Shown here: positions 1 through 64,000 of the stretch, piece after piece
Layout: each line of letters starts with the position of its first letter
How positions within the stretch are numbered: position 1 is the stretch's first letter
Assembly (NCBI RefSeq): GCF_009914755.1
Contig: NC_060944.1
Length of the DNA: 64,000 nt
Reading direction: 5' to 3' (one strand)
Source: the human T2T-CHM13v2.0 reference genome, Homo sapiens
Notes under the pieces: model-generated
What the model was told of the DNA's origin: nothing
Databases searched by the model: none
The model's input: the letters and a program-made list of their open reading frames with translations, nothing else
Position numbers and translations under genes: made by a program

Positions 1-569
1 TTTTGGTCCTCCTAGGTCCCTTATTAATATACCAACACTCTGAAAGGTGTTAATCCTTATTAGCTAATATCTTAGTGCTGGCACTTTCATTAGCAGTTAA
101 CACCTGTAGTTAGCAGCTAACTCCTTAACGGGAATCATCTGGCATTCATCTGCGAGAAGAACTTTCAGGAATGGGGCCAGGAGGGGCTCTTGGTGGTCTT
201 GGAGCACAAGGGGGCTATGAGAGAAGAAAAGACTGTCCAGGAGAGACATCTCTGACAGAGCTATTTTGCCAAAGGAAAATTCCATTACCTGTCCACTAGA
301 CTGAGACCCCTAGAGAATGGTACCCTGAATCATCTCTGCTGCCTTGTCTAGCAGAGAGGCTTTGGGCAAACTACTTAACCATTATAAGCCTCAGGTTCCT
401 CCTCTATTAAATGGGGATACTCAACTATACATTTTTGGGTCACCATGGCTAATGCTATGTTTCTCAAATTTGCTGTATATTTGCAGGTGGTACATAAAAT
501 TTTTATTTTAAGAGTGAAACTTTTTTATCCATCAACTTAAATAAACTTATGCTGGGTATCAAATGACCT

Positions 570-930
570 TCCCTTAAATCTCAATGACTTTCAACAATAA
601 GGATTTATTTTTTGCACATGCTACTTGGCCATCAGATAGCTTTGGGTCTGCCTTGATTCTGCTCCACGTTGTCATTCTGGGAACCAATTTGAAGGGGTGG
701 CCCTGCCTAGAGCGTGCTAGTAACACGGCAGCAGAAGGAACAACAGCAGAACCCCACAATGGCTCTTAAAGCTCCCATTCAGAAGTGGCATCCAACAGTT
801 GTGCTCAATTTCATTGGCCAAAGCAAGTCATATGGCCAGATCTGATGGTGACGAGGTGGGAAGCATACACCTTTGCAGGGAGGCACCTGGTAAGGAGGGG
901 CCGTGAGTATTGTTGAATAATTATACAATC
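570..930. mobile_element. Old MaLR (MLT1-type) LTR remnant
   Basis: Contains 'tttcattggccaaagcaagtcatatggcca', characteristic of MLT1 LTRs; boundaries approximate. Confidence 0.5.
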
Positions 931-967
931 TAGTGCAGTATTGATTTTCATGCATATTAGAAAAATA

Positions 968-1230
968 GGCCTGTAATTCCAGAACTTTGGGAGGCCGAGG
1001 TGGGTGGATCACCTGAGGTCAGGAGTTTGAGACCAGCCTGGCCAACATGGAGAAACCCCTGTCTCTACTAAAAATACAAAAATTAGCTGGATGTGGTGGC
1101 ACACACCTGTAATCCCAGCTACTTGGGAGGTTGAGACATGAGAATCGCTTGAACCTGGGAGGCAGAGGTTGCAGTGAGATAAGGCAGAGCCACTGCACTC
1201 CAGCCTCAGCAACAGAGTGAGACTCTGTCT
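968..1230 (+). mobile_element. Alu (AluS-like), 5'-trimmed and tail-less, directly followed by a second Alu
   Basis: Alu consensus match (gaggccgaggtgggtggatcacctgaggtcaggagtt ... gactctgtct). Confidence 0.93.
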
Positions 1231-1235
1231 AACTA

Positions 1236-1536
<301 letters not shown>

Positions 1537-1629
1537 CTATACATATATATAGTACAAATATAGAGAGAGAGCAAGAGAGAGAGAATGATAAAACAAACAT
1601 GGCAGAATGCATACAATTGGCAGGCCTGG

Positions 1630-1841
1630 GTCTCGGCTCCCTGCAACCTCCACCTCCTGGGTTCAAGCAATTCTCCTGCCTCAGCCTCCTGAGTAGCTGG
1701 GATTACAGGCATGTGCCAACACCCCTGGCTGATTTTTGTATTTTTAGTAGAGACGGGGTTTTGCCATGTTGGCCAGGTTGGTCTGGAACTCTTGACCTCA
1801 GCAATCTGCCCGCCTTGGCCTCCCAAAGTGCTAGGGTTACA
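1630..1841 (-). mobile_element. Partial Alu
   Basis: Antisense Alu consensus (ctgcaacctccacctcctgggttcaagc ... cccaaagtgctagggttacag). Confidence 0.9.
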
Positions 1842-2410
1842 GACGGATCTGATTTCTTAAGGTGAGGCAAAGGTAGAGAGAATAAAAACTAGTTGAGCTA
1901 ATTTAAAGAATATTAAATAACAGTAGCCAGGTGGGACATTTGGCAAAGTGGGACTTTCACCTCCCATGAGGCATTTGATGTTCCTCACACTTCATCGGGG
2001 TCCTCTGGCTGGCAGCCCCCTTCTCATTCATTCATTCCATACCCCCTTATTGAGCACCTACTGTGTGCTAGGCACCTGTTGGGCACTGAGGAGTCAATAG
2101 TGAATGATACGAGGCAGACACAGGTCCTCCCTGGAGAGGCTGACAGCCTCATGGAGGTGTTGGGATAGGAAGACATGCAGTGAGTGGTCTAGGGAGCCCC
2201 GTGCCAGCTGCTGTTGTCCCTGTGGGGAAAGACAGGCTGTCTAGTGGCTCACCACTGGCAGTTGGTGTTGGGGGAACCATCACATGCTATACCTCCTAAC
2301 AAGGGACAGTTGTGTCACTGGGCCCACATAACAGTGTCTCTGTGTGAGCAGGGGGCAGGGAGCAGATGGGCAAAGTCACAGTATGCACTGAACACCTTCC
2401 TGGATGCTTA

Positions 2411-2885
<475 letters not shown>

Positions 2886-3352
2886 TCACTGAAATGTACA
2901 CTTTAAATGAATGAGTTTTATCATATGTAAATTACACTCCAATAAAGCCAATTTACAAAAGAATTTTTTACAGGAGTATGAAAATTATACATTATTTTGG
3001 AGAGGCTCAGAGAAGTTGAGTAACTTGCCCAGGATCAAAAAACTACTGACGGGAGATGAAGGAAAAGAGACCCGGGTGTGCCTGACCCCGGGATTAACTA
3101 CAATTGGTACATGCCTTTCATTCATCTGCATAAAAAAAAGCGACTTCCATTTTGAAAAGCAACATTCTCAAACAGCATAGAATCTACCCTAGTCATAAAG
3201 ATTTCAGAATTAGAAGGGAATTAAGTGGCCTCAGAGTTCTGTCTCCTTCCTCCTCTGCCCAATGACACACATAGAAGCCCTGCCCTTCTCTTTGGCCTTG
3301 ATTGACCTCTGAGTCAAGCCTTTGAGAGTCACCCTGGACACTTCCATCTATT

Positions 3353-3442
3353 GTTTTTTCTTTTTTTTTTTTGAGATGGAGTCTTGCTCTGTCTCCCAGG
3401 CTGGAGTGCTGGGATTACAGGTGTGAGCCACTGCGCCCAGCC
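3353..3442 (-). mobile_element. Internally deleted Alu (~90 bp) with intact target-site duplication
   Basis: Poly(T), the Alu 3' end, then a jump to the Alu 5' end; TSD CACTTCCATCTATT at 3339-3352 and 3443-3456. Confidence 0.88.
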
Positions 3443-4749
3443 CACTTCCATCTATTCTTGTATCAGTTAAGCCTCCCTCACTCTCAGCCTCTGTCTCCTC
3501 TTTTCTGCCCTGGCCCTGGGGTTTCGGAGGCTCGGCCCACCTTGTCCTACCCCAGCTAAACATCTTTGTGTCACCCTTGCTGTTTATTCTTCCACAGTCT
3601 GGGAGACCAGGAGGGGACCCTTTGATCTGGGTGGGAAGCAGGGACCATTTGAGAGGGTTTGCCATTGACCTACTTTATAGATGAAGAAAGAAGGCTCAGA
3701 GAGGTAGAGGACCTGCGTGAGGTTAAACAGTTTGCACGGGATAGAGCCTGAACCCACCCAGATCTGTCTGATTCCAGATCCCAGGCCCTTACCCAGAAAG
3801 ATAGTAGGAGGCCAAGTCATGAGGCTGAGGGTTGGGTCGGGGGAAGGCAGAGGGTGTGAGAAGTCTCTTTCAAACTCCCTTCATTCCAGAATCAGCTCTG
3901 TCAATGGCTTAGAAAACCCCAGTCCCTGAAGGGACAGGGCTGCCAGGGCCTCTTGCCGAGTGACTGCAGACCACATTTTTCTTAATCTTAATTGAAAACT
4001 GTTCAAGTAGAAAAATCATTTCACTGCTTCATCTCAGAAAGGAAAAGAAGAAGGGAGAAGGGAGGGCTCGGGTTGGGTTGGGGGATGGAGGATTTAGCCA
4101 GAGAGGAAAGGCTGTGGCTATCGAGGGCTTGGTCCCTACCTGCCCTGGGCCTGCCACTAGGCCTTGCCCAATTGGGCCTCCCTGAGCCCCAGGGCTTGGG
4201 GGGTTGGGTCTGCCGGGCTACTGATGCAGTCAGTCATAAGTACGAGGGTCCCACCATGTACCACGCAGATCCTTGGCCGGGATCCCAGAACAATGAAACA
4301 CCGTCAGATGCAGCTCCTAGGGCCTGGGAACTAGGGGCTTCTAGTTCCTCCCCTCCTCCTCTTCCTCTTTCATTCATTCCTTCCCTCCTTCAACCAATAT
4401 TTATTGAGCATCTGCAATGTGTCTGCTACTGTTTCAGAATATACAAATAGCTCCTGCCCTCCTGGAATGCACTGTCTAGCAGGGAAGGCAAATCATCAGA
4501 TAAATAGAGAATAACACACTGAATTTAGCTCTGAAGAAACGGGGAGAGTGGGGTGAGCAATTATTCTATAGGCATGGGTGGGAATTGTGATTTAGGCTGA
4601 GCAGTCAGGGAGGGTCTCCTGGAGGAGATGGTATTACAACAAAGGCACAAAGGGTGGGTAGGAGTTATCCAGGCAAAGGCAGAGGTGGGGTCAGTGGTGG
4701 GAGTGGGATAGCACCCCCAGGACAGAGGGAGGTGCTGGAAAGGCTAGAC

Positions 4750-4935
4750 TCTTAAGCAAGACTGATTGGGTTCAAATTCCAGCTCTGTCACTAGCCAGCT
4801 GAGTGATCCTGGAACAAGTTAACTAACCTCTCTGTGCCTTAATTTTCTCATTTGTAAACAGAGGATTATTGTGAGGATTAAGTGGGTTTACATAGATAAT
4901 ATGCTACAATGGTGCCTGGACAGCACTATTGTAAG
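4750..4935 (+). mobile_element. MIR SINE
   Basis: MIR core 'gggttcaaattccagctctgtcact...aacctctctgtgcctt...ctcatttgtaaa'. Confidence 0.7.
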
Positions 4936-6757
4936 CAAACAAAAAGCCCCAGCCTGTGCAAAGGCACTAGAGCAGGCAACTGCAAAGTAAGTCATCGAAG
5001 TCAACAAAGGAACAGGCTTTATCCCAGGGCAAACACAGATTGGGTACATGCCGTGGAAATCCATGCTGTGCTCCAGAAAAAATGGAGGCTAAAATCCTGT
5101 ATCTGCCGGGTAGTCAGAGCAAACCTATGTTGGTACCTTCTACCCCTCTTTTCATGGCATCCCTGTAACCTTGGGAAGAATCCTTGGTTATCCTCACTTT
5201 ACAGATGAGTGCACTGAGGCTCAGAGAGGCCAAGTGACTAGTCCAAGGTCAAGCAGGTGGGGCTGAGCCCAGGTTTGGCTACCTCCAGAGCCCAAGTCTC
5301 TTACCACTGTGCTCTACTGCCTCAATTTTGAGATGTAACAAAAATGGCATCTTATCTAGGTTTGACTATTTGTTGAGCACACGCTGTGTGTTGCATCTTG
5401 GGCTACACGTGCCACACAGGAAGCAATTTATAAGATGCAGGCTAGGTAGGGCAGTCATACAATATTTTTCCTAAACTGAGTCACTTTGGACGGTGAAAGT
5501 GGCACTCTTCCAGGATGGCATGTGTCAAATGGAACCTAGGGTCACCCCAAGCTTGGGGCAGGTGATCAAGAGCATGGAATCAGGTAGACCTGGCTGGCTT
5601 AGTGCCCTTGGGCAAGTCACTTAACTTCTCTGAACCTGTTTCTCCATATGGGGGTAACAATCCCTAGCTCCTAGAGTTGTGAAGATCAAATGAGACAATG
5701 GGATGACAAATACTAAGCCCAGTGCCTGGCATGGAGTAGGCCTTCAGTGAATGGTAGACATTATTATGTAATACACAGTCAGTGGATTTCCCTCTGTCTG
5801 TCTCTTTACCCATCTCCCTGTTTCTCAGGTTTTCTCCTCCAATCCCCTTACCCCTTCCAGGACCCAGGTCTAATCTGATTTGCTGTGTGTCCTTGGGCAA
5901 AAATCTCTTCCATTCTCTGGGCCTGCTCTCTCCATCCAGCTAGAATGCTTCAACAAGGCTGCTGGGGTCCCGTCTCTCCCCCTTCCTCTCTTGGCTGGCC
6001 TTGCTACCCTGCCATCTATCCCCAGGCTCATTTTACAGGTCAGTTCCCTTTAATGAGCAGGGCTCAGAGCCTTTTCCCTCACAAAATGGAAACTGCGGGT
6101 TCATCAAAATCTCATTAACCTCCATTCTCCTGGTGGGCCTGCAGGGGTCAGACCTGTCTCAGGGTGGCGGTGCCACCTCCCAGTTGGCAGGCTCCAGGGC
6201 TGTCTGGGGCTAGCGGTGGGTGGGGCTACTGGTTTGCTGGTTCCAGACAATATTCATGCCACAACATCCAGTCCTGCCAACCTTGGCCACCTGGAAGGAA
6301 GAGGAGAGAGGGGGCCTTCAGCACTTTAATTTGAAAACTTGCCATGGGACCGAGGGATGTTGGGAGCAGAAGAGAACGGCTGGCTTCTAGTGAATTAATG
6401 CTTTGCTTGTAACTGGTAATTTTCTCCACTTTCATGTCACCTGGCTCTTTCTTCTTCTTCTTCTTTCATTTGATCTTACTTGGAAGGGTAATGTGGCCCA
6501 CCACTGTCTCCTCCATCATGGTCCTAATTTTTCATCTAGGACTTGTCTGAGCCTAGCCCTGCTCATGTGCATGGTCTCTGGAGGAGCTTGGTAGTGAGGG
6601 TTTCTGGGATCCTCTCACTAACCAGGGGGCTGTGGGAAAGTTGCTTAGGCTCTCTTAGCCTCACTTACCTCCTCTATTCTGAGAATAAAATGAGATAATG
6701 TATTTAGTGCCTGGCAACCACTTTGAAAAACATGGTGGCAGTTTCTTCTAACCTTAA

Positions 6758-7000
<243 letters not shown>

Positions 7001-7355
7001 TAACAGCTTTATTCATAATTGCCCTGAACTAGAAACAACCCAAAGGTCCATCAACTGGCGAATAGATCAATAAATTGCAGTTCGACCATATGTTGGAATA
7101 CTAGGTGCAGGGAAAAGAAACCTACGACTGATGTCCACAATGACATGAATTAATTTCAAAAGCATTCTGTAAAGTGAAGGAAGCAGACTCCAATGGCTAA
7201 ATACCAGGTGATTCTGTTTAATGACAACCTGGAAAAAGCCAAACTGCAGGCACAGAAATGAAATCAGTGGTTGCCAGGGGCTAGGGAACGGGGAGGGGAT
7301 CCACTGCAAAGGGGCACAGGCAACTTTCTGGGGCTAGAGAAATGTTCAATATCTT

Positions 7356-7553
7356 TTTGTTGTTGTTGTGTCTAGAGATGGGGGTCTTGCCATGTTGCCG
7401 AGGCTGGTCTCGAACTCCTGGGCTCAAGTGCAGGCAGGAGGGCAGTGGCACGATCTCAGCTCACTGCAACATCCGCTTCCTGGGCTCAAGCCATTCTCCT
7501 GCCTCAGCCTCCCGAGTAGCTGGGATTACAGGCGTGAGCCTCTGCACCCAGCC
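7356..7553 (-). mobile_element. Rearranged Alu (arm order swapped)
   Basis: Alu segments in non-canonical order; 16-bp TSD AAAT(G/A)TTCAATATCTT at 7340-7355 and 7554-7569. Confidence 0.8.
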
Positions 7554-7739
7554 AAATATTCAATATCTTGATTGTGGCGGTGAGTATACTGGTAACTATG
7601 TCTTTCAAAACTCACCCAAGTGCACACTTTAAAAGGATGAATCTTATTGTATGGAAATTACATCCCAGTAAACCTTACTTTAAAAAATAATGCTAGCCAG
7701 TAAAACTGTCTCTTAATTTTAATTTTTTTTTTAGACAGG

Positions 7740-10114
7740 GGTTATTAGTCCATTTTCATACTGCTATAAAGAACTGCCCAAGCCTGGGTAATTTATAAAG
7801 GAAAGAGGTTTAATTGGCTCACAGTTCAGCATGGCAGGAGAAGCCTCAGGAATCTTACAATCATTGCAGAAGATGACGAGGAAGCAAGCCACCTTCCTCA
7901 CAGGGCAGCAGAAGGAGAAGTGCCAAGCGAAGGGGGAAAAGCCCCTTATAAAACCATCAGATCACAGGAGAATTCACTCAGTATCACAAGAACAGCATGG
8001 GGGAACCACCCCCATGATTCAATTACGTCCACCTGGTCTTTCCCTTGACACGTGGGGATTATATGGATTACAATTCAAGATGAGATGTGGGTGGGGGACA
8101 CAAAGCCTAACCATATCATTCTGCCCCTGGTTCCTTCCACTACATCATTCTGCCCGTGGCTCCTCCCAAATCTCATGTTCTGTTCACTTTTTGAAACCAG
8201 TCATGCCTTCCCAACAGTCCCCCAAAGTCTTAATTTATTCCAGCATTAACCCAAAACTCCATGTCCAAAGTTTCACCTGAGACAAGGCGAGTCCCTTCTG
8301 CCTATGAGTAAAATCAAAAGCAAGTTAGTTACTTCCTAGATACAATGGGGATACGGACATTGGGTAAATACACCCATTCCAAATGGGAGAAATTGGCCAA
8401 AACAAAGAGGCTACAGGCCCATTCAAGTCTAAAATCCAGTGGGGCAGACAAATGTTAAAGCTCCAAAATTATCTCCTTTGACTCCATGCCTCACATCCAG
8501 GTCACACTGATGCAAGAGATGGGTTCCTACAGCCTTTGGCAACTCCATCCCTGTGGCTGTGCAGGGTACAGCCCCCCTTCCAGCTGCTTTCATGGGCTGG
8601 TATTGAGTGTCTGTGGCTTTTCCAGGTGCATGGTGCAAGCTGTCCATGCATCTACCATTCTGGGGTCTGGAGAACAGTGGCCCTCTTCTCACAGCTCTAC
8701 TAGGTAGTGCACCAGTGGGGACTCTATGTGGGGGTTCTGACTTCACATTTCCCCTCCACACTGCCCTAGCAGAGGTTCTCCATGAGAGCTCCATCCCTGC
8801 AGCAAACCTCTGCCTGGATGCCCAGGTATTTCCATACAACCTCTGAAATCTAGGCAGAGATTCCCAAACCTCAATTCTTGACTTCTGAGTATCCACAGTC
8901 CCAATACCACCTGTAAGCCACCAAGGCTTTGGACTTGCACTCTCTGAAGCAACAGCCTGAGCTGTACATTGGCCCCTTTTAGCCATGGCTGGGATGTAGG
9001 GCACCAAGTCCTGAGACTGCACAAAGGAGCAAGACCCTGGGCCTGGCCCATGAAACCATTTTTAGCTCCTAGGCCTCCAGGCCTGTGATGGGAGGGGTTG
9101 CTGTGAAGATCTCTGACATGTCCTGAGACATTTTCCCCATTGTCTTGGTAATTAACATTTGGCTCTTCATTATTTATGCAAGTTTCTGTAGCCTGCTTGA
9201 ATTTCTCCTCAGAAAATGGTTTTTCTTTTCTATCACATCATCAGGCTGCAAAATTTCCAAACTTTTATGCTCTGCTTCCCTTTTAAACCTAAGTTCCAAT
9301 TCCAAACCATCTTTTTGTGAATGCATGAAACCAAATGCTTTTAAGAGGATGCAAGTCACCTCTTGAACACTTTGCTGCTTAGAAATTTCTTCTGCCAGAT
9401 ACCCTAAGTCATCTCTCTCAAGTTCAAAGTTCCACAGATCTCTAGGTCAGCAGCAAAATGAAGCATAGCAAGAGTGACCTTTGCTCTAGTTCCCAATGAG
9501 TTCCTCATCTCCATCTGGGACCACTTCAGCCTGGACTTCATTGTCAATATCACTAACAACATTTTGGTCAAAACCATTCAACAAGTCTCTAGGAAGTTCC
9601 AAACTTTTCCACATCTTTCTATCCTCTTCTGAGCCTTCCAAATTGTTTCAACCTCTGCCTGTTACCCAGTTCCAAAGTTGCTTCCACATTTTCAGGTATC
9701 TTTATAGCAGAACCCCACTCTCTGAGGTACAAATTTACTGTATTAGTTTGTTCTCACACTGCTATAAAGAACTGCCTGAGACTGGGTAATTTATAAAGGA
9801 AAGAGGTTTAATTGACTCACAGTTCCACATGGATTGGGAGGCCTCAGGAAACTTACATTCATGGCGAAAGGTGAAGGAATCAAGATACCTTCTTCACAAG
9901 TCACAGGAAGGATAATCTATGCAGGAGGAACTGCCAAACACTTATAAAACCATCAGATCTTGTGAGAACTCACTCATTATCAAGAGAACAGCATGGGGGA
10001 AGCCGTCCCCATGATCTAATTACTTCCACCTGGTCACTCCCTTGATATATAGAAATTATGGGAGTTATAATTCAAGATGAGATTTAGGTGGGGACACAAA
10101 GCCTAACCATATCA
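7740..10114 (-). mobile_element. Full-length MaLR provirus (MSTA/THE1D-like): LTR ~7740-8118, internal ~8119-9738, LTR ~9739-10114
   Basis: Two similar ~375-bp LTRs (tattagt...ctgctataaagaactgcc...gggacacaaagcctaaccatatca) flank MST/THE1 internal sequence; 5-bp TSD ACAGG/ACAGA; the 197-aa ORF 8429-9022 is MaLR-internal. Confidence 0.9.
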
Positions 10115-10394
10115 ACAGAGTCTCACTCTGTCACCCAGGCTGGAGCACAATGGTACAATCTTAGCTCACTGCAACCTCTGCCATCCAGTCTCAAGCCATC
10201 CTCCCACCTCAGCCTCCTGAGGAGGTGGGACCATAGGCGCATGACACAATGCCTGGCTAATTTTTTGTAATTTTTTTGTACAGACTGGCTTTCACTATGT
10301 TGCAGGCTAGTCTCGAACTCCTGGACTCAAGGAATCTCCCAACCTCGGCCTCCCAAAGTGCTGGGATTACAGACGTAAGCCACTGTACACAGCC
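10115..10394 (-). mobile_element. AluJ-like element; its tail lies on the far side of the provirus (~7717-7739)
   Basis: 'ttttttagacagg' before the LTR continues as 'acagagtctcactctgtcacccaggc' after it. Confidence 0.85.
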
Positions 10395-11321
10395 TAATTT
10401 TAAAATTTATTTTGCTTTTTAAATTGAGGTATGGTGTACAAATAGTACACTACACCATAAAGAGCCCCAATCTTGTGTATACATCTTGAAGACTTTTTAC
10501 ATTTTTGTACATCCCATGCAGATCAATGTATGAAACATTTCCAGGCCCTCTTACTCCCTCACTCCCCATCCAAGGCCACAACCCTGAAAGTTAACTAATA
10601 TTTTGACATCTCTCACCACAGGTTAGTTTTGTGAGATTTTGGATCTCCTATGAATAGTCATCCTGAATGTAATTGTTTGTGTTTGGCTGTTGGTGAGGTA
10701 TTGAAGTCATCTTCTAAAAACACAAATCAGATCGTGTCGTGTCTTGATTAAGAGCCTTCCAATGTCTTCTCAGTAAGCTTCAAGTAGAATCCCAAGCACT
10801 CTCCCTGCCCGCTAAACTATGCATGTCCTACCCACACCATGGACCAGCTGCGCTGGAGTCCTCTCCAGCCACACAGAGCTTCCTTCAGTTCTTTGAGCGC
10901 TCCCAGCTCTTTCCAGCTGTGGGGTCCTCACCTTTGCTGATTCTTCTACATGCAATGAACTTCTGTGGGCCAGATTTCTCCCTGTCCTTTGGGTTTCTGC
11001 TGAATGGCCTTCCCCAGACTCTACCCCAATGGGTTCCTGACTTCCACTCCTTGGTTATTTGCCATCTCTGCACCTGTTGGTTCCTCTGTAACCCTCATCA
11101 TGGTTCACAATTGCTCCTTTGTTTGTGGGTCGATTGTCTTTCTCCCCGCTTAGGTTGAGAGTTAGACAAGGCTAGGTCTAACCTGTCTGCATGATCTAGG
11201 TGCCCAGTCCAGTGCTAGGCACATGCACGTGCTTAACACGTGTTGGCTGAATCAATATATGAACCATCCAATTCAGAATGTGACTTCTCATGCATCTTCT
11301 CATTTGTTTCTCACAATATCA

Positions 11322-11735
<414 letters not shown>

Positions 11736-11864
11736 TCATGGCTGAGCTGGAACCTATCACTCCCTTCCTTCCCCCTTTCCACCTCCCGATGCCAGCAGAG
11801 CCTGCCTCTGGCTCTCACGCATCATTCTGTGCTGGTCATTGTTAAATTAGAGTAGAACTTAAGT

Positions 11865-12430
11865 ACCATAAAATCTCAAGTGCACAGTTTGGTGGATTTT
11901 TGCTTAGGTATACACTCACAGAACACCCACCTAGATCAGGATGTAGAACCTTTCTAGCATCTTAGAAGGGATCCTTCATAATGGACCCCTTCTAGTCAAT
12001 ACCATCCCCCTCCCAAGGGAAACAATTATTCTCATTTCTATGACCATAGTTTAAAGTTGCCTAGTTTTGAACTTCATATTCATGGACTCGTTCAGAATGA
12101 CCTCTTGTGTCTGGCTTCTCTCACTCAACACAAAATCTGGAGTCATCATGTTGCTGCATGGAGCAGTAGCTTGTTTTTTAAATGCCACATAGTATTCCAG
12201 TGTATGAATATATCACAATTTGTTTATATCCATTCTGTTGATGGGCACTTGAGCCGTTTCCAGGTTTTGTCAATTATGAATAAAGCTTCTGTGAACATTC
12301 TTTTGGTAGACATACGCACATATTTCTCTTGGGCATATACCCAGGACTGAAGTGGTTGGGTCATTCAGTGGGCATGTGGTTAGCTTTCCTAAATACTGCC
12401 AGACAGTTTTCCTAAATGGTTGTACTTCAT
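11865..12430 (-). mobile_element. Old L1M fragment
   Basis: Antisense L1 3' motifs (gtttatatccattctgttgatgggcacttg, aataaagcttctgtgaacatt). Confidence 0.7.
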
Positions 12431-13060
12431 GCATTCTAGGATCCCAGCAGCCAGAAGGTTCAGTGCTGACTCCCCTGCAGCTCCAGCCTTGCTGAGATTG
12501 AAGTCCCCATAGCCATACTTCCACCAGGTGCTGGGACGCTGAGCTACCCTGCTCCATTAGCAATCATAGCAGGGAGAAGGGGCTCAGTGAGGGTAGTCCA
12601 ACGCTTTCTGCTGAGAGGCTGGCTGGCTTGCTGAGCCCAGCAAAGGTTAGGTCACTTTGCATTTTCCCCTCCAATGATCTCAGCTCTTAGGGGCAATTAG
12701 CCCTCAGTAGAGCAAGGAGCTCAGAATACTAACCAGATCTGGCCTAGCTGGGAGAGCATTTTTTTCCCTCTGCCTGGGCTGAGGCCCTGCCTTGCAGATG
12801 GAGAGGCTGAGTGGAGAGCTAGAGGACGAAAGCATCCTTTACTACTGACCATGTGCACTGTGTTAGTGTTTTGGGTCACCAGATGCTCTTCAGTGAGGAA
12901 ACGGGAGCAGCATCTGGTGCCACCCTGCTGATGTATGCCTCAAGAGGGGCACCATCACTCCTGGTTGCTGTTTGCTTCTCCAGGCAGCTCTGCCCATCAC
13001 ACAATATCCTGTTCAATGTAGTACTGTTTGTAACAGTCCTAAGGTGAAAATAAGCTAAAA

Positions 13061-13414
<354 letters not shown>

Positions 13415-13479
13415 TTACATCCTATTAAATATACAATGGATGCTCTACAGCCGTTATGGACAGGAATAAGATGTATTAA

Positions 13480-14275
<796 letters not shown>

Positions 14276-14292
14276 AAAGATGACGGTATAGA

Positions 14293-14750
14293 TCAGGACT
14301 TCTTAACCTTTGCCGTGCCATGGGCCTTTTGGATGAAGCCCATGAAACTTTTCTCGGAATAATAGTTTTAAACATATAAAATAAGATGTTTAAGATTTCC
14401 GAGAAGACCAATTATCTTAAAACACAGTTATCAAAATATTTTAAAATTTCTTATGTAGAAATATACATGCTTCTTATTAATATATTCATTAACAAGATGC
14501 AGTGGCAGGTGTAATAACCACTGTAATTTCAAAGCGGTGATGAGTGTAAACAGTATTTCAAGATAGCTGCAACAATGATAATTTGATACAAAAATATCTA
14601 CAATCACTATGGTAGTGAAGTCACAGATACTGTTAATGCTACTGTAGCTTGTTGCTTATATTCAAATGGAAGGAAATGAGAAATTTCAGTTAGAATTTAG
14701 TGAAAATGAGGGTATAATTTTTTCCCATTCAAGTTTACAGACCCCAGAGT
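14293..14750. mobile_element. hAT-Charlie-type DNA transposon remnant
   Basis: Starts 'caggacttcttaacct', with an AT-rich Charlie-like body; subfamily uncertain. Confidence 0.5.
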
Positions 14751-15072
14751 TCTATTTGCAGTCTGGCAGTATCTATTACATCCCTGATATAAATGTATAT
14801 TTATTGAACTGGAAAGAGGCTCATAATATATTAGTAATGGAGGTGGGGGAAGCAAGTTATCAATCAATATATACAGTAGAATCCCATTTTCATAAATTAA
14901 AAATGTCAGTGTGGGTGTGTGCATTGCGTATTCATTCAACAAGCATTCCATGATCACCTACCATGAGCCAGACTCTGAGAATATAACAATGAAGAAGAAA
15001 GACATGGTTTTTACCTTCCCAGAGCAGGGCAGCTAGAAACATGAATAACTTACAACACAGTGGTGTGTGATT

Positions 15073-15384
15073 ATTTGTTTTTTCTTCTTGTTTTGTTTTT
15101 TTGAGACGGAGTCTTGCTCTGTCGTCCAGGCTGGAGTGCAGTGGTGCGCTTTTGGCTCACTACAACCTCTGCCTCCCTAGTTCAAGAGATTTTTCTGCCT
15201 CAGTCTCCTGAGTAGCTGGGATTACAGGTGCCCACCAACACGGCCAGCTAATTTTTGTATTTTTAGTAGAGACGAGGTTTCACCATGTTGACCAGGCTGG
15301 TCTTAAACCCCTGACCTCAAGTGATCCACCGGCCTCGGCCTCTCAAAATGGTGGGATTACAGGCGTGAGCCACTGCGTTTCGCT
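15073..15384 (-). mobile_element. Alu
   Basis: Antisense Alu dimer with T-rich tail. Confidence 0.92.
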
Positions 15385-15908
15385 TGTTTTTTTCTTTTTG
15401 CTTCTGTATATTTCCTAATTTTTTATGAACACGTATTTTGGGGAAAATATTTTTTAAACCAAAGGATAAAGCTCGTCTTTATCCCAAGCTGCATCCTGTC
15501 TGCAGGTAACACTCCCTATTGCCCCTAGGTCTGCCCCCTGGTGTCCCCAAAAAACTCATCCCCACTTCGGTGTCCCACCATAACCATTAAGATCAGGCAG
15601 ATGGCAACCTACAGGCCTTCCTTTCTCCAAGCTGACCACCCCCAGGTTCTCTGATGGTTTCTCACCCAACATCATTTCAAATCTTTTTACCGTCTATCAC
15701 GGTGACCTTTCTTGGGACCTGCCCAGTTTTTTTTCACATTCCTCTTACAGTGTGGCATTCAGAGCTGAGCTCCAGATGGAGTCTGCCTCACTTAGATTGC
15801 AAAGAGACTATCACCTCCACCCTTCCAGACGTCATACTTCTATTTATGCCACCTAAGAAAACAATCATTTTTTTAAACAGCTTTATTTACATATAACTCA
15901 CATACCGT

Positions 15909-16425
15909 ATATATTAGTTTTCTACTGACGCTGCAACAAATTACCACACACTTAGTGACTTAAAGTAACACAAATTTACTATCTTGTTCCATGGATCAGA
16001 AGCGTGACACAAATCTCACTGGACAAAGATCGAGGTATTGGCAGGGCTGAGTTTCTTTCTGAAGGTCCTAGGGGAGAATGGATTTCCTTGCCCTTCCCAG
16101 CTTCTAGAGGCCACCTGCCCTCCTCGGCTCGTGGCTCCCTTCCTCCATCTTCAAGGCCAGCAACACTGGGCTGAGTCTTTCTCAAGATGCTGCCTCTCTG
16201 GTTCTCTCTTCATATTCCATCTTCTACTTTTAAGGTCGTTTGTGATTACATTGGGCTTACCTGGGTAATCCAGGCTAAACTTCCTGTCTTAAAGTCAGCT
16301 AATTAGCAACTGAATTAATTTCATCTGCAAACTTAATTCTTCTTTGCCAGGTATGCTAACATATTCACAGGCTCTGAAGTTCAGGACATAGACATCTTTA
16401 AGGGGACATTATTCTGTCTACCACA
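15909..16425 (-). mobile_element. MLT1 (MLT1D-like) solo LTR
   Basis: 'attagttttcta...aacaaattaccacacacttagtgacttaaa' through 'attctgtctaccaca'. Confidence 0.8.
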
Positions 16426-16882
16426 TCACACAATTCATTCACGTAAAATGTACAATTCAATGATTTTTAATATATTCACAGGGTTGCTGGCAACCAACAC
16501 GATCAGGTTTAGAACATTTTCATCACCTGGAAAAGAGACATGCAGCGATTAGCAGCCACTCCTATTTCCTCCCACCTCCCCCAGCCTTAGGCAGCTGATA
16601 GTCTACTTTCTACCTCATAGACTTGCCTATGCCAGGCATTTCATATGAATGGAATCATACATATGCAGTTCTTTGTGACTGGCTTCTTTCACTTAGCATA
16701 ATGTTGTATCATGTAGCAGCACTGTATCCCTTTTTATTGCCAATAATATTCCACTGTATGCATATATCACATTTTATTTATCCATTCATCATTGATAGAC
16801 AAATGGGTTGTTCCCACTTTTTGACTATTGTAATAGTCCTATAAACATTTGTGTACAAATTTTTGTGTGAGCATATGTTTTC

Positions 16883-17297
<415 letters not shown>

Positions 17298-17611
17298 TAA
17301 AGTGGATGCACAATTTTACATTCCCACCAGCAGTGAATGAGGGATCCAATTTCTTCATAACCATGTAAACACTTGCTGTTTTTTTATTTTTTAATTTTTT
17401 TACTTATAACCATCCTAGTGGGTGTGAAGTGGTATCTCGTGGCATCGATTTGCATTTTCCTCATGATTAAGGAAGTTGAGCATCTTTTCATGTGCTTAGT
17501 CATTTGCATATCTTCTTTGGAGAACTGCCTATTCAGATCCCTTACCCATTTAAAAAACTGAGTTGGTTATTTTATTATTGAGTTGTAAGAATTCTTCATA
17601 TATTCTGGATA

Positions 17612-18163
17612 TGTTACAGGAAAGGGGTCCCGATCCAGATCCCAAGAGAGGGTTCTTGGATTTCACACAAGAAAGAATCCAGGGTGAGTCTGCTGTGCAA
17701 AGTGAAAGCAAGTTTATTAAGAAAGTCACGGAATAAAAGAATGGCTATTCCATAGACAGAGCAGCCTCAAGGGCTGCTGCTTGCCCATTTTTATAGTTAT
17801 TTCTTGATGATATGCTAAACAAGGGGTGGATTATTCATCCCTCCATTTTCAGACCATATAAGGTACTTCCTGATGTTGTCATGGCATTCGTAAACTGTCA
17901 TGGTGCTGGTGGGAGTGTAGCAGTGAGGACAACCAGAGTTCACTCTCATGGCCATTTTGGTTTTGGAGGGTTTTGGCTAGCTCCTTTACTGAAAACTGTT
18001 TTATCAGCAAGGTCTTTATGACCTGTATTTTGTGCTGACTTCCTATCTCATCCTGTGACTTAGAATGCCTTAACCATCTGGGAATGCAGCCCATTAGGTT
18101 TCAGCCTCATTTTACCCAGCTCCTGTTTAAGATGGAGTTGCTCTGGTTCACACGCTTCTGACA
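17612..18163 (-). mobile_element. MER41 solo LTR (ERV1), length consistent with MER41A
   Basis: TG...CA termini; reverse complement starts tgtcagaagcgtgtgaaccagagcaactccatc; 4-bp TSD GATA (17608-17611, 18164-18167); 552 bp. Confidence 0.88.
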
Positions 18164-18231
18164 GATACAAGTTCCTTATCAGATGTATGAGTTGCAAATA
18201 TTTTCCCCCGTTCTATGGGGTGTCTTTTCAC

Positions 18232-18538
18232 TTTCTTTTTCTTTTTCTTTTTTTGTTTTTTGAGACGGAGTTGTGCTCTGTCGCCTAGGCCAGAATGCAG
18301 TGGTGCATCTCAGCTCAACCTCCACCTCCCAGTTTCAAGCAATTCGCCCTGCCTCATCCTCTCGAGTAGCTGGGATTACAGGTGCCTGCCACCACGCCTG
18401 GTTAACTTTTGTACTTTTTAGTAGAGACAGGGTTTCACTATGTTGGCCAGGCTGGTCTTGAACTCCTGAGCTCAGGTGATCTGCTTGCCTCGGACTCCCA
18501 GAGTACTGGGATTACAGCCATGAGCCACTGTGCCTGGC
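18232..18538 (-). mobile_element. Alu
   Basis: Antisense Alu dimer. Confidence 0.9.
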
Positions 18539-18745
18539 CTTTTTCACTTTCTTGATAATGTCATTTGTATTACAAATGTTTTTTAGTTTTGAGGAAGTTA
18601 AATGTATCTATTTTTTCTTTTGTCATTTGTGCTTTTAGGTATCTATGGGCCCATTGCTTAACCCAAAGTGATAAAGATTTACTCCTGTGATTTTTTTCTA
18701 AGAGTTTTTATAGTTTTAGCTTTTACACTTATGGCTATGATCCAT

Positions 18746-19092
18746 TGTATTAGTCTGTTTTCATGCTGCTGATAAAGACATACCCAAAACTGGGCAATTT
18801 ACTAAAGAAAGAGGTTTAATGGTTTCACATGGCTGAGGAGGCCTCACAATCATGGCGGAAGGCAAGGAGGAGCAAGTGACGTCTTACATGGATGGCAGCA
18901 GGCAAAGAGAGAGAACTTATGCAGGGGAACTCCTCTTTATAAAACCATCAGATCTCATAAGAGTTATTCACTTTCACGAGAACAGCACGGGAAAGACTTG
19001 TCCCATGATTCAATTATCTCCCACCAGGTCACTCCCACAACACATGGGAATTCAAGATGAGATTTGGGTGGGGACACAGCCAAACCGTATCA
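18746..19092 (-). mobile_element. THE1 solo LTR
   Basis: 'tgtattagtctgttttcatgctgctgataaagacataccc' through 'gggacacagccaaaccgtatca'; degenerate 5-bp TSD TCCAT/TTCAC. Confidence 0.88.
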
Positions 19093-20209
19093 TTCACTTT
19101 GAGTTAATTTTGCATATGGTATGAGTTAGGGGTCCAATTTCATTCTTTAGATGTGCATATCCAGTTGTTCCAGCACCCTTTGTGAAAAAGGTGATTATAT
19201 CTTCACTGGCACTTTTGTTGAAAATCAATTGATCATAAAAGTAAGAGTTTATTTCTGGACTATTGATTCTGTTCTGTTAATCTATTATTTGAAATCAGAA
19301 GGTGTGAGTTCTCTAATTTTGTTCTTCTTTTTCAAAATTCTTTTGGTGATTTGGGACAATTTGCAATTCCATATGAATTTTAGGATCAGCTTGTCATTTT
19401 CTGGAAAAAAAAATCCAGCTGGAATTTTGATAGAAATTGTATTGAATCTGTAGATCCATTTGGGGAATATTACCATCTTAACAATATTAAGTCTTTTGAT
19501 CCATGAACATGGGATATGTTTCCACTTATACAGGTATTATTTAATTTTTTTAACAATATTTTGTATTGTTGAAATATAAGTTTTGTAGTTCTACAAGTTT
19601 TGTAGTTCTTTTGTTAAAGTTATTCCTAAGGATTTTATTCTTTCTGATGCTACTGTAAATGGATTTTTTTAAAATCTCATTTTGTACTGTTCATTGCTAG
19701 AGTACAGAAATACAATTGATTTTTTATATTGATTTTGTATCCTGCAACCTTACTGAATTCATTTATTAGTTCTATTTTTTATTTTTTGTAGGGATGAGGT
19801 CTTGCTATGATGCTGATCTCAAACTCCTGGCCTCAGGTGATCCTCCTGCCTTGGCCTCCCAAAGTGCTGGGATTACAGGTATGAGCCACCATCCCTTGGT
19901 CCACGTATTAGTTCTAATAGGTTTTTGTTTTTGTTTGTTTTTAGATTTCTTAGGATTTTCTATATACAAGATCATGTCACCTGCAAATAGAGATAGTTTT
20001 ACTTCTTCCTTTCCAGTCCAGATGTCTTTTCTTTTTCTTGATTGCTATGGCTAGGACCTCCCATACAATCTTCAACAGAAGTGATGAAACATCCTTGTCT
20101 TGTTCCTGATCTTAGGAGAAAAATGCCTTTAGTCACATTAAATATTTTGGGTGTGGGTTTTTTTTTTTTTTTTGAGATAGCCTTTATCAGATCGAGTAAG
20201 TGCCCTTCG

Positions 20210-20501
20210 TTTTTTAACTTGAGACAGAGGCTGGCTCTGTCACCCAGGTTGGAGTGCTGTGACATGATCTTGTCTCATTGCACCTCTGCCCCTTGGGTTC
20301 AAATGATTTTCCTGCCTCAGCCTCCCGAATAGCTGGGATTACAGGTGCGCACCACCACGCCTGGCTAATTTTTTTATTTTTAGTAGAGAAAGTATTTCAT
20401 CATGTTGGCCAGGCTGGTCTTAAACTCCTGACCTCAGGTGATCTGCCTACCTTGGCCTCCCAAAGTGCTGGAATGACAGGCATGAGCCACTGCACTCGGC
20501 C
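20210..20501 (-). mobile_element. Alu (plus a monomeric Alu fragment at ~19773-19900)
   Basis: Antisense Alu consensus. Confidence 0.9.
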
Positions 20502-21267
20502 TGGAGTTCCCTTCTGTTCCTAGTTTATTGAATGTTTTTTTTTTTTTTATCATGAAAGGGTATTAAATTTTGTCAAATGCTTTTCCTGCATTTATTGAGA
20601 TGATCATGGTTTTTCATCCTTTGTCCTATTGATATGATATATTACATCAATGGATTTTCATACATTAAGCCAACTTTGCATTCCTGGAATAAATCCCACT
20701 TGGTTATAGTGTCTTATCCTTTTTGTATGTTGCTAGATTTGTGTTGCTAGTACTTTGTTGAGGAGTTTTCCATGTATATTCCATCTTTATTTCAATAAAG
20801 AAATTAGTCTGTAGTTTTCTTGCCTTGCAATGTCTTTAATCATCATTTTTATAAAGCCACATCATACTATCTTTTTTTTACAGTTGATTTTCTTTATTTT
20901 TGGAAATTTTATTTCATTTCATTTCTTTGGCTGTGAACACATCATACTGTTGATGGCAATTTTGTTTGTTATCCGCAGTTCCCTCCCGCACTGGCCAAGA
21001 TGTTAGAAGACCTGGAGTGGACCTGAACCTGTGTTAACACAATCTCATGGTGCAATTTTGAATTCGTATTCTCTGGACTTCAGTCTCCTCTTCTGTAATT
21101 ATGAGATTGTAAGCTCTGCAAAATTAGTCTTTTTTTTTCTTTCTGTTCTCACAAGCTGTTCCCAATTTATAGAGTTTTATAGCTAGCATGTATTCCCAGT
21201 CCGGGGCTCTTTCCCTCGGATCAAGTCTGAAAGGGTCTTCAATGTCCTGCTGATAAATAAGAGAGAC

Positions 21268-21425
21268 CAGTGCTTTTAAAACAGTGCGCACATGAACTGT
21301 GTATGAATCACCACGGACTCTTAAATGCAGATGCTCATTCTGTAGATCTAGATTCTGCATCTCTCACAAGCTCTTGGGTAATATTAATGCCGCTGGTCTA
21401 TGGACCCACTTTGAGTAACAAGGAA
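21268..21425. mobile_element. MER5A-like hAT MITE
   Basis: 'cagtg...gaatcacc...aaatgcaga...ttctgcatctctcacaagctc...gacccactttgag'. Confidence 0.6.
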
Positions 21426-22006
21426 CCAGAATATTGTTTCCTAAGCTTCATTCACATAAGAGCCAATTTCATATTTTTTTGCCATATTCATCTTTCGTCT
21501 ATGCAATTAAAAATATATTTTTCTTTTAATTAACTAGCAATTAAATCCCATCTTTGGGTAAAATTTAGACTAATTCTAGGCAATAATATACATCAAACCA
21601 CAGGTGTTAGATACTGTATATATATATGTTTTTTTTTTAGATGGAGTCTCGCTCTGTCATCCAGGCCGAAGTGCAGTGGTGTGATCTCAACTTACTGCAA
21701 CCTTTGCCTCCTGGGTTCAAGCAATTCTCCTGCCCCAGCCTCCCAAGTAGATGGGATTACAGGTGCCTGCCATGACACCTGGCTAACATTTTTGTAGTTA
21801 CATATTTTTCATGCACATTAAAAATGTCTATTCAAATTTAAAAAGACAGTCATCTGGGTACCACCAGAAATGATCCCACGTACCACTTGACCATGCATCC
21901 CCTGTGGTAAGCGTTGCTTTAGAACTTCCTAGGGTCTGAGAACGTGGTTCTTGCCCTTTAAACACCATCACACTTTAATTGGACACTTTTGACTTGCATC
22001 TCATAA

Positions 22007-22311
<305 letters not shown>

Positions 22312-22894
22312 TGATTTTGCCCCATTTTTCTCTGCTGCAATTTGGCCAGTGATTCCTGTCTTTCCCTCTATTATCCACCCTGATTAACTCAGCTGCACCT
22401 GTCAGCCTTTATTCCTGAGACTGAGAGCGGGTGGAGCGAGGCGTGCTGAAGAAGTCATTAAAATGCATGAGTTTGATCATATTCACTCTTTCCTGTCCGG
22501 AGCATAGGGGGCTAAGTCCCTGGGTCCCACATCTGAGCTTCATTTGACAGGCCTGGGGCTCATGGCCTAGGGTGAGGAGGCCTATGGGAACCAGCGGTGG
22601 CAACCTGCAGGCTTCATCTGGTGGACACTACCGGGGGCTGGGTCTCCGAGATCCTGTGAGTTTCTCCTGGGGTGTCTGACATCATCCACTGCAGGAAGCA
22701 GGGATGAGGTTGTTCAGTGAATTTTCCCTGTATTCTCTGGAAGAGGTGCTTATAAAGATGGAATAAGGCGAGTTTAGAGAATTTTGATTCCTCTTGCTGC
22801 TGCTTATTTCTTCCAGCCTCTTTGTCTTCATCTGTAAAATAGGGATAATAATAACTGCCCACATGAGGTGGGAGGAGCAGTAGTGAAGAATTCA

Positions 22895-23236
<342 letters not shown>

Positions 23237-23489
23237 TTATAATTTATAATGTGTAGGACCTGGAGCAAATCATTTTACCTACAGGACTCTCAGTTTCCTC
23301 CTCTGTAAAGTGGAGATAACATCTACTTTCTAGGGACAGTGCAGGAGGATGAAAGAGCGCTGAGCCAGTGGCTAACACAGGCTGAGCACTCAGTGGATGG
23401 CAGCAATTGTCATTATCATCATTATCACATCACCACATCATTACAATATAAAATATTGAGCAAATCTGGGATATTTTGGTACTTAACAT

Positions 23490-23605
23490 TTGTTTCCTCT
23501 TCCTTTCTCCCTACCTTTCTCCCTCCTTTTCTTCCTTCCTCCTTTTTCCCTGTCTTCTCACCTTCTTTTATTCCCCTTCTTCTCACTTTCTTCTCATCCT
23601 TCCTT
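23490..23605. repeat. Polypyrimidine low-complexity tract
   Basis: C/T-rich degenerate (CTTC/CCTT) sequence. Confidence 0.8.
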
Positions 23606-24099
23606 GGTACATCTGGTTGCAGCTGCAAGGAGTGGCAGGAGCTTACACAGGAAAAGGAGGTGTGGTCAGATCCTGGGGGGACTTGAATGTCAGAGGGAGT
23701 CTGATCTTCAGCCTAGGGGCAATAGTGAGTCACTAAAGCCTGCGGTGGAGCAGAAACAAGCTGTGGTGAAAGTGGGGAAGTGAGCCTGGCAGCAGAGATT
23801 GGGAAGGGGCTGTGAGGGCAGAAGCTGGAGCCAGAGAGGTGAGCTATCCAGGGAGCCTAAAGGTCAAGTGAGAGAGATGGGGAAGCAGAGGCTGCATCTC
23901 TGTCTAGAGCTCGCCTGGGAGAAGTAGCCTCATTCTCTACGTTCACCTTGCCCACAAAACCCAGCCGGAGCACCCACCTCTGTGTGACCTCAGACAAGTG
24001 CTTAACCTCTCTGAGCAGCAGTAAGGCCATCTTAGCTCTTGGTGACACCCCCTGGCTTCCTAGCAAAGACACTTCTGGATCCTACAGGCTTCCATCATC

Positions 24100-24700
24100 T
24101 TCCAGGCTGCTCTCTGCTCAGAGATTAATTTGTTTACTCCCTTGCCTGGAGATGAACCGAGGGAACTAATCGTCCATCAGCGCAGGCTCCCCCAACCTCG
24201 CACCGCCCCGCCCCAAATGTCCATTTTCTGGCAAAATATGTCCTTGCCGCTGACAAGGCTGCTTGGAAAATGCTAATTTTATCCTCGAATTAAAATTTGT
24301 TCCCTTACCCTCGTTTTAATAAAAATGAAGCATCCGGAAACATTGCCACGGTGCAGAAGAGAAAGATCTGACATAATTTTTAAAATGCCTTCAATCACGC
24401 TGACTTCTGAACGGTCTGTCCTCTAACCCTGACCCCCTCCCCATCTCCCAACCCCCTGAGGCAGCATTTACATTTCTTAATAACCCCTCATTAATATTCA
24501 TGAGAAGGGGCGGGTAATAACGGCTGAGCACACCGCACTAATTCAATTTCCACCCGCCTCAGCGTGTTTACTTAATCACCAAGGGACCCGGGTTACTCAG
24601 TACAATTATTTATTCGGAATTAGATCTGGAGGCATCTGGACTGGAAACAGGGAACCAAGAGCAAAATGAAAATCGAATTCTCTTCGTCCTCCCCTCCCAG
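24100..24700. promoter_or_regulatory. Putative conserved enhancer
   Basis: Repeat-free, locally CpG-retaining; two forkhead TGTTTAC motifs (24131, 24565), many TAAT/ATTA cores, GC boxes. Confidence 0.45.
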
Positions 24701-27174
24701 CCGCCTCTTCCTGACCGTGTGCCAACGCTCCAGGCAGCCAGCAGGGCTTAGAGGACAAGGCTCCGTGCCCGCCGGGCAGCTCCTGAAGGAACTGGCTCGT
24801 GAGGGGCTGAATGTGTTCCAGATGCTCTGGCCCCGGCAGGAATCTCTCATCAACAGTAGCCTTGGAGTTATCGCAAGGCCCAGCAGTGGGCCAGTTGCAC
24901 CGTCCCAGCCAAGAGCATGGCCAGCCAGAGTTAGGGTGTTCAGGAGATGCTGGGGTATTGGCCCAACCTGGACATGCAGTGTGGACAGACTTTTGATCAC
25001 AGGCCCTGTGGAGGTGAGAGTTTGTGACATGGGGTCTAAATAACACCTGCTCATCCTCGAACCCCCGCTTAACTGTCACCTCCTCCAAGAAGCCTTTCCT
25101 GGTCCCCAGACAAGGTTAGCTTCTCCTATTACACACACCTTCTGTTACAACCAGGATGGGCTTGGTCATAGCACCTTGCCCACTGTGGGTGTTCACACAA
25201 TGGTTTCTAATTAGTTGTTCAGGGTCTGTTTCTCCCAATAGTCAGTTCCGTGGGAGTAGGTCCCATGGCTGTCCTGGTCACGTGTTCCTAGCATCTAGCA
25301 ATGCCCAGCACAGAGATGCTCAACAGTATTTGTTAACTTCTTGACTGATTGATTCTACTATTGACTCCTGATTCTCAAGCCTCTGTTTCCTTATCTGCAA
25401 AATGAAGCTAAGAACATTCATCTTGTAGGATTGCCGTGGGGACTCAGTGTTTTCCATGTAAAGAGGATGCAGAGGATGTCGGTGTAAAGTGTTGAGCTCA
25501 GTCCCTGACCCACGATAAACACCCAGTTCACATAAGATGCTATTATTATTACTGTTATTTCTGATGGTGGTGGAGCACAGACAAGTTAACTGTGGGAGGC
25601 CTAGGTAGACCCAGAGGAGGCTGGGCTTGGAGGGAGCTCTTCTGAGTCTTGAGACTCTGAGATTCAAAGTCTTGAAATGCCTTTCCCAAGTTCACACAGC
25701 TAGTAAGGTCAAGCCTCCATCCTGCTTATCCTTTTAAGCATTGGATGACCTTAGCAAGTTGTTTAACTTTTCTGAGCCTCAGTTTCCTCCTCCGTAAAAT
25801 GAAAATAATAATGGCAGCCGCCTATTGGATTGCTAGGGAAGATTCAGTAAGGTCCCTCGTGCAATTTAGCATGGAAGCTGATACATGAACTTAATGAAAA
25901 GGGGTACTGTTACGGCAGATGTGGTGAGTCCAGGCAGAGGGAATAGCATGAATGTATTTATCTATTGATTCACTTACTAATGTATTTGGTTATGGATTCA
26001 GCATGCATTCATTAGCCCTTACCAGGTGCCTGCCCCAGTGCTAGGCTCTGACAGGGAGCAGAGAGGTGCAGAAAGCACAGCTCCCTCAGATTGGAGCTCC
26101 CGGCTGATAGAAAAAGTGAGTCAGGAAGGCCCTCACTGGCACATCAGCAAATGCCAAGGCTGTGAGGGTACATTGGAACCGTGGCTTCCAGCTCTGAGGT
26201 TTAGGAACAGGTGACTGAAGGGGTGGCATTTGGGGCAAGAAGAAGAATTTGGGCCAGAGTGAGGGGGCGGAGCATCCTACGAAGAGGAACCAGCAAAGGT
26301 ATAGACCTGGCAGTGGGGATTTTCTGTTACAGCCAAAGCATCCTCAGTTGATACACTTTGTGTATGTTACCCCTACTACTTGGACTACACCCTTCTACCT
26401 TGATGCTCAGCAAACTCCTACTCATCCTTCAAAGCCCAGCGCCAAATGACTTGATTGTCCAGTATTCTGACATCTCTTGGCAAAGCCACAATTCTTTCCT
26501 TGTGTTCTCCAGCACTGTGCTCCTACCCAGTCCTCAGCCTTCTCATGTAGTATCATCTGCTTACCCACCTATCCCTGGTTCTTACCCTTCTGCCCCTCTG
26601 CTCTGTATTCCAGGGGGCTGGGTTTGGCCAATGGGAGGCGCCGGTGGGGGGCTACAGGGCAGAAGGAAGGGAGAAGTCCAGGTATTTCTCCTCTCCATCT
26701 TGGGCAGCATCTCCAGCAGTGGCTGTGTCTCCTCCATGTCTCTAGCTCTCCTGGAGCTCCACCGTGGTCCCATATTCCACCAAGTGACCCTCCTCCTGGG
26801 CTGGGGTGGTGGCAGCCTCTTGCTATTACTCGTCTTTGGGCTGCTTTGCCATGTCCAGTTGTCTTCTCAGACCTTCTGCCACCTTCCATTCCCTGGATTA
26901 AAGTTCCTCTTTTGTAAATACTCAAGTGTTTCCTGGTTAGACACTGACCCATACACTTCCCTACCAGGCGACAAGCTTCCTGTTGGGAAGGGCCCTGCCT
27001 TGTATCCCCAGGGCTTGGATACAGAGAAGCTGCCCAAAGGTTAATGAATGAATGAATGTCTTTTGATTACATGGCTTGTCTAGCCAGATTCTACTCTCAT
27101 TTAGCAAAAGAGAAGAGGCATAAGGGAATGAATTGCTCCCTGGGGTTAACAAATGTTTGTATGAAACAACATTA

Positions 27175-27488
<314 letters not shown>

Positions 27489-28018
27489 TCAATAATAATA
27501 ATACTAAAGAAATGATGTGTAAATAAGAAAATGCTTTCTAAATAATGCTAAGCCTGTAAGCTTCTTTGTAGACTGTAAAATTCAGCATCCACATTGGATT
27601 TTCCTGTTTCAGCCCATATCAGTGTTTCTGCTGAGGTGGCTGCAGAGTGGGAGGCCAAGAGATAAAAGAGAAGATAATGGATTGGGGGCCATGTCTCAGC
27701 CCAAGATCAAAAGGCAGAGAGGAGCGCAGGGGACAGCAGATGGTTTAATCATTACAGACTCATTTAGAGAGGCCCCTTCCCTCCCTTCCTGCCTCCAAAG
27801 CACCTGGACCCTCAAGTGCCCAGACAAGTTCCCAGAACTGGGGCTGTGTTGGAAGACAATGAAGGCCTGCCAGCCTGTCTGCCAGAGAAGTTCAGAGGGC
27901 TGTGGGAGGGGGCATTTCTCTAGAAGTCAAATGGGAACAGCAGGATGGGTGGATTGTGGGATTCGGAGAGGAGAATGAGTGAAAGGGAATTTTAGAGATG
28001 CAAGGAACTGGCGCAGCC

Positions 28019-28520
28019 TGTCTTAGGTTGGGTTCCCTGAAAAGCAGAGACTAAAACAAAGACTTGAGTACATGCTTGGGTACATATTTTATCTGGGAGA
28101 TGCTCATAGGAAGTAGAAGCGAGGGAACCAAGAGAGCAAGACAAGGAAGGAGCTGGTTGCTGCAGTGGATAATTGGGATTTGATTGTGCAAATAGCCTCT
28201 GAGTATTATGCAGAAGTCATCTCAGAATTGTTCACCCAGAGGATAGAAGGCTGGGGCATTTATCCTCTAACTGCTATTCCCCCAAGGGATAAGCATTACC
28301 CGAGGTAGGTCATTAACTTTCCACACCTCTGAGCTGTGCCTATGGGTCACAGAACCAGGGACCAGGACTTCCAAGACAGCCTTGAGGCTGCAAAGCTGAG
28401 AGACTAGGCAGGCACTTGAGGTGGGAATCTGCCAGCATGCATGGGAGCTGTGTAGCCCAGCTGCAGTTGAGGTCAGAGGTGGGGCACAAGGCTGTAGCAT
28501 GGTGGCACTCACAGCATCTA
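28019..28520. mobile_element. Old ERVL-type LTR (LTR16/LTR33-like)
   Basis: Starts 'tgtcttaggttgggttccctgaaaagcagagact'; subfamily uncertain. Confidence 0.5.
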
Positions 28521-28795
28521 CTGCACTCTACTATCCCTGCTGCACACAGCCTGAGTCCTCAAGCTCCATGGCCATTCTTTCCTTCCTTTATTCACTCAAC
28601 AAACACTTCCCGAGCACCTACTCTGTGCCAAGAATTGTGCTAGGTGCCAGGAAGAGTGTGTGAGCAAGACAAACATGGCCCCTAACCACACGCTGCTTAT
28701 ATTCAAATTCAGAAGGCAGAAATAAATAAACGTAGGTGCAAATTAGTAAGATGCCTTCAGAGAGTGATAAGTGTTCTAAAAGAAAGAAACAGGGG

Positions 28796-29474
<679 letters not shown>

Positions 29475-31448
29475 AGGGAGATGGAATAGAAAGAAAACAT
29501 AGGGAAAAGGAGGGGACCTGCTTTAGGCAGGGCCATCAGGGAGGGTCACTCTTGATAGGTGACCCCTGAGCACAGCCCAAATTGTTGAGAAGGAATATAC
29601 ACATCTTCTGCCACCAATGCCTTGTGACTCAGTGGTTCTGAAAATGTGAGGTTTCAGGGACTATACAATATAAAATTTTTTTTTGAGAACTAATATAGGG
29701 TTGCTAACTATTTTGCCAAATAAAAACAAAAAACAATTCAACTATGAATGGCCATTTACTATCTCCATGATTTCATAAATGAAAGGACATTTAAAACACT
29801 CCCAGAGTAGGAAGAACATGACCTCAGAATAAAGACAGTCTTTTAAGTGAAATAAATTTAGCTTTATTAAAAACCCTCTTCTTTTCTTCATTTTGTCCCC
29901 AAACTCTTGGAAATTTCTCTCCATCTCAAGGTCTACCTTGAGGGCTCAGGACACATTGTTATTCTCTTTGTTTTCTCAGCTTGGGGATTTTGGTAATGGG
30001 AGATAAAGTGTGAAATTGCATGTATATGCCCATGTCCATCAGTTTTTCCATTTGCAAAGTTGGGTAGTTGCTTGAATTATTTCTAAAGTATAAACTAGAA
30101 AGTCCAGAGATCTTAGCAATTCATTCATTTAACAGTCACAGAAACTGCATAGAATTCCTTTCTTCTCACCACCACCTTCTCTGCGGGGGAAACTCCTCTC
30201 CTACTCTCAAAACCCAGTTCAAATATCCTGTTCCTGGGCTTCTCTCTGCAATCAGTCAGCCATCCTCCCTGCAGAGAGTCTTGGCCTATATTGAGGACAC
30301 AGCCCCTATCCATTGTGATAGGTGATTGTCTCTGGGTGGGGGAAATTGGTCCTGTGTCTCCCTTCCAGAAAATCTTTTCATTTCTCAGAACTCCTCAGTA
30401 TAAATGTGGGTAACGCAGAAATGCAGGAAATAGAGATTTGTGAGCAGAAGAGAAGGGGAAGGGAAGTAGCATTTATTGAGTATCTGCAATGCACCTGTCA
30501 GGTGCTTCACGTGTGTATTATTTCATTGGAAGCTCTTACGTACTTTAATACAGTCCCTCCCACCATAACTACTGCTCCTTATCCCATTCCTACACACACA
30601 CTGCTCTTTCCATCTGTGACACCTGTGCTCCTGCCATTTCTTCTGCCCAGGAAACCTCGCCTCCTAAGTCCTCCTGGATTCTTCCTGTGTGCTCTTGACT
30701 CCACGCCTGGGACCTGGCAGCCTGGGGGTTTGTCCGCCCTGTTTAGACGAAAATGGTCATTGCATCCAGGCCACATAGTTAGGGTCAGAGTTCAGGGAGA
30801 CAGAAGCTCAAATGAAGAGGCTGCCTGGCCCTTTCTAGCCTGAAAACACTGAGATCCTTTAAACAAGAGACTCCCTCGATCCAAGACTCTAGAGTTGTTC
30901 GCAGTTTTGTGTTCATGGCTGGTCCTGGAATGCTGATTCTCACTTCCAAGATTCTAGAACTCTGAGATTCTACAAACAGTGGAGAGAGCCTCTGCTTCAG
31001 GACTTGAGCTGTCTCTGCTGCCTCTCCAGGGGCCACCTGGCCTCAGGACCCCAGGCAAGCACCGTGGGTTGGGAACCAACCTGGTGGAAAACTAAAATCA
31101 GCCCATCTTCAGGTCTACCGCGGCGGATGAAGCCTCACGCAGAACAGATACAGTTGCTTGGCAAGCAGGGGGCTGCAGGTGTGTGGAGGTGGAGAGGATG
31201 CCCCCTGAGAGACCTTCCTCTCCCCTCTGAGACTGGAGCTGCTGTGCCAGCCTGCAGGCCCTTTTCATGACAACAGTTGCTTAGCGCCTGCCAGTCCTCA
31301 CACCAACTTCCCTCACCTGCCCCTCTTTCCTTTTTTCCTTTCCTCACTCAAGGAGCCAATTTTCACTCAGTAAACTTTCACCACTTCATCCTGCATGCCA
31401 AGTGCTGGGTTAAGCATTTGGCATCTATCACAGATTGGGCTCTCATAA

Positions 31449-31496
31449 GCCAAGATTGCGCCACTGCACTCCAGCCTGGGCGACAGAGTGAGACCC

Positions 31497-31543
<47 letters not shown>
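31449..31543 (+). repeat. Alu 3' fragment followed by a pure (GA)22 microsatellite (31500-31543)
   Basis: Read directly from the sequence. Confidence 0.9.
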
Positions 31544-31546
<3 letters not shown>

Positions 31547-31547
31547 G

Positions 31548-31990
31548 TCAGAGTCCTAATCCCAGGTACTTGTGAATGTGATCTTATTTGGAAATGGGGT
31601 CTTTAATGATGTGATTAAGTCGAGAATCTCAAGTTGAAATCATCCTGGATTTAGGATGAGCTCGCAATCCAATGACGGGTGTTCTTATCAGAGAAAGGAG
31701 AGAGAGTTGAGACACAGACACAGAGAAAGGCCATGTGAATATAGGGAGCAGAGGCTGAGACAGGAGAGATGTATCTGCAAGCCAGGGAACACCTAGGCTT
31801 GCCCACAGCCGCTGGAAGCTGGGAAAGAGGCATGAAACTGATTCTCCCTCAGGGCCTCCAGAAAACCAACCCTGCTGATCTCTTGATTTTAGACTTCTGG
31901 CCTGTAGAACTGTGAGAGAATACACGACTGTTGTCTTAGGCCCCCAAGTTTGTGGTAATTTGTGACTGCAGCCCTGGGAAACAAGTCCAG
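31548..31990 (+). mobile_element. MLT1 LTR (5'-truncated)
   Basis: 'gtgaatgtgatcttatttggaaatgggg...ttagacttctggcctgtagaactgtgagagaata...gtttgtggtaatttg'. Confidence 0.8.
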
Positions 31991-32431
31991 AGGCTTAGTG
32001 TATGCTGTTCCATTGCCTGGAACATGATGCTCTTCTCTTTCCCAAACAGTTTCTCAACTTTGCCCTTTGGTGCTTGTAAGTGGACATATCTGCAGAGAAG
32101 AAAGGAGACATTTTCAAAGAATTGCTCTTACTGCCTCCTCCTTGTCCTGTGGCTCTCAGCTCAAATGGCACCTCCTCCAAGAAGCCTTCCCTGATTTTCT
32201 ACCCTTCTCTGTGCTCCCAGTTTCCTGGACTGCCCGTGCCACAGACGTGCTGGCACTGTCTGTTGACATGGCTTGCTCTCTACTTCCCCACTGGACTGGG
32301 CACTCTGCAAGGGCAAAGACTGTGTTTGGCCCCTCTTTGTGGCTGCAGCTGTGCCTTGCACAGGTTCAGGCACAGTACGGGTGTTCACTAATGTTTGCTG
32401 AATGAATCAATGAACAAATATTCCCTTCCAG

Positions 32432-32710
32432 TTCTGCTCCACCTCTGGACTCCTGCCCCACAGGGGAGAAACCCTTTTTGAAAGCACCTGTGACATAGTT
32501 CAAGATCACCAATGTCGGGCGAGGGTAGGACATGCACCCTGGAGTCCAGCCATACCTCAGCACAGCCCTCCTGCCCACATCGCCAAGGCCCTGTCAGAGG
32601 CATGACAAACAGCTTGGCTGATGGCTTATAATGTCAAAGATGATGGAAACAGGGAGGCGACGGCTGAAAGAATGGGTTGGGGACGCTTGTCATAACTTTA
32701 TTTGTGGGAG
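32432..32710 (+). ncRNA. Candidate internal exon of a spliced lncRNA
   Basis: Acceptor ttcccttccAG (32430-32431) and consensus donor GAG|GTGAGT (32710/32711) bracket unique sequence; transcription not shown. Confidence 0.3.
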
Positions 32711-33186
32711 GTGAGTTTCTGTCGGCTGGGTGATGGATGGTGGCAGGGCAGGCACAATACAGACCCTGCCACTGCCTCTCTCCCCTGTCTCTAAGCCAAA
32801 TGACTTTGGGGATGAAAAATGACTTTCTTGGGAGAACCCGGGGGAGGGGAACTTCATTCAGGGTGAGGGGGCTGTCTGGTCAGCACCTTGGAGTGACTTT
32901 TGCTTTTTTTTTTTTTTTTTTTGCTGAGAGTTGACTTTTTTCTGGGACAGTCTGATCATTTCTTTCCTTCCTTCTTGCTTCCCTCTCTCCCTTGACAATA
33001 ATCACAGACACACTGTCTACCTTGATTCTCCAAACTGCCCTAAAAAGAACATACATTTTTACAGAGGAGGAAACCGAAGCTTGAAGAGGAGAAATGACAT
33101 ATCCAAGTGCCCCATGAAGTAAGTGAAAGACCTGGGAGTTGAACCTGGGTCCAGTTGCTCTAAAGCCTGACCTCTCTCCACAATCA

Positions 33187-33532
<346 letters not shown>

Positions 33533-33736
33533 AAAGCCACAGAAGTAGCAGCATGTGCCATGTTCCCTGGAAGCACAGTGAAGACAGCAATTAATCCGAC
33601 AGGAGGAAGTCAGGGAAGGCTGCCTGTCAGAGGTGACATTTCAGTTGGTCCTGAAAGGGGGAGTAAAATGTTAAATGATAGAAAAATAAGGCAACAATTT
33701 AGGAAGAGAGGGTTTTGGGAGTGAGAAGAGAAATAG

Positions 33737-34106
<370 letters not shown>

Positions 34107-34295
34107 TCTCCTTTCTAATAGAGCCACCATTTTGGGGGAGGTGGTAATCTATCCTTCTACAAAGAGCCATGGGCTTTACCAAGCCATTCATGAGGTTCTA
34201 ATTCCCTTGTGAGTGGCTGGTTTGGAAACAGGAATGAGAACAATTCTGCTGAATGAAATAAGAGGAATGTTTGCTCAGGGGCTTCTGGAAAAGAC

Positions 34296-34602
34296 TTTTT
34301 GTTTGTTTGTTTTCTTTTTTTTTAAACAGGATCTCACTCTGTCACCCAGTGCTGCAGAGGCACAATCACTGTTCACTGCAGCCTCAACTCCCGGATGCAG
34401 GTGATGCTCCCCCCTCAGCCTCCTGAGTAGCTGGGACTAAAGGTGTGCACCTCCACACCCAGCAAATTTATTGTATTTTTTTTTGTGGGGGGTGGGGTTT
34501 GTCATATTGCCCAGGCTGGTCTCAAAATCCTAGTCTGAAGCAATCTGCCTACCTCAGCCTCCCGAAGTGCTGGGATTACAGGCATGAGCAATTGTGCCCA
34601 GC
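34296..34602 (-). mobile_element. AluJ-like element
   Basis: Diverged antisense Alu. Confidence 0.85.
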
Positions 34603-35202
34603 TTTTTTGGTTTGTTTTCTGAAAGAGAAAGCCCCTCCTCTTTTGCAGGACATGGTCACATGCATGCACGATGCCTGGAAGTGTGGCAGCCGTCTTGTGA
34701 CTACATGATGGAACTAATACATGGGTGATGACTCAGTGGGAAGATAGGAAGGACATCATTAAACCTCTGAATGAATGACTGCTACAGCCACCATACCACA
34801 GAACTTAATCTTTGAGTTGATACATTTTTCTCACTGTTAACCAGCTGGATTGGTGGTTTCATTTTTGCAGCCTAAAGTATTCTGGCTGATAGAAGAAATA
34901 AAGAGGGTGTCAAGCCTCCTAAAGGCCCCCACCTCTTAATACCATCACACTGGGGATAAGGTTTCAACATATGAATTTCAGGGGACACAAACATTTGGAC
35001 CACAGCGGAGGGCATGTGTATCGGTCACATTGCCTTGGTCCGAAATCTGACTACACCTGGCTGTGTGACCCAGACAAGTTACTTAACTCCTCTGAGCCTT
35101 GGCTCCATCATCTGTAAAATGGAAATAGAGAGGATGTTAGGATTAAATAAGTGCTGAGAGTAGCACTAGCATGTGGAACAACCACAAAAAATTGAGATTT
35201 GA

Positions 35203-35505
35203 GGCCAGGCGTGGTGGCTCACACCTGTAATCCCAGCACTTTGGGAGGCCAAGGCAAGTGGATCACAAGTTCAGGAGTTCAAGGCCAGCATGGCCAAGAT
35301 GGTGAAACCCCACCTCTACTATAAATACAAAAAATTAGGCGGGTATGGTGGCAGGCACCTGTAATCCCAGCTACTTGGGAGGCTGAGGCAGATAATTGCT
35401 TGAACCTGGGAGGCAGAGTTTGCAGTGAGCTGAGATCAGGCCACTGCACTCCAGCCTGGGTGACAGAGTGAGACTCCATCTCAAAAAAATAAAATAATAA
35501 AATAA
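35203..35505 (+). mobile_element. Alu with (TAAAA)/(TTAA) tail
   Basis: Alu dimer. Confidence 0.92.
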
Positions 35506-36360
35506 TTAATTAATTAATTAATTAAGATTCGAGTGTCTAAGGAGTTAGTCAAGGTCACAGAGTCAACCAGTGTGGTGGAAGCAGGCTGCATCTCAGGCCT
35601 GAGCTCAGAGCTCTGTGTGTAACCGTTGCATCCTCCTGCCTCTGGAAGGCAGATTCACGGAGCCAGCACCAAGGCCAGGGCCCAGAGCTCAGGGTTGGAT
35701 TTCTGGCTGCTGAATTCATGCTGTACTCCCTGGCATTGGCTCAGCCAACTGTGGCTAAGAGTTGACTTTGCTTCCCTGCTCTGTGTACCTGTCTTCCACC
35801 CCCTCTCCTGAACAGTATTTCCCTGGGGCTCCCATTACCAATTTGCAGAGCAAAGGCATGCACAGGCAGTTCAGGGGTGGCGCAAGCTCAGCGACTCTGG
35901 TATTGTTTTTAATTCAATATTTTGTCCCTGTGCGCCAGCCTCCTTTATTGGATGAGAACACTGTTATTGGATCCTGCCCTGCAGGAGAAAATGCAGGCTT
36001 CCCCAGATGATGGCAGCTACGTTGTTCTAGAGTCTGATGAGTCAAGGCAGGGCGAGAAGACAGAAGAGAGTTCCAGAAAATCTGGTGGTTACAAGCTGTT
36101 CTGTGACACGCACAAAAAAATTAACATATGTATTATTGACCCTTCTTCTTCCCCTCTCTTCTAGGGAGGACAAAAGCCCAGGAGGCAGCTGTCGCATCAT
36201 CCTCTTCCTTTCCCTGCACATCCGCTACATCCCTTGGTCCTACTGATTTCACCTGCCGTTTCCTCTATGTCCAACGTTACTCAGTCCAAGTCCCCAAGCA
36301 TTTCCTGCCTCGACAGTTATTCTACCCCATCCTCCCCTGCTGCTCTCAAACTCCTCCTTC

Positions 36361-36648
<288 letters not shown>

Positions 36649-36984
36649 AAACTCATTCTTCTTCTTACAGACTCTCTTATTTGAGTTCACCTAAAAGCCT
36701 GAGATAAGGAATTGGATGTACAGAATTTATTTGCATGGCCATCCCAGGAAACACTTGGAAGTAGGGGAGTGGGAAAGGAAGACAGGGAGGGGTAGGCAGC
36801 CAGGAAAAGGGTTATCGAGCAGGTTACACTGTGGATAACGGGGGCTTGATTCCACCAGACCTCTGGGAGCCCATGAATAACACCTCGGAGTTCTCCTGCC
36901 TGCGGAGTTGGGGAGCAGGGTATTTATCTACTAGGTCCTATGGGGGCAGGGGTGTTCATTCTCAGGCACCTCTGACCTGCTTCA

Positions 36985-37515
<531 letters not shown>

Positions 37516-37531
37516 TCAAGTTATTTGGGTG

Positions 37532-38112
<581 letters not shown>

Positions 38113-38461
38113 TTTTCTTTTTCTTATATATTGTTTTCATTTATGCCACCTTTTTGTGCTTTATGTATCTTTGTCAGCAATCTTAAATTCTTTCTGGAAT
38201 AATGTGGTGGTATAAATAAAAACATACAACATAAATATAAATAAATATAAAATGTAACAAGCTCTATAAAAACCTGTTCCTAAAATATCAACAGTGCTTG
38301 TTTTTTTGCAGAAAGAAATAAGATGATTAGAGATGTGTTGGGGGGAAATGTGCATCCTGTGGGGGCTGATGTGTGTGATTTTACGAAACCCAAAGTGTAA
38401 GCATTACAGATCACTTTAAGAAATACCATGGAGATAAAAAAATTATTTTTTTCCTACTTCA

Positions 38462-38861
<400 letters not shown>

Positions 38862-39189
38862 TGAGGAAATACAAATAAGCAAAAAGGAACAAAATAAAAG
38901 CCATCTATATTTCACTAGTCAGAGATCATCACCACTAACTTCTTTAGGTGAAATTTGGATAGGGGGTAAAATTTTTGTATTTTTTTGTAGAGACGGGGTT
39001 TTGCCATATTGCCCAGGATGGTAGCGATCCTCCTGCCTCAGCCTCCAAAAATGCTGGGATTACAGGCATGAGCCTTCACACCCGGCCTTTTGATTTTCTT
39101 TACTCAAGATTTGGAGAGGGGTTCCCAGCAGGGCTTGGAGCAGGGCTTGGGGTCTGATGGATTAATGCTCCCCCACTAGGTAATGGGGG

Positions 39190-39275
39190 ATGATGAAGAA
39201 GAGGAAGAGAAGGAAAAGGAGTACAGGAGGAAGAAGAGGAGGAGGAGGAAGGGAAGGAAGAGGGAGAAGGTAATG
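39190..39275. repeat. Purine-rich (GAA/GAG) low-complexity tract
   Basis: Read directly from the sequence. Confidence 0.8.
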
Positions 39276-40599
39276 ATGGGAACAGAAAGAATCTTTGAGG
39301 CTTGTGTGTGTGCCTTTGAGGCATATGAGGGTAAATTGGGAATTGAGAGGACCAGACAGTATCTGCTGCCTGGTCTGATTCAGGGATGAAATCTAACAGT
39401 CCTAGGGTGAAATGTTGTGGACAGAAGAGGTGAGAAACAGGATAGAAGCAGAACTGCCTTGGTGCCCAGACAACTGTAACTCAGCACTGAGGATGGCTGC
39501 CTGTACCCCATGTTTCTACAGGGCACAGTATGACTCTGCTGCTAGGGGCACCCAAGCAGAAGGCCATGCCCCTTCAGGGTCCTGCAGCTACTGAAGTGCC
39601 TGGGAGCAGTGCCCTAGGTAAGGCAGCAGTGGCAAGGGTGAGGCTCCCCTTTCAAGTGACATGGGGGCTGCAGATGCCAACGCAGCGCCTGAGCAGAGGG
39701 CCCTGGAGAGGAGTATACATAAGACAGGAGTATACATGAGCTTAAGCACATGCAGAAAGAACACGGTTGTTCATGACAGCTGGGCTGAGATTATTTTACT
39801 GGTGCATGTGGAAGCTCTTGGGTCAGAGAAAGTTAATGAACATCAAGGTAGCATCATGTAAGTGCTCAGAATGTCAGGCTTGGAAAAATTTAGATCTTTT
39901 AAATATATACATAGGCATTTAATTAATTACTTTAGAGACAAGGTCTCACTCTGTTGCCCAGGCTGGAGTGCAGTGGCACTGCTAGCTGTAACCTTGACTT
40001 TCAGGCTCAAGCCATCCTCCTACCTCAGCCTCCCGAGTAGCTGGGACTACATGTGTGCACCACCACACCTGGCTAATTTTTTTCTAAACAAAAACTTGTG
40101 ATTTCTATGTTTTCAATGTCAGGTTTATTTTTAATAAAATGAAAGAACAGGAAAAGATGCACAATTTTCTGAAACTTCTGAGGTTGAGGTAGATGGGTTT
40201 TTCTTAAGATGTGTCTTTCATAACACTAGTTCCACAGGATGCTAACAGGTGTTAGATGAAAAATGGCTTCTGTTATCAAATGGACTTGGAAAACATTGGG
40301 TGAAACAGTTAAACAGTTTTCTTCCTACAAGACTGCACAGAGCTTCTCATATATTCATGTGCATAATGAGTCTCCATGAGAAGATGTGAGTTTAACAGCT
40401 GCCCCTCTTCCCAATCTGAGGCGCAGGAACATTCTTTGCTTTATTGTTGCTGGTGTTAATTTCACTGATAGCTGCTGGGAATGATTCAGGGCATCTAATT
40501 GGTGTTTATCAATTGCTCTGTTTATCAATAGGTCACAGCGGCTACCAAGACAGAAATGTCACTTTTTGGTACCTAACCTGCTTGGACTTTGTATATCTC

Positions 40600-41272
40600 T
40601 TCCTGCACAATGAATTGCCTAAAAACATAGGAGGTTAAAAACAACAAAAAGCATTTATTATCTCACCGTTTCTGTGGATTAGGGATTTAGGGACGGCTTA
40701 GATGGGTGATTCTGGTTTCGTATGTCTCATGAGGTTGCAGTCACCTGAAGGCTTGACTGGAGTTGAAGCCTCCACTTCCAGGATGGTCCCAGTGAATCTC
40801 ACCTCCTGGTATTCATGCCCTGTGTGGTTCCCTCCCATAATGAACAGGCCTGAGTTCATTGAGTGTAATGAACACTCCATAGGATATCATAGAAATGATG
40901 GACTGTGAATTCTGAGGCTAGATCACAAAAGACACTGACTTCTGTCCTGTTCTCTCTTGGATCACCTGCTCTGGAGGAAGTCAGCCACCACATGAGAACA
41001 CTCAGCCAGCCTGGTAAGGAGACCTATGCATCAAGGAATTGAGGTCTCCAGCCAACAACCAGTACAACTTACTTGCCATGTGAATGAGCCATCCTGGAAG
41101 TGAATGACATCGTGACTACAACTTTATGAGAGACCCTAAGCCAGAACTATCCTGCTAAGCTGCTTCTAAATTCCTGATTCACCAAAATTTTGTAACATAA
41201 TACATGTTCTTAGTTATTTTAAGCCACTAAATTTTGGGATAACTTGTTACACAGCAATAGATAACTAATACA
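40600..41272. mobile_element. Nested old MaLR/ERVL (MLT-type) LTR pieces
   Basis: Ends in 'tttaagccactaaattttggg...ttgttacacagcaatagataactaataca', a typical MLT1 terminus. Confidence 0.65.
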
Positions 41273-43191
41273 CATACTTAGTGCCAAGGCTGTGTAATAA
41301 ACAGCCGATTCAGCTCACTAGCTAAGGAATCTGCTTACTTCCCAAGCCAAAAGTGGTCTTGACCAATGTCCTTTGACTGACCCCAAATGGTAATAGCACA
41401 AATAGTTCTCCCTATCCTTTCATACTAAAGCATCTCTGAAAGGTCTGACTCATGAGGGTCATTGGTATGGGGCATTGATGACTGGCACTTCTCAGAATTA
41501 GGGTTTATGAAATTTGTTTGATTCTTATGAGTCATTGTGAGTCTGGTTTCATGGTTTTTCCAGCTCAACATCTTTTTTTTAAATTTCTTTTTCAAAATTG
41601 GCTTTCTCGGGGTTGACAGCCTAACATTTTTTTTTTTTTTTTTTGAGATAGGGTCTCCATCGCCCAGGCTGTAGTGCAGTGGTACAATCACAGCTCACTG
41701 CAGCCTCCACCTCTCCTACTCAGCCTCTCAAGTAGCTGAGACTACAGGTAGGCACCACCACGTCTGGCTAATTTTGGTATTTTTTGTAGAGATGGGGTTT
41801 TGTCATGCTTCCCAGGCTGCTCTACAGCTCAACATTCTTGGCCATGGAATACTTTCTTTGTGCAATGGACATAGTTGGTCCTTACCAGCATTCCTTTTCC
41901 CTTCTTTCTAAGAGAGAGCCCCAGGAAAAGATGATCTCTCTTATTCTTCTTGCTGTTGTTGTTCTTGGAATTGCTGCTGCCATCCTATTTCCAGAAGAAT
42001 AGTAAAATGAGCTCCAATGTATCTGTCACCCACCTTCAGCAATTACAACTCACCAATAATTCTTTCATCTATACTTCCACTCAAATCCATACCTCTCCCA
42101 CCTCTGACAGTTTTGAAACAAATTCTAGTCATCACATTATTTCATACATAAATTTTAGTATGTATCTTAAAAAGATGAGGACTCTTAACACAATCACAAT
42201 TCCTTTATCATACCTCAGACTCTTTTTCCCTCCCACACCAAATAATTCCTTTTCGTTGCATATCCATGACTATCGAGTTTTTACTTGGCTCACAGTCTGT
42301 CTAGGAACATAAATTCTCCTTGTGTCTAATTGAGACCTGTGCCTGCTGGGAGAGATAATTACTCGTTAGCAGTCAATAATCTCCTGTGCCTGGATCATAA
42401 GTGTCAGTACTATTTGAAAGGTTAACTGAGCCCAAATCCCTACTGTGAAACACGTAGTCAGACAGACTTGGTTTGGAGTCTTGCCAGTTACTAACTATGA
42501 CTGTGGGCAAGGAGCTAAACTCCAGATCTCAGTTTTCACAATTATTTAAAAATATGACAGTACAGGGGACCCATGGACCTGGATGTTGGGAATAAGAAGC
42601 AGAGGGAACAGACTCTTCCTGAGCCCCAGAAATTGCATTCTGCTCCCCAGAAAACAGGTTCCCCTTTCCATTGCCCACTCTGTAACTCTTCCCCACCCAT
42701 TCAGGTACTGATTGGAAGAGTCAGGATTTCTTCAGCAGTCTCGTATGTTTCAAATCAACCCAAGATTGTAGGGTAGGAGCTCAATATTGATGATAAATAT
42801 ATTTTATAAGTGTGTTTTTGAGAATATTTTCTTAAAGGCTCTTCCAATAAATAATTTACTGGGCAATGAAAAATGGAGAAGGTGACTCTGATTACACTTT
42901 GGAGCATCTAAAGTGTGAAGTTTAAGGAACCTAGGCAGCCCATGGCTATTTAAAAGCTTTCTGGAAGGGGTAATTCTTCCACATTTTTTTTAAAGGTTAC
43001 AGCCCAGCAGTTGGTCTCTTGAATGGTGCTCTTCTCCTAACTCCCTCCTGGATGCCACTCTGAAATCATTATCGTCACAATTTCATTCTGCTTGGTGCAT
43101 AGCACATAGCTCTTCTGAGCATTCCTTTTTTTGTCTTTAAAATTGAAATAGTCACATTGTTAGGATTTTGGGTGAGAAGTAAAAAAAAAAT

Positions 43192-43487
43192 TTTTTTCTG
43201 AGACAGGATCTTGCTCTGTTGCCCAGGCTGGAGTGCAGTGGTGTGATCTTGGCTTACTGCAGCCCCAACATCATTGGCTCAAGTGATCCTCCCACCTCAG
43301 CCTCCTGAGTAGCTGGGATTCCAGGCACATGCCACCATACCCAGCTAATATTTTTATTTTTATTTTGTAGAGGCAGGGTCTTACTTTGTTTCTCAGGCTG
43401 GTTTCAAACTCCTGGCCTCAAGGGATCCTCCTGTCTTGGTCTCCCACAGTGCTGGGATTATATAGGTAGGAGGCATCACACCTGGCC
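43192..43487 (-). mobile_element. AluJ-like element
   Basis: Antisense Alu; flanking TTTGGGTGAGAA repeat. Confidence 0.88.
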
Positions 43488-43977
43488 TTTGGGTGAGAAT
43501 TTGAAGGTATTTGAGATTGTTATGACCAGGAATTAATGAATCAATCAATCAGTAGATTAGTTGGTTCATTTATTAAATCAACAACTATTTAGTGAGTAAC
43601 AATTAAGTGCCAGGTACTGTGTTAGGTTCTGAGTTTACTGTGGTAAATGATACAGCAATCTTTGCTCTTCTGGAGCTTAGAATCTGGAAGGGAAAGCAGT
43701 CCACAAATGGGTAAAAAGCAAACAAATATAAAAACAAAAACAATAAGTGTTCTGAAGATAATAATGGTCAGGAATGCTGATAGAGAATCTTGAAGGGGAG
43801 GAACTGTCTTAAATCTTGTGGTCAGGAAAGATTCCTCTGATGTGTGCAATTAAGCTGAGACCTGAAGGGTGAGCGCCCCAAGTCTCATTCCTGGGGGTTC
43901 CCAAAGAATTATTAATGGACCCTCTCATCAAGATAAAATGAAAATATCTTAATCTGGCATTCAAGTTTCTCCAAGAT

Positions 43978-44152
43978 TAGGGTTGCCAGATAAAATAAAT
44001 AATGCCCATTTAATTCTGAATTTCAGACAGAAAACATTTTTAGTATGTTATTAAATATTGCATGAGACAAATTTATAAAAAATTCATTATTTGTCTGAAA
44101 TTCAGATTTAACTGGGTGTCCTGTATTTTTATTTGCTAAATCTGTTAACCCT
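43978..44152. mobile_element. MER53 palindromic hAT MITE
   Basis: Termini tagggttgccagat...atctgttaaccct; internal inverted repeat ctgaatttcagaca / tgtctgaaattcag. Confidence 0.8.
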
Positions 44153-44542
44153 CTTCGTGATCTTCTCCAGCCAGCCTCTCCACCTTTTCTTCCACACATT
44201 TGAAGCTCTGTCCACAAGGAAGGGTCCAATTGCCTTGTCTTTGCTCATGCTGTTCCCTCTGCCTGGGTCACCATTCTCCCACTGTATCTTCTTGGTAAAC
44301 TCTTCTTTCCCTTTAAACCCCTGTCCAGATGTTACGTTCTCAGGGAAACCTCTAGCAGAGCACATTAGCCCCAGTTCAGGGTGCTCACCAAACCTGGTTC
44401 TTATAGGATTTTGCCTTATAATTCTGTGTTTTAGAACTGGTCTCTACAAAAACAGACAAGACTGATTGCCTAAAAAGGAAAGGTTATAAGGAATTCTCTC
44501 ATTCTTCCTGCCCTCTCCCTTGCCCCTATCCCACTCAACTCC

Positions 44543-44852
44543 TTTTTCTTTCTTTTTTTTTTTTTTTTTTTGAGAGACAAGGTCTTGCTCTGTCACCCAG
44601 GATGCAGTGGCACAATCCTGGCTCACTGCAACCTCTGCCTCCTGGGCTCAAGTGATTCTCCAGCCTCAGCCTCCTGAGTAGCCGAGACTACAGGCACGTG
44701 CCACCACATCTGGCTAAATTTTTTTTCTATTTTTTTGTAGAGACAGGGTCTCACTATGTTGCCCAGGCTGGTCTCGAACTCCTGGGCTCAAGGGATCCGC
44801 CTTGGTCTCCCAAAGCTCTGGGATTACAGACATGAGCCACCGTGCCCAGCTG
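44543..44852 (-). mobile_element. AluJ-like element
   Basis: Antisense Alu; flanking CAACTCCTT repeat. Confidence 0.9.
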
Positions 44853-45356
44853 CCAACTCCTTACAATATTAATATAAGACACACAGCACTTTTCTGTGCC
44901 AGGCACTGTGCCAAGTGCTTTGCATACAGCATTTCATGTAAACCCTCCATAACCTTATGAGGTAGATTTGGTTGAATCTCCACTTTGCAGGTGAGAAAAT
45001 CAGGCATGTAGAGGTGAAGTTCATTGCCACTGTTTCCACATCTGTAAAATAAGACTCATATCAACATTTTCTCCATGAGGTTTTCACCCAAACTAGAATG
45101 TAGGTTTCCAGAAGGCAGGAGCTTTGTTTTATAAACTTCCATATCCTCAGAGCCCAGAATTGTGCCTAGCATTGAGTAGGCTCTCAGTAAATACTTGTTG
45201 AATGAATGAATGAATGAATGAGTCATGTTACAGATAAGGAAAGTGTAATTTAGGGACAGAGAAAGTAACTTACCCAAGGACCCATGGCTAGATATGGTGG
45301 AACTTCCACTAGAACCAGAATCAGGGTGTGTTGGGTAGATGTTTAACAACTGGCTC

Positions 45357-45673
45357 GGCTGGGTGCAGTGGCTCATGCCTGTAATCCCAGCACTTTGTGA
45401 GGCCAAGGCGGGGGGATTGCTTGAGCTCATGAGTTTGAGACCAGCCTGGGCAGCATGGTGAAACTCTATTTCTACAACAACAGCAACAACAACAACAACA
45501 ACAAAATAAGCCAGGCATGGTGGCGCACGCCTGTAGTCCTAGCTATTTGGGAGGCTGAGGTGGGCTTCAGCCCGGGAGGGGGAGGTTGCAGTGAGCTGAG
45601 ATCCCGCCACTGCACTCCAGCCTGGGTGATAGAGCCCGAGCTTGTCTCAAAAGCAAACAAAGAAACAAAAAAA
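45357..45673 (+). mobile_element. AluJ-like element whose central A-linker has become a (CAA)n microsatellite (~45475-45504)
   Basis: Alu dimer with caacaacagcaacaacaac... linker. Confidence 0.88.
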
Positions 45674-45960
45674 CCCTACAAGTAGCTCTCTGGAAAAACA
45701 ACAACATTAACAACCCTGATTTGTAGCATTTGCTGATTTACATTGTACAAATACTCCTAGCATGGCTGATTTCAAGCTATCAACCTGGTGTCAATCAGCT
45801 TGCAAGTTTCCTACAAATTTAACCATGGGCTTTTGTAGACCTGTCTGTGCAAGCTGGCATCAACATACCATGAACTAGAACACAGGGGTCTGGGTCCAAA
45901 GGGTACACCCTCACCATTACTCTCTCCTGTCTTCCCAAACAAGGCACAGTCTATATTCTA

Positions 45961-46257
<297 letters not shown>

Positions 46258-46425
46258 GGGCACAGTCCATATTCTTATATAAGTAGGAGGGGGAAAGACA
46301 CCCAAATAGACTGAATTCAATGCAGATTGCATAGGTGATCCTTTAAAAACATAAGCCCAGTCACAAAACTACCTTGCTTAAAACTTTCCTTATGCCGTTA
46401 GCATAAAATCCAATCTCTCTCTCTC

Positions 46426-46716
46426 TTTTTTTTTTTTTTTTTTGAGACAGAGTCTTGCTCTGTCACCCAGGCTGGAGTGCAGTGGTGGAATCTCAGCTCA
46501 CTACAGCCTCTGCCTCCTGGGTTCAAGCGATTCTCCTGCTTCAGCCTCCCAAGTAGAGGCATGTGCCACCATGCCCAGCTAATTTTTGTAATTTTTAGTA
46601 GAGACGAGGTTTCACCATGGTGGTCAGGCTGGTCTCAAACTCCTGACTTCAAGTGATCTGCCCGCCTTGGCCTCCTAAAGTGCTGAGCTTACAGGCGTGA
46701 GCCACCACGCCCGGCC
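46426..46716 (-). mobile_element. Alu
   Basis: Antisense Alu; TSD-like AAAATC(C/T)AATCTCT. Confidence 0.92.
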
Positions 46717-47511
46717 ACGCCTAGCCAAAATCTAATCTCTTTACCATGGCACACAAGGCCCATTATGAAACCTCTCCCTCTACCAGGCACTGTACTAGGC
46801 TTGGGGGATACAGTGGTGAACATGACACACACATGTCCTGCTTGCATAGAGCTTGCAATCCAGTAAATGAGGCTGTCAAGAAACAAATAGTCAACCATTA
46901 AGCACAAAATTACAGAATGAGATATATACGTAGTGGAGCAGGTACTTGGAAAAAGAATAATGAGGAGAGAGGTTGATTACCTGGACCAGGGTGAGTTGAA
47001 GAAGCCCTTGTAAGAAAGTGACATTTGAGACCTGAAAGATGAGAGAATTGGATGAGGTATGGTGCTGATGGCCAGGCAGAAGGGGAGAGGATTTGTCATT
47101 CTGAGGAATAAGAATAATTTCTGTATAATTGGAGCCAGTGCAGATGGGATGGGGACCAAAATTATAAATATGAAGGGCATATAAATATAATATAATACAT
47201 AAATATAATTATAAATATAAAGGACAGGGGCTTATGGAAGGAGGTTTAATTTCCTTTGAAGATGGAGCCTTAAGTCCCAGGTGCATTCTGATCTTGTTTA
47301 AGATCAGATGCACTCTGAATGATTCTCTTCCAATTATGGGCAACTTTCTCCTCCAGAAACCTTTTTATATCACCTGGGTAGCAAGGGGATCATCTAGTGA
47401 CCGTTAGACTTCGCATAGATGAGCAGACACAAGCCTAGAGAGGGACATGTGATCACCAATAGTTTCTCAGCCAGTAATAGTTGTACAGCCTTGGAACAAG
47501 TCACTTTTTGA

Positions 47512-47785
47512 GCCAGCACTATCTGATAGAAATTAATGGGAACCACAAATGAGAGCCACATGTGTAATTTAAAACTTTCTACTAACCACATTTAAGAAGT
47601 AAAGAGAAACAGGTAAAATTCATTTTATAATATATGAATTTGACCCAGTATATCCAAAATATCATTTCAACCTGTAATCAATGTAAGTCTTAGAAATCTG
47701 GTGTGTATTTTATTTACACTTATGGCACATCTCACTTCGGAGTAGCCATATCTCAAGCGCTCGGTAGCCATATGTGGCTAGTGAG
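47512..47785. mobile_element. MER33/MER3-like hAT-Charlie MITE (related copies at ~49040-49700 and ~50385-51350, interrupted by Alus)
   Basis: 'agccacatgtgtaatttaaaactttcta...gtagccatatgtggctagtg...tattgga'. Confidence 0.65.
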
Positions 47786-47849
47786 TAAAGTATTGGATGG
47801 TGCAGTTGGGAGCGTCAGTTTCCTTTTCTGTGAAATGAGGATAAATCAC

Positions 47850-48420
47850 TGGAAGCTCGTGAGAGCGCACACGAAACACCCGGCACTCCGCCCTGGACAC
47901 TAGGGACGCGCAATCAAGTTTGGTTTCTTCTGGTCCCTGCTCTCCCCTCCCGCCCCTCCTCTAAGTCTCCGCCCCCTTTCCCCGCCCCCTCAGGCTCCAG
48001 GCGGAAGCAACCCTGTTCCAAATGCAGCGCGCTTTACGGCGGCGCGTCCTTTTACCGCGGTGTGGCCGGCTCGCTTGTCGCTCGCACTTTTGCCCTATTG
48101 GCTCTGCGGCTCCGCTCGCCGCACTTTACGGCAGTGTGGCTGGAGCCGCGGCTGACGGGCCCGCGGTCTGGGCGTGAGTGCAGGGAAGTGGAGTATTTGC
48201 TGGGCCGGGTACCATGGACGTGGGCGAACTTCTGAGCTACCAGGTATGAGGGGCAGGGAGGGCCGAGCGACCGCGTTCTCACCTGGGCAGGGGTCGCAGG
48301 AGCCAGAGCCCTTTCATCTCACCTCCTCTCGCCTCACTCCCGGGCCCTCTAACTTCTCATGCCACCCGGGGTCTCAGCCCCTCGTTTTACTTTGCTCTCC
48401 GAAGCCCTCCTGGGCCCTTT
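47850..48420 (+). promoter_or_regulatory. CTNNBL1: CpG-island, TATA-less promoter and 5' UTR of CTNNBL1
   Basis: Sharp rise in CpG density; several GC boxes (CCGCCC, ~47888-47986); ETS-like CGGAAG at 48002-48007; inverted CCAAT (ATTGG 48097-48101); ATG at 48214. Confidence 0.88.
48214..48243 (+). CDS. CTNNBL1: First coding exon of beta-catenin-like protein 1 (spliceosomal PRP19/CDC5L complex component); encodes MDVGELLSYQ, phase-0 intron follows
   Basis: Strong Kozak context (ggtaccATGG), peptide matches my recollection of the CTNNBL1 N-terminus, canonical donor CAG|GTATGA at 48243/48244, located in a CpG island. Too short to appear in the ORF track. Confidence 0.93.
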
Positions 48421-49294
48421 CGATTCATCCCTTCTCAAGACCTGAGCCCTTCACCTCCTCTTCCTCACCCTGGGGCCTGGTTCCCTGAAACTCCTCTGAA
48501 ACCCCAGACTATCCTTTTTTTCACAACCATGTCCTCTCAGCTCTCATGTCCCCCCAGTCATTGAGGTGATGGTGGTGGCGGCGGTGGGAGTGCACTGGTC
48601 TCACTTGGATTTGATCTCCAGCTTCTCCACTGACTGGCTATGTGGCTTTTGGACAAGTCATTCCCCCCCTCTTTGAACCAAGTTTTTGTATCTATATAGT
48701 GGAGACACTAATAACTGCCTTAGTAGGGTTGTTTGAGGACTGTACCAACTGATATGTATGAAAGCTGGTTTTAAAGTGTGGAAAGCTGTGCTTGTGTTTA
48801 CTGCGATTTGCAGGAGATGTTGGGAATTCTAGCATGGAATGAGTTTCTAGGAATCTTGCTCAGGGTCCCCCTTGCCTAGGAAACTTGTGGGGAAACTGTA
48901 TGGGACCTAGAGAGCAGAAAGGGCTTGTCCAAAGTCACTCAGAAACAAGGAGCTGGAATTTGAGCTCAGGCGTACTGACTTCCACCCCAAAGTTTTTCCC
49001 CCGCTTTGATTCCATAGGAGGGTCATTGCGAGGAGCAGTAGAGCTGCACTGCCGAATGTCGTAGCCACTAGCCACATAGGCTGTTGATTGCTTGAAATGT
49101 GACTAGTCTGAATTGAGAAATACTGTAAGTATAAAGACACATTTGGGTTGGAGACTAGTATGGAAAAAGTGAAATTTTTATATTGATTACATGATCGTAC
49201 TGATTATATCAATTACATTGGTTATTGGTCATATTGATTAAATGATCATATTTTGGATAATGGGTGAAATAAAATATACTTAATTAATTTTTAA

Positions 49295-49590
49295 AATTTT
49301 ATTTTATTGTTATTTAGAGACAGGATCTTGCTCTGTCGCCCATGCTGGAGTGCAGTGGCACAATCATTGCTCACAGTAGCCTTAAACTCCTAGGTCTAAG
49401 GTATCCTCCCAAGTAGCTAGGACTGCAGGCAGGCATCACTATGCTTGGCTGATTTTTAAATTTTTTGTAGAGACAGGGTCTTGCTATGTTGCCCAAGATG
49501 GTCTCAAACTCCTAGCCTCAAGCAGTCTTCCCACTTGGCCTCCCAAAGTGCTGGGATTACAGGTATGAGCCACCACACACCACACTCAGC
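49295..49590 (-). mobile_element. AluJ-like element
   Basis: Diverged antisense Alu. Confidence 0.85.
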
Positions 49591-50515
49591 CAATAAAATA
49601 TGTTTAAAACCAATTTTAACTGCCCCTCTTGACATTTTAATGTGTTTACTAGAAAATTTAAAACAACATATATAGTTCAGCTTATATTTTTGTTAGACAG
49701 CCCTGCAGTCAAGAATAGGTGATTAAGAGCCATGAGTCTGGACCCCTAGGTTGCTGGCAGTCTCTGTTTTGCTACTAACTGGCTGCTGTAACCTTGAACA
49801 AAATACTTAATTTCTCTCTGCCTTGGTTTCTTCATCTGTAAATGGGGGACAGTGACGGTAGCTGCCTCACAGGGCTGTTGTGAAGCTGTTGAGAAATGGA
49901 AAGTCCTTAGACAATGCTTGCCAAAGAGTAAACATTCAGTAAATATTAGCAGTTATTTTCATACCACTCCCTCAGCCAAAGTACAAGAAATTGACCCTGG
50001 ACGCTTAAGACATCATGGGAAAGAACAGTTCAGCAATGGGGAGCTATATAGCCAAGAGATTTTTCTTTTAAAGACAGTTTAATTGATAGTGAAAGATGAA
50101 GGGAAATAGGCAAGTTATTAAATCAGTGATTGTATGCCGGCTTGGAATTTCTAGAATGGCTAGCCCATTAAAGCTAGAAGAGTTTCATTCATTTGCTCAA
50201 CAAATATATATTGAACACCTACTGTGTGCAAGGCAGTCTATCCACTGGGTATACAACACTGAATAAAAGACAAGATTCTTGCTTTTGTGGAGCATCTGGT
50301 GGGAAGTTACAAGATAATAAGTAAACAATGCATTCAGTTTGTGGTAAGTGCTGGGAAGGGAATATAGCAGAGTATGCTATAAAATTGCACTGCTTTGTAT
50401 AGTAGCCACTAGGCACATGTGATTATTGAATACTTAAAATGTGACTAGTTTCGAATTTAGATCTGCTACATGTGCAAAATACACACTGGATTTCAAAGAT
50501 TTAGTATGAAAATAA

Positions 50516-50832
<317 letters not shown>

Positions 50833-50961
50833 ACGTGAAAATAATGTACAGTACCTTAACTTTTATGCTGATTACATGTTGAATAAATGATAACACTTAC
50901 GATATATTGGATTAAAGAAAATATATTATTAAAATTAATGTTGCTTTTTAAAAAACTTTTA

Positions 50962-51392
<431 letters not shown>

Positions 51393-52853
51393 TTACTTTA
51401 TGTAATGTGGTCGAGGAAGGACACAGAGGAATGGGCATTAAAGGACTGAAGGTTGAGAGGGACCCAGTCATGTGAAGGGAGCAGAATGATGGAGGCAGCA
51501 AGAACAGCAAGTATGGACATAGGCTATTGGTAGAAGCTGGTGCAGCCTCATAGGGGACCAGAAAGAGGATCTATGTAGCTGAAACGGGAAGTGAGCAGGG
51601 GAATGGTAAGTGACAAAGCTGAAGATGTAGGCATGTGACAAGACTATGTAGGCCTTCCTTGTGGGCCACGATAAAGACCTTGACTTTGAGAGATACGGTA
51701 GATACCTTCATTCAACCCACTTGTTCATGGATGAAAGTGAACCTTAGTCTGATAAAGGGACTCACCTGAGGTTGTGGGCCAAGATGGTGGCCAGAGTTGA
51801 AACTAGAATCCTGGTCTCCTTATTATTATTTTTTAATGTTTACACATCTTACCACATTTAATCTTAATGGCAGTACTTAATATGTTAATATAGGAACCTT
51901 CATTTTAAAGATGAGGGAATAGGTATAGAGAATAAAAAACGTGTCCAGATTCACACAAGTGAAATGTACCTCAAGGATTCCAATCTAGGTAGCTTTGCTT
52001 CGTGATCATAAACATTTGTTTATTGTGTTATTCCAAAAGTATTTCATTTTGTCAATCTGACCCCTTTCCCCCTCACCAAGAGCAAATATGCCTAGCGCCT
52101 ACAGGTAGATTGGGGTTGCCACAGGCTAATTTTCCTGAACTGCAAAATATTACTTGCCTTCCTTATCCTGGATCTTGGCCTTTACATTTTCTATTGTATC
52201 TGAGGGTTCAATCTAAGAGTTTTAAAATGCAAATATGTTGGTTGCACAATAAGGAACTACAATACTAGAACTCATTTAATTCAGGTTGACAACACTGAAC
52301 TGAACCAGTAACAGGGCTGAAACCTCCTAAGTCTGCTACTGGAGAGCACTTTGATCTCGCCAGCCTAGGGCGGGCATGCTCATGTCCAGCTGGCCAGCCA
52401 GGAGCATCTCCTTCCCCATCGCAGGTTCCCCACTTTGGTTAATTGGCCGGCTAGAACCATTCGAGAGGTGAGAGGCCCACCCGTTAGGCACCAAAAACCA
52501 GCTCTAGGCCTTTGCTCAGCGAAATATCCTCAATTCAAGGCTAAGTTTCAGAACCCAAATTCAGAATCATGGTCTAAGGCTTGGAAAGCAGCACCAGTCC
52601 CAAAATCCACCTCAGGACCTTATTCAGGCCCTGGCTTCCTTACACCACCTGGCCCTTATCTCAGAATCCTGGTCTCCTTATTTCCAACTCTGTACATTCC
52701 CCATGTGTTCTGTTCATTCAGTTTTCTTTTTGTAAGATCCATGTCCACTCTTCCTGTTCCTAAAAGATGGTAAAGGCTGGAATGTAGTTCATAATCAGTT
52801 GCACCCATCCTCTTGCAGAAAGTCATGAGTTTATGGATGCAAAAGTTCTTTGA

Positions 52854-53163
52854 GGCCAAGCGTGGTTGTTCACCCCTGTAATCCCAGCACTTTGGGAGGC
52901 CAAGGCAGGCGGATCTCTTGAGTCCAGGAGTTCCAGACCAGCCTGGGCAACATGGTGAAAACCTGTCTCTACAAAAAGTTTAAAAATCAGCTGGGCATGG
53001 TGGTGTGTGTCTGTGGTCCCAGCTACTTAGGAGGCTGAGGAGGGAGGATTACTTGAGCCTGGGAAGCAGAAGTTACACTGAGCCAAGATCATGCCACTGT
53101 GCTCTAGCCTGGGTGACAGAGCAAGACCCTGTCTCAAAAACAAAAAACAAACAAACAAAAAAA
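52854..53163 (+). mobile_element. AluJ-like element
   Basis: Alu dimer with (CAAA)n tail. Confidence 0.9.
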
Positions 53164-55864
53164 CTCCTTGAAAACAGTAACATTTTATAGACATGAAAGA
53201 TGCTTTACTAACCAGCATGATCTATCTAAATCCTCATAACAACCCTATGAGGAAGGTACTGTTGTTAATCCCTGTTGTACAGATAAGGAAACTGAGGTAC
53301 AGAAAAGAGCACCTACCTTAAGGCATCTAGCTAGGTAGAGGCAAGTCCAGGGTACCCGGGTAGTCTTACTTCATAGTTGGAGCTCCTAACCACTGTGCCA
53401 TACTGCCTGCCTGCTATATGCCAGATGCAGAACCAAAGTGTTTTCAGACAAGTTATCACATTTAATTCTCAACATGCCTTCTGAGGTTGGCAGCATGCCT
53501 GTATTATAGGAAAGGAAACTCAACCTAGGGAGGTCAAGCTGCCTGCCGAAAGCCAGACAACCAGTAAGGAGCAGGGCCAGAACTGAAACCAGCTGAACAC
53601 TCAGAGGTAGTTTTCCATTTTGTTTTCAGATTTGAAAACTTTTTAAAGTTGAAGTATAGTCCACATGTTGAATAATACATACATCTTATGAGCCTTTGGT
53701 TATAGTTATCATTTACAAAGTAGACTCAGTACGACCACTGAAGTTTGCTTCTCAGGGACATAAGGGAACAAAATTGTCTGATTTGAACATCCCCATCCCT
53801 AGAGTTTGATTCAGTCTCCTGTGGGACTTTAGATTCTGCATTTCTAACCAGATCCCAGGTGATGCTGATGCTGTACTTTGTGATCCCCTGGTCTAAAATG
53901 ATCTCCCTTCCTTGAAAAATTTTCCCCAGCTGAGACATTCTCTTCCTCTCTTGTGGGCATTGGTTTGCAGATTTTTGAGCTTAAGTTGTACTTTTTCCCT
54001 GCCATTCAAGATATTGAGAGCAAATCACTTAATCTTCCTGGGCCTCAGTTTCCTCATATGCCTAATGAGTGGATTAAGTACGCGACTCTCTCTGAGGCCC
54101 CTTCTAGCTTTAAAATTCTGTGGTACTAATTATTTAGACCGGGGCTCCAGAGATTTCAAGGGATAAAAACGCTTCATGTGGTAGACTGAGTGGGGCTGAG
54201 AATCTGGGAGATTTGGGTTTTAATCCCACTTTTATCATTACTTATCTGGGTGACTCAGGACAAGTCACTTTCCCTTTCTATACATCATTTTTTTTCAATC
54301 GCTTGTAAAATGAGGAGACTGAGCGATATGACTTCTGGTTCTTTTCATTTCCAAAATTCAGAGACTAAGATGGATGCCGTTTCTAAAATTCAGAGACTAA
54401 GCCAGGAAAAATATCATGCAGTGTCAAGAAATGTTTATTAAAAGTATTTAACATTTTTTGGGTGCTTACTACATTTCATTTTTGGGGCGACTTGGTGGGA
54501 AGATTCCAATTTTCTGCTGAGATTGGTTCTTCTACAAGTAATAGAGATAGGCACTAAGCGCCTCAGTATATGCCGTATATCCTTGACATATGTTAACTAT
54601 TCATTTGAGAAGACAGGAGAATTACAATATGGGCAGGAGGTGGTGGAAAAAGTCTTCAAGAGGGAACCAGTTATGTTCCCAATATGGAAATGTACTTTTT
54701 TGATGCCTTCAGGCTTAGACATCTCATCAAGAAGTGTGCCCAGCAGTGCCTTGGCTGAGAAGTTTCTGCTGGCATAGGCGCATATATGAACTCCAGGGCA
54801 CTCTCATTAAATCTGATTCCACAGATGTCTGGAAAAAGTTCTTACCTCTGAAGTTTTCCAATAAAGAATTCACATTTAGTATGGCTTGTGACATGAGATG
54901 TATTCTTTTTGAGGCAAATTTGAGGCTAAGGGACCCTTGGTTTTGGTGATATTGCAGACACCCACTCCTCTTGTCCTCTATCAGTAATATCTTAGCATAT
55001 CTCTTGGATTGCAGGAGCTTACAGAAATATCTAAACTTGCTCCTTTCCCCCTCCTAGTTTTTTCTTTTGAAATAAAATTTTAAATGATAATAAAGTGATA
55101 GAAATAGTATTAAAGAAAATGCTTGAGAAGAGGAAAACTATTATCCTAATTCAATCAATATTTTTCTGTTCCCACAGTCCTTACGTATTTTGTGAGGCTA
55201 GAACCATTGCATATATACTACTTTATGTTCTATGTTTTTAATTTAACATTGCCAGGAATATTTTCTGTGTTTCTACATCTCCTTCATGTTATTTTTAATA
55301 TTTGCATACTTTTTGCTTGAGTGATAGACCATTTTCCCTAAATTGTTCTTCTACAATTGGATGTTTAGGTGGTTTTCCGGTTTTTGTTCTTGGAGATAAC
55401 ATTGTAGTGAAGTGCTTTGTTCATGTAGCATTTTTTTCCTTCCCATCTGTCATTAGTATTTACCATGTGCCATCTCCTGTGCCAAGTATTGCATGCACTA
55501 AAATTATTATGACATGGACCATGGACATTAAAGAAGAATTCATAATGTAAGGAGCAAGACAGACATTTAGAAAACTAACTCTATGAATAAAAGTATTATG
55601 GGAGCACAATGGAAGGAACGGTTGGATATGGAAAGGGGATATATCGATGGGGATGGATTTGGTTTGGTCATTGAAGAAAAGGGAGATGACACTGGAATCC
55701 TAGCCTTGATGAATGGGTAGGGATTCTGTGGGTGGTAAAGGACACTGGGGACAGTGATTCTTGACTGGCATTATTAAGAGCAAAAGCAGGGTAGTGAAAT
55801 GTTCAGAGCATAGGGTAAATGCAGCAATGGGTAAAAAGCAGGGAGTGGTCGGAGACGATGGGGG

Positions 55865-56064
55865 TCATCTCAGCTGCAGATGTGTGGCGTAATACATCGT
55901 ACGCTCATCTCAGCTGCAGATGTGTGGCGTAATACATCGTACGCTCATCTCAGCTGCAGATGTGTGGCGTAATACATCGTACGCTCATCTCAGCTGCAGA
56001 TGTGTGGCGTAATACATCGTACGCTCATCTCAGCTGCAGATGTGTGGCGTAATACATCGTACGC
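55865..56064. repeat. Perfect tandem array, 5 x 40 bp (TCATCTCAGCTGCAGATGTGTGGCGTAATACATCGTACGC)
   Basis: Five identical units starting at 55865, 55905, 55945, 55985 and 56025; read directly from the sequence. Confidence 0.98.
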
Positions 56065-56138
56065 ACGTGGAATGAATCATTGGTTGTTTTACAGTGCTAA
56101 CAGTATACTGTTTGTGTGTGTTCCAATTTTATTACAAC

Positions 56139-56271
56139 CTTTTTTTAAAAAATAGAATCAGGGCCTCCCTGTGTTGTCCAGGCTGGTCTTGAACTCTTGG
56201 ACTTGAGCTATCCTCCTGCCTCAGTCTCCTAAAGTGCTGGGATTACAAGCGTGAGCCACTGTGGCTGGCCC
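56139..56271 (-). mobile_element. Alu monomer (FLAM-like)
   Basis: Left-arm-only antisense Alu; TSD-like CCA(A/G)TTTTATTACAA. Confidence 0.82.
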
Positions 56272-57875
56272 CAGTTTTATTACAATCTTGATAGTACTAG
56301 TTCATAATTTATTTTTTCCACTAATCTACTAGGTATATTAAATACTAGTTCAAGGTTGCTTTATTAAGCATTATTTTCTTCTTGTGTGAGTTTATCATTT
56401 GTATTATTATGTGCCTCATAAGGTAGTCATTGTAATTTCGTAATTGAGTTTTTCTGTTATATGGGTTTTTTGGTTGTTGTTGTTGTGTGTATAAGAAACA
56501 TTACTGAAAATCTGAAAACTGGTGCTCAGATACATCCTTCATTCTGTGAAGGCCTCATCCCAGTAGCCCTAAGAATATGATTCTAATCATGAAGTCATTT
56601 TATATAGGCTCTTTTTGCATGTCAGTTTAGTACATTTTGAAGTTACTTTTTGTTGGAAGTGTGACTCTAACAGATAAGGAGGACCAGAACAGATACAGAG
56701 CTATTCTCATTGATAACATTTCAGACTGTTTTTCTCTTTCATCTCATGAGTGATTTTTTTCCTTAAGTTCACTTCCTCCCTCTGCGTTCTTCTCATCATC
56801 TCTTTCTTCTGGCCCATTCTTCTCACACTTACAAAACACATTCTATTTATATGCCTCCTTACACACACTTTTTACTAAACTGTAGACTTAGAGGCAAGGA
56901 CCAGCACCTAGCAGAGCATCTCAACTGTAGTTAATGTCTAATACATGGTTGTTTAATGATTGAATGAACTGGGACATGCCTTTGTATATGCCCTGGTTGT
57001 TTCCCCTTCTGGAAAGCTCTTGTTCTACTATCTTGTTAGCTTGTTGGCCTACATCTCTGTGCTTTCATGTCAGACTTCAAGAAAATTGGGTTCACAACTG
57101 ATACTTCAGTTGCTTAATCATTTTCCTCTTCTTTATTATCATATCTTGCCACTCTTGCTACAAAACCTATATTCTTTGCTTTTTAACTTTTTATTTTGAA
57201 TTTTAAACTTAGAAAAAATTATAAAAATAGTAGAGTTTCCGTATATTCCTCATCCAGCTTCCCCTAAAGCTAACATCTCATATAACCATTATGTAAAGAT
57301 CAAAACTAGGGAATTAACATTCGTGTAATACTAGTAACTAAACTGCACACTTAATTCACATGCCATCAGAGATGTCTGGTCATTTTTCTGTTCCAGGTTT
57401 CTATCCAGGATCCCACATAATGTTTGTCATATTTCCTTAGTCTTCCGTTATCTTTCATGTTGAAGAGTACTGGTCAGCTATTTTGTAGAATGTCCAAAAC
57501 CTACATTCTTGAACTTGTCAGTGCTGTCTTTTGCCAAAGATTTTCTTGGGCCTCATTATTCTGGAATCTTCACTAGAATTTGACTCTGTAACTCTCTTCT
57601 TCATCATTTTAGAAGAACTCATTCATTCTTTTCCTTTCAGCATCTTTTTGCAGACAGCTCTTAGTTCACCGTCCCTGATTAACGTTTCGTGTGTGTACTG
57701 AACATTCTGGCCAGATGTTCAGATATCACATAATTCTCTGCTTCCTCCCCTGCCTATCCCCATGGCCAGCTTTGCATTTCAGTCAGGGGTGTTGATGTTC
57801 AGCAGACTTGAAAGGAGCCTTGGAACTATTTCTCAAAGATGAAACGGCTCAAAGATGAAAGACAAGGTTCTTTAC

Positions 57876-58199
<324 letters not shown>

Positions 58200-58512
58200 T
58201 GAGCACAGAGCCTGCCTCTCTCTCAGAGTAAAGAAGGTGTTAGGATATGAAAATGATTAACTCACAGTTTTTGCTCTCCTGGAGCTTGCAGTCTAATGGG
58301 GTATACCCCAGATTTGAAATCCAAGTATAGAGTGTCAGTGCTGTCAGGGCTGTTATGGTGCCATGAACAAGATGTGGTGGCACAAAGACACAAGCAGCTC
58401 TACTGCTGGGAAGTTGGAAAAGGCTTTATGGAGGGAGCGCTGCACCTTCAGGAGTCTTCTCTCCATCCCTTCCTTTCTGTTCCAACCGCCACCACCTTAG
58501 TTTAGACTCTTA

Positions 58513-58848
<336 letters not shown>

Positions 58849-59204
58849 TTACTTTTATCATTGTGGATCTCATATTGGCATGGTGAGATCCAACAGAGGC
58901 CAACAGAGAACACTGTTCTTCAGTCATAGACTTCAGTCCTACCTAGTTCAGCTTCCTTGGAGACAGGTCTTCTTACTAAGTTGCCTTGCTAATTTTGAAG
59001 GTGAATTTGGTGAAGACAGCCATGTCTTTCTGCAGTCTCTCAGTAGTTGTCATTGTTTAAATTGAGGGATTGAATTTATAAGGTTTAACCAATTAGAGAA
59101 GTTTTCGTATATAAAAATGACTTCATTGGAGAATGTGGATGGTTCACAATAGCTTGTCAGCACTGTGGGAGAAAATACTTCAAAGCCTGTTAGGCATCCC
59201 TTAA

Positions 59205-59500
59205 TGTTTAGCTTAGTGCATGAACATGAACTCTGGGTCAGATGGCCTGCATTGGAATCTCAGCTCTGCTACTTGCTAGCTATGTGACCTTGGGTCCATT
59301 AATTAACCTCTTTAAGCCTCAGGTCTTCATCTTTAAAATAGAGATTGTATAATAGTGTCTATCTCTGCCCAACCATCTTTAAAAAAATTTCTGCTTTACC
59401 ATCTTTCTTAAAAATAAAGGATTAAATGAGACAATTTGGATATTGCTAAGTAGTACAGTGCCTGACACATAGTGAGTGCCCAGTAAGTGTTACCCATTAA
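59205..59500 (+). mobile_element. MIR SINE
   Basis: 'gaatctcagctctgctacttgctagctatgtgaccttggg...aacctc...gcctcag...catctttaaaata'. Confidence 0.7.
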
Positions 59501-60007
59501 TTTTCGTTATTTATCTCATTACTAACAACACGCATGCTACGGCAACATGGCAAAAAAAAATTTTTTTTTAATTCTACAAAATTGCCTCAGTATTCCCAAG
59601 GTCATTGGTCCCTTGGAGATTAAGGTTCAGAATCCTGTATAAAGAAATGAGAACAGTTTGTTACCCACACATGCTACAGTATAGAAATGTTCACAGTAGG
59701 TTAAAATACAACTTTATTATATCAAGAATTATGTCATCACCATAGTAATTATTTTCCCGTGGTCTCTTTAATATTACTAAGATATCTCAGTTTTCCTATT
59801 TTCTAGCGCCAAGAATCTCGTTTACAAATTACTCCTTCCTTTGTCTTTTTTTCCCCTTAGTGTCCCTAAAGGAAGTGGTTGGGTTTGGTCTGAGTCTTGT
59901 GTAGCTGTAGAGAAATTGGAATCAGGAGAAGATGTAGTAGGAATTCTGATACTGCTTTTACCTTCTCCAAGGTCAGCCATTTACCTCTTTAGTATTTCAG
60001 CTGAATA

Positions 60008-62653
60008 TTGGCATCCCTTGGAGATATTAAGGGTTTGGTTCCAAACCACTCCAGTAAAGCAAGTCATACAAATCTTTTGGTTTCCCAGTGCATATTAAAG
60101 TTCTGTTTATACTATACTGCAGCCTAATAAGTGTGCAATAGTATTGTATCTGAACAATGCACATACTTTAATTAAAAATGCTTTGTTGTTAAAAGCTGCT
60201 AACCATCATCTGAGCCTTCAGCAAGTTATCTTTTTGCTGGTGGATGGAGGGTCTTGCCTCCTTTTGCTGGCTGCTGACTGATTAGGGTGGTGTTTGCTGA
60301 AGGTTGGGGTGGCTGTGGCAATTTCTTAAGACAACGATGAAGTCTGCTCCATCTGTTGGCTCTTCCTTTCATGAAAGATTTCTCTGTAGCAAGCTGTGCT
60401 GTTTCATAGCGTTTTACCCACAGTAGAACTTTTTTCAGAATTAGAGTCAGTTCTCTTAAACTGTGCTGCCAATTTATCATCTAAGTTCATGTAATATTCT
60501 AAATCCTTTGTTGTCATTTCAACAATGTCCACAGCATCTTCACTAGGAGTAGAGTTTATCTCTAGAAGCCACTTTCTTTGCTTATCCTTAGGAAACATTC
60601 CATTCAAGTCTGATCATGAGATTGCAGCAATTCAGTCACATCTTCAGGCTCTGCTTCGAATTCTAGTTATCTTACTGTTTCCACCACATCTGCAGTTAGT
60701 TCTTTCACTGAAATCTTGAACCCCTCAAAGACATCCACGAGGATTGGAATCAACTTCTTCTAAACTCCTGTTAATGTTAATATATTGTCCTCCTCCCATG
60801 AATTATGAATGTTCTTGATGGCATCTAGAATGATAAATCTTTTCCAGAAAGTTTTCAATTTATTTTGCCCAGATCCATCAGAAGAATCACTATCCATGGC
60901 AGCTATAGACTTATGAATGCATTTCTTAAATATTAAAGAATAATACTTGAAAGTTGAAATTACTCTTTGATCCATGGGCTGCAGAATGGATGCTGTGTGT
61001 GCAGGCATATAATTAACATTCATCTCCTTGTACATCTCCATCAGACCTCTTGGGTGACCAGATGCATTGGCAATGAACAGTAATATTTTGGAAGAAATTT
61101 TTTTTTTTCTGAGCAGTAGGTCTTAACAGTGGGCTTAAAATATTCAGTAAACAATGCTGTAAACAGATATGCTGTCATCCAGGCTTTGTTATTCCATTTC
61201 TAGAACACAGGCAGGGTAGATTTAGCATAATTCCCAAGGGCCCTAGGATTTCAAAATGCTAAATGAGCATTGGCTTCAATTTAAAAGTCATTAGTCCCTA
61301 AGAAGAGCATCAGCCTGTCCTTTGAAGCTTTGAGGCCAGGCATTGACTTCTCTCTAGCTGTGAAAATCCTAGATGGCCTCTTCTTCCAACAGAAGGCTGT
61401 TTTGTCAACATTGAAAATCTGTTGTTTAGTGTAGCCACCTTCATCAATGATCTTAGCTAATTCTTCTGACTAACTTGCTGCAGCTTCTACATCAGCACTT
61501 CTGGGTTCACCTTGCGCTTTCATGTTATGGAAGTGGCTTCTTTCCTTAAGCCTTATGAATAAGCCTCTGCTAGCTTCAAACTTTGTGTGCAGCTTCCTCA
61601 CCTCTCTTAGCCTTCATAGAACTGAAGAGAGTTAGGGCCTTGCTCTGGATTAGGCTTGGCTCAAGAGAATGTTGTGACTGGTTTGATCTTCTGTCCAGAG
61701 CACTAAGACTTTCTCCATATAAGCAGTAAGGCTCTTTAGCTCTTTTACTATTCATATGTTTACTGGAGTAGCACTTTTAATATCCTTCAAGAGCTTTTCC
61801 TGTGCATTCACGCTTTTCTGTCTGGTATAACAGGCCTCGCTTTCGGCCCATTGCCGCTTTCAACATCCTTTCCTCACTAAAGCTTAATCATGTATAGCTT
61901 TTGATTTAAAGTGAGAGATGTGAGACTCTTTCTTTCACTTGAACACTTAGGGCCATTGTAGGGTTATTAATTACTTAATTGCAGTATTGTTGTGTCTCAG
62001 AGAATAGGGAGACCTGAGGAGAGAGAGAGAGAGAGAGAGAAAGAGGAAAGGCTGGTTGAGGCACTCAGAACACACACATTTATTCATTAAGTTCGCTGTC
62101 TCACGTGGGCGTGTTTGTAGTGCCTGAAAACAAAGTAGTAATATTAAAGATCACTCATCACGGATTACCATAGCAGATATGATAATAATGAAAAAGTTTG
62201 AAACATTGCAGTAATTGTCAAAATGTGACACAGACATGAAGTGAACACATGATTTTGGAAAAATGGCAGCGATAGACTTTCTTTTTTTTTTTTTTGGAGG
62301 TAGAGTCTGGCTCTATTGCCCAGGCTGGAGTACAGCAGCAGGATCATGGTTCCCTGCAGCCTTGACCTCATGGGCTCGAGCAATCCCAGATTAGCTGGGA
62401 CTACAGGTGTGTGCCACCATGCCCAGCTAATTTTTGTATTTTTTGTAGAGATGGGGTTTTGGCATGTTGCCCAGTCTGGTCTGAAACTCTTGGGCTCAAG
62501 TGATCTGCCCACCTCAGCCTCCCAAAGTGTTGGGATTACAGGTGTGAGCCACCGCGCCCAGCTGATAGACTTTCTTGATGCGGGGTTTCTATAAATCTTC
62601 AATTTGTAAAAAGCACAGTATCTGCAAAGGGGGAAAAAAATGAGGTATGCTTG
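60008..62653 (-). mobile_element. Near full-length Tigger1 (pogo/TcMar) DNA transposon, decayed transposase
   Basis: Both TIR-like ends (ttggcatcccttgg... / ...tgaggtatgcttg) flanked by TA; ORF remnants such as 60760-61041 ([24 protein letters not shown]_1 motif) broken by stops and frameshifts. Confidence 0.9.
62284..62563 (-). mobile_element. AluJ-like element inserted in Tigger1
   Basis: TSD GATAGACTTTCTT at 62271-62283 and 62564-62576. Confidence 0.9.
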
Positions 62654-62948
62654 TAGTTCAGAACTAGTTTCTTTTCCATAGAATTCCAGCAGTGACTGAT
62701 CTGAAAATGTTTTAGCCTAAACTTTAGAATTCCAGCTCCATTGTGGGTTGGTAAATGGAAATTAGCTTTTCTTCATCCTGGAGTTCAGTGAAGGATCTAG
62801 TGAGACTACTGCAGTGCCTTTCTATCTTTTAACTCACTTTGGATTATCAGCTGCTTGTAAGCAGATTATGTGCACTGGCTCTTTGTACTTCCTTTCAACA
62901 GCTACCCAGCAATATCTAGAGTCACTGAACTAAGAAGGAGTTGAAACT

Positions 62949-63272
<324 letters not shown>

Positions 63273-64000
63273 TCATGATGCTTCTCTCTGAATATATCTG
63301 ACTTTATTCCAAAAGCAGGCATGATTGATTCTTGAACAGTTTTGCTGGCATTATTTTTAGTGCAGATTCTAGCTTCATGTTTGGCATTATTCATGTGCTC
63401 ATTCTGTTAATACATAAAATTGAGGGTTGATGACATTTCTTTATTTGAATCCCCTATTTCCAGTTAAGAGCATCTCAGTTTAAATTTTCTTTTGGGATCC
63501 TTGATAGAGTTAAACATTAGCAGCACACCAGTCCTCTGCTGGTATATAATGTTGGAATGCGATTTTCTTTGCAGCTTTGTATAAAAAGAAACAAATTGTA
63601 GCTACAGTTTGTCATGTTATCTTTTAGCAGACGCTCTCAACATCAATGCTTCCATAATAGGATTAATGATGGGGGAAACTTTTGAGCATCTCAAGCTTGC
63701 ATAGTTATTCACAGAGAAGCTGAAACACGTAATGGGGGCTCTGGCCAGGAGTACCTCTATTGGGCAAGGGAAGGTAGAGATGCCGAAGGACTAACAGAAT
63801 AGTGAAACTCGGCAATAAAGGAGGACACGAAAAAGACATTGCGATTGATTGAGGGTTGTAGCTGAAAGAAACCCATAATGAGATTCCTTTTTTAAAAAAG
63901 GTGGCACAGATTGTATTGAATTGTACTAACTTCTTGTTTCTCTGGTGTCTTTGGAAAATGTGATGCCCTTCAGAAACAGACTTTCCAGGTAACTGAAGCT

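What the first reader, a model, noticed from the sequence alone, without database searches (positions are those of the whole stretch)
55865..56064. Perfect, CpG-rich 5 x 40-bp tandem array in CTNNBL1 intron 1 that looks non-native or extremely recent
Seen: exactly 200 bp made of five 100%-identical copies of TCATCTCAGCTGCAGATGTGTGGCGTAATACATCGTACGC. There is no partial unit at either edge, no target-site duplication and no related degenerate copy nearby. Unit composition is almost uniform (A9 C10 G10 T11) with 3 CpGs (obs/exp ~1.2), and none of the 15 CpGs shows TpG/CpA decay, although the surrounding intron is strongly CpG-depleted. Each unit carries PvuII (CAGCTG), PstI (CTGCAG) and BsiWI (CGTACG) sites. 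It matches no Alu/L1/LTR/satellite consensus I know. Known: human minisatellites usually show variant repeats, ragged ends and a unit resembling local sequence. Inference: the simplest explanation is an engineered or in-silico insert, or an assembly artefact. The alternative is a very young polymorphic VNTR seeded by foreign sequence. It is not a CRISPR array (no spacers) and is not coding (40-nt period, stops on both strands).
Basis: partly seen in the sequence, partly recalled or inferred. Interest (0 to 1): 0.9.

Follow-up and report, generated by a model that had tools for sequence, protein, structure and literature searches.

The report
Synthetic-looking perfect 5 x 40-bp array
A flawless five-copy, 40-base repeat in the first intron of the human gene CTNNBL1 has the make-up of designed or random DNA rather than human DNA, so it is most likely a planted or artificial stretch and not biology, although a very young natural repeat cannot be excluded without a second human assembly.

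Summary
Window 55865-56064 is exactly five identical 40-nt units, with no partial unit, no target-site duplication and no degenerate copy nearby. The held genome has the unit nowhere else.

The unit does not look human. It has 3 CpG (observed/expected 1.2, against 0.20-0.24 in the flanks). It lies at the 0.2-0.6th percentile of native 40-mers but the 23rd-36th percentile of uniform random 40-mers. Of 11 tandem-repeat rows with period >=20 and >=3 copies in 314 kb, it is the only perfect one; the next best is 94%.

There is no net length change. Chromosome 20 is 66,210,255 bases long, and a downstream Alu is in register with the hub's repeat mask. So the array is either native or written over exactly 200 bases.

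The held genome carries the array too, and I could reach no independent human or ape assembly. My one continuity test, through an old repeat family, failed.

Odds: same-length synthetic or in-silico replacement about 0.6, young native VNTR about 0.3, artefact or real foreign DNA in the public assembly about 0.07. Interest is low under each reading.

The parts
55865..56064 (.). Perfect tandem array: five identical 40-nt units starting at 55865, 55905, 55945, 55985 and 56025. Each unit has 3 CpG, one PvuII, one PstI and one BsiWI site, and two CANNTG words.
55825..55864 (.). Left junction flank. It is G-rich unique sequence with no microhomology to the unit end and no duplicated word of more than 4 nt shared with the right flank.
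   Evidence: Window 55560-55864 is unique in the held genome. GC skew is +0.44 to +0.57 over 55500-55899.
56065..56104 (.). Right junction flank. It is unique sequence with no microhomology to the unit start.
   Evidence: Window 56065-56152 is unique in the held genome.

Best explanation
The 200 bases are not native human sequence. A designed or random 40-mer, repeated five times, most likely stands in place of exactly 200 bases of CTNNBL1 intron 1 in the copy of the genome used for this scan. That would make it an in-silico plant, control or edit with no biological mechanism.

Shown: the array exists in the data, is unique, is compositionally non-human, and causes no coordinate shift.

Inferred: that it replaced native bases, and that it is absent from the public assembly and from real DNA.
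For: 1. Form. The array is exactly 5 x 40 = 200 bases at 100% identity.

2. No parent sequence. A whole-genome search with up to 3 mismatches gave 5 forward hits, all in the array, and 0 reverse hits. Both flanks are unique. The unit resembles the +-5 kb flanks no more than shuffled units do (22 of 100 shuffles reach its score).

3. Likelihood under human models. Markov models of order 3-5 were trained on 250 kb of the same genome held out from the window.
- They give the unit log2P of -85.6 to -89.1, against -80 for a uniform model. That is 5.6-9.1 bits per unit in favour of uniform.
- Only 0.23-0.56% of about 63,700 native 40-mers in the window score as low.
- The unit sits at the 23rd-36th percentile of 20,000 uniform random 40-mers.

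4. Simple features.
- No homopolymer run >=3, all bases at 9-11 and >=3 CpG together occur in 16 of 312,720 native 40-mers, against 693 of 100,000 random ones.
- Adding >=3 palindromic hexamers leaves 0 of 312,720 native and 33 of 100,000 random.
- I chose these features after looking at the unit.

5. CpG. Observed/expected is 1.2, against 0.20-0.24 in the flanks.

6. Native arrays differ. In 314 kb (window plus sample), 1 of 11 TRF rows with period >=20 and >=3 copies is perfect, and it is this one. The others have 64-94% matches.

7. No duplication signature. There is no target-site duplication and no junction microhomology.

8. Length is preserved, as a coordinate-keeping replacement would leave it.
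- Contig C20 is 66,210,255 bases long, which is the figure I recall for T2T-CHM13v2.0 chr20.
- The Alu at about 62949-63248 sits inside the hub's mask 62942-63257.

9. No natural or vector source.
- Plasmids and E. coli genomes gave no BLAST match.
- Phages gave one chance hit at E 0.3.
- The prokaryote and viral contig collections gave no exact 40-mer match.
Against: - The held whole genome carries the array at the same place, and its loci are identical to the window. Either the plant was made in the genome copy as well, or the array really is in the assembly.
- Nothing directly shows that 200 native bases are missing. The flanks belong to no repeat family that I could use as a ruler.
- No other such array turned up in the rest of the window or in 250 kb sampled elsewhere. 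Plants, if they exist, are sparse.
- Perfect identity alone fits a natural array up to roughly 1e5 generations old (recalled mutation rates).
- The unit is also unusual for a plain random generator: only 33 of 100,000 random 40-mers share all four features. That points to design or to chance, and the features were picked after looking.
- My prior that the scan contains planted sequences is a guess.
Confidence: 0.6

Rival explanations
1. A genuine, young minisatellite (VNTR) of the CHM13 haplotype or of humans generally. One 40-bp stretch of intron 1 was duplicated in tandem by slippage or unequal exchange and grew to five copies. It is too young, or too recently homogenised, to have picked up substitutions.
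For: - The held genome carries the array, and chromosome length equals the figure I recall for the public assembly.
- A clean tandem duplication gives an exact integer copy number by itself.
- At recalled mutation rates, 200 bases with 15 CpG can stay unchanged for about 1e5 generations.
- Human-specific VNTRs are common and mostly intronic: 61.5% of 467 in PMC8327921 (passages seen).
- About 0.2-0.6% of native 40-mers are as improbable as the unit. A genome-wide scan that flags the oddest sites could turn up one real case.
Against: - The founding single unit would itself have to be native, yet it has 3 CpG with balanced bases and no runs. That occurs in 16 of 312,720 native 40-mers, in an intron with CpG observed/expected of 0.2.
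- There is no microhomology at either edge and no degenerate copy.
- The 10 other arrays of comparable period in 314 kb have 64-94% matches.
- The VNTRs studied in PMC8327921 are described as variable in internal sequence (passages only).
- It lacks the G-rich strand bias of classical minisatellites, with G = C = 10.
Confidence: 0.3
2. The array is real content of the public assembly but not of the genome. It would be an assembly or polishing artefact, or a concatemer of a laboratory oligo built into the consensus.
For: The unit looks designed: balanced bases, no homopolymer runs and three restriction sites. It is absent from the rest of the genome.
Against: - It matches no vector-bearing collection that I could search: plasmids, E. 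coli, phages.
- A 200-base foreign concatemer would need the support of many reads to survive in a read-consensus assembly. This is general knowledge and was not tested here.
- The flanks join it cleanly, with no other disturbance.
Confidence: 0.05
3. Real foreign or untemplated DNA was inserted in the germline or in the cell line and then amplified to five copies.
For: The composition is non-human and the CpG are undecayed. No parent sequence exists in the genome.
Against: - No donor was found in any collection searched.
- There is no target-site duplication or other integration mark.
- It requires two rare events in a row.
Confidence: 0.02

Closest known systems
Synthetic spike-in or planted control sequence (a random or designed oligo repeated in tandem)
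   Same: - Round design numbers: 40 x 5 = 200.
- Perfect identity.
- Near-uniform base use, no homopolymer runs, and a random-level CpG count.
- No relative anywhere.
- Coordinates downstream are kept.
   Different: No record of such a plant is available to me. The held genome copy carries the array as well.
Human-specific or young intronic VNTRs (for example those of Course et al. 2021, PMC8327921; listing, start of abstract and passages seen)
   Same: - Head-to-tail array with a period of tens of bases.
- Intronic position.
- Unique, non-retrotransposon flanks.
   Different: - There is no variation between units, whereas those VNTRs are described as variable.
- The array is only 200 bp long.
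- The unit's composition is non-human.
- It is not subtelomeric.
- Its presence in other genomes was not tested.
Classical G-rich minisatellites (recalled from Jeffreys-type loci)
   Same: Tandem units of 10-100 bp.
   Different: - No G/C strand asymmetry (G 10, C 10).
- No variant repeats.
- From reading the unit, I see no core-like motif of the kind I recall for those loci.
CpG-rich VNTR inside a retrotransposon, as found 16 kb downstream in the same intron (locus L030 8220-8747; SVA-like by my recall)
   Same: A CpG-rich tandem array in CTNNBL1 intron 1.
   Different: That native array has 74-94% matches, with indels up to 14% in most rows and several nested periods. The array under study is perfect, and no copy of its unit within 3 mismatches lies elsewhere in the genome.

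Membership tests
Human minisatellite / VNTR | Head-to-tail copies of a unit of about 10-100 bp | tested here: met
   TRF finds period 40 and 5.0 copies. Spacing is 40, 40, 40, 40.
Human minisatellite / VNTR | Present at the same locus in independent human genomes, usually with variable copy number | not testable with these tools
   Only one human genome copy is held, and it is identical to the window. Searches for human contaminant contigs covering the locus found none.
Human minisatellite / VNTR | Unit derived from local or genomic sequence (a parent copy or degenerate copies exist) | tested here: not met
   All 5 genome-wide hits within 3 mismatches lie in the array. The flanks resemble the unit no more than shuffled units do (22 of 100 shuffles reach its score).
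Human minisatellite / VNTR | Variation between units (typical of the family, not strictly defining) | tested here: not met
   The array has 100% matches. The 10 other TRF rows with period >=20 and >=3 copies in 314 kb have 64-94%.
Retrotransposon-derived array (Alu, L1, SVA, LTR) | Similarity of the unit or its flanks to interspersed copies elsewhere in the genome | tested here: not met
   The unit is unique and so are the flanks. Sensitive blastn and nhmmer against 312 kb found nothing for 55550-56125. A profile of an old repeat family found nothing in 55001-57000.
Transposon or insertion event | Target-site duplication or terminal repeats at the edges | tested here: not met
   The longest word shared by the 40-nt flanks is 4 nt.
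CpG island | At least 200 bp, GC above 0.5, CpG observed/expected above 0.6 (criteria recalled) | tested here: inconclusive
   The array is 200 bp, GC is exactly 0.50 and observed/expected is 1.2. These numbers come from one 40-mer repeated five times, not from an extended island. The true island is at 47.8-48.4 kb.
Protein-coding or RNA gene | An open frame, or a match to a known RNA family | tested here: not met
   Stops occur in all six frames. Rfam gives no hit on the array at E <= 1; its only hit is the neighbouring Alu monomer.
In-silico plant / same-length replacement | Composition typical of random or designed sequence and atypical of the host | tested here: met
   The unit lies at the 23rd-36th percentile of random 40-mers and the 0.2-0.6th percentile of native 40-mers. 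Three simple features together occur in 16 of 312,720 native 40-mers, against 693 of 100,000 random.
In-silico plant / same-length replacement | Coordinates downstream unchanged relative to the public annotation | tested here: met
   The Alu at about 62949-63248 lies within the hub's mask 62942-63257. C20 is 66,210,255 bases long (the public figure is recalled). This result is equally expected if the array is native.
In-silico plant / same-length replacement | Absent from the public record, its reads and other assemblies | not testable with these tools
   No independent copy of the locus could be reached.

The most novel reading that the evidence does not exclude
The array is real human DNA. 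A stretch of foreign or untemplated sequence entered CTNNBL1 intron 1 recently and was amplified to five copies. This created, 7.7 kb downstream of the promoter, a 200-bp block with ten CANNTG (E-box-like) words and 15 undecayed CpG. Such a block could bind bHLH factors or escape methylation, and would act as a new, possibly polymorphic, regulatory element.
Probability: 0.05. Interest if true: 0.5.

Novelty: not a real feature. Interest (0 to 1): 0.1.

Why it matters
If the array is a plant or an edit, it carries no biology. Its value is as a check that the scan and its readers recognise non-native sequence without inventing a function for it.

If it turns out to be in the public CHM13 record and its reads, it becomes a small but odd case. 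It would be a perfect, CpG-rich, composition-foreign VNTR in an intron of a widely expressed splicing-associated gene. It would then be worth genotyping in pangenome haplotypes and checking for methylation and copy-number variation.

In both cases one look at the public record settles the matter.

Tried and rejected
1. Continuity test through an old repeat.
- I thought, from recall, that the G-rich left flank looked like the 3' part of an ancient LINE2-type repeat. Such a repeat would show whether 200 bases are missing.
- A recalled 17-nt motif of that family does mark an interspersed repeat: 68 forward and 69 reverse hits, against 0 for the control.
- I fetched 20 of the 137 copies, 801 b each, and built an iterated nhmmer profile (32 hits, 425 positions).
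- The profile found nothing in window 55001-57000, even at E <= 100.
- Smith-Waterman scores of both flanks against the profile's consensus were no better than shuffles: left flank z = -0.07, with 111 of 200 shuffles as good.
- A first profile from a raw MAFFT alignment hit only the Alu monomer.
- The recalled likeness is not supported and the test is unavailable.

2. Paralogues of the flanks. There were none in the genome and none in a 312-kb sample by blastn with word size 7 or by nhmmer.

3. A native copy of the locus in contaminant contigs. An exact 30-mer from 1.2 kb upstream gave 0 hits in both the prokaryote and the viral collections.

4. Source of the unit.
- Plasmids: none.
- Phages: one chance hit at E 0.3.
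- E. coli genomes: none.
- Exact 40-mer in prokaryote and viral contigs: none.
- These scans would miss diverged sources. nt and UniVec were not available.

5. Papers.
- 'CTNNBL1' with 'VNTR' gave 2 papers, neither about such a repeat to judge by title and start of abstract.
- An 18-nt part of the unit is in no held paper.
- Supplements were not consulted.

6. Soft-masking case in the files. All letters are upper case, so this gave no information.

7. DNA folding. The array folds better than shuffles (z = -5.0). I read this (from the unit's palindromic sites; not tested) as pairing of palindrome-bearing units, not as evidence of function.

8. Other plants. No other perfect non-Alu repeat, direct or inverted, of 25 nt or more was found in the window apart from simple runs.

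Full report
**What is there.** Window 55865-56064 consists of five head-to-tail copies of one 40-nt unit.
- The copies are identical: TRF gives period 40, 5.0 copies, 100% matches, no indels and score 400 (sequence read; register confirmed).
- A search for the unit with up to 3 mismatches finds these five places and no other in the window. None of 100 shuffles gives any hit.
- The neighbouring bases do not extend the repeat on either side.
- The unit is A9 C10 G10 T11 with 3 CpG. The array has CpG observed/expected of 1.2 at GC 0.50, while 2-kb and 5-kb flanks on both sides have 0.20-0.24.
- Each unit has one PvuII, one PstI and one BsiWI site and two CANNTG words. All six frames contain stops.
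- By the hub's gene table, the array lies in intron 1 of CTNNBL1, about 7.7 kb downstream of exon 1.

**How unusual it is.**
- Its 160-nt self-match is the longest exact repeat in the window. The next is a 54-nt match between Alus.
- It is one of only two places in the window with 15 or more CpG per 200 bp. The other is the promoter island.
- For a background I took 250 kb of the same genome: twenty 10-kb pieces on chromosomes 1-20 and 50 kb further down the same intron.
- In these 250 kb plus the window, TRF lists 11 rows with period >=20 and >=3 copies. This array is the only perfect one; the others have 64-94% matches.
- A native CpG-rich array 16 kb downstream in the same intron (L030 8220-8747) has 74-94% matches and indels in most of its rows.

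**Whether the unit looks human.** Markov models of order 3-5 were trained only on the 250-kb sample.
- They give the unit log2P of -85.6 to -89.1, against -80 under a uniform model.
- Native 40-mers of the window average about -76 to -77. Only 0.23-0.56% of them score as low as the unit.
- Among 20,000 uniform random 40-mers, the unit sits at the 23rd-36th percentile.
- Three simple properties together (no homopolymer of 3 or more, every base 9-11 times, at least 3 CpG) occur in 16 of 312,720 native 40-mers and in 693 of 100,000 random ones.
- Adding three palindromic hexamers leaves 0 of 312,720 native and 33 of 100,000 random.
- I chose these properties after seeing the unit, so they count for less than the model scores.
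- They suggest a designed rather than purely random 40-mer.

**Where it could come from.**
- The held genome contains the unit five times, all in this array, and never on the other strand.
- The flanks 55560-55864 and 56065-56152 are single-copy.
- The unit resembles nothing in +-5 kb beyond what shuffled units do. There is no target-site duplication and no microhomology at the edges.
- Plasmids, E. coli genomes and phages give nothing beyond one chance hit at E 0.3.
- The exact 40-mer is absent from the prokaryote and viral contig collections.
- Rfam sees only the neighbouring Alu monomer.
- No held paper prints an 18-nt part of the unit. Only two papers hold both 'CTNNBL1' and 'VNTR', and by title and start of abstract neither is about such a repeat.

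**Insert, replacement or native.**
- The held genome has 3,117,275,501 bases in 24 contigs, and C20 has 66,210,255. These are the figures I recall for T2T-CHM13v2.0 without the mitochondrion.
It places a masked stretch at 62942-63257. In the window, the Alu with its poly-A runs from about 62949 to 63248. An upstream Alu fits its mask equally well.
- So the sequence downstream of the array is in register with the public coordinates, and there is no net insertion of 200 bases.
- The array is therefore either native to the assembly or written over exactly 200 bases.
- The held genome is identical to the window here. It gives no independent view.

**The test that failed.**
- I tried to use an old interspersed repeat as a ruler across the site, because the left flank reminded me of one.
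- The recalled 17-nt motif does mark a repeat family: 137 hits against 0 for the control.
- A profile iterated from 20 fetched copies plus the sample (32 hits) finds nothing in 55001-57000.
- The flanks align to its consensus no better than shuffles.
- Sensitive searches of the flanks against the sample also found nothing.
- Searches for contaminant contigs carrying the locus were empty.
- Hence nothing here shows directly that native bases are missing.

**Weighing.**
- Against a natural origin stand the non-human unit, the lack of any parent copy, the lack of duplication signatures, and the contrast with native arrays.
  - A clean tandem duplication always yields an integer number of copies.
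  - At recalled human mutation rates, 200 bases with 15 CpG would wait roughly 1e5 generations for their first substitution. Perfection therefore does not require extreme youth.
- For a natural origin stand the presence of the array in the held genome and the fact that a genome-wide scan picks out rare sites.
- The round design (40 x 5 = 200), the designed look of the unit and the coordinate-preserving form fit a planted control or edit best.
- My odds are about 0.6 for a plant or edit, 0.3 for a young native VNTR, and 0.07 for an artefact or real foreign DNA in the public assembly. The prior that the scan contains plants is my own guess.

**Comparison with known kinds.**
- As a VNTR, it meets the tandem-unit criterion. 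It fails on derivation from genomic sequence and on internal variation. Its presence in other genomes could not be tested.
- Human-specific VNTRs are mostly intronic and internally variable (PMC8327921: listing, start of abstract and passages).
- It is not retrotransposon-derived, not an insertion with a target-site duplication, not coding and not a known RNA.
- Numerically it is borderline on my recalled CpG-island thresholds (200 bp; GC exactly 0.50, where I recall above 0.5; observed/expected 1.2), and only because one 40-mer is repeated.

**Verdict.** Most likely this is not a real biological feature, and interest is low. One comparison with the public record or its reads would settle it.

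Noticed in passing
window 56141-56281: An isolated Alu-monomer-like fragment on the minus strand, preceded by a T-run, lies 77 bases downstream of the array. It gives a weak Rfam hit to metazoan SRP RNA (20.7 bits, E 0.005, below the gathering score) and many blastn hits to Alus. It is intact, so the array does not cut it.
   Followed up: partly
L030 8220-8747 (G000:C20:39442220-39442747, same intron, 16 kb downstream): A native CpG-rich tandem array with nested periods of 37, 49-50 and 176. It has 74-94% matches and up to 14% indels. By my recall it looks like the VNTR part of an SVA-type element. I used it only as a contrast to the perfect array.
   Followed up: no
L023 5896-9592 (G000:C14:40005896-40009592): A large, old tandem array with period 75 (also 151 and 226), about 49 copies and 70% matches. 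It turned up in the random background sample.
   Followed up: no
window 55500-55899: A strongly G-over-C skewed stretch (GC skew +0.44 to +0.57) leads up to the array. The right flank also reads G-rich by eye. The array, with zero skew, sits inside this domain. I could not assign the domain to any repeat family.
   Followed up: partly
G000, genome-wide: The recalled 17-nt motif occurs 68 times forward and 69 times reverse, against 0 for the backwards control. It therefore marks an old interspersed repeat family. Copies are alignable over about 300-450 bases around the motif. The family is unrelated to the finding.
   Followed up: partly
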